This document shows positions 1 to 64,000 of a stretch of 64,000 nucleotides of DNA, in pieces. A program made the position numbers and the translations under genes. The stretch is from a bacterium HR34 (GTDB taxonomy: Bacteria > Patescibacteriota > Minisyncoccia > Minisyncoccales > HRBIN34). The stretch spans positions 1,965-65,964 of the forward strand of contig BEIK01000002.1 in the NCBI GenBank assembly GCA_002923395.1, in the 5' to 3' direction. Numbering within the stretch: position 1 is the first letter of the stretch; each line of letters begins with the position of its first letter. The notes under the pieces are model-generated. The model was not told where the DNA came from and searched no databases. It saw nothing but the letters and a program-made list of their open reading frames with translations.

Positions 1-1
1 T

Positions 2-652
2 AAGTTTAACAAAGTGATAGAGTTTTTTGGCGCTGATCATCAGGCGCATAAAAAGAGAATGGAAGTAATAGCAAAAATGTTGGGTTTTAAGGGAGATTTG
101 AATATTTTAATAACGCAGTTGGTAAACTTGAAAGAAGGTAAAATGTCAAAAAGAGAAGGAAGGGTTATTTATTTGAAAGATTTAATTGATGAAGTCGGCT
201 TGGATAGCGCCAGATTTTTTTATTTACAAAAAAGTATAGATTCTCAAATGGTTTTTGATATGGAATTGGCAAAAGAAAGATCTCAAAAAAGCCCGGTTTA
301 TTATTGTCAGTACGCTTTAGTTAGATGCAAAAGTATTTTAAGGAAAAATAAAAAGAAAAATGTAAAAGTGAAAAAAATAATTTTGAAAGATCACGAAGAA
401 ATTTTATTGGCAAAAGAAGTTTTGAGGTTTCCAGAAGTTTTACATAATATCGCCAACAATTTACAAGTTCATCTTTTAATAAACTATACGATTTCGCTTG
501 CAGATAAGTTTCACAATTTTTATCATAGTTGCAATGTTTTGACAGCCGAAAAAGAGTTAAAGGAGAGCCGATTGCTTTTAGTGAAAAAAGTTGCCGAGAC
601 ATTTGAGGTAATTTTTGATATATTAGGAATATCAAAACCGTCTAAAATGTAA
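2..652 (+). CDS. argS: Arginyl-tRNA synthetase, C-terminal portion (5' end lies upstream of window)
   Basis: Frame is open to the window edge; GADHQAH, GKMSKREG (ArgRS KMSKS-equivalent) and a DALR-type anticodon-binding tail. Confidence 0.85.
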   Translation, partial: KFNKVIEFFGADHQAHKKRMEVIAKMLGFKGDLNILITQLVNLKEGKMSKREGRVIYLKDLIDEVGLDSARFFYLQKSIDSQMVFDMELAKERSQKSPVYYCQYALVRCKSILRKNKKKNVKVKKIILKDHEEILLAKEVLRFPEVLHNIANNLQVHLLINYTISLADKFHNFYHSCNVLTAEKELKESRLLLVKKVAETFEVIFDILGISKPSKM

Positions 653-656
653 AAAA

Positions 657-3600
657 ATGTTTACCAACGAAATAGAACTTCAAATTTTAAAATTTTGGAA
701 AGATAAGGATATTTTTAAAAAAAGTCTGCGAAAAAATAAAGGCAGGAAAAATTTTGTTTTTTATGAAGGTCCGCCAACAGCAAACGGAAAGCCCGGAATA
801 CATCATATTTTAGCGAGAAGTTTTAAGGATGTTATTTGCCGATTCAAAACAATGAAAGGTTTTTATGTTTTGAGAAGAGGCGGTTGGGATACCCATGGAT
901 TACCAGTAGAACTCGAAGTTGAAAAGAAACTTGGCTTGGAAAATAAAAGAGATATAGAAAGGTTTGGAATTAAAAAATTTAATGAGATGTGTAGGCAGTC
1001 TGTTTGGGAATATAAAACAGAGTGGGAAAAACTTACAGAGAGAATGGCTTACTGGATTGATTTGGAGAACGCTTACATAACTTATGATCCGAATTACATT
1101 GAAAGCGTTTGGTATATTTTAAGTTTTCTTTACAAAAAAGGGTATTTGCAAAAAGGTTATAAAGTTTTGCCATATTGCCCGAGATGCGGCACGCCCTTGT
1201 CTTCTCATGAGGTTGCGCTTGGTTATAAAAAGGTAAAGGATAAATCAATTTATGTGAAGTTTGAAATTAAAGATAAAGAGTTTGCTAAAAAATTAGGTTT
1301 TCAAGAAGAAAAAATTTACTTAATTATTTGGACAACCACTCCGTGGACCTTGCCGGCAAACGTGCTGGTCGCCGGAAATAAAAATATAAAATACGTTGCC
1401 GTAAAAGTTGGCAACGAAGTTTATATTTTAAGCAAAAAAGCAAAAGATAGCATTTTTCCAGATATTAGCGACGAGAAAGAGATTGATTCAAAAAATTTAT
1501 ATAACTTAGAGTACAAACCTCCTTATAATGTTTTGGAAAGTTTTAATGTTAAACCAAAAAGATCACATTATGTTGTTTTTGCTGATTATGTAAGCGATGA
1601 GGATGGTTCTGGTTTTGTGCACATAGCGCCGGCATTTGGGCAGGAAGATATGGATGTGGTTGAAAAAGAAAACAAAAAAAATAAAGTTAATTTGCCTGTT
1701 TTAATTACGCTTGAAGACGATGGTGCTTTCAAGAAAATAAAAGGGTTAGAATTTATTGAGGGAAAATTTGTAAAAGAAGCAGATCCCTTAATTGTGCAGG
1801 ATTTACAAAACAAAAAACTTTTATTGAAAGAACAGGTGATAGAGCATGAGTACCCTTTTTGTTGGAGGTGCAAAAGCCCTTTGCTGTATTTTGCTAGAGA
1901 TTCTTGGTTTGTAAAGACAACTTTAATAAAAGATAAAATAATAAAAAACAACAAAACCATAAGTTGGGTACCAACTCACTTGAAGGAAGGGAGATTTGGA
2001 GAGTGGCTAAAAGATCTTAAAGATTGGGCTATCTCAAGAGAAAGATATTGGGGTACTCCTTTACCAATATGGATATGCGAAAAATGCGGCAATCAAAAGG
2101 TTTTATCAAGTAAAAGTGATATTGAAAAACAAAAATTTACAACGAATACCTTTTATATTTTAAGGCATGGCCAGTCCCTTAGAAATGTTTATAATTTTGT
2201 TTCATGCTGGCCGGAAGTAAGAAAATCTCCTTTAACAAAAGAGGGTATAGCGCAGGCTAAAGAAGCAGGAAAAAAATTAAAAGGGAAAATTGATATTATT
2301 TTCACCTCTGATTTAGAAAGGACAATGCAAACTGCTCAAATAGTTGCTGAAGAAACAGGCTGCAAAGTTTTGCTGGCGAAAGAATTAAGAGAGGTAAATG
2401 AGGGCATATTTAACGGCAAAAAAACAATAGAAGTTTTTAGGTATTTTACCAAAAAATACGGTAAAGAATTGTCAAAAGAAGAATATTATCTAATGAGGTT
2501 TAGAGAAAAGGTACCAGGAGGTGAGAGTTTGTCAGAGTTACAAAAAAGAGTTTTAAGTTTTATAAAGCGCATAAACAAAAAATATAAAAACAAAAGAATA
2601 CTTCTTGTTTCTCATGAGTTGCCTTTAACAATTTTGGAATGTTCAATGAAGGGAATGAGTCCTATTGAAATAATTAAATTTAGAGAAAAGAAAATGATAA
2701 AAACAGCCGAAGTTAGAAAAATAGATTTTAAGATACTTCCATATAATGATAATTCTGAAATTGATTTTCACCGTCCGTATATAGATGAGGTTGAGTTTTT
2801 GTGTGATAATTGTTCTTCTTTAATGAAAAGAGTTCCTGATGTTTTGGATTGTTGGTTTGATAGCGGTTCTATGCCATTCGCTCAGTGGCACTACCCTTTT
2901 GAAAATAAAGATTTAATAGACAAAAGAAAACAGTTCCCAGCAGATTATATTTCAGAGGCGATAGATCAAACAAGAGGATGGTTTTATACTCTTTTGGCTG
3001 TGTCAACATTTTTGAAAGGCGTGGCTCCTTACAAAAATGTTGTTTCTTTGGGGCACGTTTTAGATGAGAAGGGAGAAAAAATGTCAAAATCAAAAGGTAA
3101 TGTTGTTGATCCTTGGCAAATGGCTCAAAAATATACAATTGATTCTGTTAGGTGGTATTTTTTTACAGTTAATCAGCCGGGAGAACCAAAACTTTTTTCG
3201 GAAAAAGCATTGGAGGCGGTTTACAAAAAATTTATTTTAACAACTTTTAATGTAATTAATTTTTTAAAGCTTTACTCAAACGAAAAAGTAAAAATTCAAA
3301 CTAATTTTTCTAAAAATAACAACATTCTTGATAAATGGATTTTATCGAAAATTAATTCTTTAACTTTTGAGGTTACAAAAGATTTGGAAAGTTATAAAAT
3401 AGTCGATGCTGCAAGAAAAATAGAAAATTTTGTTGTGGACGATTTATCTCAATGGTATGTTAGAAGATCTCGCGACAGATTTAGGGAAAGCGGAAGTGAC
3501 TTTAATACTGCTTTTTCTGTTTTATTTTTGGTTTTAAAGAAGTTATCTATTGTTATGGCGCCTTTCGTTCCGTTTTTAGGAGAATATGTTTATCAACAGT

Positions 3601-4223
3601 TAAAAAATATAAACGAAAAAGGTTTTAAAGAAAGTGTGCACTTGGAAAATTACTTTAAGCCGAATAGGAAACTCATAAACAAAAAACTTGAGTTGAATAT
3701 GGAGAAAATAAGAGAATTGGTAAATGTTGGTTTGAATTTAAGACAAAAAGCAAAAATAAAAGTAAGGCAACCACTTTTGGAAATTTATTTACACGAGTCA
3801 TTGAGGAAAATCGTAGACAAAGATATGCAAGAAATTCTGAAAGGAGAACTTAATGTTAAGAGGATAGTGTTTTTTAAAGATAGAAATGAGATCAAAAAAG
3901 ATAAAGTTACCGAGAGCGACGAGAATAAAGATATTCTATTGAATATTGAAATAACACCTGAGCTTCAAAATGAAGGCGAGATTAGGGAGTTTGTTAGGAA
4001 TATTCAGAATATAAGAAAGAAAATGGCTTTGATTCCAAAGGACTTAATAATAATTGAAGTTTCTGGAGACGAAAAGAGCAAAGAGTTTATAGAAATGAAC
4101 AAAGAGGTTTTGAAGGAAGTTTTGAAGGCAAAGGATTTAGTGTTTTATGACAATTTAACAGGAAAATATGATACAATATCAATTGGAGATAAAAAGTTTA
4201 ATATTAAAATTAAATTAGTATAA
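657..4223 (+). CDS. ileS: Isoleucyl-tRNA synthetase carrying an inserted histidine-phosphatase-like domain
   Basis: HIGH region (GKPGIHHILARS), KMSKSKGN, WAISRERYWGTPLPIW, DFHRPYID...DCWFDSGSMP; about 215 extra residues with RHG...SHE phosphatase motifs between the last two blocks. Confidence 0.9.
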   Translation: MFTNEIELQILKFWKDKDIFKKSLRKNKGRKNFVFYEGPPTANGKPGIHHILARSFKDVICRFKTMKGFYVLRRGGWDTHGLPVELEVEKKLGLENKRDIERFGIKKFNEMCRQSVWEYKTEWEKLTERMAYWIDLENAYITYDPNYIESVWYILSFLYKKGYLQKGYKVLPYCPRCGTPLSSHEVALGYKKVKDKSIYVKFEIKDKEFAKKLGFQEEKIYLIIWTTTPWTLPANVLVAGNKNIKYVAVKVGNEVYILSKKAKDSIFPDISDEKEIDSKNLYNLEYKPPYNVLESFNVKPKRSHYVVFADYVSDEDGSGFVHIAPAFGQEDMDVVEKENKKNKVNLPVLITLEDDGAFKKIKGLEFIEGKFVKEADPLIVQDLQNKKLLLKEQVIEHEYPFCWRCKSPLLYFARDSWFVKTTLIKDKIIKNNKTISWVPTHLKEGRFGEWLKDLKDWAISRERYWGTPLPIWICEKCGNQKVLSSKSDIEKQKFTTNTFYILRHGQSLRNVYNFVSCWPEVRKSPLTKEGIAQAKEAGKKLKGKIDIIFTSDLERTMQTAQIVAEETGCKVLLAKELREVNEGIFNGKKTIEVFRYFTKKYGKELSKEEYYLMRFREKVPGGESLSELQKRVLSFIKRINKKYKNKRILLVSHELPLTILECSMKGMSPIEIIKFREKKMIKTAEVRKIDFKILPYNDNSEIDFHRPYIDEVEFLCDNCSSLMKRVPDVLDCWFDSGSMPFAQWHYPFENKDLIDKRKQFPADYISEAIDQTRGWFYTLLAVSTFLKGVAPYKNVVSLGHVLDEKGEKMSKSKGNVVDPWQMAQKYTIDSVRWYFFTVNQPGEPKLFSEKALEAVYKKFILTTFNVINFLKLYSNEKVKIQTNFSKNNNILDKWILSKINSLTFEVTKDLESYKIVDAARKIENFVVDDLSQWYVRRSRDRFRESGSDFNTAFSVLFLVLKKLSIVMAPFVPFLGEYVYQQLKNINEKGFKESVHLENYFKPNRKLINKKLELNMEKIRELVNVGLNLRQKAKIKVRQPLLEIYLHESLRKIVDKDMQEILKGELNVKRIVFFKDRNEIKKDKVTESDENKDILLNIEITPELQNEGEIREFVRNIQNIRKKMALIPKDLIIIEVSGDEKSKEFIEMNKEVLKEVLKAKDLVFYDNLTGKYDTISIGDKKFNIKIKLV

Positions 4224-4226
4224 AAT

Positions 4227-4493
4227 ATGCCATTACAAAATTGGTCAACACCTTTAAAATTATATCATTTGAAAAAAATTATAGAAGAGGCAAAAAGCAA
4301 ATTTGTTATATCGTATGGAGATAAAAAAAAGTTTATTAACTTTATAGAAGATAAAATAAAAAGTAAGGGTAAAAATTATTTGAGTGAAGATATTGTAAAA
4401 GATTTGAGGGATGATATAAGAGATTGGGAGGAGAATAAAAAAACATATAATAAATATTTAAAATTTTTTGATGAGTTGTTAAGTAAGTTGTAG
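4227..4493 (+). CDS. Hypothetical small Lys/Glu-rich protein
   Basis: 88-aa ORF tightly packed between ileS and recO; no family recognised. Confidence 0.4.
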   Translation: MPLQNWSTPLKLYHLKKIIEEAKSKFVISYGDKKKFINFIEDKIKSKGKNYLSEDIVKDLRDDIRDWEENKKTYNKYLKFFDELLSKL

Positions 4494-4498
4494 TGGTT

Positions 4499-5203
4499 AT
4501 GTATTTCACTTATAAAACAAAAGCTTTTATATTGCATCAAGAAGATTCTGGAGAAGCAGATAGAATTTTAAGTTTGTATACAAAAGATTATGGTTTAATT
4601 GAAGTTGTTGCTAAAGGAGAGAGAAAATTAACATCGAAATTAAGAGCGTTTTTGCAGCCTTTTTCTTTGTGTGATGTTGAATTTGTGCAAGGAAAAAACG
4701 CAAAAACTGTAATTGACTCTCAGGTTATAGAAGATTTTTATTTTGTGAAAAAAAATTTGCAAAAACTTGTTTGCGCCACAAATATATCGAATATTATATT
4801 AAAAACAATAACAGATTCACAAAAAGATGATAATGTTTGGTCTTTGATTTTGATTGCTTTTAGTTTATTAGATAAAATAAACAGCGAAACCGATATAAAA
4901 ATTCTTTATTATTTTTTCGTTATTAAATTTTTGTCTTTAACAGGTTATCACATAGATATTTTTAAGTGTTCTGTTTGCGGAGGAAAATTATCAAAAGAAT
5001 GTTATCTTTCTTTTTTTGACAAAAATGTTGTTTGCTTTAATTGTAGAAAGTCGTCAAAAGATAATGTTAAAATAGATTTTGAAACAATGATAGTGTTAAA
5101 ATATATTTTAAGATCTCAAATTCAAGCGCTTTTAGGATTGCCCTTAAATGAAAATCATTTTAAAAAATTAGATTTAATATCAAAGCAATACATTGAAATA
5201 TGA
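4499..5203 (+). CDS. recO: DNA repair protein RecO
   Basis: N-terminal OB-fold pattern (KTKAFILHQEDSGEADRILSLYTKDYG) and C-terminal CxxC...CxxC zinc module; ATG at 4499 preferred over the track start at 4493. Confidence 0.8.
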   Translation: MYFTYKTKAFILHQEDSGEADRILSLYTKDYGLIEVVAKGERKLTSKLRAFLQPFSLCDVEFVQGKNAKTVIDSQVIEDFYFVKKNLQKLVCATNISNIILKTITDSQKDDNVWSLILIAFSLLDKINSETDIKILYYFFVIKFLSLTGYHIDIFKCSVCGGKLSKECYLSFFDKNVVCFNCRKSSKDNVKIDFETMIVLKYILRSQIQALLGLPLNENHFKKLDLISKQYIEI

Positions 5204-6852
5204 AACTTAAAAAACTTATTTTAAAAATTTTTATAATTGGTATAGTTGGGGTAATTGGTTTTGCTTTTTATATTTTACAAACCCAAACATTTTCAAAAGA
5301 TGAAGTTTTTCTTGAAATTTTAGCGCCAGAAAAAGTTGAGGCAGGAGACCAGATAAATTTTATAGTCAAAATTGAAAACAAAGGAACTACAAGGTTGGAT
5401 GATGCTTTTTTAACATTTTTATATCCTGAAAATTCTATAGTTGAGGGCAATGAATTTCTTAGAGAAACAATTAATTTGGATAGTTTATACCCTGGAGAAG
5501 AAAAATCTTTTAAGTTTGCAGCAAGGATATTCGGTAAGGAAAATGATTTTAAAGAAGCAAAAGCCATATTAAGATACAAGCCCAAAAATTTAAACTCAGA
5601 ATTCGAGTCGTCTACATCACACTTGTTGCAAATAGAAAGAGTGCCTATAAATCTGAGTATAAATATGCCATCTGTCATAGAGCCTCCTGCAAAAATTAAA
5701 TTAAATATAGATTATTTATCTAACATAGACCTTCCATTAGAAGATGTAACAATATTTTTGGAGTATCCTTCTGGTTTTGAATTTTTATCTTCTGAGCCTT
5801 CTTCAATAGAAATAAATCAATGGGACATACCAAAATTGGAAGACAGTGAAGGGGATAGAATTATTGTTGAAGGAAATATCTCAGGAGATATAGGCGAGGA
5901 GAAGGAATTTAAAGCAAAAATTGGAATTTGGAGAAATGGCCAGTTTGTTGTTTTAAAAGAGGCAGTTAAAAAAATAGTTTTAGAAAAGGTTGATTTAATT
6001 ATTTCTCAAACAGTTAACGGCCAAGAAAATTATATTGCTGAGCCAGGAGAACTTTTACACTATGTTATAAAATTTAAAAATATAGGAGAGAAAGATTTGT
6101 CTAATCTGTTTATGGTCGTTAATTTAGATACCCAAACACTTGATTTATCCACTCTTAAAGTTATAAACGGAAAATACAACAGCAAAGACAACTTTATTCT
6201 TTACGATAATTCCAGTTCTCCTTTGTTTTCTCTTTTGAAATCAGGGGAGGAAGGTGATGTTGAATTTTTTGTTAATGTAAAAGATATAAGTGATTTGAAA
6301 CCCGCTAATGATGTTACAATTTCAAATTCTGTTTTCATTTCAAAAACTAGAGAAGAACTTCATACAAAAATAAGATCAAAACCTATATTTACTGCTAACT
6401 TTGCATATGAAGATGAGGTTTTCGGTAACACGGGCCCAAATCCTCCACAAGTTCAAAAAGACACTACCTATACTCTTACTTGGAATATTAAAAACAAAAT
6501 AAACTCATTAAAAGATGTTAGAATAACAGCAACTTTACCAGAAATTGTTTCTGTAAATACAGATAAAGTTTTCCCAGAAGAGGAAAAGCAAAATTTTGTT
6601 TTAGATGAGAAAGAGAGAAAAATATCTTTTACAATAGAAGAAATATCTCCTAATGAAGAAAAATCTATTGCTTTTCAAGTAAAGGTTTTGCCGCAAAAAG
6701 AAGAAGACCTTTCTAACTTAACAATTTTGAAAGATATAAGATTGTCAGCTTTTGACGAATGGATACAAGATAACATAGAATACAAATTTGAAGATTTAAC
6801 AATACCAATACAAAACAACAACAGCGGAGGTCAAAATAACAATAATAATTAA
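5200..6852 (+). CDS. Hypothetical membrane-anchored, probably surface-exposed beta-rich protein
   Basis: N-terminal TM helix (ILKIFIIGIVGVIGFAFYIL), about 500 aa of repetitive beta-strand-like segments, Asn-rich tail; ATGA overlap with recO. Confidence 0.55.
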   Translation: MKLKKLILKIFIIGIVGVIGFAFYILQTQTFSKDEVFLEILAPEKVEAGDQINFIVKIENKGTTRLDDAFLTFLYPENSIVEGNEFLRETINLDSLYPGEEKSFKFAARIFGKENDFKEAKAILRYKPKNLNSEFESSTSHLLQIERVPINLSINMPSVIEPPAKIKLNIDYLSNIDLPLEDVTIFLEYPSGFEFLSSEPSSIEINQWDIPKLEDSEGDRIIVEGNISGDIGEEKEFKAKIGIWRNGQFVVLKEAVKKIVLEKVDLIISQTVNGQENYIAEPGELLHYVIKFKNIGEKDLSNLFMVVNLDTQTLDLSTLKVINGKYNSKDNFILYDNSSSPLFSLLKSGEEGDVEFFVNVKDISDLKPANDVTISNSVFISKTREELHTKIRSKPIFTANFAYEDEVFGNTGPNPPQVQKDTTYTLTWNIKNKINSLKDVRITATLPEIVSVNTDKVFPEEEKQNFVLDEKERKISFTIEEISPNEEKSIAFQVKVLPQKEEDLSNLTILKDIRLSAFDEWIQDNIEYKFEDLTIPIQNNNSGGQNNNNN

Positions 6853-6855
6853 AAA

Positions 6856-8238
6856 ATGATAAGCAACAATCAACAAAAAAATCTTTCAGAAATAATATCT
6901 CTTTGCAAGAGAAGGGGTTTTATTTTTCAATCCTGTGAAATATATGGAGGTTTGTCTGGTTTTTGGGATCTCGGGCCTCTTGGTTCTTTAATGAAAAATA
7001 ATTTAAGAAAATTATGGCTTAAAAAATTTACAAGACAAACAGATAATGTTTTTTTAATTGAGGGAACTATTATAATGCACAAAAGAGTTTGGGAGGCGTC
7101 AGGTCATATCGAGAACTTTACAGATCCTTTAATGGAATGTAAAAAGTGTAATACAAGATTTAGAGCGGATCATTTAATGAATGGTAAATTTGTAGGGCAG
7201 GGTAAAGCAAAAGAGAAAGGGCAATGTGTTAATTGTGGTTCAAAAGAATTTACAGAGCCCCGTATGTTTAATTTGATGTTTAAAACATTTGTTGGTCCTG
7301 TTGAAAACGACGCTTCAATTGCTTATTTAAGACCAGAAACAGCACAATCAATGTTTACCAACTTTCAAAATGTTGTTAATTCAATGAGGGCAAAACTTCC
7401 TTTTGGTATAGCGCAGGCAGGGAAATGTTTTAGGAATGAAATAACAACAGGTGATTTTATTTTTCGTTCAAGAGAGTTTGAAATAGCAGAAATTGAGTTT
7501 TTTGTAAAACCAGGAGAAGATGAAAAGTGGTTTGATTTTTGGCTTGAAAAATGGGAGAAGTTCTTTTTAGAGATAGGCATTAAAAAAGAAAATCTAAGAA
7601 GATACGAACATCCAAAAGAAAGTTTGGCGCACTATTCAAAGAGAACAGTTGATTTAGAGTATAATTTTCCTTTTGGATGGTCAGAGTTGGCAGGTGTTGC
7701 CAACAGAACTGATTATGATTTAAGAAGACACAACGCATTTTCAGGAAAAGATTTAATGTATTTTGACGAAAAAGAAAACAGAAAGTATTTTCCTTATGTT
7801 ATTGAGCCAACAATGGGTTTAGAGAGGGTTTTAATGACTTTAATAATTGATGCTTTTGAGGAAATTGAAGGCGGAAGAACAAAAACAACTCAGCCAACAA
7901 AAGAAAAAGAGTATTTATTAAAACTTAATAAAAATATAGCGCCAATAAAAGTTGCCATACTACCGCTTGTTAAAAACAATGAGGAAATTGTTAAAAAGAG
8001 CAGGGATGTGTTTGATATGCTAAAGTGTGATTTTTATTGCCAGTATGATGATGCAGGTTCAATTGGGAGAAGATACAGAAGGCAAGATGAGATAGGCACG
8101 CCATACTGCATCACAATAGATTTTGATACTCTAAAAGATGATACAGTTACAGTAAGAGACAGAGACACCATGGAGCAGGAGAGAATAAAAATAAAAGAAC
8201 TTCCTGATTTTTTCAAAGAGCAATTTGAAGACATTTAA
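6856..8238 (+). CDS. glyQS: Glycyl-tRNA synthetase (alpha2 dimeric class II type)
   Basis: Class II motifs (FRNEITTGDFIFRSREFEIAEIEFF; EPTMGLERV), Cys-cluster insertion, anticodon-binding C-terminus. Confidence 0.9.
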   Translation: MISNNQQKNLSEIISLCKRRGFIFQSCEIYGGLSGFWDLGPLGSLMKNNLRKLWLKKFTRQTDNVFLIEGTIIMHKRVWEASGHIENFTDPLMECKKCNTRFRADHLMNGKFVGQGKAKEKGQCVNCGSKEFTEPRMFNLMFKTFVGPVENDASIAYLRPETAQSMFTNFQNVVNSMRAKLPFGIAQAGKCFRNEITTGDFIFRSREFEIAEIEFFVKPGEDEKWFDFWLEKWEKFFLEIGIKKENLRRYEHPKESLAHYSKRTVDLEYNFPFGWSELAGVANRTDYDLRRHNAFSGKDLMYFDEKENRKYFPYVIEPTMGLERVLMTLIIDAFEEIEGGRTKTTQPTKEKEYLLKLNKNIAPIKVAILPLVKNNEEIVKKSRDVFDMLKCDFYCQYDDAGSIGRRYRRQDEIGTPYCITIDFDTLKDDTVTVRDRDTMEQERIKIKELPDFFKEQFEDI

Positions 8239-8246
8239 TAAAAATT

Positions 8247-9524
8247 ATGAACTCAATTCAAATAAAAAAATTTCAAAATGGTTTAACTCTTTTGTTAGTT
8301 CCTAAGAAAAACACATTATCTGCAACTGTTTCTGTTTTTGTAAAAACAGGCTCTGAATATGAGACAAAAGAATCGAACGGAATATCGCATTTTTTAGAAC
8401 ATATGCTTTTCAAAGGCACAAAAAAGAGAAGAACACCTCTTGATATTTTTACTTTCACAGATTCTATTGGCGCTAATTTTAACGCCGCAACATCAAACCA
8501 ATATACATTTTATTATATTAAAACTCCTTACCATAACATAGAGCAGGCTTTTGATATAGTTTCAGATATTTATTTAAATTCCATTTTCCCCACTCAAGAA
8601 GTTGAAAAAGAGAGAAGTGTAATTATTGAAGAAATAAACACTTATTCTGACAACCCAATGATGAACATGCCCAACCTTTTTATAAATTGTTTGTATGGCG
8701 ATCAGCCGGCTGGTTGGGATATTGCCGGCACAAAACAAACAGTATCAAATATAAAAAGAGAAGATATTATAAGTTATATGGAAAGTCAGTATAAAGCAAG
8801 GAATACAATAGTTGTTGTGGCTGGTAATGTTAATTCTCAAGAAGTTTTAAGGTTAGTAGAAAAATATTTTAAAAACATAAGAATAGGCGAGTCAAAAGAA
8901 AAAAACAAAGTCATTATAAAATATGATGGCCCAAAAGTTTTAATTAAAGAGAGCAACACAGACCAGGTTCATTTGGCTTTGGGAGGCAATGGTTTTAGTA
9001 TGAAAGACAAAGAAAGATTTGCGCAAGATATTATAACAAGTATTTTAGGAGGTATGAGTAGCGCAAGATTGTTTTTGAAAATCAGGGAAGAAATGGGCGC
9101 TGCTTATTATATTTGGTCTGATTCTGATTTCTTTTTAGATCATGGATACATTTTTACCCAAACAGGAGTTAACATAGATAAAACAAAACAAGTTATAAAA
9201 GAAATAGTAAATCAATATAAACTTTTAACATTAGAACCAATTCCAAGCAAAGAATTAAAAAAAGTTAAGGGTTATTTGGAAGGGAAAATGACTCTATCTT
9301 TGGAAGATTCTGAGGCTTTAGCAAATTTTTATGGAGTGCAGTATTGTCTTAAAGATAGTGTTTTTAGACCAAAAGAATTGGTAGAAATTATTAATAAAAT
9401 TACTCCGCGTGATATAATAATAACATCAAGAAAATTATTTAATACTAAAAATTTATATCTTGCTATAACTGGCCCTTTTGAAAAAGAAGAGGAAAAAGAA
9501 TTTATTAACCTTTTAAAAATATGA
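8247..9524 (+). CDS. M16 family (pitrilysin-like) zinc peptidase
   Basis: Inverted zinc motif HFLEH followed by MLFKGT; length typical of the family. Confidence 0.8.
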   Translation: MNSIQIKKFQNGLTLLLVPKKNTLSATVSVFVKTGSEYETKESNGISHFLEHMLFKGTKKRRTPLDIFTFTDSIGANFNAATSNQYTFYYIKTPYHNIEQAFDIVSDIYLNSIFPTQEVEKERSVIIEEINTYSDNPMMNMPNLFINCLYGDQPAGWDIAGTKQTVSNIKREDIISYMESQYKARNTIVVVAGNVNSQEVLRLVEKYFKNIRIGESKEKNKVIIKYDGPKVLIKESNTDQVHLALGGNGFSMKDKERFAQDIITSILGGMSSARLFLKIREEMGAAYYIWSDSDFFLDHGYIFTQTGVNIDKTKQVIKEIVNQYKLLTLEPIPSKELKKVKGYLEGKMTLSLEDSEALANFYGVQYCLKDSVFRPKELVEIINKITPRDIIITSRKLFNTKNLYLAITGPFEKEEEKEFINLLKI

Positions 9525-10582
9525 ACAATTCTTCAGATAAAATATTTGACATATCTTGGGGAGCAATAATAAAGGTTTTTATAGTTATTACTGCTTTTTA
9601 TACAATTTTTTTAATAAAAGATTTGCTAATTTGGTTTGTTTTCGGCGTGGTTTTGTCTATTGTTTTTAATCCTTTAATTGATTCTCTGGAAAAGTTTAAG
9701 ATACCAAGAGTTGTTGGTGTTGTTGTTAGTTATTTTAGCGTTTTTGGTTTAATTGGCGCTTTGATTTATTTTACAATTCCAATTTTTATTTCAGAGTTGC
9801 AAAAACTTATTGCTAGTTTGCCAAATTATTTGGGCGAAATTTCTTTAATTTTACAGCCTTTTGGTATAGAAATATCAACAACTACAAACGAGTTTTTTAA
9901 CCAAGTGAAATCGTTTTTACAAGAAAGGTCTTCTGGTATATTGTCTTCTATAATGTCTTTGTTTGGAGGTTTATCTTCAACTCTTTTTGTTTTTACAATA
10001 GCAATGTTTCTTTCAATGGAACGCAATCCAATTCAAAAAGCTTTATATTTAATTTTTCCAAAAAAATACGAAAATTCAGTGGCGGTAATTTGGCAAAAAT
10101 GTAAATCAAAAGTTACAAATTGGTTTGTTGTAAGGATAATTGGAATGGTTTTTGTAGGCGCTGTTTCTTATGTTAGTTTTAGTTTGCTTGGCATAAAGTA
10201 TCCTTTAACACTTTCTTTAATATCTGGAGTTTTAGATTTTATACCGGTAATAGGACCTCTGATAGCATTTGTTATAGTTTTCTTTATGACATTGGCAGAT
10301 AATTTATTTAACGCCTTTTTAGTTGCCCTTATATTTGTTTTGGTTCAGATAATAGAAAACAATGTTTTAATTCCTATGCTCTCTGACAGATTTGTTGGTA
10401 TACCTTCTGTTTTGGTTTTAATTTCCTTGGCAATTGGCGCTAAACTTTTTGGTATGGTCGGAGCAATATTATTTGTGCCCCTCTCTGCTATTATTTATGA
10501 ATTTGCCAAAGAATTTTTAGAGCAAAGAAAAATTTTAGAAGGTGAATCAGAACAGCAAGAGTTAACCTTACCCCTAAAATAG
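9521..10582 (+). CDS. AI-2E family transporter (PerM/UPF0118-like permease)
   Basis: Multi-TM protein with the characteristic C-terminal half (VQIIENNVLIPMLSDRFVGIPSVLVLISL...). Confidence 0.7.
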   Translation: MNNSSDKIFDISWGAIIKVFIVITAFYTIFLIKDLLIWFVFGVVLSIVFNPLIDSLEKFKIPRVVGVVVSYFSVFGLIGALIYFTIPIFISELQKLIASLPNYLGEISLILQPFGIEISTTTNEFFNQVKSFLQERSSGILSSIMSLFGGLSSTLFVFTIAMFLSMERNPIQKALYLIFPKKYENSVAVIWQKCKSKVTNWFVVRIIGMVFVGAVSYVSFSLLGIKYPLTLSLISGVLDFIPVIGPLIAFVIVFFMTLADNLFNAFLVALIFVLVQIIENNVLIPMLSDRFVGIPSVLVLISLAIGAKLFGMVGAILFVPLSAIIYEFAKEFLEQRKILEGESEQQELTLPLK

Positions 10583-10646
10583 TTTTTTGTAATTTTTGAC
10601 TATATATTTATCTTCGGTATAATTAAAAAATTATATAAATAAAAAA

Positions 10647-11501
10647 ATGGAGCTAGAAAATAGTGTCTTAAATCAAAATAATAGTGAAAATAATAAAGTA
10701 GAGAGTGTTGTTACTAAAAAAGAACACAAATGTGCATGTGGTTCTTTAAAATTTGTTTTTCACTTAATTGGTATATTAATAATTTCAGCCTCAATTTTAA
10801 TAAGTTCATATATGATTTCCTCTAAAATAGAAAAGTTGAGTAGCTTGCAAATCTCTGCAAGTTCTGAGCAGAATTCTGGGCGAAATAATCAAGCCCAAAA
10901 TAACGGTGATTATGGTATTCCTAATTTTAGAACAAATAAAATTGACCCGAGCGTTATAACAGAAAATCAAGATCCTTTTATTGGAGAAAAAGACGCTTCT
11001 TTAACAATTTATTATTGGTTTGATTATCAATGTCCGTTTTGCAAAAAATTTGATTTAGAAACCCTGCCTTTAATAATACAAGACTATGTTAATAAAGGTA
11101 AAGTAAGAATAGTGTTTAAAGATTTTCAATTTTTAGGTGAAGATTCTACAACTGCTGCCTTGGTTGGAAATGCCATTTGGAATTTATATCCTGATAAATA
11201 TTTTGCATGGCATAAAAAGATGTTTGAAGTGCAGGATCAAGAAAATGGGGGATTTGGGAATATGGAATCTATAATGAACTTAATAGAAGATGAGATGCCA
11301 GGATTAGACACGAAAGCGATACAAGATTTTATAAATAAAAACAAAGAAGATATCCTCAATGAAATAAAAGAAGATATGCAAGAAGGGGCTAAGGTTGGCG
11401 TAGGGGGAACTCCATCTTTTGTTATGGGCGACGAGGCTTTCTCAGGCGCTTTGCCTTATAAAATATTTCAAATTATTATAGACAAAAAACTAAACAAGTA
11501 G
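10647..11501 (+). CDS. Membrane-anchored DsbA-like thiol:disulfide oxidoreductase
   Basis: N-terminal TM anchor, thioredoxin fold with CPFC active site and GTPSFV cis-Pro loop. Confidence 0.75.
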   Translation: MELENSVLNQNNSENNKVESVVTKKEHKCACGSLKFVFHLIGILIISASILISSYMISSKIEKLSSLQISASSEQNSGRNNQAQNNGDYGIPNFRTNKIDPSVITENQDPFIGEKDASLTIYYWFDYQCPFCKKFDLETLPLIIQDYVNKGKVRIVFKDFQFLGEDSTTAALVGNAIWNLYPDKYFAWHKKMFEVQDQENGGFGNMESIMNLIEDEMPGLDTKAIQDFINKNKEDILNEIKEDMQEGAKVGVGGTPSFVMGDEAFSGALPYKIFQIIIDKKLNK

Positions 11502-11507
11502 TTAGTT

Positions 11508-12035
11508 ATGAAAAAAGTATTTCTTTTTCTTAAAGAGACTTTTTCGAAAAGAAAATACTCTGCTACTTTTGTATTTACATCTTTTGTTGTTTTTCTTTTT
11601 TTTCTTTGGACGCCGAATTTAAGTTTTATTTTTGGTTTTCTTTCTTCGCCTGAATATACTCTACCTGATAAAATCTCTTTCTTTTTTGAGTATTTTAAAG
11701 TTTTTCCAAGTAGTTTTTCAACATTATCTCAAATTACAACAATTATAATATCTTTGCTTGTTGGTTTGAACAGCGCTTTAATAGTTAGATTTTTAGATAG
11801 TTTAAGAAAAATAGATAGGACCTGCTCAGTTAAAACAGGTGTTGGCTTTTTTGCTGGATTTTTAGGAATTGGTTGTTCTTCTTGTGGCTCATTTGTTTTA
11901 TCTTTAATCTTTGGAGCAGGAGTATCTTCAAGTATATTGGCTAATTTGCCGTTCTCAGGTCAGGAGTTTGCTTTTGCTTCCATTGCTTTGTTGTCGTTTT
12001 CTGTGATTTCTTTTTACAAAAAGTTAAGTTTTTAA
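11508..12035 (+). CDS. Hypothetical 4-TM membrane protein with intramembrane CxxC (GIGCSSCG)
   Basis: Hydrophobic 175-aa ORF 6 nt after the DsbA-like gene; three Cys (TCSV, CSSC); family not recognised. Confidence 0.5.
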   Translation: MKKVFLFLKETFSKRKYSATFVFTSFVVFLFFLWTPNLSFIFGFLSSPEYTLPDKISFFFEYFKVFPSSFSTLSQITTIIISLLVGLNSALIVRFLDSLRKIDRTCSVKTGVGFFAGFLGIGCSSCGSFVLSLIFGAGVSSSILANLPFSGQEFAFASIALLSFSVISFYKKLSF

Positions 12036-12039
12036 AACT

Positions 12040-12987
12040 ATGCAAAAAGAAAAAATATACGATGTTTTAATAGTTGGAGGAGGGCCTGCCGGAGTTGCAG
12101 CAGGAATTTACTGCGCAAGGAAAAAATTAGATACAATTTTGATTACTGATAATTTTGGTGGACAGTCTATTGTTTCTAATAAAATAGAAAACTGGATAGG
12201 TGAGATAGAAATATCAGGTTATGAACTCGCAAAAAAATTAGAGGCACATTTAAGACGTTTTTCAGATTCAATTGATATTATTACAGGCGACTTGGTTTTA
12301 AAAATAGAAAAGGAAGATTTAAGCGATAAGACAATTTTTATTTCTAAAACTCAAAAAGGAGATGTTTTTAAGAGTAAAACAGTAATAGTTTGCAGTGGTG
12401 GAAGAAGGAGAAAATTAGAGGTTCCCGGTGAAAAAAAATTTGAAGGAAAAGGTGTTTTTTATTGCGCAACATGCGACGCTCCTTTAATGAAAGATAAAAA
12501 AGTTTTGGTTGTTGGTGGTGGCAATGCTGGTTTAGAGGCTGCTCTTGAACTTTTTTCTTTTGCAAAAGAAGTTTATATAGCAGAAAGATCCGATAAATTA
12601 AAAGGAGATCCTATAACAAGAGAAAAGGTTTTGGCAAACAAAAAACTAAAAGAAATTTTTTATAATACAGAAGTCCAAGAAATTAAAGGTAATAAGTTTG
12701 TTGAAAGTGTTTTGCTCAAAAACAACAAAACAGGAGAAAGTAAAGAATTTCAAGTAGACGGAGTTTTTGTGGAAATAGGGTCTGTGCCAAATTCTGAGAT
12801 AATAGATTTCGTTGAAAAAAATAAATACGGCGAGATAATTGTTGATTCAAAATACGGCACAACATCTTTTCCAGGTATTTTTGCAGCAGGCGATGTTACA
12901 GATGATCCTTTCAAGCAAAATAATATTGCAGCTGGTGATGCCATAAAATGCGCCCTCTCTGCTTTTAATTATCTGCAAAAAGAGTAA
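12040..12987 (+). CDS. trxB: Thioredoxin-disulfide reductase
   Basis: GGGPAG FAD motif, redox-active CATCD, GGGNAGLEAA NADPH motif, AAGDV. Confidence 0.9.
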   Translation: MQKEKIYDVLIVGGGPAGVAAGIYCARKKLDTILITDNFGGQSIVSNKIENWIGEIEISGYELAKKLEAHLRRFSDSIDIITGDLVLKIEKEDLSDKTIFISKTQKGDVFKSKTVIVCSGGRRRKLEVPGEKKFEGKGVFYCATCDAPLMKDKKVLVVGGGNAGLEAALELFSFAKEVYIAERSDKLKGDPITREKVLANKKLKEIFYNTEVQEIKGNKFVESVLLKNNKTGESKEFQVDGVFVEIGSVPNSEIIDFVEKNKYGEIIVDSKYGTTSFPGIFAAGDVTDDPFKQNNIAAGDAIKCALSAFNYLQKE

Positions 12988-13056
12988 AATTTCTCTTTTT
13001 GACTTTTATTTAATTTTATTCTAAAGTAAAGTATAACCTATTTTAAAATTGCTTTT

Positions 13057-14331
13057 ATGGAAGACGTTTTATTAATAAAAGGCGGTAATAAGATAACAGG
13101 TTCTATTGAGGTGAGAGGGGCAAAAAATTCTGCCTTTGCTGTTTTGTTTGCAAGTTTGCTTACAAAAGAACCCATAATTGTCGACAATTTGCCTTTAATA
13201 GAGGATGTTTTTAGAAGTTTAGAGTTGCTAAAAAGTGTTGGCGCTGATATTGAGTGGCTTGACGAGAGAAAAGTGAGAATTCATGCAAAAAACATAGACG
13301 GCAGTAAAATTGATGATAACATAGTTTGTAAATTTAGAGGGTCTGTTTTGATGATGGGCGCCTTACTTGCAAGGGAAGGAAAGGTCTCAATGAAAACTCC
13401 TGGTGGATGTATTATTGGCGTAAGGCCAATTGATACTCATTTAGATGTTTTTTCTCAAATGGGTTGCAGAGTAGAATTTTATAAGAGAAAATACAGAATA
13501 TCTTTCAAAGGTAAAAAATATGTCCCAAAAGAAGTTATATTAAATGAGCTTAGTGTTACAGCAACTGAAAACGCAATTTTGTTTGCGAGTTCTTTACCCA
13601 AGAAAACAATAATAAAATTTGCTGACTTTGATTATCCTGTTCAATCTTTGGTGTCAGCTCTAAGGAAAGCCGGTGTTAAAATAAAATTTGTTCCAAAACA
13701 CCATACAATAGAAGTTGAGGGTTCCAAAAAAATAAAAGGTTTTAATTTTACTTTACCTCAAGACCCTCTTGAAACAGGGAGTTTTATTTTGTTGATAGCA
13801 AGCGTCAAAGGAGACGCTTTGGTGAAAAATATAAATTTAGAAATGAGCGAGCTTTTGTTAAAAAAACTTAAAAGTTTTGGTTTGGAGTTTGTCATTATTG
13901 ATAACAAACATATAAGGATTTTGCCATGGAAAACATTAAAAATAGATAAAGTACAGGCTTTGCCATATCCTGGCTTGTCGGTGGATTTGCTATCTTCTTT
14001 TGGAGTTTTGGCAACTCAGACGCCTGGCCCTACTTTGTTACATGATCCTTTGTATGAAGGAAGATTTAAATATTTGGAGGAATTAAACAAAATGGGCGCT
14101 GAAATATATTTAGCAGATCCTCATAGAGCAATTGTAAATGGTCCTTCAAAATTAGAAGGAGCTGACCTTCTAAATTATGATTTAAGGGGTGGATTTGCAC
14201 TTATAACGGCGGGTGTGATAGCAAAAGGGAAAACGACAATTAAAAATGTTTATCAGATATACAGAGGTTATGAGAATATAGAAGAAAGATTAAAAGGTTT
14301 GGGTGTAGATATAAAAACAATAAAAGTATAA
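13057..14331 (+). CDS. murA: UDP-N-acetylglucosamine 1-carboxyvinyltransferase
   Basis: EPSP/MurA fold signatures (VRGAKNS; active-site loop PGGCIIGVRPID with catalytic Cys). Confidence 0.9.
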   Translation: MEDVLLIKGGNKITGSIEVRGAKNSAFAVLFASLLTKEPIIVDNLPLIEDVFRSLELLKSVGADIEWLDERKVRIHAKNIDGSKIDDNIVCKFRGSVLMMGALLAREGKVSMKTPGGCIIGVRPIDTHLDVFSQMGCRVEFYKRKYRISFKGKKYVPKEVILNELSVTATENAILFASSLPKKTIIKFADFDYPVQSLVSALRKAGVKIKFVPKHHTIEVEGSKKIKGFNFTLPQDPLETGSFILLIASVKGDALVKNINLEMSELLLKKLKSFGLEFVIIDNKHIRILPWKTLKIDKVQALPYPGLSVDLLSSFGVLATQTPGPTLLHDPLYEGRFKYLEELNKMGAEIYLADPHRAIVNGPSKLEGADLLNYDLRGGFALITAGVIAKGKTTIKNVYQIYRGYENIEERLKGLGVDIKTIKV

Positions 14332-14336
14332 AGCAT

Positions 14337-15341
14337 ATGAGTTTTTTTATTACAAAAATAGGAATAGATTTAGGTACTTGTAATTCACGTATTTTTGTTC
14401 CAGAAAAAGGGGTAGTTTTACAGGAGCCTTCGGTTATTGCTGTGTCGGAGAAAGAAAATAAAATACTGGCGGTTGGCAATGAGGCAAAAGAGATGATAGG
14501 CAAAACTCCGGAAGACATAAATGTTTACAGGCCCCTTAAGGATGGCGTGATAGCAGATTTTAGAATAACTCATGCGATGTTTAGATACTTTTTAAAAAAG
14601 GTCTTACCACGTTATCAGTTTTTGAAACCAGAAGTTGTTGTCTCTGTTCCAGCAGGAATAAGTTCGACAGAAAAAAGGGCAGTGGCAGAGGCAGCAAGAT
14701 TGGCTGGTGCGAAAAATGTTTATTTAGTAAAGGAGCCATTGCTCGCTGCTATTGGAGCAGGTCTTCCAGTGCAAGAGTGCACAGGTAGCATGATAGTAAA
14801 CATAGGCGGAGGGACAACAGAGGTTGCGATAATATCGCTTGGAGGTTTAGTTTCTTTCCAGTCAATAAAATTTGCAGGTGATAAAATGGATTTGGCAATT
14901 GCATCTTATATTAAGAAAAAAAAGAATTTAGCAATAGGCCAGCAAACAGCAGAATTTATAAAAAAGGAAATAGGAACAGCAATTGTTGAAAAGTCGCCCA
15001 AGTTCATAGAAATAAAAGGAAACGATCTTGCAACAGGTCTTCCAAAAGCAATAAAGGTTTCTTCAAATGAAATAGCAGAAAGCATAAAAGATGTTTTAGA
15101 TGAAATTGTCAAAGCAGTAAAACAAGTTTTAAGAGATACGCCACCTGAACTTTCAGCCGATATTATAGATAAAGGAATTATTATTTCAGGAGGAGGGGCT
15201 TTATTGAGGAACATAGATACATATTTAACAAACGAAGTTCATATTCCATGCTTTGTTGCTGAGGATTCTTTTTATTGTGTGGTTAAGGGAACAGGAGAAA
15301 TAATAAAAAAATTAGACGAGTACAAAAGAAGTATATCTTAA
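14337..15341 (+). CDS. mreB: MreB-like actin homolog (paralog 1)
   Basis: Actin-fold motifs GIDLGTCNS, NIGGGTTEVAI, SGGGALL; 334 aa. Confidence 0.8.
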   Translation: MSFFITKIGIDLGTCNSRIFVPEKGVVLQEPSVIAVSEKENKILAVGNEAKEMIGKTPEDINVYRPLKDGVIADFRITHAMFRYFLKKVLPRYQFLKPEVVVSVPAGISSTEKRAVAEAARLAGAKNVYLVKEPLLAAIGAGLPVQECTGSMIVNIGGGTTEVAIISLGGLVSFQSIKFAGDKMDLAIASYIKKKKNLAIGQQTAEFIKKEIGTAIVEKSPKFIEIKGNDLATGLPKAIKVSSNEIAESIKDVLDEIVKAVKQVLRDTPPELSADIIDKGIIISGGGALLRNIDTYLTNEVHIPCFVAEDSFYCVVKGTGEIIKKLDEYKRSIS

Positions 15342-15343
15342 AG

Positions 15344-16264
15344 ATGACAATAGGACATAAAAAACAAATTGAAATACTTAACAATTTCCTTAAAAAGGGA
15401 TATATCCCTCATGCTTTTTTATTTCTTGGTCCTTCTAATATTGGAAAAACTACAGTTGCCAAATTTTTCGCCAAAAAGATTTTATGCCTTCAGAATAAAA
15501 ATAATAGTTGTAATTGTTTGAGTTGTGAGAGTTTTCAAAGGTCTTTGCATCCTGATTTTTTCATAATTGACGCTGAGACAGAAATAAAAATACGAGACAT
15601 AAAAGAAATTGAAAGTTTTTTATCAACGAAACCGTATATTAGTAAGAATAAAGTTGTTATTTTAGCAAACGCTGATTTAATGAATTTTTTTGCTCAAAAT
15701 GCTTTTTTGAAAACATTAGAAGAACCGCCTCAAAATTCCACAATAATATTAACGGCAAGCGATATTAACAAGTTTTTGCCAACAGTTCTTTCAAGATTAT
15801 TAAAAATAAAATTTTATTTAGTTGACGATAACGATATTAAAAAATCTTTGGATTTGAAAAATTTATCAAAAGAAGATGTTAATTTTGTTTTTAAAATGGC
15901 TGGTGGGAGGCCTGGTAAAATTATAGAATTAATTGAAAACAAAGAAAAACTTTTAAAGTTTAAGAGATTAGCAAAAGAGATTTTAAATTTAAAAAACAGA
16001 TCGTTAGCTCAAAGATTTAGTTATACTGCAGGTTTGATAAAAGAAATGGATATTAACAACACGAACAAAAATCAATTATTTGAATTATTAGAAATATGGA
16101 TTAGAATAATAAGATATAACCTTGTCTTGGATTTTGTAAAAGATAAGAGTTTAAATAAAAAAGAACTTTCAGCACTTTTTGCTATGGAAAAGGTTTACAG
16201 GCTTTTGAAAATGAGTAATTTAAATATAAAAATAGCGTTTAATTATTTAATGTTAAATATATGA
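15344..16264 (+). CDS. holB: DNA polymerase III delta-prime subunit
   Basis: AAA+ clamp-loader pattern (HAFLFLGPSNIGKT, Cys-rich zinc module, TVLSRL). Confidence 0.75.
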   Translation: MTIGHKKQIEILNNFLKKGYIPHAFLFLGPSNIGKTTVAKFFAKKILCLQNKNNSCNCLSCESFQRSLHPDFFIIDAETEIKIRDIKEIESFLSTKPYISKNKVVILANADLMNFFAQNAFLKTLEEPPQNSTIILTASDINKFLPTVLSRLLKIKFYLVDDNDIKKSLDLKNLSKEDVNFVFKMAGGRPGKIIELIENKEKLLKFKRLAKEILNLKNRSLAQRFSYTAGLIKEMDINNTNKNQLFELLEIWIRIIRYNLVLDFVKDKSLNKKELSALFAMEKVYRLLKMSNLNIKIAFNYLMLNI

Positions 16265-16821
16265 ATAAAATAGATGAAATAATTAAAAACTTTAATAAAA
16301 AAACAGGAGATATTATAAATTCCTTTAAAGAAGAATTAAAAAAAATAAGAACCGGAAGAGTTTCAACAGCTTTAATAGAAGATGTTATAGTTGAGGTGTC
16401 GGGTGCAAGAATGCCGCTTAAAAGTTTGGGTTCTATTAATGTTGTTGGACCAAGACAATTAAGTGTTCAACCGTGGGATAGTTCTTATTTAAAGGCAATT
16501 GAAAAGGCTTTGCAGGAGAAAAATTTAGGCTTGGTAAAGATTCAAGAAAATTTAGTTTATTTATCCTTACCAGAGTTAACTCAGGAATATAGAGAAAAGT
16601 TAATTAAAGAACTAAAGGCAATAAAAGAGCAAACAAGAGAAAAAATTAGAAGAGAAAGAGATGATGTTTTAAGGGATATTCAAAAAAAAGAGAAGGAAAA
16701 AGAAATAAGCGAAACAGACAAATTTAAAGGGAAAGAAAAAGTAGACGAGATTACAAAAGAGAGCAATGAAAAAATAGAAGAAATTTACAAACAAAAGGAG
16801 CAGGAGATAACATTGTTATAG
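16261..16821 (+). CDS. frr: Ribosome recycling factor
   Basis: RRF pattern (LKKIRTGRVSTALIEDVIVEV...), 186 aa. Confidence 0.9.
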   Translation: MNKIDEIIKNFNKKTGDIINSFKEELKKIRTGRVSTALIEDVIVEVSGARMPLKSLGSINVVGPRQLSVQPWDSSYLKAIEKALQEKNLGLVKIQENLVYLSLPELTQEYREKLIKELKAIKEQTREKIRRERDDVLRDIQKKEKEKEISETDKFKGKEKVDEITKESNEKIEEIYKQKEQEITLL

Positions 16822-16824
16822 AAT

Positions 16825-17913
16825 ATGGACATCATAAACATAATAATAGCTCTTTTAAGTTTTATATTTTTATTGGTTGCTCATGAGTTTGGACATTTTT
16901 ATATTGCTAAAAAATTTGGCATTAAAATCTTAGAGTTTGGAATTGGTTTGCCACCAAGAATAATTGGCAAAAAAATAGGCGATACAATTTATTCAATCAA
17001 CGCCATTCCTTTTGGTGCTTTTGTGAAAATGTTAGGAGAAGATCCTCAAGATGAAACAAAAGACTCTGCAAGTTTCTCCCAAAAGCCGATTTACCAAAGG
17101 ATTTTGGTTGTTTTGGGAGGAGTTTTGGCTTTTTGGATTTTAGCTTTTGTTTTGCTAAGTGCTCAAAATTTTATAGGAGCCATAAAAGTTGATAATACAG
17201 ATAAAGTAATTCCTAACTCTCGAATAATAATAGATGATGTTCTAGACAACTCTCCAGCAAAGGAAAGTGGTGTAAAACCTTTTAGTGAAATTTTATACGC
17301 AAAAGAAGATGATAAGGTTTATTACTTTAATAATGTAAAAGAATTTATAGAATTTGTTTCTAAAAGACCAAACAAAGAATTTATATTAGCAGTGAAAGAA
17401 CCAGTAGGAAAAGAAAAAGAATTTATCATAAAGCCAAGACTTTTAGAAAATGAGGGAAGAGGAATTATTGGAGTTCAAATAATAAGAACTTATTTTGAAA
17501 AAACTCCTTTACATATGGCTTTTATAAGAGGAGCGCAAGACACTTATTATTTAACCAAATCGGTTATTGTTGGAATTTATGATTTAATATCAAAAGCTTC
17601 AAAAGGGGAAAATGTGCAAGATTATGTTGCAGGACCCCCAAAGATATTTAAATTATTTACTGAGTATGCATCATCTTCTTTAACTGAATACTTGAGATTT
17701 ATTGCTGTGATAGCTATAAGTCTTGCTGTGATTAATATTCTGCCAATACCAGCCCTTGATGGAGGAAAAATTGTATTTTTAATTATAGAAGCAATAATAG
17801 GAAAGCCGGTAAATAGGGAGTGGGAGGCGAAAATAACGACATTCTTTTTCTTTTTGTTGTTAGGTTTAATAACGTGGGTTTCTGTAAAAGAAATTATTGA
17901 ATTTGTAAAATAA
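16825..17913 (+). CDS. rseP: RIP metalloprotease RseP (M50 site-2 protease)
   Basis: HEFGH zinc motif, central PDZ-like segment, NILPIPALDGG. Confidence 0.85.
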   Translation: MDIINIIIALLSFIFLLVAHEFGHFYIAKKFGIKILEFGIGLPPRIIGKKIGDTIYSINAIPFGAFVKMLGEDPQDETKDSASFSQKPIYQRILVVLGGVLAFWILAFVLLSAQNFIGAIKVDNTDKVIPNSRIIIDDVLDNSPAKESGVKPFSEILYAKEDDKVYYFNNVKEFIEFVSKRPNKEFILAVKEPVGKEKEFIIKPRLLENEGRGIIGVQIIRTYFEKTPLHMAFIRGAQDTYYLTKSVIVGIYDLISKASKGENVQDYVAGPPKIFKLFTEYASSSLTEYLRFIAVIAISLAVINILPIPALDGGKIVFLIIEAIIGKPVNREWEAKITTFFFFLLLGLITWVSVKEIIEFVK

Positions 17914-17917
17914 AAAT

Positions 17918-19162
17918 ATGCTTCAGTCAAAACTTTTTTATATAACTCAAAAAGATTTGTCAGAAAGTTTTGTGGTTCCTTCTCACAAATTTTTAGTTAA
18001 GTCAGGTTATATAGTTCAGTTGGCAGCAGGGGTGTATATTTTTACGCCTTTGGGCTGGAAAGTTCACAGAAAAATAGAAAATATTATAAGAGAAGAAATG
18101 GAAAACATTGGTGCACAAGAAATTCATATGCCAAGTTTAATAAACAAAGAGCTTTGGGAAGAGACAAACAGATGGAAGACAATAGACCCTCCTTTGTTTC
18201 AAGTTAAAGATAGGCACGATAAATTATTTGGTTTAGGATCAACTCACGAAGAAGTTATAGTTTTTTTGGCAAGAAAAAAGCAGCTATCTTACAAAGATTT
18301 GCCTTTTAGCTTGTTTCAAATACAAAATAAATTCAGAAATGAATTAAGAGCGCAGGCAGGGCTTTTAAGGACAAGAGAATTTTATATGAAAGATTTATAT
18401 AGTTTCCACAGATCTAAAGAAGATTTTAAACCATTTTATGAAAGAGTAAAAGAAGCCTATTTTAAGATATTTAAAAGATGCGGTATAAAACCAATATTAG
18501 TTGATGCTGATCCCGGAACAATAGGAGGCGAATTTTCTCATGAATTTATGGTAGAAGATGAAGTTGGCGAAGACAGAATATATTTTTGCAGAAAATGTTA
18601 TACAGGAATAAATATCGAAAAAGGAAAAGAGTTAAAATGTAAAAATTGCGGAGGTGATATGAGCTATGTTAATTCAATAGAAATAGCCCACATCTTTTAT
18701 TTGGGAGAAATATACTCCAAGAAAATGAATTTACTATTTCAAGATAAAGACGGTAGTAAAAAATATGTAATAATGGGGTGCTATGGAATTGGCTTGGGAA
18801 GGTTAATGGCTACAATTGTTCAAAAATTTTTAACAGACAAGGGAATTTTATGGCCAGATCAGATCTCTCCTTTTGATGTTCATGTAATAGAAATAAAAAG
18901 CAAAGCAAAAAAAGTTAGAGAAGTTGCGAAAAATATATATAATTTATTAAGTAAGGAAAAAATTGATGTTCTTTATGATGATAGAGAAAAATCAGCCGGA
19001 GAAAAGTTTTTTGATGCTGATTATATAGGTGTGCCAAGGAGGGTTGTTGTTTCTGAGAGAGGAGTAAAAGATAATGTTGTTGAAGTAAAAGTAAAGGATA
19101 AAATTAAAAAAGTAAAAATAAAAGATTTTAATAAAAACTTTAAAAAATATTTAAGTTTGTAA
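17918..19162 (+). CDS. proS: Prolyl-tRNA synthetase lacking the INS editing domain
   Basis: Motif 2 FRNELRAQAGLLRTREFYMKD, motif 3 GCYGIGLGRL, anticodon-binding C-terminus; only 414 aa with a CxxC...CxxC segment where INS would be. Confidence 0.85.
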   Translation: MLQSKLFYITQKDLSESFVVPSHKFLVKSGYIVQLAAGVYIFTPLGWKVHRKIENIIREEMENIGAQEIHMPSLINKELWEETNRWKTIDPPLFQVKDRHDKLFGLGSTHEEVIVFLARKKQLSYKDLPFSLFQIQNKFRNELRAQAGLLRTREFYMKDLYSFHRSKEDFKPFYERVKEAYFKIFKRCGIKPILVDADPGTIGGEFSHEFMVEDEVGEDRIYFCRKCYTGINIEKGKELKCKNCGGDMSYVNSIEIAHIFYLGEIYSKKMNLLFQDKDGSKKYVIMGCYGIGLGRLMATIVQKFLTDKGILWPDQISPFDVHVIEIKSKAKKVREVAKNIYNLLSKEKIDVLYDDREKSAGEKFFDADYIGVPRRVVVSERGVKDNVVEVKVKDKIKKVKIKDFNKNFKKYLSL

Positions 19163-19166
19163 TTTT

Positions 19167-20216
19167 ATGAAATTTTTATCAAAGTTTTCAAAAGATATAG
19201 CAATAGATTTGGGCACCGCAACTACATTAGTTTATGTGAAAGGAGAGGGTATCGTTATAACAGAACCTTCTGTCGTTGCTTTAAGTGTGAAGACAGGAAA
19301 GATTGTTGCTATTGGAAGAGAGGCAAAAGAAATGGTAGGTAGAACACCAGCTCATATAGTTGCTAAAAGACCTTTAAAAGAAGGAGTAATATCAGACTTT
19401 GAAGTAACAGAGCAAATGCTAAAATATTTCATAGAAAAAGTATACAAAGGAAAGGTTTTTTCTTTTTTAGGTCCAAGAGTAATAGTTGGGATACCTTCTA
19501 ATATAACTGAAGTTGAAAAAAAAGCAGTAAAAGATGCTGCAATTTCAGCTGGAGCAAGAGAGGTTTATTTAATAGAACAACCAATGGCAGCTGCTATTGG
19601 CGCAAGGTTGCCTGTTCAAGAGGCAACGGGTAATTTTATTGTAGATATAGGAGGAGGAACAACTGATATTGCTGTTATTTCTCTGGGAGGTCTAGTGTTG
19701 TCAAATAGTATAAAAATAGCAGGCGATAAACTTACTTCTGACATAATTCATTTTGTTCAAGAAAGATATAACCTTGCTATTGGAGAGATTACAGCAGAAG
19801 AGGTGAAGATAAAGTTGGGATCTGCATGGCCAACAAAGGAGACAAAGACATTTCCTTTGAGAGGGAGAAATATAATAACAGGTTTACCAGAAGAAATTTT
19901 AATATCAGACAAAGAAATAAGAGAGGCAATGTCAAAATCAATTAAAATGATAATAGATGAAATTAAAGCAGCTCTTGATAAAACACCGCCCGAACTTATA
20001 GCTGATATTATGGTAAGAGGTATCTATTTAACAGGAGGTGGCGCTTTATTAAAAGGGCTTGATAAACTTTTATCAGAAGAAACTAAAATGCCGGTAAATA
20101 TAATAGACGATCCTTTAACTGCTGTTGTGAGGGGAGCTGGCATTGTTATAGAAAATATTGATAAACTGAGAGATGTTTTAGCAGAAGAGGAAGAACTCCA
20201 ACCACCAAAAGATTAA
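19167..20216 (+). CDS. mreB: Rod shape-determining protein MreB (paralog 2)
   Basis: AIDLGTATTLVY, DIGGGTTDIAV, TGGGALLKGLD; 349 aa. Confidence 0.9.
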   Translation: MKFLSKFSKDIAIDLGTATTLVYVKGEGIVITEPSVVALSVKTGKIVAIGREAKEMVGRTPAHIVAKRPLKEGVISDFEVTEQMLKYFIEKVYKGKVFSFLGPRVIVGIPSNITEVEKKAVKDAAISAGAREVYLIEQPMAAAIGARLPVQEATGNFIVDIGGGTTDIAVISLGGLVLSNSIKIAGDKLTSDIIHFVQERYNLAIGEITAEEVKIKLGSAWPTKETKTFPLRGRNIITGLPEEILISDKEIREAMSKSIKMIIDEIKAALDKTPPELIADIMVRGIYLTGGGALLKGLDKLLSEETKMPVNIIDDPLTAVVRGAGIVIENIDKLRDVLAEEEELQPPKD

Positions 20217-20236
20217 ATTTAATTAAAAATAGAAAT

Positions 20237-20533
20237 ATGGATATTGATATTAAAAACATATTAAAAATAGCAAGGATACATTTGTCGCAAGAGGAAGTTT
20301 CAAGAATTGAAAATGATTTTAAAAAAATTTTAAATTATTTTGAGGTGCTATCTGAAATTAAAACAGAAAATATTCCTCCTCTTTATCATGCTCTTGAAAG
20401 TGTAAAAAACGCCTTTAAAGATGATGAAGTTTTGTCATTAAATAGTGAAGATAGGGAAAGAATTTTATCTCAGGCTCCAATGCGGGAGAAAAACTATTTC
20501 AAAACAAGACCTGTTTTTAAAAATAATAAATAA
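20237..20533 (+). CDS. gatC: Asp/Glu-tRNA amidotransferase subunit C
   Basis: Small ORF with GatC pattern (IARIHLSQEEV...) immediately upstream of gatA. Confidence 0.85.
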   Translation: MDIDIKNILKIARIHLSQEEVSRIENDFKKILNYFEVLSEIKTENIPPLYHALESVKNAFKDDEVLSLNSEDRERILSQAPMREKNYFKTRPVFKNNK

Positions 20534-20538
20534 TTTTT

Positions 20539-21954
20539 ATGGATTTAAGTTTATTATCAATTTCAGAAATACAAAAACTTTTAAAAAATAAAGAAATTTC
20601 TTGCGAAGAGATCACGAAGTTTTATTTAGAAAAAATTAAAAAAGAAGACAAAGAAATAAATTCTTTCGTGAGTGTTTTTGAAGAGGAAGCTATTAATAGA
20701 GCAAAAAATTTAGATAATATGTTGAAAAACGAAGGATTACATGGAGATTTGTTTGGCGTTCCAATAGCAGTAAAAGATAATATTTTAGTAAAAGATCTTT
20801 TGTGTACAGCAGGATCTAAAATTTTATCCAATTACATGGCAGTTTATAACGCAACTGTTGTTGAAAAACTTTTATCTCACAATGCCATTATTTTAGGGAA
20901 AACTAATTTAGATGAGTTTGCAATGGGTTCTTCTGGTGAAACATCTTTTTTTGGTAAAACTTTAAATCCTTTGGATAAAGAAAGAGTTCCTGGTGGTTCT
21001 TCTTCTGGAAGTGCAGCGGCTGTGGCAGCTGGTTTTTCTCCTGTATCTTTGGGTTCTGATACAGGGGGCTCAATAAGATTGCCGGCTGCTTTTTGTGGAG
21101 TTTATGGTTTTAAACCAACTTATGGCGCTGTTTCAAGGTATGGTTTAATTTCGATGGCTTCATCACTTGATCAAATAGGCCCCTTTGCTAAAAACATAGA
21201 CGATATAATAACCTTGTTTAATGTGATTAGAGGAAAAGATAAAAAAGACGCAACGAGTTTAGATGATAATTTATTTAAAAACAAAGAAATAGACTTAAAA
21301 GATATAAGAATTGGCTTGCCAAAAGAATATTTTGGAGAAGGTTTGGATGTTGAGATAAAAGAAAAGGTTTTATCATTTGCTAAACAACTTGAAAACCAAG
21401 GCTGTAAAATTGATGAGGTGAGTTTGCCTTATTCTAAATATGGCATTCACGTTTATTACTTGATTATGGCTTCTGAAGTTTCATCTAATTTATCAAGGTA
21501 CGATGGCATAAGGTATGGATTTTCTACAGCAGAAAAGGATAAAGAATTATTTTCTGTTTATTCTAATTCAAGAGGCGAAGGCTTTGGGATAGAAGTTAAA
21601 AGAAGAATTTTGTTAGGTACTTTTGCATTATATGCTGGTTATTACGATGCTTATTATAATAAAGCACAAAAAGTAAGGTATTTAATTAAAAAAGACTTTA
21701 ATGATGTATTTTCCAAGTACGATTTTATTTTAACTCCAACTTCGCCAACTTTACCTTTTAGGTTTGGAGAAAAATCAGATCCTTTGCAAATGTATTTATC
21801 AGATATTATGACGGTCTCTGCTAATTTAGCAGGAATACCTGCAATTTCAATTCCTTATAAAGAAAAAGAAAACGATTTTCCTGTTGGTGTTCAAATTATG
21901 GCAAACACGTTGGAAGATTATAAACTGTTAAATTTTGTAAAATTAATATCATAA
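20539..21954 (+). CDS. gatA: Asp/Glu-tRNA amidotransferase subunit A
   Basis: Amidase signature GGSSSGSAAAVA...GSDTGGSIRLPA. Confidence 0.92.
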   Translation: MDLSLLSISEIQKLLKNKEISCEEITKFYLEKIKKEDKEINSFVSVFEEEAINRAKNLDNMLKNEGLHGDLFGVPIAVKDNILVKDLLCTAGSKILSNYMAVYNATVVEKLLSHNAIILGKTNLDEFAMGSSGETSFFGKTLNPLDKERVPGGSSSGSAAAVAAGFSPVSLGSDTGGSIRLPAAFCGVYGFKPTYGAVSRYGLISMASSLDQIGPFAKNIDDIITLFNVIRGKDKKDATSLDDNLFKNKEIDLKDIRIGLPKEYFGEGLDVEIKEKVLSFAKQLENQGCKIDEVSLPYSKYGIHVYYLIMASEVSSNLSRYDGIRYGFSTAEKDKELFSVYSNSRGEGFGIEVKRRILLGTFALYAGYYDAYYNKAQKVRYLIKKDFNDVFSKYDFILTPTSPTLPFRFGEKSDPLQMYLSDIMTVSANLAGIPAISIPYKEKENDFPVGVQIMANTLEDYKLLNFVKLIS

Positions 21955-21955
21955 A

Positions 21956-22588
21956 ATGTTTGAACTATTAGCGCAGGCAAACAAAACATTTGGGGACAGG
22001 ATAACAGAATGGATGTCTGATGTTTATAATTTCTTTACAGGATCAGAAGCCAATTTAAAAACAGTTGATGTTATTTCAAACACCACATTTGCTTTGGATT
22101 ATTTAGAAAATCTTTTTTCAACCATTCTTTTGCCTGTAAAATTATTTTTAATAGCCTTTTCCATATTTTTATTTATTTTTATAATTATTCTTTTAATGAA
22201 AACAAGCTTTATAAGATATAAATACTTAGAATCAATATATCACTTTGTTGTTGGGAAACCATTTGGTATTAAGAAATATACAAAAGAGTGGAAGAAAATT
22301 ATTGATTTAATTGAAACAGACGATCCGCATAATTACAGGATAGCCATAATTCAGGCAGATGATTTGTTGTCTGAGGTGCTCTCTCAATTAGGATATAAAG
22401 GCGATACAATAGAACAACAACTTGAAAAAACAGGGGAGTATTTAATTTCTAACAAAGAAGATGTTATAAAAGCGCACAAAATTAGAGAAGATCTTATTTA
22501 TGATCCTGCATTCCAAATTACAAAGGATAAGGCAAAAGAAATAATTTCAATTTATGAGACTGCCTTAAGAGATTTAGAGTATATATAA
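21956..22588 (+). CDS. Hypothetical membrane protein
   Basis: 210-aa ORF with one strong TM segment (LFLIAFSIFLFIFIIILLM); no family recognised. Confidence 0.45.
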   Translation: MFELLAQANKTFGDRITEWMSDVYNFFTGSEANLKTVDVISNTTFALDYLENLFSTILLPVKLFLIAFSIFLFIFIIILLMKTSFIRYKYLESIYHFVVGKPFGIKKYTKEWKKIIDLIETDDPHNYRIAIIQADDLLSEVLSQLGYKGDTIEQQLEKTGEYLISNKEDVIKAHKIREDLIYDPAFQITKDKAKEIISIYETALRDLEYI

Positions 22589-22937
22589 TGACATTTTACA
22601 TCAAATAAAAAACGTACTTATCCTTATTATTTCTAATTTTCTTTTTTGCACTAGTATATTTTGTGACAACGTAATTGTTTTGTTTAAAATAGAGGTTTAA
22701 GTTTTTATTTTCTCTTGTTATTTTCAGTTTTAAAATAAAGTATAACTACCACCTTCACAAACTTAGATGCCTAGGTATTAAATTTTTGTAGGTAGTCTGT
22801 CAGTAATATTAAAAAAAGCCAATTAAACCTTAAAAGAGTAACTTAAGTAAATTAACGAATTCAATTTTTAAGATCTGCAAAGAGGATATAAATAATAAGT
22901 TTATTATCAAAAAATGTGTTCATCTTATACAAGATTC

Positions 22938-22965
22938 TTGATATAGTCATATTTTTTGTTATAAT
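22938..22965 (+). promoter_or_regulatory. Candidate sigma-70-type promoter for the tRNA(CAU) gene
   Basis: TTGATA, 16-nt spacer, TATAAT; the -10 ends 14 nt before the tRNA 5' end. Confidence 0.4.
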
Positions 22966-22979
22966 TATAAATATAAAAC

Positions 22980-23050
22980 TGCGGGGTGGACCAGTAGTAG
23001 GTCGCCAGTCTCATAAGCTGGAGGCCCAGGTGCAATTCCTGGCCCCGCAA
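22980..23050 (+). tRNA. tRNA with CAU anticodon (Met; initiator, elongator or Ile2 identity unresolved)
   Basis: Hand-folded cloverleaf: acceptor TGCGGGG/CCCCGCA, D stem GACC/GGTC (A11:U24), anticodon loop CTCATAA, T arm CCAGG-TGCAATT-CCTGG; no encoded CCA. Confidence 0.85.
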
Positions 23051-23057
23051 CAAATTT

Positions 23058-23085
23058 ACCCGCCTTAAATTGTGGCGGGTTTTAT
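23058..23085 (+). terminator. Rho-independent terminator-like hairpin
   Basis: ACCCGCC - 9-nt loop - GGCGGGT followed by TTTAT. Confidence 0.55.
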
Positions 23086-23109
23086 GTTATAGTATTATTG
23101 TAGTTTTAA

Positions 23110-23182
23110 GCCGGCGTAGCTCAGTGGTTAGAGCAGGGGCATCATAAGCCCAAGGTCGCGGGTTCAAATCCTGCCGCCGGCA
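23110..23182 (+). tRNA. Second tRNA with CAU anticodon (Met or Ile2)
   Basis: Acceptor GCCGGCG/CGCCGGC, D arm GCTC-AGTGGTTA-GAGC, anticodon loop ATCATAA, T arm GCGGG-TTCAAAT-CCTGC; no encoded CCA. Confidence 0.88.
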
Positions 23183-23185
23183 CTA

Positions 23186-23207
23186 GATTTGAACCCGACA
23201 GAGGGGA
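23186..23207 (+). repeat. tRNA-trailer motif: inverted copy of the preceding T arm plus GAACCCGACAGAGGGG
   Basis: GATTTGAACCCG is the exact reverse complement of T-arm bases 23159-23170; GAACCCGACAGAGGGG resembles the start of the 124-nt module at 23893, 24363, 24526 and 24689. Confidence 0.6.
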
Positions 23208-23223
23208 TAATAAACAAATTTTT

Positions 23224-23790
23224 ATGTTAATTTATTTCATAACTTCTAATTCTAAAAAATTTAATGAAGTTAAAGAGTTTTTTAAAGATGTAAAAAATAT
23301 TCAGATAAAGAGAATAAATTTAGATATTCCCGAGATTCAATCAGTTGAGGTTAAAGAAATTGTAAAATTCAAGATTAATTACGTTCTTAAAAATTATAAT
23401 TTTAAAAATTTTTTAGTAGAAGATACAGGTTTTTATATAAAGTGTTTAAATTATTTGCCAGGTCCTTTTATAAAATGGTTCTTACTTTCAATCCGCTCTA
23501 AGGGTTTATATGAGATTTGCAATTTTTACAGAAATTATAAAGCAGAAGTAAAAATAGCTCTCGGATTAAGATTAAAAAACAAAAGTTATATTTTCAAAGG
23601 TAGCGTTAAAGGAAGAGTTGTAAAGCCAAAGAAGCGTTTATCTAACAGTGAGATATGGTGGGATAATATTTTTATGCCGGAAGGTTTTAGTAGAACTTTT
23701 AGTGAAATGAGTTCAGAAGAAAAAAATTTAATAAGTCACAGAGGAAAGGCATTAAGAAAATTGAAAAATTTTTTAATAAAAATAAAATAA
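23224..23790 (+). CDS. rdgB: Non-canonical purine NTP pyrophosphatase (RdgB/HAM1 family)
   Basis: ITSNSKKFNEV, EDTG, ISHRGKAL motifs of the Ham1 fold. Confidence 0.8.
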   Translation: MLIYFITSNSKKFNEVKEFFKDVKNIQIKRINLDIPEIQSVEVKEIVKFKINYVLKNYNFKNFLVEDTGFYIKCLNYLPGPFIKWFLLSIRSKGLYEICNFYRNYKAEVKIALGLRLKNKSYIFKGSVKGRVVKPKKRLSNSEIWWDNIFMPEGFSRTFSEMSSEEKNLISHRGKALRKLKNFLIKIK

Positions 23791-23810
23791 TAGAATATAT
23801 GGCGGCCGTA

Positions 23811-23883
23811 GCTTAAAGGTAAAGCATCAGGCTGTGGCCCTGAGGACTACGGGTTCGAGTCCCGTCGGCCGCCCAAGGCGAAA
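23811..23883 (+). tRNA. tRNA-His (GUG) with encoded G-1
   Basis: G-1 + GCGGCCG/CGGCCGC + C73, anticodon arm TCAGG-CTGTGGC-CCTGA, T arm ACGGG-TTCGAGT-CCCGT. Confidence 0.93.
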
Positions 23884-23888
23884 ACCCC

Positions 23889-24012
23889 ACAGAGGGGGTC
23901 GGGGAGATTGGGTATCTCCCCGTGAAGGAAAATAGCTCCGACTTTATGTCGGAGCGCAAGAAACCATGGGTTTCTTGGGAGCGAAGCGACGGGTTCGAGT
24001 CCCGTCGGCCGC
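23889..24012 (+). repeat. 124-nt GC-rich hairpin module, copy A (tRNA-His-linked); candidate structured ncRNA or miniature mobile element
   Basis: 121/124 identical to copies at 24359-24482 and 24522-24645; contains three 8-bp inverted repeats and ends in GGGTTCGAGTCC. Confidence 0.85.
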
Positions 24013-24025
24013 CCAGCAGAAAGAT
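23999..24025 (+). repeat. Duplicated 3' end of tRNA-His (T arm + acceptor 3' strand + CCA-position bases), orphan fragment
   Basis: ACGGGTTCGAGTCCCGTCGGCCGCCCA is identical to 23859-23885, 140 nt upstream. Confidence 0.9.
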
Positions 24026-24164
24026 TCCATATAAGGCGTTAGGGAGACCTTGATTTAGGTCTAGGAACAGGTTGAATATCTTCTTCCGTATGACAACAGG
24101 CAGATCAATCATTATATAGGTAGGTCCAGTCATATTCCAGTATACACAAAAAATGGAAGGGTGC

Positions 24165-24250
24165 CGGAGTGGTCTAACGGAACGGCCTGGAGAGCCGTGC
24201 CTCCTTGTGGGGCTCGTGGGTTCAAATCCCACCCCTTCCGCATAATTGTC
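24165..24250 (+). tRNA. tRNA-Ser (GGA), long variable arm
   Basis: Acceptor GGAAGGG/CCCTTCC, anticodon arm ACGGC-CTGGAGA-GCCGT, long variable arm, T arm GTGGG-TTCAAAT-CCCAC. Confidence 0.9.
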
Positions 24251-24257
24251 CCCGTAG

Positions 24258-24330
24258 TTCAACAGGATAGAACGAGTCCCTCCTAAGGACTAAATGGGGG
24301 TTCGAGTCCTCCCGGGGACACCGAGCAAAG
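24258..24330 (+). tRNA. tRNA-Arg (CCU)
   Basis: Acceptor GTCCCCG/CGGGGAC, anticodon arm AGTCC-CTCCTAA-GGACT, T arm GGGGG-TTCGAGT-CCTCC. Confidence 0.92.
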
Positions 24331-24358
24331 CGAGGTGGCAACCGGAGACGAGAACCCC

Positions 24359-24482
24359 ACAGAGGGGGTCGGGGAGATTGGGTATCTCCCCGTGAAGGAA
24401 AATAGCTCCGACATTATGTCGGAGCGCAAGAAACCGTGGGTTTCTTGGGAGCGAAGCGACGGGTTCGAGTCCTCCCGGGGAC
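24359..24482 (+). repeat. 124-nt hairpin module, copy B (tRNA-Arg-linked)
   Basis: Same core as 23889-24012. Hairpins: 24381-88/24394-401, 24415-22/24428-35, 24438-45/24449-56. Confidence 0.85.
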
Positions 24483-24521
24483 ACCGAGCAAAGCGAGGTG
24501 GCAACCGGAGACGAGAACCCC

Positions 24522-24645
24522 ACAGAGGGGGTCGGGGAGATTGGGTATCTCCCCGTGAAGGAAAATAGCTCCGACATTATGTCGGAGCGCAAGAAACCGT
24601 GGGTTTCTTGGGAGCGAAGCGACGGGTTCGAGTCCTCCCGGGGAC
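24522..24645 (+). repeat. 124-nt hairpin module, copy C
   Basis: Identical to copy B, offset by 163 nt. Confidence 0.85.
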
Positions 24646-24771
24646 ACCGAGCAAAGCGAGGTGGCAACCGGAGACGAGAACCCCACAGAGGGGGTCAAGA
24701 AAATTTAGATACAAGATATGAATAGCAAATTACAAGTTTAATATTGAAAAAACCAAATTTAAAAATTATTA

Positions 24772-24800
24772 TTGAATTTATCTTATTAATTTGTTATATT
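24772..24800 (+). promoter_or_regulatory. Candidate promoter for tRNA-Asp
   Basis: TTGAAT, 17-nt spacer, TATATT; 15 nt upstream of the tRNA. Confidence 0.35.
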
Positions 24801-24815
24801 TATTATGTAAAATAT

Positions 24816-24890
24816 GGACCCGTGGTGTAGCCCGGTTAACACGCCTCCCTGTCACGGAGGAGATCGAGGGTTCAAATCCCTTCGGGTCCG
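24816..24890 (+). tRNA. tRNA-Asp (GUC)
   Basis: Acceptor GGACCCG/CGGGTCC, anticodon arm CCTCC-CTGTCAC-GGAGG, T arm GAGGG-TTCAAAT-CCCTT. Confidence 0.92.
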
Positions 24891-24916
24891 CGGTAATTAA
24901 AATATAAATTAAAAAT

Positions 24917-25483
24917 ATGAGTTTTATCTTATTTATTGTCCTCATTATAATAGTTTTTTGGTTTTTCTATACATATAATAAATTTGTTGCGTTGAAAAAT
25001 AGAGTAATGGAAGCTTGGTCTGATATAGATGTGCAGTTAAAAAGAAGATACAATTTAATTCCAAATTTAGTTGAAACAGTAAAAGGTTATGCAAGTCATG
25101 AGAAATCTGTTTTTGAGAATGTTACAAAAGCAAGGACACAAGCGCTTGAAGCAGAGAAGTCAGGCGATATAAAAGGTGTTGCTGAAGCTGAAAACTTTTT
25201 AACTTCTGCTTTAAAAACATTGTTTGCAGTAGCAGAAAATTATCCTGATTTAAAGGCGTCTCAAAATTTTTTGGAATTGCAAAGAGAATTAAGAGATGCT
25301 GAGGATAAAATACAAGCAGCAAGAAGGTTTTATAACGCAACTGTTATGGAATTTAATACAAAATTAGAAAGTTTGCCAGATGGTTTAATAGGCCGCCACC
25401 TAATGAAATTAAAACCATTTGAATTCTTTGAAATAGCAGAAGAAGAAAAGGCCGTGCCGCAAGTAAATTTTGAATCTAAATAA
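24917..25483 (+). CDS. lemA: LemA family protein
   Basis: N-terminal TM plus the LemA pattern (YNKFVALKNRVMEAWSDIDVQLKRRYNLIPNLVETVKGYASHE). Confidence 0.85.
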   Translation: MSFILFIVLIIIVFWFFYTYNKFVALKNRVMEAWSDIDVQLKRRYNLIPNLVETVKGYASHEKSVFENVTKARTQALEAEKSGDIKGVAEAENFLTSALKTLFAVAENYPDLKASQNFLELQRELRDAEDKIQAARRFYNATVMEFNTKLESLPDGLIGRHLMKLKPFEFFEIAEEEKAVPQVNFESK

Positions 25484-25513
25484 TTTTTATAACTTTTTAT
25501 CTCCTAATTATAT

Positions 25514-26413
25514 ATGCCATCTGTTTATTCTCAAATAAGTAAAAACAGAACAAAAACAATCTTGCTCATTTTGGTTTTTATAGGCTTGATAGTTTTAATT
25601 GGCAGAATAATAGATTATTTTTTTGGTTCTGATTTTGCTTTCTGGTTTGCGCTTGCTTTTGCTACTTTTATGCCATTAATAAGTTATTGGTATTCAGATA
25701 AAATAGTTTTAGGAATAACAAGAGCAAAACCAATAGATAAATCAGACAACCCAGAACTTTACAGAATTCTTGAAAATCTTTGCATTGCAACAGGTCTTCC
25801 AATGCCAAAGTTGTATATTTTAGAAGAGTTGCAACCCAATGCTTTTGCAACCGGCCGCGATCCGAAGCATTCTGCAATTGCTGTTACAAGAGGATTGTTG
25901 GAAATTTTAGATAGGAAAGAGTTAGAAGGAGTTTTGGCACATGAGTTGTCTCACATAAAGAACAGAGACACTCTTGTGTCCACAATCGCTGCTGTGTTAG
26001 CAGGAGTTATTATAACTTTAGTTGATTTCTTTTTAAGATTTGGTTTAATATTTGGTTTTCGCGGTGAGGATAGAAGAGAAGGGAATATTTTTGGTTCAAT
26101 TATTTTACTTGCTGTTTTAATTTTGGCGCCCTTAGGAGCAACGCTTTTAAGATTAGCTGTTTCAAGGCAAAGAGAATATTTGGCAGACGCTTCGGCAGCT
26201 TTAATTACGAGATATCCACAGGGTTTGATTAATGCTTTAATTAAAATATCATCCAATCCGCACCCTTTGAAAGTTGCCAATCACAATGTTAACCATTTAT
26301 TTTTTGCAAATCCTTTAAAAGAAAATAAAACTTTTTCTTTTATAGAATCATTGTTTTCAACTCATCCGCCGGTTGAAAAAAGAATAGAGGCATTAAAAAG
26401 TTTAAACATATAA
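25514..26413 (+). CDS. htpX: HtpX-like M48 zinc metalloprotease
   Basis: HELSHIKNRD zinc motif, 4 TM segments, C-terminal STHPP..RI. Confidence 0.88.
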   Translation: MPSVYSQISKNRTKTILLILVFIGLIVLIGRIIDYFFGSDFAFWFALAFATFMPLISYWYSDKIVLGITRAKPIDKSDNPELYRILENLCIATGLPMPKLYILEELQPNAFATGRDPKHSAIAVTRGLLEILDRKELEGVLAHELSHIKNRDTLVSTIAAVLAGVIITLVDFFLRFGLIFGFRGEDRREGNIFGSIILLAVLILAPLGATLLRLAVSRQREYLADASAALITRYPQGLINALIKISSNPHPLKVANHNVNHLFFANPLKENKTFSFIESLFSTHPPVEKRIEALKSLNI

Positions 26414-26416
26414 AGA

Positions 26417-26920
26417 ATGTTTCAAGAATATATTTACACTTTTTTGATATCAATGACGCCAATTGGAGAATTAAGGGTTGGTATACCTGTTGCCATAAAT
26501 GTTTATGATTTAAACGTTTTTGAAGCTTTTATTTTTGCTGTTTTGGGAAATATTTTTGTTGCCTTTTTGCTTTTACTTTCTTTTAAAAAAATTTTTGAAT
26601 ATATCGTCGGCAAGGATAATATTTTAGCAAGAGTCATAACAAAGTGGAAAAACAGAACAGAAAATAAGTATTTAGGACCTATTCAAAGACTTGGGGATAT
26701 ATTAATAGTTTTATTTATTGCCATACCTTTCCCTTTAACAGGTGCTTGGACAGGCAGTCTAATTTCTTTTTTACTTGGGATACCTCTTAAAAAAGCATTA
26801 ACTTTAATTTCAATAGGAGTTTTGATAGCAGGAGTAATTGTGACTCTTTTTACAGTAGGAATTAAAAACATAGTATGGTTTACATATTCGGCAATTGGAA
26901 GTGCAACCCTACAAATCTAA
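26417..26920 (+). CDS. Small multi-TM membrane protein (COG2426-like small export protein family, tentative)
   Basis: 167-aa hydrophobic ORF; family assignment from memory only. Confidence 0.4.
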   Translation: MFQEYIYTFLISMTPIGELRVGIPVAINVYDLNVFEAFIFAVLGNIFVAFLLLLSFKKIFEYIVGKDNILARVITKWKNRTENKYLGPIQRLGDILIVLFIAIPFPLTGAWTGSLISFLLGIPLKKALTLISIGVLIAGVIVTLFTVGIKNIVWFTYSAIGSATLQI

Positions 26921-27603
26921 AAAAAGCGAAAGAAATTTTTTATACAATAGAAAAAAATTTTAAAGGAAATAAAAAAGTACATGTTGCTGTTTTTCCTCCT
27001 TTTGTTTTTTTAAATAGTTTAAATTCTGAAAAAGTTAAAAAAGGAGCGCAGGATGTTTTTTGGGAAAAGCAGGGTGCTTTTACAGGAGAAATTTCCCCTT
27101 TAATGCTAAAAGATGCAGGTTGTAAGTATTGTTTGGTTGGACATTCTGAAAGAAGATATATAATAGGAGAAAATAACGAGATTATTGAGAAAAAGTTAAG
27201 GTCTTGTTTGGAAAATAAAATTGTGCCTATTTTATGTTTTGGAGAAAGGGAAAAGGTTAGTTTTGGAAAAGTAAAAATAGAAATAAAAGAGCAATTAAAA
27301 TTTTTAATCAATTATAAATCTTTCAAAAATGTAATTTTGGCTTATGAGCCTGTCTTTTCAATTGGAACTGGTCTTGTTTGTGATACCTCTCATATAAACG
27401 ATGTTTTGAATTTTTTGAAAAATGAGTTAAATATAAAATATAAAGTTTTATATGGTGGAAGCTTAAACAGCAAAAATTGCCAAGAAATTTTAGAAAAGTG
27501 TGATATAAACGGATTTTTAGTTGGTGGCGCTTCCTTAAAAACAAGAGAGTTTTTAAAAATTATAGAAATAGCAGAAAAATATGCCAAGTCAAAAGAAAAA
27601 TAA
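26875..27603 (+). CDS. tpiA: Triosephosphate isomerase
   Basis: GNWKCN near the N-terminus, VGHSERR, YEPVFSIGTG, GGASL. Confidence 0.9.
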   Translation: MVYIFGNWKCNPTNLKKAKEIFYTIEKNFKGNKKVHVAVFPPFVFLNSLNSEKVKKGAQDVFWEKQGAFTGEISPLMLKDAGCKYCLVGHSERRYIIGENNEIIEKKLRSCLENKIVPILCFGEREKVSFGKVKIEIKEQLKFLINYKSFKNVILAYEPVFSIGTGLVCDTSHINDVLNFLKNELNIKYKVLYGGSLNSKNCQEILEKCDINGFLVGGASLKTREFLKIIEIAEKYAKSKEK

Positions 27604-28633
27604 AAGAAGGGTAGCAGTGGCTCTGTCAGGAGGAGTTGATTCTTCTGTTTCAGCTCTTTTGTTAAAGAGACAAGGTTTTGGTGTTGTTGGTTTTTACGCT
27701 AAATGTTGGTTGCCGAGCGAGAATGATAAGTGTACAAGCGATGTAGACGAGAAAAGAGCAATGATGGTTGCTAAGCAAATTGGCATACCTTTTTATTCTC
27801 TTGACTTAGTTGAAGATTATAAAGAGAGAGTTTTCAAGTACTTTGTAGAAACTTACAAAAGAGGTGAAACTCCAAATCCTGATGTTGTTTGTAACAAAGA
27901 ATTAAAATTTGGAATACTGTTTGATAAGGTAATGGGTTTAGGTTTTGATTATTTTGCAACAGGCCACTACGCTAGGAAAACAAAAGATGGAAAATTTATA
28001 AAAGCCCACAAAGACAGCAAGAAAGATCAAAGTTATTTCCTTGCTCGTCTTGATAAAGAAAAGATATCAAAAATAGTATTTCCTTTGTCTGATTTAACTA
28101 AAAAAGAAGTAAGAGAAATAGCAAAAAAAGAAGGATTGATAACATCAGAGGCTCCTGAGAGCCAGGGTATTTGTTTTATTGGCGAAGTTAATTTGAGAGA
28201 ATTTTTGTCCCGTTACATAAAGCCTCAAAAAGGGCTTGTGGTTGAATATGAAACAAACAAAGTTTTAGGAGAGCATCAGGGAGTATTTTATTATACAATA
28301 GGCCAGAGAAAAGATATAAGAATTCCAGGAGGTCCTTATTATGTTATCAAAAAAGATGTTAATACAAATACCTTATATGTAACGAAAGACAAAGATAAAC
28401 TTTTAACAAACAAAATAAAGTTTAATGATGTTTATGTTTTTTCTGAGAATGGTTTGTCAGGAAAATTGGAAGCTAAAATTCGCTCTCAGCAAGAATTTAA
28501 AAGGTGTGAAATAAAGAAAGATAAGAACGGCTTTTTTGCTATTTTTGATGAGCCACAGTGGGGCGTTGCTCCTGGCCAGGTTATTGCTTTTTACAAGCAA
28601 AAAAAGTTGATTGGTTCTGGAATAATAGAGTAG
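27581..28633 (+). CDS. mnmA: tRNA 2-thiouridine(34) synthase
   Basis: PP-loop ALSGGVDSSV, NPDVVCN, TGHYAR, DQSYFL. Confidence 0.92.
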   Translation: MPSQKKNKRRVAVALSGGVDSSVSALLLKRQGFGVVGFYAKCWLPSENDKCTSDVDEKRAMMVAKQIGIPFYSLDLVEDYKERVFKYFVETYKRGETPNPDVVCNKELKFGILFDKVMGLGFDYFATGHYARKTKDGKFIKAHKDSKKDQSYFLARLDKEKISKIVFPLSDLTKKEVREIAKKEGLITSEAPESQGICFIGEVNLREFLSRYIKPQKGLVVEYETNKVLGEHQGVFYYTIGQRKDIRIPGGPYYVIKKDVNTNTLYVTKDKDKLLTNKIKFNDVYVFSENGLSGKLEAKIRSQQEFKRCEIKKDKNGFFAIFDEPQWGVAPGQVIAFYKQKKLIGSGIIE

Positions 28634-28658
28634 TATTTTTGTATTTTTAAATTTTAAG

Positions 28659-30113
28659 ATGATAAATATAAAAAATATTTTATTTTCAAACACGAGTTTG
28701 TGGCAAACGGTTTTTAAAAATTTTTTTTGGCTATTTGTTGGTGAGTTTTTTTCAAGATTTTTAAGGTTCTTGTTGGTAATTTTGGCTATAAAAATTTTAG
28801 GCCCCCAAGAGTGGGGAGTTTTTGCTTATGCTGTTGGTTTTGGTGCCTTGGTGACAATTTTAGTTGATATAGGAGTAAGCCCTGTTTTGACAAGAGAAAT
28901 AGCGAAAGATAACAGTCAAGAAAACGTTGTAAGAGTGTTATCTAACTCTGCTTTTATTAAATTCGCAACAACACTAATTGGTTTTATAATTGTTTTCTTT
29001 TTGTCTCCTTATTTTTCTTCTATGAAAGAAGCCTTGCCTTTGTTCTCTTTGGTTGCTCTTATAATAACTTTTGACAATATAAGAGAGTTTGTTTTTTCTG
29101 TTGTGAGGGCTTTTGAAAGGATGGAACTTGAAGCCTTTGTAAATATAGTTACAAACCTTGGAATTCTTTTAACAGGTTTGTATGTTATCTATTATTTTCC
29201 GTCTGCCTATAATCTGGCTTTTGCTTATATGATAGGTTCAATGGTAGGCGCTTTTTACGGCATTTATTTAATTAAAGATAAACTAAAAGGTTTGTTCTCA
29301 AAGATATCTTTGAGTATGGTAAAAATGTTTTTTGTTGCGTCTATGCCATTTGCCTTATATCAATCTTTATCAGCAGCGCTTTTTAACACAGATTTATATT
29401 TAATAGGCTATTTCAAAGGCGCAAAAGATGTAGGTTTTTATTCTGCTTTTCAAAGAATCGCTTTACTTATTTTTGTTTTGCCTTCTATATTCTCTTCATC
29501 TATATTTCCAAAGTTTTCTAAATTTTCACCCAGCGATAAAGACAAACTTTTAGATATTTTACAAAAATCTCTAAAGATATCGCTTTTTATAGGATTGCCT
29601 TTGTCTATTTTCGCAATTGTTTTTGCTGATAAAATAATACCTTTAATATTTTCTCAGGAATTTTCTCAACATACCTTAACATTTCAAGTTTTAATGTTTA
29701 CCTTTCTTTTGGCTTTTCCAATGTCAATTTTTGGAAACTTGTTGTTTTCGCTTCACAGAGAAAAAGAGTTTATTAAATTATTTATAATATCTTTTTTAAT
29801 AAATTTAATTTTCGACATTCTTTTAATTGATAAGTACGGAATCTTGGGCGCTGCTTTTGGTGTTTTTGTGGCTCAGGCATTTTCAACATCTTATTTTTAT
29901 TATTTATCAAAACAAATATTTAAAAAGCCAATTTTCTATAATGTTAGCAAAATAGTTTTGAGTTCTATTTTGCTTTTTGCTTTTTTGATGTTTTTGAGTT
30001 TTTTAAATATAAACTATATAATCTCCCTTGCTTCGGGAGTTTTGTTTTATATTTTGGTTTTAAGATATTTAAAAGAAGATTTATTGTTAAAGTTAAAAGC
30101 TCTAAGAGGGTAG
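28659..30113 (+). CDS. MOP-superfamily flippase (Wzx/MurJ-like oligosaccharide/lipid-linked sugar flippase)
   Basis: 484 aa, about 12-14 TM segments, typical polysaccharide-biosynthesis-protein N-terminus. Confidence 0.6.
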   Translation: MINIKNILFSNTSLWQTVFKNFFWLFVGEFFSRFLRFLLVILAIKILGPQEWGVFAYAVGFGALVTILVDIGVSPVLTREIAKDNSQENVVRVLSNSAFIKFATTLIGFIIVFFLSPYFSSMKEALPLFSLVALIITFDNIREFVFSVVRAFERMELEAFVNIVTNLGILLTGLYVIYYFPSAYNLAFAYMIGSMVGAFYGIYLIKDKLKGLFSKISLSMVKMFFVASMPFALYQSLSAALFNTDLYLIGYFKGAKDVGFYSAFQRIALLIFVLPSIFSSSIFPKFSKFSPSDKDKLLDILQKSLKISLFIGLPLSIFAIVFADKIIPLIFSQEFSQHTLTFQVLMFTFLLAFPMSIFGNLLFSLHREKEFIKLFIISFLINLIFDILLIDKYGILGAAFGVFVAQAFSTSYFYYLSKQIFKKPIFYNVSKIVLSSILLFAFLMFLSFLNINYIISLASGVLFYILVLRYLKEDLLLKLKALRG

Positions 30114-30305
30114 TTTTACATTATTCTTTGCCAATGTTTTTGCGCACTTCATGCAAACTCTTATTTTAATACCTTTATCTATTTCAATTTTTTTAAGGTT
30201 TGGTTTTTGCCTTTTCTTTTGCGTTGGATTGTACTTGCCTCTTAATTTTTTTAACTTTACAGCAGTCCTTGTTGTTTTTTTACAAAGTTCGCATTGTCTT
30301 GCCAT
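30102..30305 (-). CDS. rpmB: 50S ribosomal protein L28 (zinc-ribbon form)
   Basis: MARQCELCKK... start and ...NPTQKKRQKPNLKK...RVCMKCAK pattern. Confidence 0.85.
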   Translation of the reverse strand: MARQCELCKKTTRTAVKLKKLRGKYNPTQKKRQKPNLKKIEIDKGIKIRVCMKCAKTLAKNNVKLPS

Positions 30306-30364
30306 ATTTTATATTTATTTGTTATATTGTTAATATTATACAAAATTAATTTTTTTTCAAGTTT

Positions 30365-30979
30365 ATGTTAATTTCTCAATTAATTAGCGACCCAATTTTA
30401 TTTTTTATAATTTTAATATCCCTTATAATAGCCTTTAGCGTTCACGAGTACTTCCACGCTTTCGCCGCCTACAGGCTTGGTGATCCTACTGCCAAGTTTC
30501 AAGGCAGGTTAACTCTTAATCCAATATCTCACATAGATCCATTAGGTTTTATTTTGCTTTTGTTTTTAGGTTTTGGTTGGGCAAAGCCAACCCCTGTTAA
30601 TCCTTTTAACTTTTCGAATAAAAGGTGGGGAAGTTTGTATGTTTCAATTGCAGGACCTTTGTCTAACTTTGGTATGGCAATTTTTGCGGGTTTAATTTTG
30701 CATTTTGGTTTCTTAACTTCAGAGTTGTCAATTAATTTTTTAGTCTCGTTTGTATATATAAATGTTTTGTTAGGAGTTTTTAATCTTTTGCCTTTTGCTC
30801 CTTTAGATGGTTTTCATATTTTTACATCTTTGTTTAGGCCAGAAAGATTTAGCCATTATACATTGCTCCTTGCAAATCCTTTTATGGTTATAATAGCGGT
30901 TTTTTTAATGATGTGGGTTATGATAGATTACGTTGTTAAACCAATAACAAGAATTTTAACAGGAGATCTACTGTTTTAG
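30365..30979 (+). CDS. Site-2 protease family (M50) membrane metalloprotease
   Basis: HEYFH zinc motif and NLLPFAPLDG. Confidence 0.8.
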   Translation: MLISQLISDPILFFIILISLIIAFSVHEYFHAFAAYRLGDPTAKFQGRLTLNPISHIDPLGFILLLFLGFGWAKPTPVNPFNFSNKRWGSLYVSIAGPLSNFGMAIFAGLILHFGFLTSELSINFLVSFVYINVLLGVFNLLPFAPLDGFHIFTSLFRPERFSHYTLLLANPFMVIIAVFLMMWVMIDYVVKPITRILTGDLLF

Positions 30980-31021
30980 AATTGTAAATTTGTTTTATAA
31001 AACTAGAACAATTCAAATAAT

Positions 31022-31050
31022 TTGACAATTTTTTTTCAATATACTAAATT
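31022..31050 (+). promoter_or_regulatory. Candidate promoter of the str operon
   Basis: TTGACA, 17-nt spacer, TAAATT; about 45 nt upstream of rpsL. Confidence 0.3.
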
Positions 31051-31095
31051 TATAACTATTATTAAAAGTAAGCAAATATTGAAGTAATTTAATTT

Positions 31096-31518
31096 ATGCC
31101 AACAATAAATCAGTTAATTAAAAAACCAAGGAAGCAAAAAACAAAGAGAACAAAGTCTCCTGCCTTGAAGTTTGGTTTTAATACTTTAAAAAACAAAAAA
31201 GTTTATCACCCATCTCCTTTTAAAAGAGGAGTTTGTATTAAAGTGTTTACAACAACACCTAAAAAACCAAACTCTGCTTTGAGGAAGGTTGCAAGAGTGA
31301 AACTTACTAATGGAATGGAAGTAACAGCTTACATTCCTGGTATTGGCCACAATCTACAGGAGCACTCAGTTGTTTTGATAAGAGGTGGTAGAGTTAAAGA
31401 TTTGCCAGGTGTAAGATATTATGTGGTTAGAGGTGTTTTAGATGCAGCAGGAGTTGAGGGTAGAAAACAAGAAAGGTCTAAATATGGAGTTAAAAAGCCT
31501 AAAGATGAAAATAAATAA
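31096..31518 (+). CDS. rpsL: 30S ribosomal protein S12
   Basis: [12 protein letters not shown]..., [39 protein letters not shown]. Confidence 0.97.
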
Positions 31519-31523
31519 AAAAT

Positions 31524-31973
31524 ATGAAGGTAGAAATCAAACCAGATCCTAAATACAATAGTGTTTTAGTTGAGAAATTTGTAAATCAAATAATGAAAAA
31601 TGGAAAAAAGTCAGTTGCAAGAAAAATAGTTTATAATTGTTTTGAAATAATTAAAAATACGACAAAAAAAGATCCTTTAGAAGTTTTTGAAAAGGCAATC
31701 AAAAATGTTGGTCCTTTGGTTGAGGTGAGGCCAAAAAGAATTGGTGGTGCTACTTATCAGGTTCCTTTTCCTGTTTCTGAAAAAAGAAGGATAAGTTTGG
31801 CTATGAAATGGATAAGAGATATTGCAAGAAAAAAGAAAGGAAAAGGGATGGCTGAAAAATTAGCGCAAGAAATAATAGATGCTTCCAACAATATAGGCGC
31901 CGCTGTTAAAAAGAAAGAAGATACTCACAAAATGGCAGAAGCAAACAAGGCTTTTGCTCATTTTGCTTCATAA
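31524..31973 (+). CDS. rpsG: 30S ribosomal protein S7
   Basis: [13 protein letters not shown]..., [16 protein letters not shown]; str-operon order. Confidence 0.96.
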
Positions 31974-31989
31974 AAAATAAAAAAAACTT

Positions 31990-34098
31990 ATGGCAAGACT
32001 ATATCCAATAGAAAGATATAGAAATATAGGAATTATAGCGCACATAGATGCGGGTAAAACAACGACTACCGAAAGAATTTTATTTTACACAGGCATTTCC
32101 CATAAAATAGGTGAGGTTCACGAGGGTGAAGCGATTATGGACTGGATGGAACAAGAAAAAGAAAGAGGTATAACAATTACAGCCGCTGCCACCACATGTT
32201 TCTGGATACCAACTTATGAAAAAGAAAAATTAAAAGAAAAAGAATACAGAATAAACATTATAGACACTCCAGGCCACATAGATTTTACAGTTGAAGTACA
32301 AAGATCTCTGAGAGTTTTAGACGGTGCTGTTGTTATTTTTGATGGTGTTGCTGGTGTTGAACCTCAATCTGAAACTGTTTGGCGTCAAGCTGATAAATAT
32401 ATGGTGCCCAGAATATGTTTTGCCAATAAAATGGATAGAATGGGGGCATCTTTTGATTATGTTTTAGATTCGATAAGAAAGAAGTTAACAAACAACGCTA
32501 TTCCTATACAAATGCCAATAGGTCAAGAAAGCGATTTTAAGGGAGTTATAGATTTATTAAGAATGAAGGCATATTATTTTGATGGTGATTTTGGTCAAAT
32601 TGTTAGAGAAGAAGAAATACCTCCAAATTTAGTTGAAAAAGCAAAACAATTAAGATATCAGACGATTGAAAGAATTATATCAGAAGATGATCAGTTGATG
32701 GAGGATTATTTAAACGGAAAAGATATACCTCTTGAAAAAATTAAGCAGGTTTTGAGAAAATCAGTTTTAAGTTATAAATTAGTTCCTGTATTATGTGGAG
32801 CTTCTCTGCAAAATAAAGGTGTTCAACTTTTACTCGATGCTATTTGTGACTATTTGCCATCTCCAAAAGATCTTCCACCTATTAAAGGTATAAATCCAAA
32901 AACCAATAAGGAGGAAGTAAGGCATCCAGATGACTCCGAGCCATTTTGCGCTCTTGCCTTTAAAATTGCAGCCGATCCTTATGTTGGTACTTTAACATAT
33001 TTTAGGGTTTACTCAGGTTCATTGAAAAAGGGTTCTTATGTTTTAAACTCAACGACAGGAGAAAAAGAAAGAATTGGAAGAATTTTAAGAATGCATGCTA
33101 ATCAAAGAGAGGATGTTGATGAAGTGTTTGCAGGAGATTTAGCAGCAACTGTTGGTTTGAAAAATACTTTAACAGGCCACACTTTATGCGACGAAAACCA
33201 TCCTATTGTTTTAGAAAAAATTACTTTCCCAGAGCCTGTTATTTCAGTAAGAATAGAACCAAAAACAAAAGCAGATCAGGAGAAATTGTCTATAGCACTT
33301 AAAAAGTTAGCTGAAGAAGACCCGACTTTTAGAGTTAAAACTGATTTAGAAACAGGGGATACTTTAATATCTGGAATGGGAGAGTTGCATTTGGAAATTA
33401 TTGTTGACAGACTAAAGAGAGAATTTAAAGTGGAAGCCAACATAGGTAAACCCCAGGTTGCTTATAAAGAAACAATTTTAGGTAAGGCTGAGGCTGAAGG
33501 AAAATATATAAGGCAATCTGGTGGAAGGGGTCAGTATGGTCATGTTTGGTTAAGGGTTGAACCCTTAGAAAGAGGCAAGGGTTTGGAATTTGTTGATGAG
33601 ATTAAAGGAGGTATTATACCGCAAGAGTTTATTCCTGCAGTAGAAAAAGGTGTGAAAGAGGCTGCTGAAAAGGGAATTTTGGCAGGTTATCCCGTGGTAG
33701 ACTTAAAGGTTACTTTATACGATGGTTCTTTTCACGAGGTTGATTCTTCAGAATTTGCTTTTAAAATAGCTTCATCTATAGCTCTTCAAGAGGCCTGCAA
33801 GAAAGCAAAACCTATTTTACTGGAACCAATAATGAAATTGGAAGTTATTACACCTTCCGAATTTTTTGGTGATGTTATAGGAGATTTGAATGCAAGAAGA
33901 GGAAAGATAGAGGATACAGAAGATAAAGATAACTTAAAGATTATTAAGGCAAAAGTTCCTTTAGCTGAAATGTTTGGTTATGCAACATCTCTAAGATCTT
34001 TAACTCAAGGAAGAGGTAATTTTAATATGGAATTTTCTCACTATGAACCAGTTCCCCAGAACATTGCCCAAGAAATAATAGAAGGTAAAAGGAAATAA
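31990..34098 (+). CDS. fusA: Elongation factor G
   Basis: [33 protein letters not shown]; 702 aa. Confidence 0.97.
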
Positions 34099-34111
34099 TT
34101 AAATTAAAAAT

Positions 34112-34417
34112 ATGGATTTTGAAAATTTTAAAAAAATTATAGAACACGACAAAGATGCCAAGTTTATATTTATCGAAGACGGAAAACCATCTTTTGTAAT
34201 TATAAGTTTTGAGAAATATCTAAGTTTAATATCCAATGGAAATAAAATGGTTTTACAAGATACACAACAGAGCAAAAATTTAGATATTATTAAGAAAGGT
34301 TTTTTTGGAAACAATAATTATGATTTGTCGCAAAAATTAAACAAAGAACTTGATTTGTTAAAAGATGATAGTGAAAGTAATAAAGAAATTGTTGACATAG
34401 AGCATTTTTCAATTTAA
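34112..34417 (+). CDS. Hypothetical protein; N-terminus weakly resembles the Phd/YefM antitoxin fold
   Basis: 101-aa ORF inserted between fusA and tuf; DGKPSFVIISFEKYLSL pattern; no partner toxin ORF. Confidence 0.35.
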   Translation: MDFENFKKIIEHDKDAKFIFIEDGKPSFVIISFEKYLSLISNGNKMVLQDTQQSKNLDIIKKGFFGNNNYDLSQKLNKELDLLKDDSESNKEIVDIEHFSI

Positions 34418-34418
34418 T

Positions 34419-34446
34419 TTGACTTTATTTTATTTTTTAGTATGAT
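34419..34446 (+). promoter_or_regulatory. Candidate promoter upstream of tuf
   Basis: TTGACT, 16-nt spacer, TATGAT; about 70 nt upstream of the tuf ATG. Confidence 0.4.
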
Positions 34447-34517
34447 TAATATTATAAATATAAGGTCGTAATATAAAAAATTACTAACAAAATTATTAAA
34501 AATTTTAAATAAAAAAC

Positions 34518-35717
34518 ATGGCAGAAAAAGAAAAATTCGTAAGAGGGAAACCTCACTTAAACATTGGTACATTAGGACACGTTGATCATGGTAAAACCAC
34601 AACGACAGCCGCTATTTTGCACTGCTTAAAATTAAAAGGGTTGGTAAAAGAAGAGAAATCTGTTGATCAAATTGACGCCGCACCAGAAGAAAAAGCAAGA
34701 GGATTGACTATTTCAATATCGCATTTGGAATATGAAACAGAGAAAAGACATTACGCTCATATTGATTGTCCAGGGCACGCTGATTACGTTAAAAATATGA
34801 TAACAGGTGCAGCGCAGATGGATGGAGCAGTTTTAGTCGTTTCAGCAGCCGATGGTGTTATGCCACAGACAAGAGAACACGTTTTGTTGGCGAAGCAGGT
34901 TGGCGTTCCATCAATGGTAGTTTACTTAAATAAAATTGATATGGTAGATGATCCAGAACTTATAGATTTAGTTGAGGCAGAAGTTAGGGAATTGCTTAAA
35001 AAATATGATTTTCCGGGAGATGAAGTGCCTGTGGTAAGAGGATCTTCTTTGAAGGCATTAGAAGCAACATCTCCAGATGATGAATGGGCAAAGAAGATAT
35101 ACGCACTTTTAGATGCAGTAGATAATTATATTCCAGAGCCCCAAAGAGACATTGATAAACCATTTTTGCTGGCAATAGAAGATGTGTTTAGTATTCAAGG
35201 TAGAGGAACAGTTGTAACAGGAAGAGTTGAAAGAGGAAAATTAAAGCCAAACGATGAAGTTGAAATAGTTGGTTTAAGACCAACACAAAAAACAGTTGCT
35301 GTTTCAATAGAGATGTTTCAAAAGGTATTAGATGAAGCAGTTGCAGGTGATAACATTGGTGTTCTGTTAAGAGGTATTAAAAAAGAAGATGTTGAAAGAG
35401 GTCAGGTTTTGGCAGTACCAGGAACTATAACACCCCATACAGAATTTGAAGCAGAAGTATATGTCTTAACAAAAGAAGAAGGAGGAAGAAGTACACCTTT
35501 CTTTTCTGGTTATAAACCTCAATTTTACTTTAGAACAACAGATGTAACAGGTGAGGTAACATTGCCCGAAGGAGTTGAAATGGTTATGCCAGGAGATACA
35601 GTTAATTTAAAAGTAAAGTTAATAGCACCCATTGCTATGGAAGAGCAACAAAGGTTTGCGATCAGAGAGGGTGGTAAAACAGTAGGTGCTGGAGTAGTAA
35701 CAAAGATTATAAAATAA
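34518..35717 (+). CDS. tuf: Elongation factor Tu
   Basis: [21 protein letters not shown]; 399 aa. Confidence 0.98.
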
Positions 35718-35741
35718 TTTTAAGCATTGTAATTCAAGAAA

Positions 35742-36074
35742 ATGTCAGCACAAAAAGCAAAAATGAAAGCAAGAAATAAGATAAGAATAAAACTGAAAGC
35801 GTTTGATTCAAAAGTGATAGATGCCAGTGCTAAAAAAATAATGGAAACTGCCATTCGTCAGGGAAGTGATGTTGTAGGTCCAATTCCTTTGCCAACAGAA
35901 ATTCAGAAAATCACAGTAAACAGATCAACATTTGTTCATAAAGATGCAAGAGAGCAGTTTGAAATAAGGGTTCACAAGCGCATCATTGACATATTAAATC
36001 CAAATCCAAAAGTAATTGATGCTTTAACAAATCTTAGTTTGCCAGCAGGTGTGAATATTGAAATAAAAATGTAA
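35742..36074 (+). CDS. rpsJ: 30S ribosomal protein S10
   Basis: [20 protein letters not shown]...GPIPLPT...HKRIIDI. Confidence 0.96.
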
Positions 36075-36138
36075 ATATAATCGATATATGATAAGTTTTA
36101 TAAAAATTATATAAAGTAAACAGGCCGGAATAATTTTA

Positions 36139-36173
36139 TCTAAAACCGGCCTTTAAAGGCCGGTTTTAGATTT
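36139..36173 (+). terminator. Intra-operon terminator/attenuator hairpin between rpsJ and rplC
   Basis: Perfect palindrome TCTAAAACCGGCC-TTTAAA-GGCCGGTTTTAGA followed by TTT; an upstream GGCCGG (36123-36128) could pair alternatively with CCGGCC (36146-36151). Confidence 0.5.
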
Positions 36174-36189
36174 AGGCAATAGAAAAATT

Positions 36190-36825
36190 ATGAAATTCAT
36201 ATTAGGAAAAAAAATAGGAATGACGCATATTTTTAACGAAAAAGGAGAGCAAGTTCCGGTTACTTTAGTTTTTTCAGACGGATGTGTAGTGTCACAGGTA
36301 AAAAATAAAGAAAAAGATAAATACACAGCGGTTCAAGTAGCATTTGAAAAAGTAAAGGAAAAAAATGTGCCAAAACCTGTTTTAGGTCATTTAAAAAGCA
36401 AGAAAATAGAAGGTGCTTTTAGATATTTAAGAGAGTTTAGGGTTCCTGAAAATGAAGTGCAAAACTTTAAAGAAGGAAGTGTAATTACTGTAGATGTTTT
36501 TAAACCAGGAGATATTGTTAAGGTTAGTGGAATATCAAAAGGCAAAATGTTCCAAGGAGGTGTTAAAAGATGGGGTTTTTCAGGTAGAAGTGAAACTCAT
36601 GGTGTAAAACATGAGCATAGGACGATAGGTTCTGTTGGAACACAAGGACTGGGTAAAGTATTAAAAGGAAAAAGAATGCCAGGTAGAACAGGAGGAGTGA
36701 GAGTTACCCAAAGAAACCTTGAGGTTGTGTTAGTTGATAAAGAAAATAATATATTAGGTATTAAAGGATCTGTTCCAGGTAGAAAAGATACTTTATTAAA
36801 AATAGAATCAATAGATAATAAATAA
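36190..36825 (+). CDS. rplC: 50S ribosomal protein L3
   Basis: GKKIGMTHIF..., KGKMFQGGVKRWGF.G; S10-operon order. Confidence 0.96.
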   Translation: MKFILGKKIGMTHIFNEKGEQVPVTLVFSDGCVVSQVKNKEKDKYTAVQVAFEKVKEKNVPKPVLGHLKSKKIEGAFRYLREFRVPENEVQNFKEGSVITVDVFKPGDIVKVSGISKGKMFQGGVKRWGFSGRSETHGVKHEHRTIGSVGTQGLGKVLKGKRMPGRTGGVRVTQRNLEVVLVDKENNILGIKGSVPGRKDTLLKIESIDNK

Positions 36826-36833
36826 TATTTCAT

Positions 36834-37484
36834 ATGTCAGAGGTTCCTGTATACAATTTCAAAACAGGAGAAAAAATTGACACGGTGAATTTACCCGATA
36901 ATATTTTCAATTATCCTTTAAACCAAGATTTAATTCATCAAGTTTTATATGTACAATCTTTAAGAAGGAAGCCAACATTAGCTCATACAAAAAACAGAGG
37001 TGAGGTTAGGGGAGGAGGCAGAAAGCCATGGAGGCAAAAAGGAACTGGTAGAGCAAGGCATGGGTCAATAAGATCTCCACTATGGAGAGGCGGTGGAGTT
37101 GTTTTTGGTCCAAGAAAAGAAAGAAATTACAAAAAAAACATACCAATAAAAATGAGAAGGAAAGCGCTTTTTAGTGTTTTATCGCAAAAAAACAGAGAGA
37201 AAGAATTAATAATTTTTGATAAAATAGATATTGATGAACCAAAAACCAAGATTCTTGCACAAAATTTAAAAATATTAAGGGATAAAATACAGGATTTTAA
37301 AAAAGGTTCGATGAATATTGTTTTGCCATCTAAAAATAAAAACATTTTTTTAGCGGCAAAGAATTTACCAAAAGTAAATACTATTTTGGCAAAGGATTTA
37401 AACGTGTTTGATTTATTAAATTTTAAATATGTTTTAATTGATGTGCCAGGAGTTGAGGTAATAAAAGAAACATTTAAGACATAA
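36834..37484 (+). CDS. rplD: 50S ribosomal protein L4
   Basis: RGEVRGGGRKPWRQKGTGRARHGSIRSPLWRGGG. Confidence 0.96.
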   Translation: MSEVPVYNFKTGEKIDTVNLPDNIFNYPLNQDLIHQVLYVQSLRRKPTLAHTKNRGEVRGGGRKPWRQKGTGRARHGSIRSPLWRGGGVVFGPRKERNYKKNIPIKMRRKALFSVLSQKNREKELIIFDKIDIDEPKTKILAQNLKILRDKIQDFKKGSMNIVLPSKNKNIFLAAKNLPKVNTILAKDLNVFDLLNFKYVLIDVPGVEVIKETFKT

Positions 37485-37488
37485 AAAT

Positions 37489-37920
37489 ATGAAAATTTTT
37501 GGAAGAAATAAAAAAATTAAGGATGACAAAAAAACAGAGAAAAATGAAAAAGAAGAGAATGTTGTGAAAGAAGAAAAGAAAAGTCAAGTTGTTGAGGAAA
37601 AAGAGGCAAAAGATGTAAGCTCGACAGATTCTTATTTGTATTCTTTAATAAAAAAACCAAGATTATCAGAAAAAGCTTTAGAATTGGTTTCTTCTCAAAA
37701 CAAATATATTTTTGATGTTGTGGAACACGCAAACAAAACTGAGATAAAAAAAGCAATAGAAAAAATTTTTAATGTAGAAGTCGTTAAGGTAAACATTGTT
37801 AAAAGACCACATAAACCAAAAAACTTAAGAGGAATAATAGGTAAGAAAGGTGGGGGTAAAAAGGCAATAGTAACAATAAAAAAGGGCCAAAAAATACCAA
37901 TTTATCCAGAACAAAAATAA
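37489..37920 (+). CDS. rplW: 50S ribosomal protein L23 with a roughly 45-aa Lys/Glu-rich N-terminal extension
   Basis: Core LIKKPRLSEKALEL...KTEIKKAIEKIFNVEVVKVN; no alternative start downstream of 37489. Confidence 0.9.
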   Translation: MKIFGRNKKIKDDKKTEKNEKEENVVKEEKKSQVVEEKEAKDVSSTDSYLYSLIKKPRLSEKALELVSSQNKYIFDVVEHANKTEIKKAIEKIFNVEVVKVNIVKRPHKPKNLRGIIGKKGGGKKAIVTIKKGQKIPIYPEQK

Positions 37921-37929
37921 TAGAAACAT

Positions 37930-38781
37930 ATGGCTTTAAAGAAAGTAAAACCAGTAACTCCAGGACAGAGACATATTGTAAAAGAGGATTTTTCTATTTT
38001 GACAAAAAAAGAGCCTGAAAAATCCTTGATTGTTAGATTGCCAAAAAGAGCTGGGAGATCGAAAACAACAGGTAGGATAACTACAAGACATAAAGGAGGA
38101 GGAGCAAGAAAATTGTATAGAATTATTGAATTTGGTCAAAGGAAGCTTGGTATTAAAGCTAAAGTTTTGGCAATAGAATATGATCCTAACAGAACTGCTT
38201 TTATAGCTTTAATTCAATATGAAGATGGAGATAAAGCATATATAATAGCGCCACAGAATTTAAAAGTTGGTGATGAAGTTGTTTGCGATGAGAAAGCAGA
38301 AATAAAAGAAGGAAATAGAATGAAACTAGAACATATTCCTGTTGGTACTCTTGTGTATAATGTGGAGATAGTACCAGGAGGAAAAGGTAAAATGGTAAGG
38401 GCAGCTGGAACTTCAGCCAAGGTTGTTGCTCATGAGGGCGATTACGTGCACTTACAAATGCCATCTGGTGAAGTAAGAAAAATTCATAAAAATTGTTTTG
38501 CAAGCATAGGTGCTATTTCAAGGCCAGATTGGAGATATACCGTTATTGGAAAGGCAGGTAGAGTAAGAAAGAAAGGTATAAGGCCAACCGTTAGAGGATC
38601 AGCGATGTCAGCTGTTGCGCATCCTCACGGAGGAGGAGAAGGAAAAACAGGAATAGGTTATAAATACCCAAGAACTCCATGGGGTAAACCTGCTCGTGGG
38701 GTAAAAACAAGAAAGAGAAAGAACACAGATCAATTTATAGTTATAAGTAGACACGATCTTAAGAATAAAAATAAAGCATAA
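37930..38781 (+). CDS. rplB: 50S ribosomal protein L2
   Basis: GRITTRHKGGGARKLYR, SAVAHPHGGGEGK. Confidence 0.97.
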   Translation: MALKKVKPVTPGQRHIVKEDFSILTKKEPEKSLIVRLPKRAGRSKTTGRITTRHKGGGARKLYRIIEFGQRKLGIKAKVLAIEYDPNRTAFIALIQYEDGDKAYIIAPQNLKVGDEVVCDEKAEIKEGNRMKLEHIPVGTLVYNVEIVPGGKGKMVRAAGTSAKVVAHEGDYVHLQMPSGEVRKIHKNCFASIGAISRPDWRYTVIGKAGRVRKKGIRPTVRGSAMSAVAHPHGGGEGKTGIGYKYPRTPWGKPARGVKTRKRKNTDQFIVISRHDLKNKNKA

Positions 38782-38799
38782 ATATAAATAATTAAAACT

Positions 38800-39114
38800 A
38801 TGACAAGAAGTTTAAAAAAAGGTCCATATATAGATAAAAGATTGTTGAAAAAGATCGAGGGCAAAAAACCGGATCCAAAATTAATAATTAAAACATGGTC
38901 AAGGAGCGCAACCATAACTCCTGAAATGGTAGGTTTTACTTTTGGTGTGCACAACGGCAAAGAATTCATTCCTGTTTATGTTACAGAGGAAATGGTTGGT
39001 CACAAACTTGGTGAGTTTGCTCCAACAACGAAATTTGTAAGACATGGTGGTAAGATGCAAAGAGAATTAGAAGCAAAGCAAAAAGAAGCTGAATTAAAGT
39101 CAATTAATAAATAA
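38800..39114 (+). CDS. rpsS: 30S ribosomal protein S19
   Basis: [10 protein letters not shown]..., [23 protein letters not shown]. Confidence 0.96.
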
Positions 39115-39128
39115 ATTTTATAATTATT

Positions 39129-39515
39129 ATGGCAGTGAAAGCTAAATTAAAATATTTAAGGATAGCGCCGAGAAAAGTGAGGTTGGTTGCTGATATGGTA
39201 AGAGGCAAAAAAGTAAATGATGCCTTAGATATTTTAAGTTTTGTTGTTAAAAGAGCTGCTAAACCATTAAAGAAACTTTTACAATCTGCGATTGCCAACG
39301 CAGAAAATAATTTTAAGTTAGACAAAGATAATTTATTTATATCTAAAATTCTTGTAAATGAAGGTCCTAAATTAAAAAGATTTATGCCAAGAGCAATGGG
39401 AAGAGCTTTTATGATTCAGAAAAAAACATCACATATAGAAATAGAACTTGATGAAATTAAAAAAAATGATAAAACAGATAGTATTGCTTCCGGAGACAAA
39501 AAACCAAGAGAATAA
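39129..39515 (+). CDS. rplV: 50S ribosomal protein L22
   Basis: AKLKYLRIAPRKVRLVADMVRGKKV..., PRAMGRAFMIQKKTSHI. Confidence 0.95.
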   Translation: MAVKAKLKYLRIAPRKVRLVADMVRGKKVNDALDILSFVVKRAAKPLKKLLQSAIANAENNFKLDKDNLFISKILVNEGPKLKRFMPRAMGRAFMIQKKTSHIEIELDEIKKNDKTDSIASGDKKPRE

Positions 39516-39545
39516 TAAACAAAAAATAGAAGCAAAAATAAAAAT

Positions 39546-40208
39546 ATGTCACATAAAGTTCATCCAAAAATTTATAGAGTTTCAAAAACAGAAGACTGGA
39601 GATCGAGGTGGTTTGCTACCAAAAATTTTAGTGTTCTATTAGAGCAGGATTATAAAATTAGAGAATTTTTGTCAGAAAAGTTGAAGGATGCTGCGGTAAA
39701 AGATATTATAATAGAAAGAATACCTGGGAAACTAATAATTACAATAGAAACAGCTAAGCCAGCATTTATTATTGGTAAGGGTGGTAAAGGTTTAACAGAA
39801 TTAAAAACTGAAATAGAAAAACTGTTAAAACTTAATCTTAAAAAGAAAAAAGAAAGAGATTATGATGTTGAAATAAATGTTAAGGAAGTAATAGATTTTT
39901 GGAAATCGGCAGAGTTAGTTTCTCAATGGATGGCAAAACAAATAGAAAATAGAGTTCCTTTCAAGAGAGTATTAAAGCAAGCAATGGCGAAGATATGTGA
40001 GAATAGAGATGTAGAAGGTGTAAAGCTTATGGTTTCTGGAAGATTAGATGGTGTTGAGATAGCAAGGACAGAGTGGATTGCAAAAGGTAAGCTTCCCAGA
40101 ACTACAATTAAAAGTGATATTGACTTTGCGAGAAATACGGCTTTCTGTAGGTATGGTACTGTTGGTATAAAAGTTTGGATTTATAAAGGTGAAAGAGAAA
40201 ATGTTTAA
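39546..40208 (+). CDS. rpsC: 30S ribosomal protein S3
   Basis: HKVHPKIYRV..., KH-domain segment, GRLDGVEIARTEW. Confidence 0.96.
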   Translation: MSHKVHPKIYRVSKTEDWRSRWFATKNFSVLLEQDYKIREFLSEKLKDAAVKDIIIERIPGKLIITIETAKPAFIIGKGGKGLTELKTEIEKLLKLNLKKKKERDYDVEINVKEVIDFWKSAELVSQWMAKQIENRVPFKRVLKQAMAKICENRDVEGVKLMVSGRLDGVEIARTEWIAKGKLPRTTIKSDIDFARNTAFCRYGTVGIKVWIYKGERENV

Positions 40209-40218
40209 ATAAAAAATT

Positions 40219-40632
40219 ATGTTTTTCCCAAGTAGAGTAAAATATAGAAAATCGCAAAAAAGACCACAAAAAGGAGTAGATAGAAGTGGTACTTATTTAG
40301 CTTTTGGGAGTTATGGATTAAAGGCAATGGAAGCAAGGTGGATTACTTCTAAACAATTAGAGACGTGCAGAAGAGTTATAATTAGATTTTTAAAAAAAGG
40401 AGGAAAATTATGGATAAGAATCTTTCCAAACAAACCTGTAACCAAAAAAGGGAATGAAGTACCAATGGGAGGAGGTAAAGGTTCTGTAGATCATTATGTT
40501 TTTCCTGTTAGACCGAATAGAATATTATTTGAAGTAGATGGCATTTCAGAACAAGAAGCAAGAGAAGCACTTAGAATAGCAGCATCGAAGTTGCCCATTA
40601 AAACTAAGTTTGTAAAGAAAGAAGAAATATGA
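40219..40632 (+). CDS. rplP: 50S ribosomal protein L16
   Basis: PSRVKYRKSQKR...GSYGLKA..., MGGGKGSVDHYV. Confidence 0.96.
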   Translation: MFFPSRVKYRKSQKRPQKGVDRSGTYLAFGSYGLKAMEARWITSKQLETCRRVIIRFLKKGGKLWIRIFPNKPVTKKGNEVPMGGGKGSVDHYVFPVRPNRILFEVDGISEQEAREALRIAASKLPIKTKFVKKEEI

Positions 40633-40850
40633 AGAAAAAAGAAAAACAAGCCCTAAAAGCAAAAGATGAAAAAGATTTAATAAAGCTGTTGGCTGAGAAA
40701 AGGAAAAAGTTGCAAGAATTGAGGTTTTCTATTAGTTTGGGGGAAAAAGTTAAAAACATAAAAGAAATATCAAAATTAAAAAAAGAAATAGCAGTTATCC
40801 TTACTTTTATAAATCAAAAAAGAAGAGAGAAAGAGAATAAAAGTAATTAA
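40629..40850 (+). CDS. rpmC: 50S ribosomal protein L29
   Basis: Small helical ORF (LKAKDEKDLIKLLAEKRKKLQELRF) in the conserved position. Confidence 0.9.
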   Translation: MKKKEKQALKAKDEKDLIKLLAEKRKKLQELRFSISLGEKVKNIKEISKLKKEIAVILTFINQKRREKENKSN

Positions 40851-40859
40851 TTTTAATAT

Positions 40860-41093
40860 ATGCCAAAAAAAGAATTAATAGGAGAAGTAGTATCAACGAA
40901 AATGCAAAAAACACTTGTTGTTAAAGTGGCAAGAGTTAAAGTTCATCCTAAATATAAAAAGAGAATAGTTGTGCATAAAAAATACAAAGCCCATTATGAG
41001 GAAGGTAATTTTAAAGAAGGAGACAAGGTTTTAATAAGGGAATCAAGACCTATTTCAAAAGATAAAAAATGGGTAGTTGTTAAAAAATTATAA
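40860..41093 (+). CDS. rpsQ: 30S ribosomal protein S17
   Basis: GEVVSTKMQKTLVVKV...HPKYKKR...ESRPISKDKKW. Confidence 0.95.
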   Translation: MPKKELIGEVVSTKMQKTLVVKVARVKVHPKYKKRIVVHKKYKAHYEEGNFKEGDKVLIRESRPISKDKKWVVVKKL

Positions 41094-41098
41094 AAATT

Positions 41099-41470
41099 AT
41101 GATACAAAAAGGAACAATGTTAAAAGTAGCAGATAATTCAGGTGCAAAGTTAGTAAAGTGCATCCATATTTATGGTGGTTCAAAAAGAAGATATGCAAAA
41201 TTGGGTGATGTTATTAATGTTGTTGTAAAAGAAGCAGAACCTAGAAAGGCAGTAAAAAAGCATGAAATAATAAGAGCCGTTGTTGTAAGGCAAAAAAAAC
41301 CATATAGAAGAAAAGATGGTTCTTATATTTATTTTGATGATAACGCTTGTGTTCTTTTGGATGGTAATACAACAAATCCAAAAGGGACAAGAATTATTGG
41401 CCCAATAGCAAGAGAAGTAAGAGAAAAAGGTTTTAGTGAAGTTGCTGGATTAGCAGAAGATATATTATAA
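41099..41470 (+). CDS. rplN: 50S ribosomal protein L14
   Basis: MIQKGTMLKVADNSGAK..., GDVINVVVKEA. Confidence 0.97.
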   Translation: MIQKGTMLKVADNSGAKLVKCIHIYGGSKRRYAKLGDVINVVVKEAEPRKAVKKHEIIRAVVVRQKKPYRRKDGSYIYFDDNACVLLDGNTTNPKGTRIIGPIAREVREKGFSEVAGLAEDIL

Positions 41471-41474
41471 AAAT

Positions 41475-41792
41475 ATGCAGAATAAACTTAAGATAAAAAA
41501 AGGAGATACTGTATTAGTAATCTGTGGTAAGGATAGAGGTAAAACAGGTAAGATTTTGAAGTGTTTCCCAAAATTAAGGAAAGTTATTGTTGAAAAAGTT
41601 AACATCAAAAAGAAGCATATGAAGCCAAGAAGACAAGGAGAAAAAGGTCAAATAATTGAATTTCCAGCCCCCATCAATGTTTCCAACGTAAAATTTATAT
41701 GTCCTAAATGTTCAAAGCCAACAAGATTAGGATATAAAGTTTCAGGTCGAACAAAAAAAAGAATTTGCAAAAAATGTAAAAGTGAAGTATAA
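41475..41792 (+). CDS. rplX: 50S ribosomal protein L24 with C-terminal CxxC...CxxC zinc ribbon
   Basis: KIKKGDTVLVICGKDRGKTGKI (KOW) plus CPKCSKP...CKKCKS tail. Confidence 0.93.
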   Translation: MQNKLKIKKGDTVLVICGKDRGKTGKILKCFPKLRKVIVEKVNIKKKHMKPRRQGEKGQIIEFPAPINVSNVKFICPKCSKPTRLGYKVSGRTKKRICKKCKSEV

Positions 41793-41796
41793 ATAT

Positions 41797-42357
41797 ATGA
41801 TTACACTAACGAAAGAAAAAGTTAAGGAGGTTAGAGAACAGATAAAAAGAGATTTAAGTTTAAAAAACATTAACCAAGCCCCTAAATTGGAGAAGATAGT
41901 TTTGAATGTTGGTTTTGGTAGAATGGTGGCTGGTAAGTCATCAGATGAACAAATGAAAATAAGAGAAGATATATTGAAGAACCTCTCTTTAATTGCTGGA
42001 CAAAAAGCAGTTTTTACAAAGGCAAGGGGAGCAGTTTCAGCATTCAAGATAAGAAAAGGTATGATAATCGGTGCGAAAGTGACTTTAAGGGGCAATAGAA
42101 TGTATGATTTTTTTGATAGATTTATAAATATAGTTTTGCCGAGAATAAGAGATTTTAGAGGAATATCACTTAACAGTATTGATAAATGGGGTAATTTAAC
42201 AGTTGGAATAAGAGAAGTTATAGTTTTTCCAGAAATATTACCAGAAAATTTAAAATATCCCTTTGGTTTAGAAGTTACTTTGCATTCTACGGCCAAAGAT
42301 AAAGAAACAGGGATACTATTTTTTAAAAAATTAGGAATACCATTTCAAGAAAAATAA
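41797..42357 (+). CDS. rplE: 50S ribosomal protein L5
   Basis: [14 protein letters not shown]..., [12 protein letters not shown]; ATG at 41797 (5 nt after the rplX stop) preferred over the GTG at 41782. Confidence 0.95.
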
Positions 42358-42361
42358 AAAT

Positions 42362-42547
42362 ATGCCGACATTAGCACAAATAGTAAAATCAAAAAAGAAA
42401 CCAAAATATTCAACGAGAATTGTAAGGAGGTGTTTTAGATGCGGTAGAAAACGTGGTTATATGAGAAAATTTGGACTTTGCAGAATATGTTTTAGAGAAA
42501 TGGCAAACGAAGGTTTAATCCCAGGCGTTAGAAAATCTTCATGGTAA
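42362..42547 (+). CDS. rpsN: 30S ribosomal protein S14, zinc-binding short (type Z) form
   Basis: 61 aa, CFRCGR...CRICFRE. Confidence 0.95.
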
Positions 42548-42562
42548 ATAATTTTAAAATTT

Positions 42563-42955
42563 ATGTTAGATCTAATAGTTGATTTTTTAAACAGAATAAG
42601 AAACGCTCAAATGGCACAGAAAAGTGTTGTATATATTCCTTTTTCAAACTTAAAATATGAAATAGCAAGTTTGTTGGAAAGAGAAAACTTTATTGATAAA
42701 GTTGAGAGAAGAGAAAGAAAGGGTAAAAAGTTTATAAAAATATATCTTAAATATACAGAAAACAAACAACCTGCAATTTCAGGATTAAGACGTATATCAA
42801 AACAAGGGCAAAGAATTTATGCAGGTTATGACGAGATTTCAAAATATAAAAAAGGTTACGGTATTGTTGTGTTAACAACTTCAAAAGGTATTTTAACAGA
42901 TAAAGAGGCAAGAAAAGAAAAGGTTGGAGGAGAGTTAATTTGTGAAGTTTGGTAA
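42563..42955 (+). CDS. rpsH: 30S ribosomal protein S8
   Basis: DFLNRIRNAQMA..., TSKGILTDKEARKEKVGGELICEVW. Confidence 0.96.
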   Translation: MLDLIVDFLNRIRNAQMAQKSVVYIPFSNLKYEIASLLERENFIDKVERRERKGKKFIKIYLKYTENKQPAISGLRRISKQGQRIYAGYDEISKYKKGYGIVVLTTSKGILTDKEARKEKVGGELICEVW

Positions 42956-42960
42956 AAAAT

Positions 42961-43521
42961 ATGAGTAGAATAGGCAAAAAACCAATTAAAGTAGAGGAAG
43001 GGGTTGATATTAAATTAGAGAATGGAAAGGTTAAAGTAAAAGGTCCAAAAGGGGAACTAACTTTTGATATTCCACCATATATAACAGTTGAAAAAAAAGA
43101 TAACGAGGTGATAGTAAAACCTATAGAAAAATTTCCTAAAAGATTGAAAAATCAAGTAAAAGCACTATGGGGAACAACGAGGGCAATAATTAATAATATG
43201 GTTCAGGGAGTTTTAAGAGGTTATGAAAAGAAACTACAAATAGAAGGAATAGGTTATAAAGCAAGTGTACAGGGTAAAGATTTGATATTAGAAGTTGGTT
43301 TTACTCATCCAGTAAAAGTTCAATGCCCAGAAGGTATACAGTTTTCAGTAGAAAAGAATATAATTACAGTTTCTGGAGTCGACAGGCAAAAAGTTGGTCA
43401 AATTGCAGCTTTTATAAGATCAATTAAAAAACCAGACCCATATAAAGGTAAGGGGATAAGATACGTGGGAGAGCAAATTAGAAAGAAATTAGGTAAAAAA
43501 GCAGTAGGAGCAGGAGCATAA
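42961..43521 (+). CDS. rplF: 50S ribosomal protein L6
   Basis: MSRIGKKPI..., EGIGYKA; ATG at 42961 preferred over the track start at 42949. Confidence 0.95.
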   Translation: MSRIGKKPIKVEEGVDIKLENGKVKVKGPKGELTFDIPPYITVEKKDNEVIVKPIEKFPKRLKNQVKALWGTTRAIINNMVQGVLRGYEKKLQIEGIGYKASVQGKDLILEVGFTHPVKVQCPEGIQFSVEKNIITVSGVDRQKVGQIAAFIRSIKKPDPYKGKGIRYVGEQIRKKLGKKAVGAGA

Positions 43522-43532
43522 AAAATAAAAAT

Positions 43533-43889
43533 ATGAATATTAAAGAAAAAATAGAAAAAAGAAAAAGAAGGATCAAGAGAGTAAGATCTAAGATTATTGG
43601 AACAAAAGAGAGGCCACGCCTTTATGTTTTTAAATCTAATAAGTATGTATATGCAGGTTTAGCAATTGATTTGGAAGATACATCAAAAACTCTTTTTTAT
43701 ATTTCAACAAAAGATATAAAAAATAATAAAAAACCATTAGAAAAAGCCCTAGAATTAGGTAAAATTGTTGGAGAAAAAGCGAGACAAATAGGAATAGATA
43801 AAGTTGTTTTTGATAGAAGAGGTTATAAATACCATGGAATAGTAAAAAATATAGCTGAGGGTGCAAGGCAAGTAGGGTTAAAATTCTAA
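43533..43889 (+). CDS. rplR: 50S ribosomal protein L18
   Basis: RRIKRVRSKIIGTKERPRLYVFKSNKYVYA..., FDRRGYKYHGIVK. Confidence 0.95.
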   Translation: MNIKEKIEKRKRRIKRVRSKIIGTKERPRLYVFKSNKYVYAGLAIDLEDTSKTLFYISTKDIKNNKKPLEKALELGKIVGEKARQIGIDKVVFDRRGYKYHGIVKNIAEGARQVGLKF

Positions 43890-43893
43890 AAAT

Positions 43894-44418
43894 ATGGCAA
43901 AAAGAAATTTAAAACAAAAAAATAATAACGAAGAACAGTTAGAATCAAAACTTATTGATTTGGCAAGAACGATAAGAGTTACTGGTGGTGGAAAGCATCT
44001 AAGTTTTAGAGCTGCTGTAGTTGTTGGTGATAAAAGGGGAAAAGTGGGTTTTGGAATTGGAAAAAGTAAAGATACAACAGAAGCAATAGAAAAGGCATTT
44101 AAGCAGGCAAAGAAGAATATGTTTCCTGTCGTTATAAAAGATGAGACAATTCCTCATAAAGTTTACGCAAAGCATGATGCTGCTGAAGTTTATTTATTTC
44201 CTCAAAGAAAAGGAATAGGTATTGTAGCAGGTGGTGTTGTGAGAGTTATTTGTAATTTTGCCGGTATTAAAAATGTTTCTTCAAAAATTATTGGAAGGAC
44301 AAAAAATAAAATTAGCAATGCCTTAGCAACAATTAAAGCACTAAAGAAATTAAAACCGATTGTCACAAAAGAAAACAAAGAAGATATTAAAAACGAAGAG
44401 TCAGCGCAAAGTAATTAA
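43894..44418 (+). CDS. rpsE: 30S ribosomal protein S5
   Basis: RTIRVTGGGKHLSFRAAVVVGDKRGKVGFGIGKSKD. Confidence 0.96.
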   Translation: MAKRNLKQKNNNEEQLESKLIDLARTIRVTGGGKHLSFRAAVVVGDKRGKVGFGIGKSKDTTEAIEKAFKQAKKNMFPVVIKDETIPHKVYAKHDAAEVYLFPQRKGIGIVAGGVVRVICNFAGIKNVSSKIIGRTKNKISNALATIKALKKLKPIVTKENKEDIKNEESAQSN

Positions 44419-44422
44419 AAAT

Positions 44423-44854
44423 ATGCAAATTCATCAATTACAACGAAAAACTAAATTAAAGAAAAGGAAAAGAATAGGAAGAGGAGGAAAAAGAGGCACT
44501 TATAGCGGAAGAGGTGCTAAAGGGCAACGTTCAAGGGCGGGAAGAAATTTGCAGCCTTTAGTTAGGATTTTAATTAAAAGATATCATAAATTAAGAGGAT
44601 ATAAGTTTAATCCTGTTAGAGAGAAATTTATTGCCTTAAAACTATCTCTTATTAACAAACATTTTAGCGACGGCGATAAAATAACTCAACAGGTTTTAAG
44701 AGATAAAAAATTAATAAACCAAAACGAAAAAGCAAAAATAGTCGGTGATTCAAAAGAAATTGAATTTAATAAAAAATTACATATAATAGATGTGCCGGTA
44801 AGTTCTAAAGTAAAAGAATTAATAAAAAGCAAAGGAGGCACGGTAGAAAATTAA
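44423..44854 (+). CDS. rplO: 50S ribosomal protein L15
   Basis: KRKRIGRGGKRGTYSGRGAKGQRSRAG; ATG at 44423 lies 4 nt after the rpsE stop, with no rpmD between them. Confidence 0.93.
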   Translation: MQIHQLQRKTKLKKRKRIGRGGKRGTYSGRGAKGQRSRAGRNLQPLVRILIKRYHKLRGYKFNPVREKFIALKLSLINKHFSDGDKITQQVLRDKKLINQNEKAKIVGDSKEIEFNKKLHIIDVPVSSKVKELIKSKGGTVEN

Positions 44855-44855
44855 T

Positions 44856-46142
44856 ATGACTAATTTTTTTGAAAAAATATCTTATATTTTCAAGTTACCT
44901 GACTTAAGAAATAAAATACTCTTCATTTTATTAGGATTTTTAATTTTTAGAATAGTAGCTAACATACCAGCCCCTGGTATAAACGAATTACAACTCAAAG
45001 AATTTTTTGCAAGGTTTGAATTTTTTGGTTTGTTGAGCGCTTTTACAGGTGGAGCCTTGGATAATCTTTCTATCGCAATGTTGGGGTTAGGTCCTTATAT
45101 TACGGCGAGCATTATAATGCAGCTTTTGACAATGGTTTTTCCAAGTCTTGAAAAAATGTACAAAGAAGAAGGTGAAGTTGGAAGAAAAAAAATAAATCAA
45201 TACGCAAGGTTTTTAACAGTTCCAATAGCCTTTGTGCAAGGTTATGGGACGTTAATGTTTTTACAAAATCAAAGAGCTATCACTTTTGCCGACACAGAAT
45301 CTTTGATTTTATCTTTGTTTACAATTGTAGCAGGAGCCGTATTTTTAATGTGGCTTGGTGAAATTATCTCAGAAAAAGGTATTGGAAATGGAATTTCTTT
45401 GTTAATTTTTGCCGGAATAGTTTCAGCCCTCCCAACTAATATAAGATCTACTGCGCTTTCTTTCACTGATCAAAGTCAAATAATTTCTTACTTAGAATTT
45501 TTTGTGATGGCTTTTGCTATTATAACATTGGTTGTATACGTGCAGGAAGCAAGAAGGAATATACCTGTTTCTTACGCAAGAAGAGTAAGGGGTATGAAAC
45601 TATATGGAGGAGTTGCAACTTATCTTCCTTTGCAGTTAAATCCAGCTGGTGTTATACCAATTATATTTGCCTTTTCCTTTTTACTTTTACCAGGAACTTT
45701 AGGCGCTATTTTATCTAACTTTGGAGGTTTTATAGGTTTTGCAGCCGAAAGAATATCTAATATATTCAAAGACCAACTTGTTAACGGCGTTTTATTATTC
45801 TTCTTAATTATTGGTTTTACATATTTTTATACTGCTGTTATTTTTGATCCAAAGACAATTTCAAATAATTTGCAAAGAATGGGTGGATTTATTCCTGGTA
45901 TAAGACCTGGGACTCCAACAGTAAATTATTTGTATTATGTTTTAAATAGAATTTTATTCGTTGGGGGTATAACTCTTGGTATTGTTGCTTTGATGCCATC
46001 TATTGCAGGAGCTTTTACCAACGTACACACATTTGGATTTTTTATAGGAGGAACGTCTGTTATAATTATAGTGTCTGTTATTATTGATTTGATAAACAAA
46101 ATAAACGCCCAATTAAAAATGAGAGAATACGACACTATATAA
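44856..46142 (+). CDS. secY: Preprotein translocase subunit SecY
   Basis: 10-TM protein with SecY signatures (GLGPYITASIIMQLL, GEIISEKGIGNGISLLIFAGI). Confidence 0.96.
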   Translation: MTNFFEKISYIFKLPDLRNKILFILLGFLIFRIVANIPAPGINELQLKEFFARFEFFGLLSAFTGGALDNLSIAMLGLGPYITASIIMQLLTMVFPSLEKMYKEEGEVGRKKINQYARFLTVPIAFVQGYGTLMFLQNQRAITFADTESLILSLFTIVAGAVFLMWLGEIISEKGIGNGISLLIFAGIVSALPTNIRSTALSFTDQSQIISYLEFFVMAFAIITLVVYVQEARRNIPVSYARRVRGMKLYGGVATYLPLQLNPAGVIPIIFAFSFLLLPGTLGAILSNFGGFIGFAAERISNIFKDQLVNGVLLFFLIIGFTYFYTAVIFDPKTISNNLQRMGGFIPGIRPGTPTVNYLYYVLNRILFVGGITLGIVALMPSIAGAFTNVHTFGFFIGGTSVIIIVSVIIDLINKINAQLKMREYDTI

Positions 46143-46152
46143 AAGTAAAAAA

Positions 46153-46869
46153 ATGCATAGACCCCAAAAAAGAGAAAAACCTTTTATAATTATTTTGGGA
46201 CCCCCTGGCGCTGGAAAAGGCACACAGGCAGAACTTTTAAGAGAAAAGTTTGATTTCTACTACCTTGAAACAAGCAGAGTTTTAGAAAAAATTATTTTCC
46301 ACCCTCAAGAAGAATTTATAGAGGTAAACGGCGAAAAATTTTATTTGGAAAAAGAAAGAGAAAATTTTGTTAAGGGAATTTTATTATCGCCGCCTTTTGT
46401 TTCTTATATAATAAAAGAAAAATTAAAGGAAGTTAAGAAACTTGATATGGGTGTTGTTGTTGTCGGCTCTCCAAGAACTGTTTACGAATGCGAAGAGCTA
46501 ATGCCGTTTATTATTGACCTTTTTGGAAAAGAAAATATAAAAGTTGTACTCATAGACATATCTTCTAAGGAAACAATATTTAGAAATTCTCACAGAAGAA
46601 TATGCTCTTTGAGCAGGCATCCAATTATTTATTCTGAAGAAACTAAAGATTTAACAATATGCCCCTTAGATGGTTCAGTTCTTTTGAGAAGAAAAGGTTT
46701 AGACGACCCCGAAGTTATAAAAACAAGGCTAAAAGAATATAGAGAAAGAACATTACCTCTATTAAAGTGCATAGAAAATCTTGGAATAAAAATCTCAATT
46801 GTTAACGGCGACGATACACCTTCAAATGTGTTTCAATCTCTCTTGAGCGTGTTAAACTTAGAGGAATAA
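46153..46869 (+). CDS. adk: Adenylate kinase
   Basis: P-loop ILGPPGAGKGTQ, lid segment, conserved position after secY. Confidence 0.88.
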   Translation: MHRPQKREKPFIIILGPPGAGKGTQAELLREKFDFYYLETSRVLEKIIFHPQEEFIEVNGEKFYLEKERENFVKGILLSPPFVSYIIKEKLKEVKKLDMGVVVVGSPRTVYECEELMPFIIDLFGKENIKVVLIDISSKETIFRNSHRRICSLSRHPIIYSEETKDLTICPLDGSVLLRRKGLDDPEVIKTRLKEYRERTLPLLKCIENLGIKISIVNGDDTPSNVFQSLLSVLNLEE

Positions 46870-46927
46870 AAACTATCTTTTCCAACGACTTTAGTTTTTG
46901 CTATTATTTACTATAAGCTTTTTTATT

Positions 46928-47695
46928 ATGCAACCAGAATTAAAAACAAAAAAAGAAATAGAAATAATGAGAGAAGGTGGTAAAAAACTAGCCCGCATTT
47001 TTGATGTTGTTAAAAAAGAAATAAGACCTGGTATTACACCTTGGTATTTGGAGGAACTTGTGGAAGATTTAATAAAGAAAGAAGGGGCAAAACCTGCTTG
47101 TAAAAATTACAAAACATCAGAGTTTGCAGAATCTTATCCTTGTTGTATCTGCGCTTGCGTGAATGAGCAAATTGTTCATGTTGTTCCCGAAAAAGACAGA
47201 GTTTTAAAAGAAGGCGACATTATAACAGTAGATACTGCTATAATATGGCAAGATTTCTATGTAGATAAAGCAATAACTTTTCCTATTGGTAAAGTTGATT
47301 TTGAAGTTCAAAGATTTTTAAGGGTTGGCAAAAAAGCCTTAAAACTTGGCATTAAAAAAGCAAAAGTTGGCAATACTTTGGGCGATATTGGAAATACAAT
47401 TCAAAGATTCGTGGAGTCTCAAGGCTTTACTATTTTAAAAGAATTTTGCGGTCATGAAATAGGAAGAACTTTTCATGGCAGTTTTAATGTTTTAAACTTT
47501 GGCAAAAGAAAAAAAGGCTTGCCAATACAAGAAGGAATGACTTTTTGCATAGAGCCAATAATAAGTATGGGTTCTAATGAAATAGTTCCTTTGCCAAAAT
47601 TCGGCTATATCACCAAAGATAAATCACTTGCTTGTCACTTTGAAGATACAATAGCGATTGTAAACGGAAAAGCGCAAGTTTTAACCCAACTTTAA
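46928..47695 (+). CDS. map: Methionine aminopeptidase type I
   Basis: Pita-bread fold motifs (DIITVDTAI, GHEIGRTFH, FCIEP, FEDT); ATG at 46928 preferred. Confidence 0.9.
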   Translation: MQPELKTKKEIEIMREGGKKLARIFDVVKKEIRPGITPWYLEELVEDLIKKEGAKPACKNYKTSEFAESYPCCICACVNEQIVHVVPEKDRVLKEGDIITVDTAIIWQDFYVDKAITFPIGKVDFEVQRFLRVGKKALKLGIKKAKVGNTLGDIGNTIQRFVESQGFTILKEFCGHEIGRTFHGSFNVLNFGKRKKGLPIQEGMTFCIEPIISMGSNEIVPLPKFGYITKDKSLACHFEDTIAIVNGKAQVLTQL

Positions 47696-47699
47696 TTTT

Positions 47700-49508
47700 A
47701 TGGAACAAAACTCAAACATTAGAAATTTTTGTATAATAGCCCATATAGACCACGGCAAATCTACTTTAGCCGACAGATTTTTAGAATTAACAGGGGCTGT
47801 TGATAAAAGTAAAATGGTAGAGCAGTATCTCGATAGCATGGATCTTGAAAGAGAAAAAGGCATAACCATAAAAATGCAGCCAGTTACTATGCACTATAAA
47901 GGATACACTTTAAACTTAATCGACACACCTGGTCACTATGATTTTAGTTATGAGGTTTCAAGATCCCTTAAGGCTGTGGAAGGAGCAATTTTATTGGTCG
48001 ATGCAACAAAAGGAGTTCAAGCGCAGACAATCTATAATTTAGAAATGGCATTATCCGCCAATTTGGAGATAATACCTGCAATCAACAAAATAGACCTTCC
48101 TTTGGCTAGGATAGACGAAGTTTTATCTCAGTTATCGGATTTGTTAGGTGTTAAAGAGGATGAGGTTTTTAAAATTTCTGCTAAAACAGGACAAGGCGTC
48201 GAAAAACTTTTAGAAGCTGTAATAGAGAGGATTCCACCGCCTTCCTCTTCCCAAGAGAAAAGATTAAAAGCCTTAATTTTCGATTCTTTGTATGATAACT
48301 ATAAAGGAGTAGTAGCATTTGTAAGGGTTTTTGAAGGAGAAGTGAAAGCAGACGATAAAATTTTATTGTTTGCCTCAAAAGAACAATCTCAAGTAAAGGA
48401 AGTTGGAATTTTTACGCCAGATTTTAAGCCAAAAGATGTATTAAGAGCAGGTGAGATAGGCTATATTGCGACTGGCATAAAAGATGTTTCGAAAGTAAGA
48501 GTAGGTGACACAATTTTTACAATAAACGATATTAATTATATTAAAGATTTCAACTTCCTTAAACCTTTAGAGGGTTACAAAGAACCATTGCCAAATGTTT
48601 TTATGGGTATTTATCCAAAAAATCCAGAGGAATTTGATGACCTTAAAAACGCTTTTCAAAAAATAAAACTTACTGATTGGTCATTTCATTTTGAGGCAGA
48701 ATCTCCAAATATGTTAGGTAGAGGTTTTAGATGTGGTTGTTTGGGGACTTTACACGCCGAAATAATAGTTGAAAGAATAAAAAGAGAATTTGGTCTAGAA
48801 CTTTTACTTTCCGTGCCTCAACCTGTTTACAAATATATAACGAAAGACAACAAAGAAGATTATATTTATTCTCCTTCTCAATGGCCCAATTTGGCTTTTA
48901 TCAAAGAAATTTTAGAGCCGTGGGTAAACTTAAGAATAATTGTGCCATCCCAATATGCAAGCAATGTATATCAATTAATGGATACCTTAGAGACAAAAGA
49001 ATTTAAAGACATTAAAAATTTATCATCACAGACTCTTTTAATGGAATTTGAAGTGCCATTAAGAGAAATAATTTATGGTTTTTACAACAATTTGAAAAAC
49101 TGCACTCAAGGTTATGCTTCAATGAGTTATGAAAATATAGGTTATAAAAAAGCAAATCTTGTAAAATTAGATGTTTTAATTTTAGGCAAAAAAGAAGAAG
49201 CGTTTTCAAAAATAGTATCTGCCCAAAAAGCGCAGAAAGAAGCGAAAAATTTAGCTCAAAAAATAAAAGAAAATATTCCTCCTCAATTATTCGCTGTTCC
49301 GGTTCAAGTTGCTATAGGAGGTAAAATAATAGCAAGAGAGACAGTAAAAGCAAGAAGAAAAGATGTTACAGCGCCCTTATATGGTGGTGATGTAACAAGA
49401 AAAATGAAGTTGTTGGAAAAACAGAAAAAAGGTAAAAAAGAAATGCAAAAGAAAGGAAGAGTAAGAATTCCTTACGAAAACTTCATTAGAGTTTTTACTC
49501 AGGAATAA
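47700..49508 (+). CDS. lepA: Elongation factor 4 (LepA)
   Basis: IRNFCIIAHIDHGKSTLADR, DTPGHYDF, NKID, LepA-specific C-terminal domain. Confidence 0.95.
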   Translation: MEQNSNIRNFCIIAHIDHGKSTLADRFLELTGAVDKSKMVEQYLDSMDLEREKGITIKMQPVTMHYKGYTLNLIDTPGHYDFSYEVSRSLKAVEGAILLVDATKGVQAQTIYNLEMALSANLEIIPAINKIDLPLARIDEVLSQLSDLLGVKEDEVFKISAKTGQGVEKLLEAVIERIPPPSSSQEKRLKALIFDSLYDNYKGVVAFVRVFEGEVKADDKILLFASKEQSQVKEVGIFTPDFKPKDVLRAGEIGYIATGIKDVSKVRVGDTIFTINDINYIKDFNFLKPLEGYKEPLPNVFMGIYPKNPEEFDDLKNAFQKIKLTDWSFHFEAESPNMLGRGFRCGCLGTLHAEIIVERIKREFGLELLLSVPQPVYKYITKDNKEDYIYSPSQWPNLAFIKEILEPWVNLRIIVPSQYASNVYQLMDTLETKEFKDIKNLSSQTLLMEFEVPLREIIYGFYNNLKNCTQGYASMSYENIGYKKANLVKLDVLILGKKEEAFSKIVSAQKAQKEAKNLAQKIKENIPPQLFAVPVQVAIGGKIIARETVKARRKDVTAPLYGGDVTRKMKLLEKQKKGKKEMQKKGRVRIPYENFIRVFTQE

Positions 49509-49655
49509 TTTGAATTTTTTAGTTTATTTGTTAATTTAAATTATTAAAAAGTCGTAAAAAGATAAGAGAACACCATTGCAAAAGCAGTAATGACAGCAAT
49601 AATGCCAAATAATACCCTCGTCCTTTTTTTGGTAAGATATTGAAGCATAAAATTT

Positions 49656-50015
49656 ATGAATTATTATAATAAACCTTCAAAATTTCCTTTAATTGTTGGA
49701 GTGGTTATAATTTTTTTAAGTTTAAGTTTTACATTTTTTATAATATACAGTATTTTCAAAAAAGAGGCAAGAGAACAAAAAATTAAAGATCAGGTGGTGG
49801 AATTGCAAAGGAAAATAGAAGAACTTGAAAGTAAAAAGAAATCATTTGAAAATATTGAAGCATCTTTGGGAAATAATTATTTTTTTGAGAAAGAAGTCCG
49901 TTTGAAACTAAACTTAAAAAAACCCGGAGAAAAGGTTATAACTATTTTAAGGGAAGAAAATAATAAAAAAGAGGAAGAGAAAAAAACTCCCTGGTGGCAG
50001 ATTTTTAATAAATAA
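49656..50015 (+). CDS. FtsB/DivIC-like septum formation initiator family protein
   Basis: N-terminal TM followed by a coiled coil (QVVELQRKIEELESKK) and EKEVRLKLNLKKPGE tail. Confidence 0.5.
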   Translation: MNYYNKPSKFPLIVGVVIIFLSLSFTFFIIYSIFKKEAREQKIKDQVVELQRKIEELESKKKSFENIEASLGNNYFFEKEVRLKLNLKKPGEKVITILREENNKKEEEKKTPWWQIFNK

Positions 50016-50019
50016 TTTT

Positions 50020-50090
50020 GCGGGTATGGTGCAACGGCAACACGCTTCCTTCCCAAGGAAGAAATACGGGTTCGACTCCCGTTACCCGCA
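50020..50090 (+). tRNA. tRNA-Gly (CCC)
   Basis: Acceptor GCGGGTA/TACCCGC, anticodon arm CTTCC-TTCCCAA-GGAAG, T arm ACGGG-TTCGACT-CCCGT. Confidence 0.9.
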
Positions 50091-50111
50091 CAAATTATAC
50101 ACATTAACAAT

Positions 50112-50258
50112 ATGGCAAGATTTGTTGATATAGAAACTCCATATTCGGGATATTTAGGGAATAATGAAGAAGAAATCAAACGGAATCTTCTTTATGCTAG
50201 AATGTGCACAAGAGGCAGTTTGTTGCATATAGAAATACCTTCATTCTCGAGAACATGA
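50112..50258 (+). pseudogene. Truncated ORF fragment (48 codons); resembles the N-terminus of phage/plasmid-borne nucleoside-deoxyribosyltransferase-like (DUF4406-type) proteins
   Basis: MARFVDIETPYSGY...NLLYARMCTRGSLL... ends prematurely; family recall is from memory and tentative. Confidence 0.3.
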
Positions 50259-50321
50259 GAATATTATTTAGGATAATTTCTTTTATATTTTTATTTTTCC
50301 TTTAAAGTAGTCAAGAAAATT

Positions 50322-50756
50322 TTACTTTAAAAATTGAGTAAATTCTTTCATTTCTTTTTGGTATAGTTTTATTTTTTCTTCTCTTTTTTCTTCCGGGATT
50401 ACTGATAATATTTCATTTCCTATAGATGCTAATTTAAATCCATAACCGATCGGGTTTATACCAAGCATAACATCATAATCTACTTTTCTATTCTCGTAAA
50501 AACATACTTAAAAGATTTATGACCATCTTTTGATATTCTAAAACTTTTCTTTCAACATCTTTTCTTACTCATACCAATTTTCAATCAAAGGTTCTTCTGG
50601 TTTTATTAATATCCATGGTCCTATCTGTCTGTCTTTTTCAAAATGTCCTTCACAAGATTGCACTGTTCTTATTTTATAAGCATTGAGCATTATAACAGTT
50701 TCTTTAATATTTTCTTCTATTTTCATACCCAGATTATCTCTTAGATTTTCTACCAT
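50322..50756 (-). pseudogene. Disrupted gene of unknown function (63-codon head plus out-of-frame 53-codon tail)
   Basis: The ORF at 50565-50756 ends in TAA, followed in-frame by EKMLKEKF then another stop. A further open segment VDYDVMLGINPIGYGF...QFLK (50322-50483) lies on the same strand in another frame. Confidence 0.4.
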
Positions 50757-50938
50757 ATTTTTTATTTTGTTTAATTATTCTTGAGCTTTCTCATTCCATT
50801 CTTCTTTTACTACTCTTTCTTTAGGATTGTATTTTTCTCCTTCCATAATGTTATAATATTTGTTGATTTTTATAATTTTATAATGTAACCTTTATTTATT
50901 AAATTTTATTATAAACCTTTTCTTAAATCAAAACTTTT

Positions 50939-51595
50939 ATGACACTTTTTGTGGTTCCAACTCCAATAGGAAATTTAAAAGATATAACTTTTAGAGCAGT
51001 TGAGGTTTTAAAATCTGTTGATTATATTATATGCGAAGACACAAGAAGAACTAAGATATTACTCAACCACTATGATATTAAAGACAAAAAATTAATTTCA
51101 TATTTCGCTCCAAAAGAAGACTTAAAAATTCCCAAAATTCTTGAACTTCTAAAAGAAAAAGATGCCGCTTTGGTTGTTGACGCCGGCTTCCCTGGTGTTT
51201 CAGATCCGGGGCACAAATTAATTAATAAATGCTTAGAAAAAGATATAAAAGTTGAGGTTTTACCAGGACCTTCTGCTTTTTTAACTGCTTTAATAGGCTC
51301 TGGTCTTCCAACAAATAAATTTTTATTTTTAGGTTTTCTTCCTAAAAAAGGCTTGCAAAACTATTTACTAAAATTCAAAGATATAGATGCCACTTTAATT
51401 TTTTATGATTCTCCTCAAAGGTTATCGAAAAATCTTAATGTTATTAAAAATGTTTTTGGCAATGCAAAAGTTGTTGTTGCCAGAGAACTTACCAAAGTTT
51501 TTGAGGAATACATAAGAGGAACAATAGATGAAGTTTTAAATATCATTTCGGAAAAGAAAATAAGAGGTGAGGTGACAGTGATATTAAAAATATAA
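50939..51595 (+). CDS. rsmI: 16S rRNA (cytidine1402-2'-O)-methyltransferase
   Basis: LFVVPTPIGNLKDITFRAVEVLKSVDYIICEDTR; tetrapyrrole-methylase-like fold. Confidence 0.88.
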   Translation: MTLFVVPTPIGNLKDITFRAVEVLKSVDYIICEDTRRTKILLNHYDIKDKKLISYFAPKEDLKIPKILELLKEKDAALVVDAGFPGVSDPGHKLINKCLEKDIKVEVLPGPSAFLTALIGSGLPTNKFLFLGFLPKKGLQNYLLKFKDIDATLIFYDSPQRLSKNLNVIKNVFGNAKVVVARELTKVFEEYIRGTIDEVLNIISEKKIRGEVTVILKI

Positions 51596-51600
51596 GAAAC

Positions 51601-52161
51601 TTAAACCCTTCTTACATATTCTCCTGTTTCTGTATTTATTTCTATAACATCACCTTCTTCAACAAATAAAGGAACATTGATTGTAGCACCTGTTTCAATT
51701 TCAACTTGTTTTGTTCCTCCTTGTGCTCTATCGCCTTTGATTCCTGGAGGAGCTGACACAACTTTTAACTGTACTTTTATTGGCAACTCTACGCCTACTA
51801 TATTATTATTAAACTTTATTGCTTTCACATCCATGCCGGTTTTTAAAAATTTTTTAGCATCACCAATAATATTTTCATCAAGTTCAAATCTATTTGCTTT
51901 GTTTCCTTTTTCGCAAAAAACATATCTGCCTCTGTGACTATATATAAATTCAGCATCTGTTTTTTCTATCTCAGCCTCTTCAAACTCATCGCTTGCGTGG
52001 AATGTTTGAGTTAGAAACTCACCAGATATTAAATTTTTTATTTTAACTTTTACTACCGCTTGCCCTCCTGCTCTTTTAATAAGGTTGTATTCTAAAACAA
52101 TATAAGGATTATTTTTATAAATGAAAATAGTTCCTTTTTTAAGATCAGTATAACTCAACAT
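51601..52161 (-). CDS. efp: Elongation factor P
   Basis: 186 aa with KOW-like N-domain and two OB domains (...VELPIKVQLKV..APPGIKGDRAQGGTK...); unusual loop KRAGGQA. Confidence 0.92.
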   Translation of the reverse strand: MLSYTDLKKGTIFIYKNNPYIVLEYNLIKRAGGQAVVKVKIKNLISGEFLTQTFHASDEFEEAEIEKTDAEFIYSHRGRYVFCEKGNKANRFELDENIIGDAKKFLKTGMDVKAIKFNNNIVGVELPIKVQLKVVSAPPGIKGDRAQGGTKQVEIETGATINVPLFVEEGDVIEINTETGEYVRRV

Positions 52162-52234
52162 AAGTAACTTTATTTTTTAATAAATTGTGATATAATAAAA
52201 ATATAAAAAAATTAAAATAAATTCAAGTTCTAAA

Positions 52235-54943
52235 ATGATTGGAGGAAATTTTACAAACAAAGCTCAGGAAGCTTTACTTTTGGCTCAAAACATTTCAAAA
52301 AAACATCGACATCAACAAGTAGATGCCCTTCATTTGTTATTGGCTTTACTTGAACAAGAAGGGACGATTGTAACATCAATGTTAACAAAGCTTGGTGTTG
52401 ATTTTGAAGATTTAAAACAAAAAACAATAAAACAAATAACAAGAATGCCACCTATATTCGCGCCTAATATTGCAGGCCAACTTTATCTTACCCAAGATAT
52501 GGCAAGTGTTTTAGAGCAAGCAAAAGAAGAAGCATTTGCTATGGGAGATGAGTTTATATCTGTTGAGCATTTGTTTTTGGCATTGTTGGAAGTTCCAACA
52601 AAAGCAAAAAGTATTTTGGATACGGTAACAGTAATTGATACATCTGGGGGTTCAGGGCAGGTGTCATTTCAAAAACTTACAAAAGAAAAAGTTTTGAAAA
52701 TTCTTTCAGATTTAAGAGGCGGGGTGAAAATAACTTCACCTGAACCTGAGGCAACTTTCGAAGTTATTGAAAAATATACAGTCAACCTAACTGATGAAGC
52801 AAGGAAAGGAAAGCTTGATCCTGTTGTTGGAAGAGAAGAAGAAATGAGAAGAGTAATGCAAATACTTTGCAGAAGAACAAAAAACAACCCTGTTTTAATA
52901 GGAGAGCCCGGTGTTGGAAAGACAGCAATTGTTGAAGGATTAGCCCAAAAAATTGTTAAAGGAGAAGTTCCTGAAAGTTTGCGTGACAAAGAAATAATTT
53001 CTTTAGATATGGGCGCTTTAATAGCAGGAACAAAGTATCGTGGTGAGTTTGAAGAAAGAGCAAAAGCGCTACTAAAAGAAATTAAAAGAGCAGGAGGAAG
53101 ATATATTTTGTTTATCGACGAAATCCATACATTGGTTGGAGCAGGAGGAGCAGAAGGCGCAATTCAAATGCAAGATTTACTAAAACCAGCCTTGGCAAGG
53201 GGAGAATTAAGGTCAATAGGAGCAACAACCTTAAATGAATATCAAAAATATATAGAAAAAGACGCTGCTTTGGAAAGAAGATTCCAACCTGTTTATGTTT
53301 CAGAACCATCAATAGAAGATACGATAACTATATTAAGAGGTATAAAAGAAAAATACGAGGCTCATCATGGTATTAAAATTTTAGACGAAGCAATAGTAGC
53401 AGCTGTAAATTTGTCCGCAAGATATATTACCGATAGATTTTTACCAGACAAAGCAATAGATTTGTTAGATGAAGCTTGTGCTGCTTTAAGAATGGAAATA
53501 GAATCAAAACCAGAAGAACTTGAAAAAGTTGAAAAAGAAATACAAAAATTTGAAATGGAAATGGAAGCAATTAAAAAAGAAAAAGGTGCGTCAATTCAAA
53601 AAAGATTAAAGGCAATTCAAAGGCAAATAGCAGATTTACTCGAAAAGAAAAAGCACGTAGAAATGAAATGGGAAACGGAAAGAAATTTAATAAAAGAAAT
53701 AAAAGATATAAAAAGAGAAATAGATAACACTTACTTTCAAATAGATTTAGCCCAAAGAGAAGGGGATTTGCAAACAGCAGCGGAATTTAAATACGGAAGA
53801 TTGCCAGAATTAATGAAACAACTTTCAGAGAAAGAAAAAAAACTTAGAAAAATACAATCTAACAAGCCATTATTAAAAGAGCAGGTAACTCAAGAAGATA
53901 TAGCCGCCGTTGTTTCAAGGTGGACGGGAATTCCTGTTACAAGGCTTGTTGAGGATGAAGCAAAAAAACTTTTGAAGATAGAAGAATATTTATCAAAAAG
54001 AGTTGTTGGGCAGGAAGAAGCAATAAAAGCATTAGCAAACGCTATAAGAAGGGCAAGGGCGGGAGTTGCAGAGGAAAAAAGACCATTAGGATCTTTTATG
54101 TTTTTGGGTCCAACAGGAGTTGGTAAAACAGAAACAGCAAGAGCGCTCGCAGAGTTTTTGTTTAACGATGAAAACGCAATGATAAGGCTTGATATGTCAG
54201 AGTATATGGAAAAGCACGCTGTATCGAAAATAATAGGTTCTCCCCCAGGCTATGTTGGTTATGAAGAAGGCGGTCAGTTAACAGAAAAAGTAAGAAGAAG
54301 ACCTTACAGTGTTATTCTTTTTGATGAAATAGAAAAAGCACATCCAGAAGTATTCAACATTTTACTTCAAATTTTAGAAGATGGCAGGCTAACAGACGCC
54401 AAAGGCAGAGTTGTTTCTTTCAAGAACACTATCTTAATAATGACCTCTAACATTGGCTCAGAATACATTATCCAAATGGCTCCAATGGGTTTTGTTGAAG
54501 AGCAAATAAGTGAAGAGGATATAAAAGAAATAAAAGAATCAGTAAAAGCAAAGGTTTTTGATTCTCTAAGGGAGTACTTCAAGCCAGAGTTTTTAAACAG
54601 AATAGATGAGATTATAATCTTTAATTATCTTGGTAAGACAGAAATAAGGCAAATAGTTGAATTAGAACTTCAAAAAGTTGCCAAAAGATTAGATCAAAAA
54701 GACATTACTTTATCTTTTGACCCAAAAATAAAAGACTATCTTGCTGAGAAGGGTTTTAATAGGGAACTTGGAGCGAGGCCATTGAGAAGAGTTATTCAAA
54801 AAGAAGTTTTAGATAAACTTGCATGGTATATAATAGAAGGTTCAGTTAAAGAAGGAGATAGGGTACATGTTAGTTTTGATCCTAAAAAGCAAGAAGTTGT
54901 TTTCAGCGCCAGTAAGAACGCAAAAGTTAAACAAGAAGCATAA
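52235..54943 (+). CDS. clpB: ATP-dependent chaperone ClpB
   Basis: Clp N-domain repeats, two AAA+ modules (GEPGVGKT; GPTGVGKT), long coiled-coil middle domain. Confidence 0.95.
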
Positions 54944-54993
54944 GTTTATTGACAATTTAAGTTAAAATTAATTTAATTTTATAATAACTAAAA

Positions 54994-55995
54994 ATGGATT
55001 ATCAAAACATTTGTAAAAAATTAATCCAACCACTTCCATCAAAATATCAAGATGTGATAGCAAACAGATTTGGTTTAGGTGGTGGCACAAAAACTACCTT
55101 ACAGGCACTAGGCAACAAATATAATATTACAAGAGAAAGGGTAAGGCAGATTCAAAATAGAGCTTTATCTCTGATAAAACAGACAAATAAAAAAATTATA
55201 GAGGAGGCAGCAAAAGAAATAGAATATGTCTTGAAAAAGGAAGGTGGAATTAAAAGAGAAGACATCTTACTTGAAAAAGTTGACAAAGAGAACGCTAACG
55301 AGGTTTTCTTTCTACTACACTTAGCAGATCCTTTTTATAGAGGAGGTGGGAATGAAAAAATTCATTTTGTTTGGTCTATTGGAAAAGAAAAAGTTGACGA
55401 AGCAGAACAATTTATAACTGATATAATAGAGCAATTAGAAGATATAGGAGAGCCTGTTTCTTTGGTTGATTTAGATATACCAAAAAATCTTGATAGAAAA
55501 TGGATAAACTCTGTTATAGAAGCGTCCAAAACAATTCAATTTACAAGAGATGATCTTGTTGGTCTTTATTTTTGGCCAGAAGTAAACCCTAAATATATAA
55601 GGGATAAAGCATATTATGTTTTAAAAAGAGAAGGAAAACCTTTACATTTTGTTGATATAGCCAAAAAAATAAATGAAATTTTCTTTCAAAATGATAAAAG
55701 AGCGCAGACAAATGTCAAAACAGTTCACAACGAATTAATAAAAGATGAAAGATTTGTTTTAATAGGAAGAGGGTTGTATGCTCTATCAGAATGGGGCTAT
55801 CAACCAGGATTTACAAAAGAAATTATCGCGAGAGTTTTAAAGGAAGCGGGAAAACCTCTGTCTTTTGAAGAAATTAAAAACAAAGTATTACTTCAAAGAA
55901 AAATAAAAGAAAATACAATTATTTCTGTTTTGTCTAACAACAGAAATATATTTTTAAGAACAGAAGATGGCAAATATTATTTAAAGGATGAGTAA
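54994..55995 (+). CDS. Putative DNA-binding protein: sigma-70 region-4-like HTH plus two HARE-HTH-like winged-helix modules
   Basis: LGNKYNITRERVRQIQNRAL (region 4.2-like). Two repeats of the EGKPLHF.DI...V / GRGLYAL pattern typical of RpoE-delta/HARE-HTH. Confidence 0.55.
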   Translation: MDYQNICKKLIQPLPSKYQDVIANRFGLGGGTKTTLQALGNKYNITRERVRQIQNRALSLIKQTNKKIIEEAAKEIEYVLKKEGGIKREDILLEKVDKENANEVFFLLHLADPFYRGGGNEKIHFVWSIGKEKVDEAEQFITDIIEQLEDIGEPVSLVDLDIPKNLDRKWINSVIEASKTIQFTRDDLVGLYFWPEVNPKYIRDKAYYVLKREGKPLHFVDIAKKINEIFFQNDKRAQTNVKTVHNELIKDERFVLIGRGLYALSEWGYQPGFTKEIIARVLKEAGKPLSFEEIKNKVLLQRKIKENTIISVLSNNRNIFLRTEDGKYYLKDE

Positions 55996-56008
55996 CTCTT
56001 TTTGAATT

Positions 56009-57367
56009 ATGGATGCTCTTTCCATTTTACAATTTTTGCAATATGTGTCTAGTTTAGTAAAACCAATAAAAGAATTTCTCATGAATTTTTTAATAGATTG
56101 GTGGTGGTTAATTGCGCCTTTTATCCTATGGAGACCTTTTTATTTGTTATGGCATTGGTGGAGAAATGAAATTTTCTTTTCTTATATAAAGTTTGTTTTT
56201 CTGGAGGTTATTCTTCCAAAAGAAACAAAAAAACCTTTAAGGGCAATGGAGCAGGTTATAAGTAGTATATGGGGTAGTGTTTATGATCCTCCAGATTGGT
56301 GGGAAGAGCATATAGAAGGTAAGGTTATTTTAAGTGTAGTTTTTGAGATTATAAGTTTGGAGGGTAAAATTCATTTTTTTATAAGGGTGCCAGAACGCGC
56401 TAGGGCAGGCGTAGAATCATCTATTTATTCTCAATATCCTGACGCTGAAATCATAGAAGTAGACGATTACACAAAATATGTTCCTCAGGACATTCCAAAT
56501 AAAGATTGGGATTGCTGGGGTTTCGACGTCCAACTTTTAAAACCAGAAGTTTATCCAATTAGGACCTATGAAATGTTTTTTGAGGAAAGACCTGAAACAA
56601 CAGAAGAAAAAAGATTAGACCCTCTCTCTCCACTTTTAGAGGGTATGACAAAATTAAATAAAGGAGAGCATATGTGGCTTCAAATAGTAGTAAAGCCAAT
56701 AGCGCCGGCAGATTATCCTTATCCAGAAATTGGCAAAAAAGAAGTAAATAAATTAATGAAAAGAGTTAAGGAAGAAAAAAAAGGAACTAAAAGTTTAATA
56801 GAAATGATAATAGATGAATTTATTTTTTTGTTTACAGGCAAAAAGCCTCCAACAGAAGCTCAAAAATCTGCTGAAACAAGCGCGCTTTTTACAGAGTATA
56901 TTTTTGGCTTAACAGAGGACGAAAGAAAAGTTATAGCAGCGATAGAGAAGAAAGTAAGTAAATTTTGTTTTATGGGATTTATAAGGTTCTTGCATGTATA
57001 TAAAAGAGATTCTGTTAGTACCGCTGCAAAACCTGTAGTTATTGGTTTTCTTGAGTCATTATCAACAACAAACCTAAATACAATGAAGCCTTGGGGTGAA
57101 ACTATCACAAAGGTTCATAAACACTGGTTCTTACCTTACAATTTATTTTTACCACGACTTTTATATCTTAAAAAAAGAAAAATGTTTAATAATTATATGA
57201 TGAGAGTGCCACCTAAATTTCCAAACCCCGGAGGGACATTCATTTTAAATACCGAAGAATTAGCAACATTATTTCATTTCCCAAGCAGAGACATATCGCC
57301 AGTGCCGTTTATTAGGAGAGTTGAGGCTACGAAAGGAATACCCCCTTCAACTATACCATTAGAATAA
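56009..57367 (+). CDS. Hypothetical Trp-rich membrane-associated protein, probable partner of the downstream ATPase
   Basis: N-terminal hydrophobic/Trp-rich segment (FLIDWWWLIAPFILWRPFYLLWHWW); C-terminal EELATLFHFP motif; 4-nt gap to the next gene. Confidence 0.55.
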   Translation: MDALSILQFLQYVSSLVKPIKEFLMNFLIDWWWLIAPFILWRPFYLLWHWWRNEIFFSYIKFVFLEVILPKETKKPLRAMEQVISSIWGSVYDPPDWWEEHIEGKVILSVVFEIISLEGKIHFFIRVPERARAGVESSIYSQYPDAEIIEVDDYTKYVPQDIPNKDWDCWGFDVQLLKPEVYPIRTYEMFFEERPETTEEKRLDPLSPLLEGMTKLNKGEHMWLQIVVKPIAPADYPYPEIGKKEVNKLMKRVKEEKKGTKSLIEMIIDEFIFLFTGKKPPTEAQKSAETSALFTEYIFGLTEDERKVIAAIEKKVSKFCFMGFIRFLHVYKRDSVSTAAKPVVIGFLESLSTTNLNTMKPWGETITKVHKHWFLPYNLFLPRLLYLKKRKMFNNYMMRVPPKFPNPGGTFILNTEELATLFHFPSRDISPVPFIRRVEATKGIPPSTIPLE

Positions 57368-57371
57368 AAGT

Positions 57372-58985
57372 ATGATTTTAAAAGACATACAAGACAACAA
57401 ACTAATACCAAAAAAAGATCTTTGTATAATGGGAGAGATAAACTTTAGAAATACAAAGCGTCGTTTTGGAATAAAATTAGACGACAGAAGACGCCATATC
57501 TATAGTGTTGGTAAAACAGGTATGGGTAAAACAGAATTTTTAAAATCAATGGCAATTCAAGATATTTTGGTTGGCCACGGAGTTGCTTTTATTGACCCCC
57601 ATGGTGACGCTGCCGACTCCCTTTTAGATTTTATTCCAGAACAAAGGCAAAAAGATGTTATCTATTTTAATCCTTCTGATGTAGATTACCCTATTGCTTT
57701 TAACATAATGGAGAACGTTGACTACAAAAATAGGCATCTTGTTGCAGGTGGTCTTTTAGGGATATTTAAAAAACTTTGGCCTGATGTTTGGTCTCCAAGA
57801 ATGGAATATATTTTAAACAACTGCATTTTAGCTCTTTTGGAAACCCCAGACGCGACTCTTTTGGGAATAAACAAACTTTTAGCAAACGAAGAATACAGGA
57901 AAAAAGTTTTAACCTATGTTAAAGATCCTGTTGTAAAATCGTTCTGGTTGCAAGAATTTGCAAGGTACACCCAAAGATACGAAGTTGAAGCAACAGCAGC
58001 GGTTCAAAACAAAATAGGTCAATTCATTTCAATCCCCTTGATAAGAAATATTGTTGGTCAAAAACGTTCAACAATAGATATAAGAAAAATAATGGACGAA
58101 GGAAAAATTTTAATAGTAAATATATCAAAAGGAAAAATAGGCGAAGATCAATCAAACTTATTGGGCGGTTTAATAATTACAAAACTTCAATTGGCAGCAA
58201 TGTCTCGCGTTGACATACCAGAAGATGAGAGAAAAGATTTCTTTTTATATGTAGATGAGTTTCAAAACTTTGCTACCAAATCTTTTGCAACAATTTTATC
58301 AGAAGCGAGAAAATACCGCCTTTCCATTATTTTAACTCACCAATATATATCTCAAATGGAAGAGAGCGTAAGAGATGCCGTTTTTGGGAACGTTGGCACA
58401 ATTGTCTGTTTTAGAGTTGGAGCAGAAGACGCAGAATTTTTGCAAAAAGAATTCGACCCTGTTTTTACAGCAGAAGATCTTGTAAATCTTCCAAAGTATA
58501 ATATGTATGTAAAACTTATGGTAGATGGCGTAACTCAAAGGCCATTTTCGGCCCGAACCCTACCGCCTTTCAAACCGCCAGAATTATCATTTAGAAAAGA
58601 AGTAATAGAAAATTCAAGAAAGCAATACGCTGTTGAAAGAGAAAAAGTTGAAAAAGAAATACTTGCTTTTATAGGAGAGATAAAAGAACCGCCTCAAAGA
58701 TTGAAGTTATACGATGCCATTTGTTCAAACTGCGGTAGAAGAGAAAAGGTGCCGATTGACCCTTCTGTATCGCCGCCTCTTTGTAAATCCTGCCGAAAGA
58801 AAATGGGATTAAGGAAAGAACAAAAAATCCAAAATCAAGCAAGCAAAGCTAACACAATTTCAAATCAAGATAAAAAACCAGATTCTTCAGTTCAAGAACA
58901 ACGAGTTTCTCAAGAGCCACCGCAAGTACAACCGCCTATCAAAAAAGCAGGTTTATTAAAACCTGGCGATAAAGTAATTTTTTAA
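57372..58985 (+). CDS. VirD4/TraD/TraG-like (type IV coupling protein-like) P-loop ATPase with C-terminal zinc ribbon
   Basis: Walker A GKTGMGKT, Walker B FFLYVDEFQNF, THQYISQ sensor region, CSNCGR...CKSCRKK, Gln/Pro-rich tail; no N-terminal TM helices. Confidence 0.65.
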   Translation: MILKDIQDNKLIPKKDLCIMGEINFRNTKRRFGIKLDDRRRHIYSVGKTGMGKTEFLKSMAIQDILVGHGVAFIDPHGDAADSLLDFIPEQRQKDVIYFNPSDVDYPIAFNIMENVDYKNRHLVAGGLLGIFKKLWPDVWSPRMEYILNNCILALLETPDATLLGINKLLANEEYRKKVLTYVKDPVVKSFWLQEFARYTQRYEVEATAAVQNKIGQFISIPLIRNIVGQKRSTIDIRKIMDEGKILIVNISKGKIGEDQSNLLGGLIITKLQLAAMSRVDIPEDERKDFFLYVDEFQNFATKSFATILSEARKYRLSIILTHQYISQMEESVRDAVFGNVGTIVCFRVGAEDAEFLQKEFDPVFTAEDLVNLPKYNMYVKLMVDGVTQRPFSARTLPPFKPPELSFRKEVIENSRKQYAVEREKVEKEILAFIGEIKEPPQRLKLYDAICSNCGRREKVPIDPSVSPPLCKSCRKKMGLRKEQKIQNQASKANTISNQDKKPDSSVQEQRVSQEPPQVQPPIKKAGLLKPGDKVIF

Positions 58986-58995
58986 AAATATACTT

Positions 58996-60033
58996 ATGCT
59001 AAAAATATTTTCAAAAAAAGATATATTCAAGAAAACTGTTTTCTTAAGAGTCGATTTAAACATTTCCCTAAAATCAAAGGAAAGCCATTTTAGAATCGAA
59101 AGAGTTTTACCAACGATAAAAAAACTTCAAAACTATAAAGCAAAAATAATTTTGGCAACTCATATAGGCAGACCAAAATTTCCTTTTCAAAAAGAATTCA
59201 GCACTCGTTTTCTAAAAAATGTTCTATCAAAAAAACTTAAAACTGAAATTATTTATATTCCAGATGTAATAGGCGAAAGGGTAGAGAGCACAATTAAAAA
59301 ATCAGATTACGGCAAAATTCTGCTTCTTGAAAATTTAAGATTTTATGAAGGTGAACTTAAAAATTCTTTGCCTTTTGCCAAAAACTTGTCAAAGTTAGCA
59401 CAAGTTTATGTTTCAGATGCTTTTAGTGTTTGCCACAGAAAACAAGCATCTGTTTACTCCTTGCCAAAACTTTTGCCGTCTTTTGCAGGTCCGCTTTTAT
59501 TTTCAGAAGTAAAAAACTTATATAAAATAAAAAACAACCCAAAACATCCTTGTATAGTCATTTTAGGCGGTAAAAAAGTAGACGATAAAGTAAAATCAAT
59601 AAAAGGTTTTTTAAAATTTGCAGATTATATTTTAGTTAATAATTTAGCCCAAATAGAAATACAAAAAAACTACCCAAAACTTTCGAAAAATAAAAAAATA
59701 ATTTTCCCCTTAGATACAAACAAAGATTTAGATATAGGAGAAAAAACAATAGAACTATTTTCAAACTACATTTACAAAGCAAAAAGCGTTGTTTGGTCAG
59801 GTCCATTAGGAAAGTTCGAAGATAAAAAATATGCAAAAGGGAGCATAGCCGTTGCAAAAACCATAATAAAATCAAAAGCATTTTCAGTAATAGGAGGCGG
59901 CCAGACAATAGAATTTGCAACAAAGTATAAGTTTTTAAATAAGTTCTCGTTTGTATCAACTGGTGGCGGCGCTATGTTGCACTTTTTGGCAGGTAACCCT
60001 ATGCCGGGACTAAAAGCCCTTTCAGAAAAATAA
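58996..60033 (+). CDS. pgk: Phosphoglycerate kinase (short form, 345 aa)
   Basis: FLRVDLN, ATHIGRPK, STGGGAMLHFLAGNPMPGLKAL. Confidence 0.85.
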   Translation: MLKIFSKKDIFKKTVFLRVDLNISLKSKESHFRIERVLPTIKKLQNYKAKIILATHIGRPKFPFQKEFSTRFLKNVLSKKLKTEIIYIPDVIGERVESTIKKSDYGKILLLENLRFYEGELKNSLPFAKNLSKLAQVYVSDAFSVCHRKQASVYSLPKLLPSFAGPLLFSEVKNLYKIKNNPKHPCIVILGGKKVDDKVKSIKGFLKFADYILVNNLAQIEIQKNYPKLSKNKKIIFPLDTNKDLDIGEKTIELFSNYIYKAKSVVWSGPLGKFEDKKYAKGSIAVAKTIIKSKAFSVIGGGQTIEFATKYKFLNKFSFVSTGGGAMLHFLAGNPMPGLKALSEK

Positions 60034-60041
60034 AAGTTATT

Positions 60042-60070
60042 TTGACATCACTTCTCTTATTTAATAAAAT
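60042..60070 (+). promoter_or_regulatory. Candidate promoter upstream of the DHH-family gene
   Basis: TTGACA, 17-nt spacer, TAAAAT. Confidence 0.3.
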
Positions 60071-60092
60071 AATCTCTTAGCCAATTTTAATT

Positions 60093-61277
60093 ATGCCAGG
60101 AGAAAATTTTTTAAAAAAAGCAGAAAAAATAAAAAACATAAAAAAGTTTGAAAAAGTATTTTTCGACGCCGTAAATAAAAACAAAAACATAGTTTTATAT
60201 TCTGACTCAGATCCAGACGGCGCTTGTTGTGCTGTTATATTAAAAGAAGCTCTTGAACTGCTTGGCAGAAAACCAAAAAAAGTTTATTTTCCAGATAGAG
60301 AAAAAGAAGGTTATGGTTTAAATTTTAGAGCAATCGAAAAACTTAAAAAGTACGCACCAGGCCTTTTAATTGTAACTGACTGCGGAACAACAAGCGTACA
60401 AGAAGTAGAACTTGCAAAAAAATACGGCTTTGAAGTTGCAATAATAGATCATCATGTTGTTTTTAGTAAAACACCAAGAGCGATTTTTATAAACCTCCAC
60501 CAAAAAGGAGACAAATTTTATTTCAAAGAATTGTGCGCCGCAGGACTGGTATATGTTATTGTTAAATACCTCTTTTTAAAAAACAAAATAAGTTTTTCAC
60601 CAGAAAGCTTTTTAGAACTTGCAATGCTCGCCACTATTGCTGATAGGGTTCCCCTTGTTTCATTAAATAAAGAAATTGTAGAGCAGGGAATAGAAGCTCT
60701 TAAAATAACCAAAAGGCCAGCCCTTAAAGTATTAAAAAATAAAACAAAACTAAGGCAGTATACCTTAGATAAAATAAATTACAAAATCGTTCATGTTTTG
60801 GGAGCTGGCTACAACGAAAGAAATATAAATAAAACCTACAAATTTTTAATTGAAAGAAATGATGAAAAATTAAATAAAATGTCAGACGAATTAACCCACA
60901 GTTTACAGGTTAAATATTATGAAATTCAAAGAATAGTAGATGAAGTAGAAGAAAGATTAAAAGTTAAAGGAATAAACGAATTTATTTTTGAAGGGTCTCA
61001 CGATTGGCAGCTTTTTTATTTAGGCCCTGCAGCCTCCCGTTTAATAGAAAAATATAAAGTTCCTGTTTTTCTTTACCACATCTTAAAAGATGTAAAAGAA
61101 GCAGTAGGCGCTGTTAGAAGTACAGACAAAATAGACAGTGTAAAAGCAATGCAAAATTGCAAAAAATACCTTTTGTTATATGGAGGCCATCCAAAAGCAT
61201 CTGGTTTCAGAATAAAAATTGAAAACCTTTCAGACTTTTATTATTGTCTTTTAAATTACATTAAGAAAAACAAATGA
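60093..61277 (+). CDS. recJ: DHH/DHHA1 family phosphoesterase (RecJ-like, short form)
   Basis: DSDPDG, VTDCG, IDHH, GGHPKASG motifs. Confidence 0.7.
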   Translation: MPGENFLKKAEKIKNIKKFEKVFFDAVNKNKNIVLYSDSDPDGACCAVILKEALELLGRKPKKVYFPDREKEGYGLNFRAIEKLKKYAPGLLIVTDCGTTSVQEVELAKKYGFEVAIIDHHVVFSKTPRAIFINLHQKGDKFYFKELCAAGLVYVIVKYLFLKNKISFSPESFLELAMLATIADRVPLVSLNKEIVEQGIEALKITKRPALKVLKNKTKLRQYTLDKINYKIVHVLGAGYNERNINKTYKFLIERNDEKLNKMSDELTHSLQVKYYEIQRIVDEVEERLKVKGINEFIFEGSHDWQLFYLGPAASRLIEKYKVPVFLYHILKDVKEAVGAVRSTDKIDSVKAMQNCKKYLLLYGGHPKASGFRIKIENLSDFYYCLLNYIKKNK

Positions 61278-61714
61278 AAAACGAAACACCAAAAAAATTA
61301 ATAGTCTACACAGATGGCTCCTCTCTTGGAAATCCCGGAAAATCAGCAATAGGGTTTGCCATATTTGATGATAAAGGAAACCTTATTAAAGAATACTCAC
61401 AAGAAATTGGAATAAAAACAAACAATGAAGCAGAATACGAAGCCCTACTCTTCGCTCTTAAAAAAATAAAACTTTTATTTGGAAAAGATAAAATTAAAAA
61501 TATAGAAATAGAAATAAGATCTGACAGCCAACTTATGACCTCTCAACTCCTTGGAAAATATAAAATTTTAGATGAAAAAATTAAAAATTTATTTATAGAA
61601 TTTTGGAACCTTAAAACAGATTTTGGTAAAATAACAATTACTCAAATACCACGAGAACAAAACAAATTAGCCGATGCCCTTTCCAAAAAACTTAAACAAC
61701 CAAACCTTTTTTAA
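61274..61714 (+). CDS. rnhA: Ribonuclease HI
   Basis: YTDGSSLGNPG, NNEAEYEAL, SDSQL, NKLADALS (DEDD catalytic pattern). Confidence 0.85.
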   Translation: MKNETPKKLIVYTDGSSLGNPGKSAIGFAIFDDKGNLIKEYSQEIGIKTNNEAEYEALLFALKKIKLLFGKDKIKNIEIEIRSDSQLMTSQLLGKYKILDEKIKNLFIEFWNLKTDFGKITITQIPREQNKLADALSKKLKQPNLF

Positions 61715-61791
61715 TACAACGAAAACAGATCTGTAATTTTTCTAACTTGCATTTGATTTTTTATTTTGTGTATTCTATTATTATTTTATAT

Positions 61792-62199
61792 GTGGATGCT
61801 TTAAGGCAACCGCTTTCCGACTATTGTCGGAAAGAGGAAACTCCGGACATCCTGCTCCGATTTTTTCGTCGGAGTATAAAACCCTGCGGGTAAAGGCCCG
61901 CCGCCGTAAACTTATTGTAGTTTGCGGTAGGGGTGCGAACAGAGACGAGGTTGCCAGTAATGGCGCCTGTCCTTTTCGCTTCAAAATAATTTTGAAGCGA
62001 AAAGGAAAGCTCTGCGGTAACGCAGAGGTGAAACGGCTAAATCCCAGGGGGATGCAAGGCTAAAACCTGCTAAAAATCTAGCAGGTATGGGTAAGCCGCA
62101 ATGAGTGTTATGGGTAACCATAACACCAAGATAAATGGTTGCCACTCTTCCTGCTTGAAATAGGAAGAGCACAGAATCCGGGTTATTAAAGCTTCCACA
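61792..62199 (+). ncRNA. rnpB: RNase P RNA (bacterial type A-like)
   Basis: P1 pairing GTGGATGCTTTAA / TTAAAGCTTCCAC, conserved AGAGGAAACTCCGGAC (CR-I/P4) and CACAGAATCCGGGTTAT (CR-V/P4); GC-rich island in AT-rich DNA. Confidence 0.9.
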
Positions 62200-62208
62200 A
62201 AATAGACC

Positions 62209-62236
62209 AGACCTCGAGAAAATTTTCTCGAGGTCT
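62209..62236 (+). terminator. Perfect 28-nt palindrome immediately 3' of rnpB (termination or processing hairpin)
   Basis: AGACCTCGAGAAAA|TTTTCTCGAGGTCT; no U-tract follows. Confidence 0.4.
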
Positions 62237-62289
62237 ACTTGCAAGTAAACCATAAATAAAAAATTTTTTTAATTATTGTATATTGTATT

Positions 62290-62880
62290 ATGGAAGAAAT
62301 TTTCAACGCCATAAAAAATTTAACAACATATATTTATAAGGTAACAGACAACTTACCTCAAGACCCACTGAAACACAAAATAAGAGAAAAAACTTTGGAT
62401 TTATTAAACAAATTTTACTCAAGCGAAATTACTTCTTCTGAAAAAGAATTTTTAATTAATGAACTAAAAATTTTTTTTGCCTATTTAGATATATCAGAAC
62501 ACCAAAACTTAATTGAAAAACGCCACATAATAACAATAAAAGAAAGTTACATAAAAATACTAAAACTTCTCTTAGCCAACAATCAACAAAAAGCTAAACA
62601 AAAACCTCAACAAAAAACCACCAAAGCAAAAAATTCCATAAAGATTCATAACACAAACAACAACGAAAGAAAAACAAAAATTCTCAGCATAATTAAAGAC
62701 AAGAAAATTATTTCTATTTCATCTCTTTATGATTTATTTCCAGACATTACAACCAGAACATTAAGAAGAGATATGGCAGACTTAGTTCAAAAAGGATTTA
62801 TAGAACCTATAGGAAAAGGAATATATAGATTGAAAGATTTTTCACAAAAGGACAGGATTTCTCATATAATTTCCACATAA
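62290..62880 (+). CDS. Hypothetical protein: N-terminal four-helix-bundle-like region plus C-terminal DeoR-like HTH
   Basis: C-terminus ITTRTLRRDMADLVQKGFIEPIGKG resembles a winged-helix HTH; Gln/Lys-rich linker. Confidence 0.45.
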   Translation: MEEIFNAIKNLTTYIYKVTDNLPQDPLKHKIREKTLDLLNKFYSSEITSSEKEFLINELKIFFAYLDISEHQNLIEKRHIITIKESYIKILKLLLANNQQKAKQKPQQKTTKAKNSIKIHNTNNNERKTKILSIIKDKKIISISSLYDLFPDITTRTLRRDMADLVQKGFIEPIGKGIYRLKDFSQKDRISHIIST

Positions 62881-62911
62881 TTTCCACATCATTTCCACAT
62901 CATTTCCATAT
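62868..62911 (+). repeat. Four tandem 11-bp repeats (AATTTCCACAT x2, CATTTCCACAT, CATTTCCATAT)
   Basis: Read directly from the sequence; they span the stop codon of the upstream ORF and end in the ATG of the sigma-factor gene. Confidence 0.9.
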
Positions 62912-63416
62912 GAATAAACCGCAAGATATAAAACAATATTTTTCTAATATATACGACAAATACTTTGACAGTATTTATAAATTTATATTTCTTAAAACTC
63001 CTTCAAAAGAAACAGCACAAGATATCACTTCAGATGTCTTCTTGAAATTTTTCAACTACATTGTTAAAAATGGATACAAATCTATAAACAACCCCCGCGC
63101 CTTTTTATACAAAACAGCAAGAAACCTCATATCAGATTATTACAGAAAAAACTCCCATATCCCATTCTCTCAATTGCCAGACGACCTCCCAGATCTGGAA
63201 CAAGGCATAGAGCAAAAAATAGATATTGATATTCAAATTAACTTTGTCAAAAAACAGCTCCAACAACTTCCGCAAGAATATCAGGACATTATAATAATGT
63301 ATTATTTAGAGGAAATTCCAATCAAAGAAATTGCTGAAATTGTGGACAAAACAGAAAACAATGTTAGGGTTATAATCCACCGCTGCCTACAACACCTCAA
63401 ACAAAGCCTCCAATAG
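62910..63416 (+). CDS. ECF-type sigma-70 family RNA polymerase sigma factor
   Basis: Region 2 (AQDITSDVFLKFF...ARNLISDYYRK) and region 4 HTH (IKEIAEIVDKTENNVRVIIHRCLQHLK). Confidence 0.85.
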   Translation: MNKPQDIKQYFSNIYDKYFDSIYKFIFLKTPSKETAQDITSDVFLKFFNYIVKNGYKSINNPRAFLYKTARNLISDYYRKNSHIPFSQLPDDLPDLEQGIEQKIDIDIQINFVKKQLQQLPQEYQDIIIMYYLEEIPIKEIAEIVDKTENNVRVIIHRCLQHLKQSLQ

Positions 63417-63535
63417 CAACATCTTCTAATAATTTTGTAATATTTTCCCCTAATTTTCGTCTACTATATATCAACAGCAAGAACGCGAACGCCCAATAAA
63501 CCGTAATTCAACCCAACACAACAAACTCCAAAACA

Positions 63536-64000
63536 ATGCAAATACAAAATCTTAAAAAACTATATAACGCAATTCAACCTGATAAAACTTGGAAAGAAAG
63601 CCAAAAGAATTTTATATTATCAACACTTGACATCCAATTTTCAAACCAATACAATTATTCTAATAACTTTATTTCAGCAATTTCAAAAATTTTGTCGTTT
63701 AAAAATCATCCTGTTTTGACATCAGAAGTTGTTGTTTCACTTTTGGCGCTAATTTTTTTATTCGGTGCTTATTTAAGTTTACCAGGCGACCCGCTTTACA
63801 CAGTAAAAGAAAATGTAATTGAAAAAGTTTCCATTCCGCCAGAAAACGAACTTGCACTACTTGAAGCAAAACTTTCAGAAATTGAAAGAGCAGTTCAAGA
63901 AAACAAAACCCAGAACATAAAACCAGCAGTAGAAAAAGTAGTTCAAACAGTTGCCAAAGTAAATCCGCAAGATATTGCTAAAAAAGTAAAAGAAAACCAT
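63536..64000 (+). CDS. Hypothetical single-TM protein downstream of the sigma factor (possible anti-sigma/DUF-type partner), 3' end outside window
   Basis: ATG at 63536, then 155 codons with no stop up to the window edge (translated by hand); TM segment VVVSLLALIFLFGAYL. Confidence 0.5.
   Translation, partial: MQIQNLKKLYNAIQPDKTWKESQKNFILSTLDIQFSNQYNYSNNFISAISKILSFKNHPVLTSEVVVSLLALIFLFGAYLSLPGDPLYTVKENVIEKVSIPPENELALLEAKLSEIERAVQENKTQNIKPAVEKVVQTVAKVNPQDIAKKVKENH

Follow-up and report, generated by a model that had tools for sequence, protein, structure and literature searches.

The aminoacyl-tRNA synthetases rank with the best-conserved enzymes known, and extra catalytic domains, which are rare in the bacterial ones, are usually informative, as the editing domains illustrate. 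One such case was mentioned by Kantor et al. (mBio, 2013; PMC3812714), who described an isoleucyl-tRNA synthetase (IleRS) from SR1 whose sequence is broken up by two phosphoglycerate-mutase (PGAM) domains together with a Nudix domain; the mention takes up a single sentence, and our literature search found no follow-up study of the nested architecture. Another curated IleRS with an unrelated catalytic domain is the family "ileS_w_GNAT" (NF040702), where that domain is an acetyltransferase. Branch-1 histidine phosphatases have also been found joined to second catalytic domains in the RNase H/acid phosphatase proteins (NF005567), mycobacterial MutT1 (NF052459) and PFK-2/FBPase-2. Here we analyse a 64,000-nucleotide stretch of DNA from bacterium HR34 (contig BEIK01000002.1), hereafter the window, in which the reading frame of an IleRS is interrupted by a PGAM-family domain, as in SR1. 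Both proteins are CPR synthetases interrupted by His_Phos_1-family domains, the SR1/ACD80 case having been noticed from genome annotation only and given no function. By its published description, however, the SR1 IleRS falls into four parts around two PGAM domains and one Nudix domain, whereas the window protein carries one phosphatase at one site: Pfam finds a single His_Phos_1 stretch and no NUDIX match in it. No Nudix-bearing IleRS was present among the matches to the window protein, to a relative with a second phosphatase copy (P0138), or to the phosphatase domain itself. An initial annotation of this locus was aware of no phosphatase nested in an aminoacyl-tRNA synthetase, but the arrangement is not unprecedented (PMC3812714), and the architecture is also present, unremarked, in public databases. 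New here are a free-standing phosphatase gene in the order argS-HP-ileS (HP being the phosphatase gene), an ArgRS fusion, and nesting in IleRS at no fewer than three sites in one to four copies; the 2013 account covers neither the first two nor the Parcubacteria-wide distribution.

The host gene, ileS, lies on the forward strand at 657..4223 as one unbroken open reading frame of 1188 amino acids, bearing out the continuous frame described in the initial annotation, and its product is 100% identical to the NCBI entry "Isoleucine--tRNA ligase [bacterium HR34]". It scores 892.7 bits against the IleRS equivalog TIGR00392 (cut-off 621.4) and is a type-2 IleRS with the GXHH motif, the only IleRS seen in the window. 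Its closest solved structures are 8c8u, 8c8v and 8c8w together with 1ile, type-1 enzymes scoring far lower; the target-normalised TM-score to the Priestia megaterium IleRS2 structures is 0.78-0.81, and Pfam places DUF5915, the type-2 C-terminal region, at the C-terminus. The class I signature motif occurs in its swapped form, GIHH (G47-H50, 795..806, forward strand), read directly from the sequence and aligned with PGVHH of 8c8w, with G47 and H49 invariant in an 80-sequence alignment of relatives (A2). In IleRS2 the GXHH motif marks hyper-resistance to mupirocin (PMC10485003), and the window enzyme is of the same kind as the characterised proteins (Brkic et al. 2023; PDB 8c8u-8c8w). It does not belong with MupA or MupB, against whose NCBIfam exception models it scores 792.8 and 776.1 bits with a cut-off of 1900, and its score of 324.7 against a cut-off of 1999 shows that it is no member of NF040702 either. 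Direct reading also locates the CP1 editing motif TTTPWTLP at residues 226-233 and WFDSG at 733-737, and KMSKS spans residues 808-812 (3078..3092, forward strand; invariant in A2). All of these host motifs are intact, in keeping with the first description of the flanking ones, and are invariant or nearly so among the 80 relatives. Upstream, the 3' end of argS (ArgRS) occupies 14..652 on the same strand, with its stop at 650-652. The gap from there to the ileS ATG is only 4 nt, which leaves empty the slot that holds a phosphatase gene in relatives.

The whole insert, delimited by spacing relative to insert-less IleRS, covers residues 485-702 (2109..2762, forward strand) and consists of an N-linker, the phosphatase domain and a C-linker. 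Its start had been put at 2110, which misses the codon boundary, 2109, by a single base. Between G478, which follows CxxCG, and D703 of DFHRPYID there are 224 residues, compared with about 17-30 in the same interval of insert-less IleRS (P0025, P0029, P0036, P0037 and P. megaterium IleRS2). That makes some 195-205 residues in excess, close to the 215 or so originally estimated. At the insert position itself the characterised IleRS2 has about 4 residues and the window protein 218. The insert separates the two CxxC pairs of the zinc knuckle, C474 and C477 (2076..2087) on one side and C716 and C719 (2802..2813) on the other, both on the forward strand and both invariant in A2. It had been described as lying inside the catalytic core, a placement that the alignment does not support: the insertion point corresponds to P. 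megaterium IleRS2 residues 476-481, ahead of the second HUP half, which begins at residue 513 (PMC10485003), and the insert is accordingly assigned to the CP2 zinc-knuckle connective peptide, as a peripheral excursion outside the catalytic core proper. This insertion point is identical in all nested homologs, including variants that lack the zinc cysteines.

Pfam splits tRNA-synt_1 around a His_Phos_1 match (PF00300, residues 500-676) that scores 120.4 bits in the full protein (E about 1e-34 to 1e-35) and 125.5 bits for the insert alone (E 2.8e-36), against a gathering threshold of 21.7. Together with AF2 and Foldseek, this defines a domain at residues 498-690 (2148..2726, forward strand) and confirms the central claim of the initial annotation, that a complete histidine-phosphatase domain sits in an otherwise intact IleRS. 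The domain is a genuine, well-folded member of branch 1 of the histidine phosphatase superfamily, about 195 amino acids long. In the full-length AF2 model (pTM 0.80) it is the most confident part, with pLDDT 93-96, and modelled alone it reaches pLDDT 93.5 and pTM 0.90; at E<=0.001 Foldseek returned 317 PDB matches, the best 50 listed being all members of the family. The motifs first quoted (ILRHGQS, LTKEGIAQA, SDLERTMQTA and VSHELPL) are all in the open reading frame, and the RHG codons, for R503, the predicted phospho-acceptor H504 and G505, fall at exactly 2163..2171 as stated. The remaining predicted catalytic positions, also on the forward strand, are the phosphate-binding arginine R555 of SDLER (2319..2321), the general acid E579 (2391..2393) and the distal histidine H653 of VSHE (2613..2615). 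Across 85 nested and free-standing homologs R503, H504, R555 and H653 are invariant (85/85); position 579 is always acidic, E in 78 of them and D in the other 7. Mean pairwise identity of the phosphatase domain in the 80 relatives is 49.9%, with the anticodon-binding and C-terminal domains of the host at 55.9% and 46.4%, and the insert linkers align without gaps.

Could the architecture instead be an assembly chimera, an intein, a selfish element or a decaying inserted pseudo-domain? Nothing beyond its unusual appearance speaks for this, and we give such readings practically no probability. Independent assemblies from NCBI, JGI, ENA and Logan have the same junctions, and the insert is nested at the same point in 120/120 of the closest clusters (90% identity) and in 72/80 of the best GTDB species loci (Patescibacteria/Parcubacteria), which rules out a chimera, and the invariance of the catalytic residues argues against decay. 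The exclusion of an intein in the initial annotation also holds, as Pfam finds no Hint or intein family and the insert, which begins SKSDIEK and ends NDNSEI directly before DFHRPY, has neither a Cys/Ser start nor an HN end. A recent mobile insertion was rejected as well, since we looked for flanking repeats around the insert and found none, and its base composition resembles that of its flanks.

The original label of the domain, PGAM-like, fares less well. We consider it highly unlikely that the domain is the true cofactor-dependent phosphoglycerate mutase of the cell, moonlighting in IleRS. It does match the dPGM models weakly (dPGM_arch, 83 bits), and the RHG..N signature is common to mutases, but all dPGM equivalog cut-offs are missed by the insert alone (dPGM_arch 82.9 versus 225, GpmB 80.7 versus 261, pgm_1 55 versus 81.7). 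At about 195 residues it also lacks the extra elements of mutases, which measure some 230-250, its distal motif is SHE/SHG, and its target-normalised TM-scores are 0.55-0.64 for mutases versus 0.72-0.80 for short phosphatases. The glycolytic dPGM was thus rejected on cut-offs and size. The nearest kin of the domain are instead the short, broad-specificity phosphatases PhoE (1ebb/1h2e), the phosphoserine phosphatase PspA (4ij5/4ij6) and the alpha-ribazole phosphatase CobC (6e4b/6nru). These proteins of about 200 amino acids share its fold, size and catalytic set and superpose on it better, with profile E-values of 2e-31 to 7e-24 and Foldseek TM-scores of 0.72-0.83 (0.83/0.80 and rmsd 2.5 A for PspA 4ij6). 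They are free-standing, however, and only 22-25% identical to the insert, and because every NCBIfam equivalog cut-off is missed, their substrate specificities cannot be transferred to it. The best NCBIfam match, to NF005567, reaches 87.5 bits with a cut-off of 326, and MutT1 15.8 with a cut-off of 475; these two and PFK-2/FBPase-2 are end-to-end fusions, whereas the window domain is nested in a loop of its partner.

The window insert is one case of an old and widespread trait of Patescibacteria/Parcubacteria. Of the 150 best representatives at 50% identity, 61 have the phosphatase linked to IleRS and in 78 it stands free. The phosphatase occurs in four arrangements: as a gene of its own between argS and ileS, nested in IleRS, fused to the C-terminus of ArgRS, and in tandem phosphatase-only proteins. 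The order argS-HP-ileS was found in 12/15 free-standing loci, the phosphatase gene often overlapping the ileS start, and the ArgRS-HP fusion occupies the same syntenic slot. The IleRS-nested copies, one to four per protein, use at least three insertion sites and nearly all retain RHG or RHA; all three sites border that half of the enzyme which holds KMSKS and the ATP site. In P0138 the second copy is only 39% identical to the first and is therefore taken to be an independent insertion. Where ileS is elsewhere, the phosphatase still adjoins argS (L057; L090), so that its tie is not to IleRS alone. Close relatives of the domain are also fused, in a single cluster each, to an ATP sulfurylase (TIGR00339, 405 bits versus a cut-off of 323), the gene of this fusion being followed immediately by a sulfotransferase gene, and to a QueC-like PP-loop protein, a weak match at 49 bits versus 150. 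Free-standing and nested pairs are all only 50-70% identical; the neighbour-joining trees of domain and host have little support, with a sub-clade bootstrap of 3-13%, and disagree with each other.

Taken together, we think it moderately likely that this nested domain works as a phosphatase, a second active site coupled to class I synthetases. The polypeptide would then have two independent active sites, and the phosphatase would follow the canonical two-step chemistry, in which H504 would take the phosphoryl group, R503, R555 and H653 would hold it, and E579 would protonate the leaving group. Judged from its sequence, the phosphatase in IleRS is apparently active, and its recurrent fusion to and adjacency with class I synthetases suggests, by a Rosetta-stone argument, that it is made and probably acts together with them. 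As to substrate, we lean slightly towards a phosphate-bearing product or by-product of ATP adenylation, because every protein other than IleRS to which close relatives are fused (ArgRS, ATP sulfurylase and the QueC-like protein) likewise attacks the alpha-phosphate of ATP and releases pyrophosphate (PPi). The first candidate would be PPi and the second adenosine 3'(2')-phosphate. Fusions of APS kinase, ATP sulfurylase and pyrophosphatase in some eukaryotes offer a conceptual parallel, a phosphohydrolase tied to a PPi-releasing enzyme, but they use family-I pyrophosphatases, and PPi hydrolysis by the window domain is something we purely infer. We know of no branch-1 histidine phosphatase established as an inorganic pyrophosphatase, and among the papers searched none came up that links members of the superfamily to pyrophosphatase or nucleotidase activity. 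A tblastn search with E. coli Ppa found no match in about 1 Mb of sequence, a result of little weight because the genomes are partial; a membrane pyrophosphatase in at least one OD1 genome (PMC3812714) counts against the PPi idea. We further entertain, tentatively, that the domain may be an unrecognised partner of the synthetases, one that removes by hydrolysis either a product of the adenylation cycle or an inhibitor of it (PPi, an adenosine 3'/2'-phosphate or a damaged tRNA end), and that selection for physical coupling may have driven the repeated, independent IleRS insertions and the ArgRS fusion. If true, this would add a new functional module to the translation machinery of a major bacterial radiation.

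In very compact genomes neighbouring genes need have no functional tie, and in one relative the phosphatase gene lies beside hydrogenase genes, tail-to-tail with a GluRS-like gene, which likewise counts against coupling. The phosphatase may simply be a housekeeping enzyme, a neighbour of argS and ileS that was fused or inserted for co-expression alone and has no biochemical link to aminoacylation. We regard this as rather unlikely, though it accounts for a good deal: the persistence of the phosphatase at the locus without ileS (L057; L090/L091), its fusion with either neighbour, and free-standing forms at least as diverse as nested ones, while proximity would favour local duplication into an adjoining gene and extra copies could merely raise dosage. 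It poorly explains the use of three or more internal-loop sites in an essential enzyme with the catalytic residues intact. The conserved length and sequence of the linkers, together with the high pTM of the model, suggest fixed docking, and outside the locus, too, the partners belong to families that release pyrophosphate from ATP.

Two other functions would place the phosphatase at the synthetase for a reason. The initial annotation had suggested that the domain might act on a phosphorylated nucleotide or a tRNA end, or be a moonlighting fusion, guesses on which the argS-HP-ileS order, the ArgRS fusion and the insertions at several sites and in several copies now bear. The domain might take a 3'(2')-phosphate off the acceptor end of tRNA or off pAp-like nucleotides, which would make the tRNA chargeable again or clear away an inhibitor at the synthetase itself. 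Association with two or three class I synthetases would fit, as would the position of the ATP-sulfurylase fusion next to a sulfotransferase gene, PAP (the 3'-phospho-adenosine nucleotide) being an inhibitory by-product of the sulfotransferase pathway. To our knowledge, no histidine phosphatase of this branch acts on RNA ends. In one relative (L076) IleRS is joined to an HD phosphohydrolase match, and a Nudix domain is reported in SR1 IleRS (PMC3812714), which also favours such a role. There is, however, no reason for tRNA-Ile alone to need repair, nor would copy-number expansion be expected of a site-specific activity, and we find this explanation improbable. Still less probable, in our judgement, is a built-in protein phosphatase that would reverse inhibitory phosphorylation of the synthetase, for instance by HipA-like kinase toxins, which target class I synthetases. 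The placement of all three insertion sites around the KMSKS/ATP-site half would suit it, some superfamily members are protein or phospho-histidine phosphatases, and there is a weak SixA match (26 bits versus a cut-off of 74.5). But the best sequence and structure matches of the domain are small-molecule phosphatases, the ATP-sulfurylase fusion does not fit, and none of the loci examined showed a kinase gene.

An apparently active phosphatase has been retained for very long, within IleRS or next to it, in much of the Patescibacteria, in proteins whose nested form is annotated only as "isoleucine--tRNA ligase". The identity of its substrate would reveal either a new auxiliary step in how ultra-small symbiotic bacteria charge their tRNA or a striking case of domain insertion driven by genome compaction, and the existence of free-standing as well as nested forms gives experiments a ready comparison. 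The CP2 loop also offers protein engineers a natural place in a class I synthetase where an insertion is well tolerated.

The nested architecture is real and no artefact. In the window, ileS (657-4223, forward strand) is an uninterrupted ORF for an IleRS of 1188 aa whose Pfam match to tRNA-synt_1 is split by His_Phos_1 (aa 500-676, 120 bits, E 1e-34) and followed by Anticodon_1 and DUF5915. The insert by itself scores 125 bits against His_Phos_1 (E 2.8e-36; cut-off 21.7), and the complete protein clears the IleRS equivalog TIGR00392 (892.7 bits; cut-off 621.4). From G478, which closes C474-x-x-C477-G, to D703 of DFHRPYID there are 224 residues, where about 17-30 are found in P. megaterium IleRS2 and in relatives that lack the insert. 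The initial annotation had proposed a histidine phosphatase nested in IleRS, and that domain call is right. All of its motifs are in the ORF, with the RHG codons at nt 2163-2171 as it placed them, and zero intein family matches in the Pfam scan agree with its view that the insert is not intein-like; the sole correction to the raw observation is the start, given as 2110, which moves to the codon boundary at 2109. Base composition is uniform through the insert region, a search for flanking repeats around the insert found none, and the protein is 100% identical to the NCBI entry 'Isoleucine--tRNA ligase [bacterium HR34]', from an unclassified bacterium.

The nested form is widespread. PF00300 and PF00133 occur together in 120/120 of the top clusters at 90% identity (1111-1361 aa; 48-55% identical), whose assemblies come from NCBI, JGI, ENA and Logan. 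A GTDB scan with the domain alignment, taking one genome per species, gave at least 254 relatives; among the best 80 loci, nearly all carry Patescibacteria/Parcubacteria lineage labels, and in 72 IleRS-N, phosphatase and IleRS-C share a single reading frame. The insertion point is identical in all nested homologs, between the '...IGSxxEL' downstream of the first CxxC and 'xDxHRPYID', even in variants without the zinc cysteines. The case has a precedent, of which the initial annotation was unaware: Kantor et al. (2013) mention an SR1 IleRS split by two phosphoglycerate-mutase domains and a Nudix domain (PMC3812714). This was the sole mention of a phosphatase-interrupted IleRS found in our literature search, and phosphatases and Patescibacteria both go unmentioned in a survey of IleRS domain evolution from 2026. 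The window protein is one member of a large phosphatase-bearing IleRS family in Patescibacteria that is public and essentially undescribed.

The host is a type-2 IleRS. Among solved structures it comes closest to P. megaterium IleRS2 (8c8u/v/w) and to 1ile from T. thermophilus, with target-normalised Foldseek TM-scores of 0.78-0.89, and it carries GIHH, the swapped form of the class I HIGH motif (aa 47-50; nt 795-806, forward strand), together with TTTPWTLP, WFDSG and KMSKS (808-812). All four are invariant or almost so across 80 relatives, G47 and H49 fully so. Because GXHH confers mupirocin hyper-resistance on type-2 IleRS (Brkic et al. 2023, PMC10485003), insensitivity to mupirocin-like inhibitors is predicted for the entire clade. 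The insert had been placed inside the catalytic core; however, it aligns between residues 476 and 481 of P. megaterium IleRS2, whose HUP core spans residues 40-168 and 513-632 on either side of CP1 and CP2 (PMC10485003). The insert is therefore a peripheral excursion in the CP2 zinc knuckle (C474, C477, C716 and C719, each invariant in the 80-relative alignment), just ahead of the second core half and outside the core proper.

The phosphatase is the most confident region of the full-length AF2 model built with 80 homologs (pLDDT 93-96 at about aa 496-690; overall mean 87.8, pTM 0.80), and modelled alone it reaches pLDDT 93.5 and pTM 0.90. It superposes best on phosphatases of about 200 aa, namely PspA (4ij6; TM 0.83/0.80, rmsd 2.5 A), CobC (6e4b) and PhoE (1h2e), whereas cofactor-dependent mutases fit more poorly (TM-score normalised to target 0.55-0.64). 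Profile searches favour PhoE (2e-31), PspA (1e-30) and CobC (7e-24), and the domain reaches no NCBIfam equivalog cut-off, dPGM ones included. Contrary to the label 'PGAM-like', the domain is phosphatase-like, not mutase-like. R503, H504, R555 and H653 are invariant in 85/85 nested and free-standing homologs, and E579 stays E in 78 and is replaced by D in 7. Among 80 relatives linker lengths are constant, and mean pairwise identity is 49.9% in the phosphatase, 55.9% in the anticodon-binding domain, 46.4% in the C-terminal domain and about 75% in the Rossmann parts. Such a pattern marks a functional domain kept at a fixed place, not decaying cargo.

Our main new result is the argS/ileS gene context. 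Those free-standing homologs that are nearest to the insert (about 190-210 aa; 43-51% identity) are not scattered across their genomes: at L001, L002, L005 and L008 the gene is flanked by argS and an ileS without insert, with recO and a DUF7619 gene after ileS. It starts 4 nt past the argS stop at L002 and L005, and at L001 and L005 its final base is shared with the ileS start. The window has the same synteny with the slot empty (argS stop 652, ileS start 657). The order argS-phosphatase-ileS recurs in 12 of 15 free-standing loci (counting those above, those from GTDB and three representatives of greater divergence). The exceptions are L057 (argS-phosphatase-recO, ileS not in the locus); L093, beside NiFe-hydrogenase subunit genes, where a divergent phosphatase gene is arranged tail-to-tail with one that resembles GluRS (L093:3070-4278, minus strand; HVIRGDDHLSNTPRQ ... 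KLSKR), possibly a third class I synthetase neighbour or a coincidence; and L066:1542-2168 (forward strand), on a contig labelled 'archaeon GW2011_AR19'. The L066 homolog groups among Patescibacteria in the domain tree; either mis-binning or a transfer among co-occurring archaea and bacteria of ultra-small size may account for this. At L001 a diversity-generating-retroelement-like pair, bAvd and reverse transcriptase RVT_1 (L001:3313-4819, forward strand), then a 1015-aa ORF, separate argS from the phosphatase gene, breaking the otherwise tight order.

Insertion has also been repeated. Searching 1.84 billion cluster representatives exhaustively with the domain gave 1198 matches at E<=1e-10, of which the top 150 divide into 78 free-standing, 61 IleRS-linked (51 single-copy, 9 two-copy, 1 four-copy) and 11 other proteins. 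Mapped against IleRS landmarks, copies occupy at least three sites: that of the window, at times with two in tandem (P0338, P0370, P0378, P0395); between WFDSG and DQTRGWF (P0138, P0319, P0440); and past KMSKS, ahead of the anticodon-binding domain (P0391, P0440). These proteins and P0306, a partial protein with four copies, hold 2-4 copies, at different sites or in tandem, and nearly all copies retain RHG or RHA; such recurrent multi-copy insertion matches the IleRS of Kantor et al. The second copy of P0138 (1361 aa) is 39% identical to the first and 50% to another lineage's domain, and since its nearest relatives (62% identity) are single-copy, it was inserted independently. In the neighbour-joining domain tree (PhoE root) every free-standing form and the window fall in one sub-clade, at bootstraps of only 3-13%, and deeper branches hold nested forms only. 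Insert-less enzymes are scattered in the host tree and free/nested pairs are all old (50-70% identity); multiple switches or recombination events between the two states are likely.

Other partners are known. A complete ArgRS with a C-terminal phosphatase (P0353; L090/L091:8001-10070, forward strand) occupies the same syntenic slot in two independent samples; ileS is not in the locus, and farther downstream the class I enzyme encoded is MetRS. P0368 (L089:8001-9707, forward strand) is a His_Phos_1-PUA_2-ATP sulfurylase fusion, the sulfurylase being bona fide (TIGR00339, 405 bits; cut-off 323), encoded immediately upstream of a sulfotransferase inside a glycosyltransferase cluster, with no APS kinase seen in the 17.7-kb locus, and P0372 joins the phosphatase to a weakly QueC-like PP-loop protein. 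In a single MAG, the reading frame of an IleRS with nested phosphatase (L076:4459-8475, forward strand) continues into a match to HD phosphohydrolases (PF01966/HD_3, aa 1144-1211) that replaces the final ~60 IleRS residues; this fusion could be genuine, or an artefact of assembly or of a frameshift.

A single polypeptide combines an IleRS and a phosphatase catalytic set, both intact and connected through conserved linkers, and the phosphatase is recurrently linked to class I synthetases, physically or by operon. From this association we infer a joint function. The two sites would work independently, and the phosphatase would use canonical phospho-histidine chemistry with H504 as acceptor. What IleRS, ArgRS, ATP sulfurylase and the PP-loop enzymes have in common is an attack on the ATP alpha-phosphate and the release of pyrophosphate, and as their simplest common denominator PPi is weakly suggested as the substrate. 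A second candidate is an adenosine 3'(2')-phosphate, for which PAP and a damaged tRNA end would be examples. Copy-number expansion fits bulk activity better than site-specific activity. Against PPi, the ATP sulfurylase and QueC-like fusions are single clusters each, the phosphatase persists where ileS is not nearby, we know of no branch-1 member established as an inorganic pyrophosphatase, and one OD1 genome encodes a membrane PPase (PMC3812714). The main rival to a joint function, a housekeeping phosphatase merely captured by neighbouring genes in compact genomes, seems to us unlikely, if well short of negligible.

Between ileS and a recO-like gene the window has an unannotated 88-aa ORF (4227-4493, forward strand), whose L001 syntenic counterpart is a 142-aa ORF with zero Pfam matches. 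No tRNA-Ile gene lies within the 64-kb window; six tRNA genes (two tRNA-Met CAT, then His, Ser, Arg-CCT and Asp) cluster at 22980-24891, with tRNA-Gly-CCC apart at 50020-50091, all on the forward strand. A bacterial class A RNase P RNA (61794-62200, forward strand) is divergent, since it scores barely above the Rfam gathering threshold (102 bits vs 100).

Follow-up and report, generated by a model that had tools for sequence, protein, structure and literature searches.

Integrating phages can carry a replacement 3′ end of their target gene, the lambdoid phages in icd being an example of integration at the 3′ end of a gene. Correia/NEMIS, RUP, ERIC and REP/REPIN are bacterial miniature repeat elements which are co-transcribed and fold into hairpins, and some 3′ external transcribed spacers of tRNAs have a function of their own. 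Guided systems such as group II introns, IS110 and TnpB do not, to our knowledge, make target duplications of 24–92 nt. Likewise, we know of no transposase, integrase or guided system that combines a variable, gene-restoring duplication, an arm complementary to the start of the duplicated segment and a structured core. The bridge RNA of IS110 is a guide-bearing RNA of a mobile element (PMC11208160). Integrative elements of tRNA genes are described in PMC9897764 (citing Williams, 2002) as being flanked by direct repeats of the tRNA 3′ part which start in the T arm.

The locus compared here with these systems lies in a window of 64,000 nucleotides, i.e., the whole stretch of DNA that was analyzed. 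It originates from a metagenome-assembled genome (bacterium HR34) and represents a chromosome segment with about 30% G+C and almost all genes, including a ribosomal-protein operon, on the plus strand. The Ham1 protein of the window is identical to GBD33837.1 (bacterium HR34), and the named relatives with the closest elongation factor G (EF-G) are Parcubacteria, Nealsonbacteria and Patescibacteria. A short motif in the trailer of a tRNA-Met(CAU) gene of this window probably forms, at a likelihood of roughly 0.7, the left end of an insertion element that is small, structured and non-autonomous and whose copies would arise by template switching. It is regarded as an element terminus or footprint and not as a tRNA processing signal because the core of the element is absent in a sister strain and present at tRNA-Phe and fusA. 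The tRNA cluster and the features at the Met site are as follows.

22980–23051: tRNA-Met, tRNA cluster
23110–23183, plus strand: tRNA-Met(CAU), second copy (ARAGORN; Rfam tRNA, 68 bits)
23186–23197, plus strand: solo target-complementary arm (anti-T-arm), 12/12 complementary to 23159–23170
23198–23206, plus strand: solo remnant of the element 5′ box (ACAGAGGGG), from the sequence; compare the full boxes CA[AC]AGAG[AG]GGGTC
23191, 23882 (AAACCCC, 1 mismatch), 24352, 24515 and 24678, all plus strand: motif matches with at most 2 mismatches
23224–23790: Ham1 gene, between tRNA-Met(CAU) and tRNA-His
23802–23874, plus strand: tRNA-His(GUG), intact (ARAGORN; Rfam tRNA model)
24155–24241: tRNA-Ser, tRNA cluster
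24248–24322, plus strand: tRNA-Arg(CCU), intact (ARAGORN; Rfam tRNA model)
24816–24891: tRNA-Asp, tRNA cluster
From 24917: LemA gene, 3′ border of the tRNA cluster

The earlier note on this DNA had described the trailer GATTTGAACCCG (23186–23197) as the exact reverse complement of CGGGTTCAAATC (23159–23170), the T arm of tRNA-Met(CAU), and re-reading of the sequence confirmed this. A survey of 60-nt trailers at unrelated loci (about 215 tRNAs) showed maximum exact complements to the T arm of 3–7 nt, which makes Met(CAU) an outlier with 12 nt in the window and 11 nt in the sister strain. The motif GAACCCNACAGAGGGG matches the window 5 times against 0.04 expected (at most 2 mismatches; 0 of 100 shuffles reach 5), these matches being non-independent, as the two internal Arg copies derive from a 163-nt tandem duplication and the His copy from the Arg version. 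All 5 adjoin a tRNA 3′ end or its copy, and a single unrelated match with at most 2 mismatches occurred in 859 kb of other loci; the association with tRNA 3′ ends that had been claimed is thus upheld. The secondary coordinates 23893, 24363, 24526 and 24689 lie about 11 nt too far to the right, and the last Arg repeat (24624–24696) closes with arm and 5′ box. The motif proved to be a composite: GAACCC(N) ends the arm, and ACAGAGGGG(GTC) opens the conserved core as its 5′ box. At the Met site, the core and the second target copy are missing, and just the solo arm and the 5′ box remnant are present. The proposed minimal unit of tRNA 3′ end, spacer, anti-T arm and ACAGAGGGG was incomplete in that it missed the core and the direct repeat.

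A full copy is ordered as target 3′ segment S, arm against the start of S, 5′ box CAMAGAGRGGGTC, hairpins H1–H3, 3′ box GAGCGAAGCGAC and a second S. One such copy follows tRNA-His and two in tandem follow tRNA-Arg, each succeeded by a second tRNA 3′ part.

23849–23875, plus strand: His direct repeat copy 1, 27 nt, T-stem 5′ strand through 2 nt beyond the discriminator (repeat search)
23876–23988, plus strand: His insertion of 113 nt with Arg-type arm (AGGCGAAAACCCC), 5′ box, H1–H3 and 3′ box; absent from the sister strain
23895–23991, plus strand: His core match, covariance model, 121.5 bits
23989–24015, plus strand: His direct repeat copy 2 (displaced tRNA-His 3′ fragment), 27 nt
24298–24370, plus strand: Arg repeat copy 1, 73 nt, comprising T loop to tRNA end, trailer, arm and 5′ box through GGGGGTC
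24342–24358, plus strand: Arg arm CCGGAGACGAGAACCCC, inside Arg repeat copy 1
24371–24460, plus strand: core remainder of Arg unit 1 (H1, H2, H3, GAGCGAAGCGAC); absent from the sister strain
24365–24461, plus strand: core match of Arg unit 1, covariance model, 121.9 bits
24461–24533, plus strand: Arg repeat copy 2, 73 nt, 100% identical
24534–24623, plus strand: core remainder of Arg unit 2; core match at 24528–24624
24624–24696, plus strand: Arg repeat copy 3, with arm and 5′ box at its end, then native flank AAGAAAATTT

The element is hence small, non-coding and multicopy, with 3 full copies within 0.8 kb and 2 solos in the window, where no source of the core was detected elsewhere by blastn. 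In the Arg array, a 163-nt unit (73-nt segment plus 90 nt of hairpins) occurs twice without any difference and is followed by a third 73-nt segment; as these units are 100% identical in a metagenome-assembled genome, the exact copy number could depend on the assembly. Over its leftmost 25 nt, the His insertion matches the Arg trailer of the sister strain with 92% identity, and the Arg-type arm of this copy indicates that the arm is not regenerated at every insertion. The element is oriented in sense within tRNA or fusA transcription units, and plus-strand promoter-like sites are located upstream of the first tRNA-Met and of tRNA-His.

The sister strain is represented by a contig from an independent assembly (L002), which is 99.3 and 99.0% identical to the window over 10.7 and 9.6 kb on either side. 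It carries the same six tRNAs and no hairpin module, all three full copies being missing. Its His site is empty, and its Arg trailer consists of the same 73 nt with 2 substitutions, stops at the arm plus ACAGAGGGGGTC with no core and passes directly to the flank AAGAAAATTT common to both strains. At Met, the trailer sequence is GATTTGAACCCCAAAGAGGGG, with an arm that is 11/12 complementary. Differences between the two sequences are concentrated at 23197–24154 and in the Arg trailer, and amount to about 0.1% right after the array. This demonstrates an insertion polymorphism between strains of about 99% identity, although the empty sites of the sister strain could equally have arisen by loss through recombination between the repeats. 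Of the readings offered in the earlier note, that of an element terminus or recombination footprint is the one which prevailed: the full copies are absent from a strain of about 99% identity, the Met and Arg sites of this strain hold the terminal arm and 5′ box only, and homologues with covarying hairpins occur in two other lineages.

Further differences between the two strains were recorded. The His-Ser spacer (24017–24154; 10652–10807 in L002) is about 15% diverged (21 mismatches, 4 indels) in strains that are otherwise about 99% identical, and the divergent tract extends from the Met solo (23197) to this spacer, with 2 further substitutions in the Arg trailer (24348, 24357). The first approximately 33 nt of the native His trailer align without gaps to the left end of the element (24/37), and judged by this similarity the trailer may be an older, decayed element copy. 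The His-Ser spacer was also considered as a decayed full copy and dismissed, given that about 33 nt align and the remainder is not significant. A second divergence peak at 30500–33000, with 24 differences in 31000–31500, surrounds rpsL and rpsG and reaches into fusA, which suggests mosaic recombination between the strains.

The core comprises 97 nt with three hairpins (H1, H2 and H3) and ends in GAGCGAAGCGAC at its 3′ side. In about 840 kb, the sole full-length sequence match (blastn E 0.001, nhmmer E 0.018) was an insert at tRNA-Phe (L099), which is homologous to the module of the window in the blocks GGGGTCGGG, CCCGTGAAGGAAA, GAACCGTNGGTTCTT and GGAGCGAAGCGACG and is situated exactly between the end of tRNA-Phe and its duplicate. 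When the window copies and this insert were combined into a covariance model of the 97-nt core, a previously unseen copy was detected in two JGI samples (L130 and L131) with 72.5 bits and an E-value of 1.5e-17. The host of L130 is a Patescibacterium with an EF-G 79% identical to that of the window, and the LepA proteins of the window and L099 share only 46% identity. In all four distinct sequences, the pairs of H1 and H3 are kept without exception, and six pairs change on both sides; this covariation was matched by 0 of 500 shuffles and collapsed in slid controls. H2 is Watson–Crick paired in the window and features the same tandem G-A/A-G in L099 and L130. A conserved core with compensatory hairpin changes is thereby shown for three independent lineages in about 1 Mb of sampled sequence. 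The boxes CA[AC]AGAG[AG]GGGTC and GAGCGAAGCGAC are confined to element copies across 1.05 Mb. In L099, folding favors the plus strand (−29.7 vs. −20.9 kcal/mol), and the G-U pairs also favor the sense strand of the host gene. Chance similarity or an assembly artifact, for which the metagenomic origin of the window and the complete identity of the Arg units might be quoted, is extremely improbable in the face of 5 motif matches where 0.04 are expected, of a core recovered independently in JGI, NCBI and ENA assemblies (with two samples for L130/L131) and of an architecture that recurs at different targets. For the element as such this explanation is excluded, and the copy number of the Arg array alone is assembly-dependent.

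Searches in other resources returned no described relative. No Rfam 15 family matched the modules beyond chance level, even at E-values up to 10; scanning IMG/VR and JGI metagenomes for exact core segments yielded nothing, and neither did blastn of the module against phage and plasmid collections. A single viral match to a core segment turned out to be a look-alike of a ribosome-binding site, and a weak match of the model in another locus (L104) had neither a tRNA nor a repeat nearby. A spurious 125-aa open reading frame across the Arg array had no match among 5.8 billion proteins. Relatives found via EF-G do not keep the tRNA cluster, no tRNAs were found near the Ham1 homologues of relatives, and it was among the EF-G relatives that the fusA copy was recovered. 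No supporting match was obtained for tmRNA or permuted tmRNA, RNase P or SRP fragments and known self-cleaving ribozymes; the same applied to type III toxin-antitoxin repeats, CRISPR-like arrays, integron attC, IS200/605 palindrome-associated elements and the GTTC targeting of IS91. For all of these candidates, the defining genes are absent. Among the families that could be searched, the element thus resembles no RNA or mobile-element family described so far.

The insert of L099 had come to light in a search for tRNA 3′ ends duplicated at short range, which gave four cases among 120 unrelated background loci from a metagenome scan with a tRNA-Arg pattern. Other inserts of 64–143 nt lie between duplicated tRNA 3′ ends at 8866–8995 of L011, 7343–7510 of L053 and about 6066–6145 (minus strand) of L093; the duplicated ends in this set belong to tRNA-Arg CCU (24-nt repeat) and tRNA-Thr (16-nt repeat), and L011 and L053 additionally possess a significant anti-T-arm. 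As homologues of the core, these inserts had to be rejected: the covariance model R2 detects none of them, and they are accordingly treated as analogous.

The copy in L130 is located at a protein-coding gene. The last 78 nt of fusA, the stop codon and 13 further bases are duplicated at 12025–12116 and 12226–12317, giving two repeats of 92 nt with 100% identity. The arm AAATTCCATTGTAAA complements the opening 15 nt of the repeat at 15/15 positions, and the last 6 nt of repeat 1 (AAATTC) are at the same time part of the arm. It is followed by TCAAAGAG and the core, the GAGCGAAGCGAC of which abuts repeat 2. In the fold of this element, a stem of at least 15 bp, in which the arm pairs with the beginning of repeat 2, encloses the three hairpins (z = −5.6). 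The layout of arm and direct repeat is thus shown at a target other than a tRNA. The complementarity of the arm at the individual sites is as follows.

fusA of L130: 15/15
Met solo of the window: 12/12 (p 0.009 vs. shuffles)
tRNA-Phe of L099: 13/16 (p 0.006 vs. shuffles)
L011, unrelated insert: significant (p 0.006 vs. shuffles)
Arg of the window: about 10/13 (p about 0.1 vs. shuffles)
His of the window: none, not significant

Judged by sequence, the arm is the complement of the start of whichever segment is duplicated; at tRNAs it appears as an anti-T-arm because S starts in the T arm there. The earlier interpretation as an anti-T-arm per se had to be widened accordingly to an anti-target arm, which at fusA is complementary to fusA. 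Pairing of GAACCC with GGGTTC of the upstream T arm, which had been stated for each case, holds for Met (12/12), is trivial at His (6–7 nt) and marginal at Arg (p about 0.1 vs. shuffles). Both sides of the insertions carry direct repeats of the target 3′ part, with lengths of 27 (His), 73 (Arg), about 53 (L099) and 92 nt (L130). Owing to the duplication of S, each gene hit by an insertion (tRNA-His, tRNA-Arg, tRNA-Phe or fusA) retains its intact 3′ end on the upstream side of the element. At His the repeat begins on the 5′ strand of the T stem, in L011 within the T loop, in L099 with the last T-loop base and at fusA in coding sequence; at the tRNAs, its end lies 2 to 46 nt beyond the gene. The arms of L099 and L011 extend 6–7 nt deeper into the T loop than the second repeat does. 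The element end at the core-proximal start of the repeat shares GGGTTCGAGTCC with the T arms of His and Arg, and GGAGG-like bases provide a short homology at the left His junction.

The 3′ box (23980–23986, 24450–24456 and 24613–24619) contains GCGAAGC, and d(GCGAAGC) is an unusually stable DNA mini-hairpin; by analogy, this hints at a possible single-stranded DNA stage. CGAAG motifs recur in the unrelated insert of L011. Furthermore, H2 together with TATTTTCC scores as an intrinsic terminator on the minus strand (23935–23955, 24405–24425 and 24568–24588), which, according to this prediction, could block antisense transcription into the tRNA cluster.

A function for the host was considered as well. 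The element resembles tRNA 3′ external transcribed spacers in its position in the tRNA trailer and its co-transcription with the tRNA, and arm plus hairpin might compete with the cloverleaf, set the 3′ processing site or protect downstream RNA. Forcing the arm onto the T arm leaves the Met precursor just 1.2 kcal/mol less stable than the cloverleaf (−38.3 compared to −39.5 kcal/mol). Arm and box persist in both strains at Met and Arg, and the CCCC-loop-GGGG hairpin still pairs at the Arg site of the sister strain through U-G. Nevertheless, neither L099 nor the native His trailer preserves this hairpin, and 4 of the 7 tRNAs of the window are devoid of the motif. At Met, 2 of 16 motif positions differ between the two strains despite 99% identity elsewhere. 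A protein gene is also followed by this 5′ box and core, with an arm directed against fusA, and a T-loop-anchored search for the motif in 185,579 species genomes gave one chance-level match in a gammaproteobacterium. In contrast to tRNA 3′ spacers, the element is not confined to tRNAs, is gained or lost as a unit and duplicates the tRNA 3′ part. No intrinsic terminator was called at the motif on the plus strand; the motif is strain-variable and missing from other tRNAs. A tRNA-specific processing or folding signal, one of the roles initially proposed for the trailer, is consequently very improbable.

Integrative elements at gene 3′ ends provide another comparison, as they likewise leave the target gene intact, generate a direct repeat of its 3′ part, are polymorphic between strains and can form tandem units. 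The repeats could accordingly represent attL and attR, with the core being a leftover of an integrase element or a minimal element mobilized in trans and the array resulting from accretion. Tandem units are present at Arg, the target receives a replacement 3′ end as in integrating phages, and direct repeats of the tRNA 3′ part from the T arm are termed the classic signature of integration in PMC9897764 (citing Williams, 2002). However, the cargo is about 110 nt instead of kilobases, and the literature found on insertions of tRNA fragments concerns standard kilobase-scale elements only. No tyrosine or serine recombinase gene was detected in or beside the inserts, which measure 113–143 nt and have Ham1, LemA, Hsp20, PrsW, fusA and tuf as neighbors. 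Instead of a fixed crossover in a symmetric tRNA stem-loop, the tRNA repeats begin at differing points between the 5′ strand of the T stem and the last T-loop base, the fusA repeat begins in plain coding sequence, and the repeat end varies from +2 to +46 nt. A circle of the His type crossing into the Arg T loop would give a chimeric tRNA, and none was seen. Moreover, integrative elements lack the covarying three-hairpin core and the arm complementary to the repeat start, and the hairpin covariation and G-U pairs indicate a single-stranded structure and not protein sites on a duplex. The recurrence of the same 97-nt unit in hosts with 46% LepA identity is also unlike random deletion remnants. 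Altogether, an origin from attachment sites is doubtful, with rather small odds.

Regarding size (100–160 nt), lack of coding capacity, a surrounding inverted repeat, location in transcription units, copy number and strain variability, the element is similar to Correia/NEMIS, RUP, ERIC and REP/REPIN. It differs from them by the fact that one inverted-repeat arm is host target sequence, by its preference for gene 3′ ends and by having no known parent insertion sequence; no insertion sequence with the ends of this element was found. Terminal inverted repeats as borne by miniature inverted-repeat elements (MITEs) are lacking, the right arm being target sequence that is different at every site. 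Likewise, the target-site duplications are neither short nor fixed: they comprise 24, 27, about 53, 73 and 92 nt, compared to a fixed 2–9 nt in Correia/NEMIS-type repeats. With no recombinase, no element-borne terminal repeats and no fixed duplication, the element falls outside the definitions of both integrative elements and miniature repeats.

The connection of a target-complementary segment to a structured scaffold is reminiscent of the EBS of group II introns, IS110 bridge RNA and TnpB/IscB omega RNA, and, as with the guide of TnpB omega RNA, the target sequence abuts the scaffold 3′ end. An RNA- or DNA-guided insertion, following a logic analogous to the EBS-IBS pairing of group II introns, IS110 bridge RNAs and TnpB omega RNAs, would imply that an inherited guide arm pairs with the target and that a recombinase, nuclease or reverse transcriptase acting in trans uses the core as scaffold. 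At four targets, the arm is indeed specific to its target and extends across the junction (fusA, 15/15; Met, 12/12; tRNA-Phe, 13/16), and the core combines conserved single-stranded joiners with covarying stems in the manner of protein-bound scaffolds. The His copy, with an Arg-type arm at a near-cognate site sharing GGGTTCGAGTCC, resembles an off-target event. On the other hand, no candidate protein is encoded near any copy; neither a cognate enzyme gene adjoining the copies nor homology to a known scaffold was found at the examined loci, no Rfam scaffold family matches, and target duplications of 24–92 nt are not known from these guided systems. The 6-nt microhomology between repeat and arm in L130 is better explained by copying from the target than by a pre-existing guide. 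In contrast to that of guide RNAs, the arm may be copied and not inherited. A guided mechanism is therefore considered unlikely.

The preferred explanation, template switching of a non-autonomous element, would proceed in four steps. Initially, a nascent strand would copy the gene to a point past its end and then leave the template at a short homology. In the third step, the arm and core would be copied from another element copy if such a donor exists, while at a new target copy-back on the displaced target strand up to its 5′ end would create the arm. Finally, synthesis would return to the start of S and copy S again. As copy-back would run to the 5′ end of the displaced strand, this would account for an arm that ends exactly at the repeat start in L130. 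Once in place, units between direct repeats of 24–92 nt might multiply, disappear or return through ordinary recombination; exchange between the flanking repeats would produce the two-unit Arg array, the empty sites of the sister strain and re-insertion at solos. The solos at Met and Arg would be 5′-terminal remnants that later offer homology for re-insertion, a role which the 73-nt homology could play at Arg. The RNA or single-stranded DNA of the element could fold into a stem closed by the arm and the start of S and bearing the three hairpins.

This copy-choice route would reproduce every arrangement seen, and the variation in repeat length (24–92 nt) and start speaks against a fixed-stagger transposase and a fixed-crossover integrase. 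Still, it would require three or more switches, and it leaves unexplained why the solos stop 9–12 nt into the core and why the arm overreaches by 6–7 nt in L099 and L011. Neither a circle or single-stranded DNA intermediate nor a partner enzyme or autonomous relative was seen at the examined loci. As a tentative alternative with the odds against it, the copies might belong to an undescribed class of tiny mobile elements, in which a hairpin scaffold and arm-directed insertion at the 3′ ends of highly expressed genes would be combined with catalysis by a trans-acting enzyme or by the nucleic acid; duplication of the gene 3′ end would then be inherent in a novel chemistry of insertion.

Either origin, a programmable guide or the footprint of polymerase copy-back, would be new. 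If such elements are widespread in Patescibacteria or other uncultivated lineages, they would represent unrecognized strain-level variation at tRNA and translation-factor loci, as hinted at by three lineages in about 1 Mb and two or three unrelated inserts of the same layout. Besides, the element is a source of pseudo-tRNA fragments which confuse annotation.

Some additional features of these loci were observed. In L130, genes for an rve-type integrase and a serine recombinase (837–2963) adjoin a tRNA-Arg/Ser/Ser cluster about 9 kb from the fusA element, a link between them and the element not having been established. In the window, a 101-aa open reading frame at 34112–34417 lies between fusA and tuf, the intergenic position which the element occupies in L130; the corresponding product of the sister strain has no recorded Pfam family. 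About 840 nt following tRNA-Gly(CCC) (50092–50930) are rich in A+T and contain no open reading frame of at least 90 aa; by its composition, this may be decayed sequence beside a tRNA. In two further loci (L108 and L039), a hammerhead-like CTGATGAGGTCCGGAAAAGGACCGAGGAAGG is found in the trailer, 45–90 nt after tRNA-Arg(CCU).

Follow-up and report, generated by a model that had tools for sequence, protein, structure and literature searches.

A duplicated tRNA-His 3' end in a Parcubacteria (CPR) genome may mark the edge of an RtT-like trailer repeat

The RtT repeats found behind the tRNA-Tyr genes of E. coli have been known for decades from the tyrT literature of the 1970s-90s. In E. coli K-12 the locus is arranged as tyrT-[RtT]-tyrV-[RtT]x3, and its array has a period of 178 bp over 3.1 copies. 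Every RtT ends in the 3' 18-mer of tRNA-Tyr, which occurs in six copies, two within tRNAs and four as orphans, and in the Rfam consensus (RF00391) the 5' strand pairs with this tRNA-derived 3' piece through a closing helix of 7-8 bp. An inverted copy of the tRNA 3' region forms the 5' half of the E. coli repeat (19/22, a match reached by 0/2000 shuffles). Of 5426 complete genomes, only 3984 have RtT, each at 1-7 places; strain SK1144 represents the empty allele, and the copies seen in this analysis were confined to the E. coli tyrT locus. One tyrT repeat unit constitutes rttR, which is lost in some strains (PMC3318445). Citing Bosl & Kersten 1991, that paper and a mobilome preprint (bioRxiv 10.1101/2024.07.17.603846) mention that it is freed from the precursor of the tRNA as a separate stable RNA, and the preprint still calls the mode of action of RtT unknown.

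The locus compared here lies in a window of 64,000 nt, the whole stretch of DNA that was analysed, from a sparsely sampled Parcubacteria (CPR) lineage. A 26-mer from the native tRNA-Arg trailer had no match in metagenome contigs, and a 25-mer from the 3' end of tRNA-His was found in genome contigs only once, as a single copy in an unrelated Acidobacteria MAG, which indicates that the lineage is absent from those contig collections. A search for synteny through Ham1 returned one homologue at 95% identity and the next at 49% at most, in other gene context. Around tRNA-His, the window contains the following features.

23761..23788, + strand: promoter-like site TTGAAA-16-TAAAAT, 5' of tRNA-His (consensus scan, 10/12 match)
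23801..23874, + strand: tRNA-His(GTG), intact (ARAGORN; Rfam RF00005, 70.8 bits)
23849..23875, + strand: direct repeat copy 1, 27 nt, inside tRNA-His (exact match)
23876..23988, + strand: insert E, 113 nt (MFE fold; absent from sister strain L001)
23989..24015, + strand: direct repeat copy 2, orphan tRNA-His 3' piece, 27 nt (exact match)
24016..24154, + strand: native tRNA-His trailer / His-Ser spacer, an AT-richer paralogue of E (in-register identity)

The tRNA-His body occupies 23802-23874, with G-1 encoded at 23801 and CCA not encoded. The 27-mer ACGGGTTCGAGTCCCGTCGGCCGCCCA occurs in two exact copies on the + strand, with no third in the 64-kb window even at up to 3 mismatches, and shuffled sequence gives 0 expected matches. 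The 27-nt repeat and its insert are real and non-random. An earlier note on this DNA had described this duplication and was right about its content, as copy 1 lies in an intact tRNA-His and comprises the T arm, the acceptor 3' strand, the discriminator (C) and two further nucleotides (CA). It placed the copies at 23859-23885 and 23999-24025, a shift of +10 nt throughout from their true positions, 23849-23875 and 23989-24015. The intact tRNA is indeed upstream and the orphan 3' fragment downstream, with neither ARAGORN nor RF00005 calling a tRNA at copy 2.

Insert E begins 1-2 nt past the end of tRNA-His and measures exactly the 113 nt first reported, far too small for a recombinase gene, as was also argued then. 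From its 5' end it comprises GGCG (23877-23880), H1 (23884-23899), H2 (23900-23922), the linker GUGAAGGAAAAUA, H3 (23935-23955), H4 (23957-23977) and a linker ending in GGAGCGAAGCG. The hairpin module announced in the earlier note appears in the MFE fold as four strong hairpins (-72 kcal/mol, z = -6.2), the stems of H1-H4 being perfect and 8-9 bp long. Together with the preceding CG, copy 2 is predicted to form a perfect 7-bp T-arm-like hairpin (23987-24007), and the fold also predicts a helix of only 4 bp between its CGCC (24010-24013) and the GGCG at the 5' end of the insert. This GGCG has the same letters as tRNA-His positions -1 to 3. Weak inverted termini of 6-7 nt, GAACCC...GGGTTC, derive from the T arm, and the element, at 50-60% GC, is an island in a genome of ~30% GC.

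ARAGORN made no tRNA or tmRNA call on the inserts, and a comparison with Rfam (tRNA, tmRNA, group I/II intron, HDV-like, hammerhead, twister and others) gave, apart from noise, nothing but a 9-bit tmRNA match on the T arm. A group I intron was ruled out, since the upstream tRNA is intact and the group I introns described in Patescibacteria tRNAs interrupt the anticodon at position 35/36 (10.1101/2025.07.03.662931). The promoter-like site 5' of tRNA-His, with the next such sites at 24744-24800 ahead of tRNA-Asp (consensus scan), would put the insert within a His-Ser-Arg transcription unit, and the module would then be co-transcribed with the tRNAs. RNase P RNA is encoded in the window as well. 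The idea of an antisense small RNA was also considered; no minus-strand promoter was found for the insert.

The same module recurs behind tRNA-Arg(CCT), of which the earlier note made no mention. Its features, with the junctions of the whole two-locus structure (a slash marks each joint), are these.

24248..24322, + strand: tRNA-Arg(CCT), intact, its T loop opening the array (ARAGORN; Rfam, 63.8 bits)
24298..24696, + strand: tandem array R-U-R-U-R (TRF period 163, 2.4 copies, 100% matches)
24298-24370, 24461-24533 and 24624-24696, + strand: R copies
24371-24460 and 24534-24623, + strand: U copies, 90 nt each (H2-H4 and linkers)
within 23700-24900: junctions CCCA/AGGCGAAAA, GCGAAGCG/ACGGGTT, GGGGGTC/GGGGAGA and GCGAC/GGGTTCGAGTCCTCC

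R, 73 nt long, consists of the T loop GGGTTCGAGTCC, the tRNA-Arg 3' end and 51 nt of native trailer including H1. Over 127 nt the His and Arg module copies differ at four positions (97% identity), none of them within the H1-H4 stems, although at p about 0.07 these differences are too few for a structure test. The orphan copies of the Arg array join the module's ACGGG T-stem strand to Arg's CCTCC, so the junction falls inside the T loop. Their pseudo-T stem is degraded to 3/5 pairs, which argues against strong selection there for a tRNA-like fold. The MFE fold of the Arg unit is strong, with short predicted closing helices, GGUG:CACC and CCGG:CCGG, unlike the 4-bp GGCG:CGCC of the His copy. With the same module behind both tRNAs, the His duplication becomes one instance of a small repeat family. 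The 163-nt concatemer contains stop codons in all frames on both strands, which rules out an endless ORF of the kind suggested by DRT2/neo. The number of Arg units (2.4) is the least certain item of the structure.

Of known systems, the RtT repeat of the E. coli tyrT operon appears to be the closest analogue of this module. Both lie directly 3' of a tRNA on the same strand, between tRNAs as well as at the operon's distal end, and both are GC-rich, structured modules of ~110-130 nt; each unit finishes with the 3' end of the upstream tRNA, copied exactly from the T arm or loop onwards (18 nt in E. coli; here 27 nt, or 23 nt plus trailer). They share tandem repetition (178 x 3.1 in E. coli, 163 x 2.4 here) and variation between strains in presence and copy number, and no associated recombinase gene was found with either, here among the 20 ORFs scanned. 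For the module, pairing of the 5' strand with the tRNA-derived piece is a prediction of short helices that differ between the His and Arg loci, against 7-8 bp in the RtT consensus. An exact 14-mer, GGAGCGAAGCGACG, adjoins the tRNA piece in both, a match that 18-40 of 1000 shuffles reach; it is the only sequence link to RtT, and common descent is therefore unproven.

The differences begin with the hosts, CPR against Enterobacteriaceae, and with the tRNAs, His and Arg-CCT against Tyr. Here the module has four independent perfect hairpins, whereas RtT has a multibranch fold; the duplicated piece takes in the whole T arm, with no encoded CCA; and there is no tpr-like ORF. The RF00391 covariance model, which scores 133-138 bits on four E. 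coli copies against a gathering threshold of 45 bits, found no match at E <= 1 over 22500-26000 and none at E <= 10 when the His insert or the Arg unit was searched by itself. With nhmmer, the RtT profile found nothing in the window, and the best match of the reverse search had E = 0.3 over 24 nt. As the element fails both covariance-model and profile searches, we treat it as an analogue of RtT and not as a member. An inverted tRNA copy like that of the RtT 5' half was not significant in the Arg trailer (644/2000 shuffles) or the His insert (1965/2000).

The earlier note had proposed comparing empty and filled tRNA-His loci, and a sister strain with ~0.3% background divergence from the window does carry a clean empty site. 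Two of its assemblies were used, L001 covering the His and Arg sites and L008 the Arg site only. The strain comparison rests on two lineages. In L001, tRNA-His runs directly into the sequence that lies 3' of repeat copy 2 in the window. Compared with L001, the window is longer by exactly 140 nt at His and by exactly 326 nt (2 x 163) at Arg; the empty Arg allele is a single R in L001, and L008, a second assembly, agrees. Over the His trailer/His-Ser spacer block, the identity of the two strains falls to 90.7% against a background of ~99.7%. A block of ~1 kb with 5-9% divergence surrounds the His copy, which suggests that the allele was imported through homologous recombination rather than by a new transposition. 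Gain and loss are indistinguishable, as a perfect 'empty' site would also result from recombination between the repeats.

The insert resembles the trailers that are native to this genome. Its first 34 nt match the native His trailer in register at 23/34 positions in L001 (0/20000 shuffles) and at 18/34 in the window's own trailer (reached by 23/20000 shuffles), and the score of a gapped alignment of E with the native His trailer of L001 was reached by 0/1000 shuffles, with controls not significant. The left 25 nt of E match the native tRNA-Arg trailer with 2 mismatches. The H1 motif has five matches, all 3' of tRNAs (three different ones), against 0.02 expected. Among the trailers tested for an inverted tRNA copy, only that of tRNA-Met2 was positive.

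23186..23206, + strand: native tRNA-Met2 trailer motif (12/12, 0/2000 shuffles)

This motif repeats the T arm of Met2 itself in inverted orientation, with a perfect match over 12 nt (GATTTGAACCCG); it overlaps an H1-like box GAACCCGACAGAGGGG and is found in both strains. Taken at the level of sequence, the comparisons indicate that the module belongs to a tRNA-trailer sequence family native to this genome and is not imported cargo. The 90-nt core U has no other copy in the 64-kb window. Its linker pattern gave 0 matches in public genome and metagenome contig collections, a 28-mer of U and two junction patterns gave 0 matches in a viral contig collection, and blastn of the core against phages and plasmids returned only generic T-arm matches. 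Two further similarities were set aside: that of the Arg trailer GAGCAAAGCGAGG to the 3' linker of U was not significant (p about 0.11), and a decayed U relic behind H1 in the empty Arg allele was weak (11/26 in register, p about 0.012; gapped alignment not significant).

We favour, with a probability of roughly 0.55, the reading that the duplicated tRNA-His 3' end marks the edge of an RtT-like trailer repeat, native to the genome, spread by homology and co-transcribed with the tRNAs. Copies would arise, spread and vary in number through unequal crossing-over or replication template switching, the switch returning to the T-loop 12-mer GGGTTCGAGTCC that tRNA-His, tRNA-Arg and the module's 3' end have in common. 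This 12-mer is found only in tRNA-His, tRNA-Arg and the orphan copies; the T loop of tRNA-Gly is one base off and has no insert. Re-copying from the T loop to the departure point would make the direct repeat, whose length would differ from locus to locus (27 nt for His and 73 nt for Arg). Recombination between repeats could then expand the array in tandem or remove the module precisely, with an 'empty' site as the result. If E. coli rtT RNA is a guide, the pseudo-tRNA end may serve as a processing signal that frees an RNA of ~140-160 nt. The left junction at tRNA-His, CCCA/AGGCG, has no useful microhomology, which makes the first template switch in the model ad hoc.

Other explanations were weighed against this trailer repeat. 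A repeat-induced mis-join, or a collapse or expansion during metagenome assembly, would suit the 100% identity of the Arg units and an array whose copy number is of a sort difficult to assemble. DRR101367, an independent read set, contains the window's strain (contig L002 is 100% identical over 4817 nt, and contig L006 has 1 mismatch in 7232 relative to the window), and its short-read assembly of this strain is interrupted exactly at the Arg repeat. Contig L006 runs out into Illumina adapter shortly before tRNA-His and so offers no independent view of the His insert. The Logan contig L002, however, begins k-1 = 30 nt before the R/AAGAAA branch point, which requires R-U junction reads in the independent assembly; the Arg locus could not have supplied the private differences of the His copy or its unique left junction; a typical k exceeds the length of the 27-nt repeat; and the E. 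coli precedent shows such arrays to be biological. We regard an artefact as very improbable. The earlier note had read the geometry as attL/attR-like. What stands of this is a filled/empty polymorphism bounded by a direct repeat, with an exact empty site equal to one repeat copy (at both loci in L001, at Arg in L008); site-specific integration itself is not supported. On that account, a mini-circle or CIME-like remnant would have been inserted in the T loop by a tyrosine integrase acting in trans, the 27-nt copies being attL and attR. The T arm is a classical crossover site of tRNA-targeting integrases, and the direct repeat does begin there; the tandem array resembles an accretion of integrated copies, and, as at tRNA islands, prophages and CIMEs, the 3' part of a tRNA is repeated with the intact gene upstream and the orphan downstream. 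Unlike those elements, the cargo here is 113 nt, the Arg repeat reaches 51 nt into the trailer, and one core stands behind two different tRNAs, each with its matching 3' end. The repeats, 27 nt at His and 73 nt at Arg, both start at the shared 12-nt T-loop core and each match their own tRNA and trailer beyond it, so a single attP cannot explain both loci without chimaeric tRNAs, of which none was seen. Circles of 140-163 bp are very small for synapsis, the bracketed DNA is homologous to native trailers of the same genome and not foreign, and E. coli tyrT, where no recombinase gene is annotated, shows the same layout. The U core is missing from the phage, plasmid and viral collections searched, and a Pfam search of 20 window ORFs revealed no integrase or other recombinase, no transposase and no RT. 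These ORFs were the neighbours of the tRNA cluster (Ham1, LemA, M48 peptidase, GatCA and MreB) and candidates unlike housekeeping genes, the rest of the ORF map looking like housekeeping operons. Integration of this kind seems improbable to us.

A non-autonomous MITE-, SINE- or retro-like element that targets T loops would be moved by a genome-encoded enzyme and leave long target duplications of variable length, with the 25 nt of Arg-type trailer in the His copy as a 5' transduction. Two loci filled in one strain and both empty in the other, the near identity of the His and Arg copies, the weak inverted termini and the strict association with the T-loop 12-mer would all fit, but the ORFs scanned hold no enzyme for it, the insert is related to native trailers, and the divergent ~1-kb block surrounds the His copy. 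Where a MITE would have TIRs and a short duplication of fixed length, we found only the T-arm-derived symmetry and duplications of two different lengths, with no dispersed copies off tRNAs in the 64 kb and no further copy in the public collections searched. Such an element is an unlikely source of the repeats. Rickettsia palindromic elements and REP/BOX-type repeats are further small hairpin repeats. GC clusters in the AT-rich yeast mitochondrial genome (PMC4478555) and repetitive hairpin-forming elements in sponge mtDNA (PMC2800124) are of the same general kind, as far as those accounts describe them. Compared by description, small GC-rich hairpin repeats are likewise short and non-coding, form perfect hairpins in AT-rich DNA, are strain-polymorphic, often lie beside tRNAs and bring no enzyme; they differ in having many dispersed copies and no cap made of a neighbouring tRNA's 3' end, whereas the module copies seen in the window are all tRNA-linked. 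We also doubt a fixed, functional tRNA-like ncRNA gene (GGCG, four hairpins, T arm, CGCC), kept identical to the tRNA-His 3' end by gene conversion and deleted in the sister strain. The strong fold, the pairing of the 5' GGCG with the acceptor 3' strand, the perfect T hairpin, the GC-rich island, the sparing of the H1-H4 stems by all four His/Arg differences and the presence of RNase P RNA speak for it, yet those differences are too few to test structure, the element is dispensable in a strain at ~0.3% background divergence, and in the Arg copies the T stem is degraded and the predicted closing helix is not the one seen at His. The 100%-identical tandem amplification looks like recent turnover and not like a conserved gene, and the public genome and metagenome collections searched hold no homologue.

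We speculate, tentatively, on a bolder version of the trailer repeat: an active, structured, non-autonomous 'T-loop-homing' element that would copy itself between tRNA genes via the universally conserved T loop, by DNA template switching or through RNA/cDNA, and duplicate the 3' end of the target tRNA as it does so. Its pseudo-tRNA cap would recruit processing enzymes to yield a stable RNA, and E. coli RtT would be a second member, of independent origin or extremely diverged, in a class of parasites or regulators of tRNA operons that is widespread but has gone unrecognised. This we think unlikely. The RtT layout behind other tRNAs in a CPR bacterium nonetheless suggests a recurrent class of 3'-end-capped trailer repeats and not an enterobacterial oddity, and if the pseudo-tRNA cap is a processing signal, the repeat would be a bacterial counterpart of the tRNA-like 'punctuation' elements of organelles and eukaryotes. 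As filled and empty alleles are both available, along with a second target tRNA and a T-loop junction common to the two loci, the formation of the repeat is directly testable. Duplicated tRNA 3' ends are routinely taken as att sites, an inference that appears to be wrong here and calls for caution elsewhere.

A second hairpin cluster in the window, at 61.8-62.2 kb, proved to be RNase P RNA (gene 61794-62200) and not a related module. On the minus strand, H3 of the insert resembles a terminator, with a PrrF-like match at E about 1.

The window holds exactly two copies of the 27-mer ACGGGTTCGAGTCCCGTCGGCCGCCCA (23849-23875 and 23989-24015), against a chance expectation of none. The first copy comprises the T arm, acceptor 3' strand and discriminator of tRNA-His, with 2 further nt; the second is an orphan that none of the tRNA tools applied calls as a tRNA. 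An earlier note had described an intact tRNA-His whose 3' end is duplicated across 113 nt. An exact-match search of the window bore out this layout, including the sizes and content, but not its placement, which was 10 nt too high. The insert core has a second copy behind tRNA-Arg.

Features of the two filled tRNA loci (window positions)
23802-23874: tRNA-His(GTG), intact, with G-1 encoded at 23801; contains the first 27-mer copy
24248-24322: tRNA-Arg(CCT), preceding the second copy of the insert core
24298-24696: tandem array R-U-R-U-R, 2.4 copies of a 163-nt unit, 100% identical

The R part of the array (73 nt) starts at the T loop, GGGTTCGAGTCC, and takes in the 3' end of tRNA-Arg and a 51-nt trailer with hairpin H1 last; the U part (90 nt) contains the other three hairpins, H2-H4, with two linkers. 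In the His insert, U is preceded by 25 nt that resemble the last part of the Arg trailer, H1 included; the His and Arg copies differ at four positions over 127 nt, none of them in the H1-H4 stems. The predicted fold of insert and orphan together has four perfect hairpins of 8-9 bp, a T-arm hairpin of 7 bp and a 4-bp closing helix in which a 5' GGCG pairs with the acceptor-strand CGCC (-72 kcal/mol, z = -6.2). The Arg unit has a similar predicted fold, but its closing helix is not the same and its T stem is weaker. In the Arg orphans, the ACGGG strand of the module is joined to the CCTCC of tRNA-Arg, which places the junction inside the T loop. The Arg array looks recent, and the element region forms an island of 50-60% GC in a genome of ~30% GC. 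On the minus strand, H3 followed by TATTTTCC is terminator-like in all three copies (23935-23955, 24405-24425 and 24568-24588); a transcript through it would begin antisense to the tRNA 3' end, and a search for a minus-strand promoter for such a transcript found none.

The same tRNA cluster is found on L001, a Logan contig of a sister strain from another sample, with 97.6% identity over the locus and ~99.7% outside it. This contig lacks exactly 140 nt at tRNA-His, providing the empty site that the earlier note had proposed to look for, and exactly 326 nt (2 x 163) at tRNA-Arg; the empty Arg site is also present in an independent SPAdes assembly (L008). The locus is a true indel polymorphism. 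Two contigs of run DRR101367 match the window, one (L002) at 100% identity over 4817 nt and the other (L006) with 1 mismatch in 7232 nt, showing that the window's own strain is present in that run. L002 starts exactly 30 nt before the fork between R|U and R|AAGAAA, that is, k-1 for k = 31, with which we take Logan contigs to be built; this start would fit a de Bruijn graph branch if the reads contain R-U junctions. The Arg flanks are nearly identical between the two strains. Divergence from contigs L001 and L005 reaches 5-9%, against a background of about 0.3%, in a ~1-kb block centred on the His insert (about 23200-24370) that takes in tRNA-His, the His-Ser spacer and the 3' part of Ham1. This divergence suggests a homologous-recombination import centred on the insert, and the His allele was probably gained or lost together with that tract.

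Aligned in register from the tRNA, the insert's first 34 nt match the native trailer of the empty-allele tRNA-His at 23 of 34 positions (0/20000 shuffles), and the window's own His trailer at 18 of 34, a score reached by 23 of 20000 shuffles. A gapped, transition-tolerant alignment of the whole insert beats 1000 of 1000 shuffles, while other spacers in the same test are not significant. The H1 motif, GAACCNNANAGAGGGG, has five copies in the window (0.02 expected), every one directly behind a tRNA, among them the native trailer of tRNA-Met2 in both strains. Together, the trailer alignments and the placement of H1 assign the module to a native tRNA-trailer sequence family; judged by its sequence, it is a GC-rich, hairpin-perfected version of this genome's own trailers and not foreign DNA. 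The Met2 trailer has a further motif, present in both strains with 2 SNPs between them:

23186-23206, plus strand (L001 2719-2739): tRNA-Met2 trailer motif, a 12-nt perfect inverted copy of the Met2 T arm

This inverted copy, GATTTGAACCCG (0/2000 shuffles), is adjoined or overlapped by an H1-like box, ACAGAGGGG, and could either keep the precursor's T arm sequestered or be left over from template switching.

The duplication had been read as attL/attR-like, and this proved only partly right: the empty sites fit one prediction of integration, but its other predictions fail. Among 20 window ORFs scanned against Pfam there is no recombinase (no integrase, transposase or RT), the repeats measure 27 nt at His and 73 nt at Arg, and outside a 12-nt T-loop core each agrees with the tRNA and trailer at its own locus. 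A single-attP element in both tRNAs would make chimaeric 3' ends, of which none were seen. The feature is an indel polymorphism and not an att scar. The 12-nt core is confined to tRNA-His, tRNA-Arg and the orphan copies, and tRNA-Gly, with a T loop one base different, has no insert.

In E. coli, 178-bp repeats with a tRNA-Tyr end follow the tyrT operon, and the element was compared with these RtT repeats (RF00391) at the tyrT locus of K-12 (L011). The layout there is tyrT-[RtT]-tyrV-[RtT][RtT][RtT], with four RF00391 matches of 133-138 bits and an array period of 178 bp over 3.1 copies. Every RtT ends in the tRNA-Tyr 3' 18-mer, whose six copies lie in two tRNAs and four orphans. In the Rfam consensus structure, RtT is closed by a helix between its 5' strand and the tRNA-derived piece, and its 5' half repeats the 3' region of the tRNA in inverted form (19/22; 0/2000 shuffles). 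Of 5426 complete E. coli genomes, only 3984 carry RtT, in 1-7 places each; strain SK1144 has both tRNAs and no RtT. One of the tyrT repeat units, rttR, is lost in some strains (PMC3318445), and how it acts is still given as unknown (10.1101/2024.07.17.603846). Point for point like RtT, the CPR element lies behind a tRNA gene, is capped by a tRNA 3' piece, occurs in tandem, varies between strains and has no recombinase among the ORFs scanned around it. The two also share an exact 14-mer:

23978-23991 and 24448-24461, and 1100-1087 on the minus strand of L011 (RtT_a): GGAGCGAAGCGACG, abutting the tRNA-derived piece in both systems

The match is statistically marginal (18-40 of 1000 shuffles), and the 14-mer contains GCGAAGC, an unusually stable DNA mini-hairpin motif. 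The CPR element is not a member of RF00391: the covariance model gives nothing at E <= 10, HMM profiles of the two in both directions give nothing significant, and a 5' half made of inverted tRNA sequence could be demonstrated at neither His nor Arg. By analogy, it is an RtT-type tRNA-operon trailer repeat, unrelated to RtT in sequence. The kind is known but obscure; new here are its occurrence in a CPR bacterium and behind two tRNAs.

Beyond the observed anatomy, allele states, T-loop junction, locus-specific repeat lengths and native-trailer paralogy, we infer a route driven by homology. Replication or repair synthesis, after copying the module, would return to the T-loop 12-mer of the local tRNA, and re-copying from there to the point of departure would leave a repeat of 27 nt (His) or 73 nt (Arg). 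Unequal crossing-over between repeats could then expand R-U-R to R-U-R-U-R, or delete the module precisely to give an 'empty' site. If rtT RNA is a guide, the module may be co-transcribed with the tRNAs, and its pseudo-tRNA end may direct RNase P/RNase Z-type processing.

We give this RtT-like model a probability of roughly 55%; it accounts jointly, better than any of the four alternatives, for repeats that match their own locus, for the paralogy with native trailers and for the E. coli precedent. An element targeting the T loop and mobilised in trans, for which the confinement of the 12-nt core might be cited, is unlikely, and to the same degree so is a fixed functional tRNA-like gene, for which the predicted folds speak and against which the empty alleles do. 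Integration by an integrase, its empty sites notwithstanding, is still less likely, and we regard an assembly artefact as the least credible of all, since the start of L002 fits R-U junctions in an independent assembly.

The genes of the window are housekeeping ones (MreB, GatCA, Ham1, LemA, TIM, MnmA, EF-P, ClpB, LepA and RecO), with a block laid out like a ribosomal-protein operon. EF-Tu is 80-83% identical to Parcubacteria-group CPR sequences. The host lineage is barely sampled: Ham1 has one homologue at 95% identity and the next at <=49%. At the end of L006 (DRR101367_136; 7240-7254), an Illumina adapter, AGATCGGAAGAGCG, is fused to the Ham1 gene end and alters the called protein, leaving the window's Ham1 'not on record'. 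One promoter-like site directly precedes tRNA-His, and the next precedes tRNA-Asp; the His insert thus falls within a presumptive His-Ser-Arg transcription unit, whose distal end holds the Arg array. The sole other cluster of perfect hairpins in the window (61813-62236) is accounted for by RNase P RNA:

61794-62200, plus strand: bacterial class A RNase P RNA, in a gap free of ORFs (RF00010 at 102 bits; gathering score 100)

Following tRNA-Gly(CCC), ~850 nt (50092-50938) hold no more than short ORF fragments on either strand (48 and 63 aa) and may be a decayed gene or the remnant of a past insertion beside that tRNA. Between the two tRNA-Met genes, at 23058-23084 (plus strand), a 7-bp GC hairpin (ACCCGCC...GGCGGGT; 9-nt loop) with TTTTAT behind it resembles an intrinsic terminator; the terminator scan left it unflagged because its loop exceeds 8 nt.
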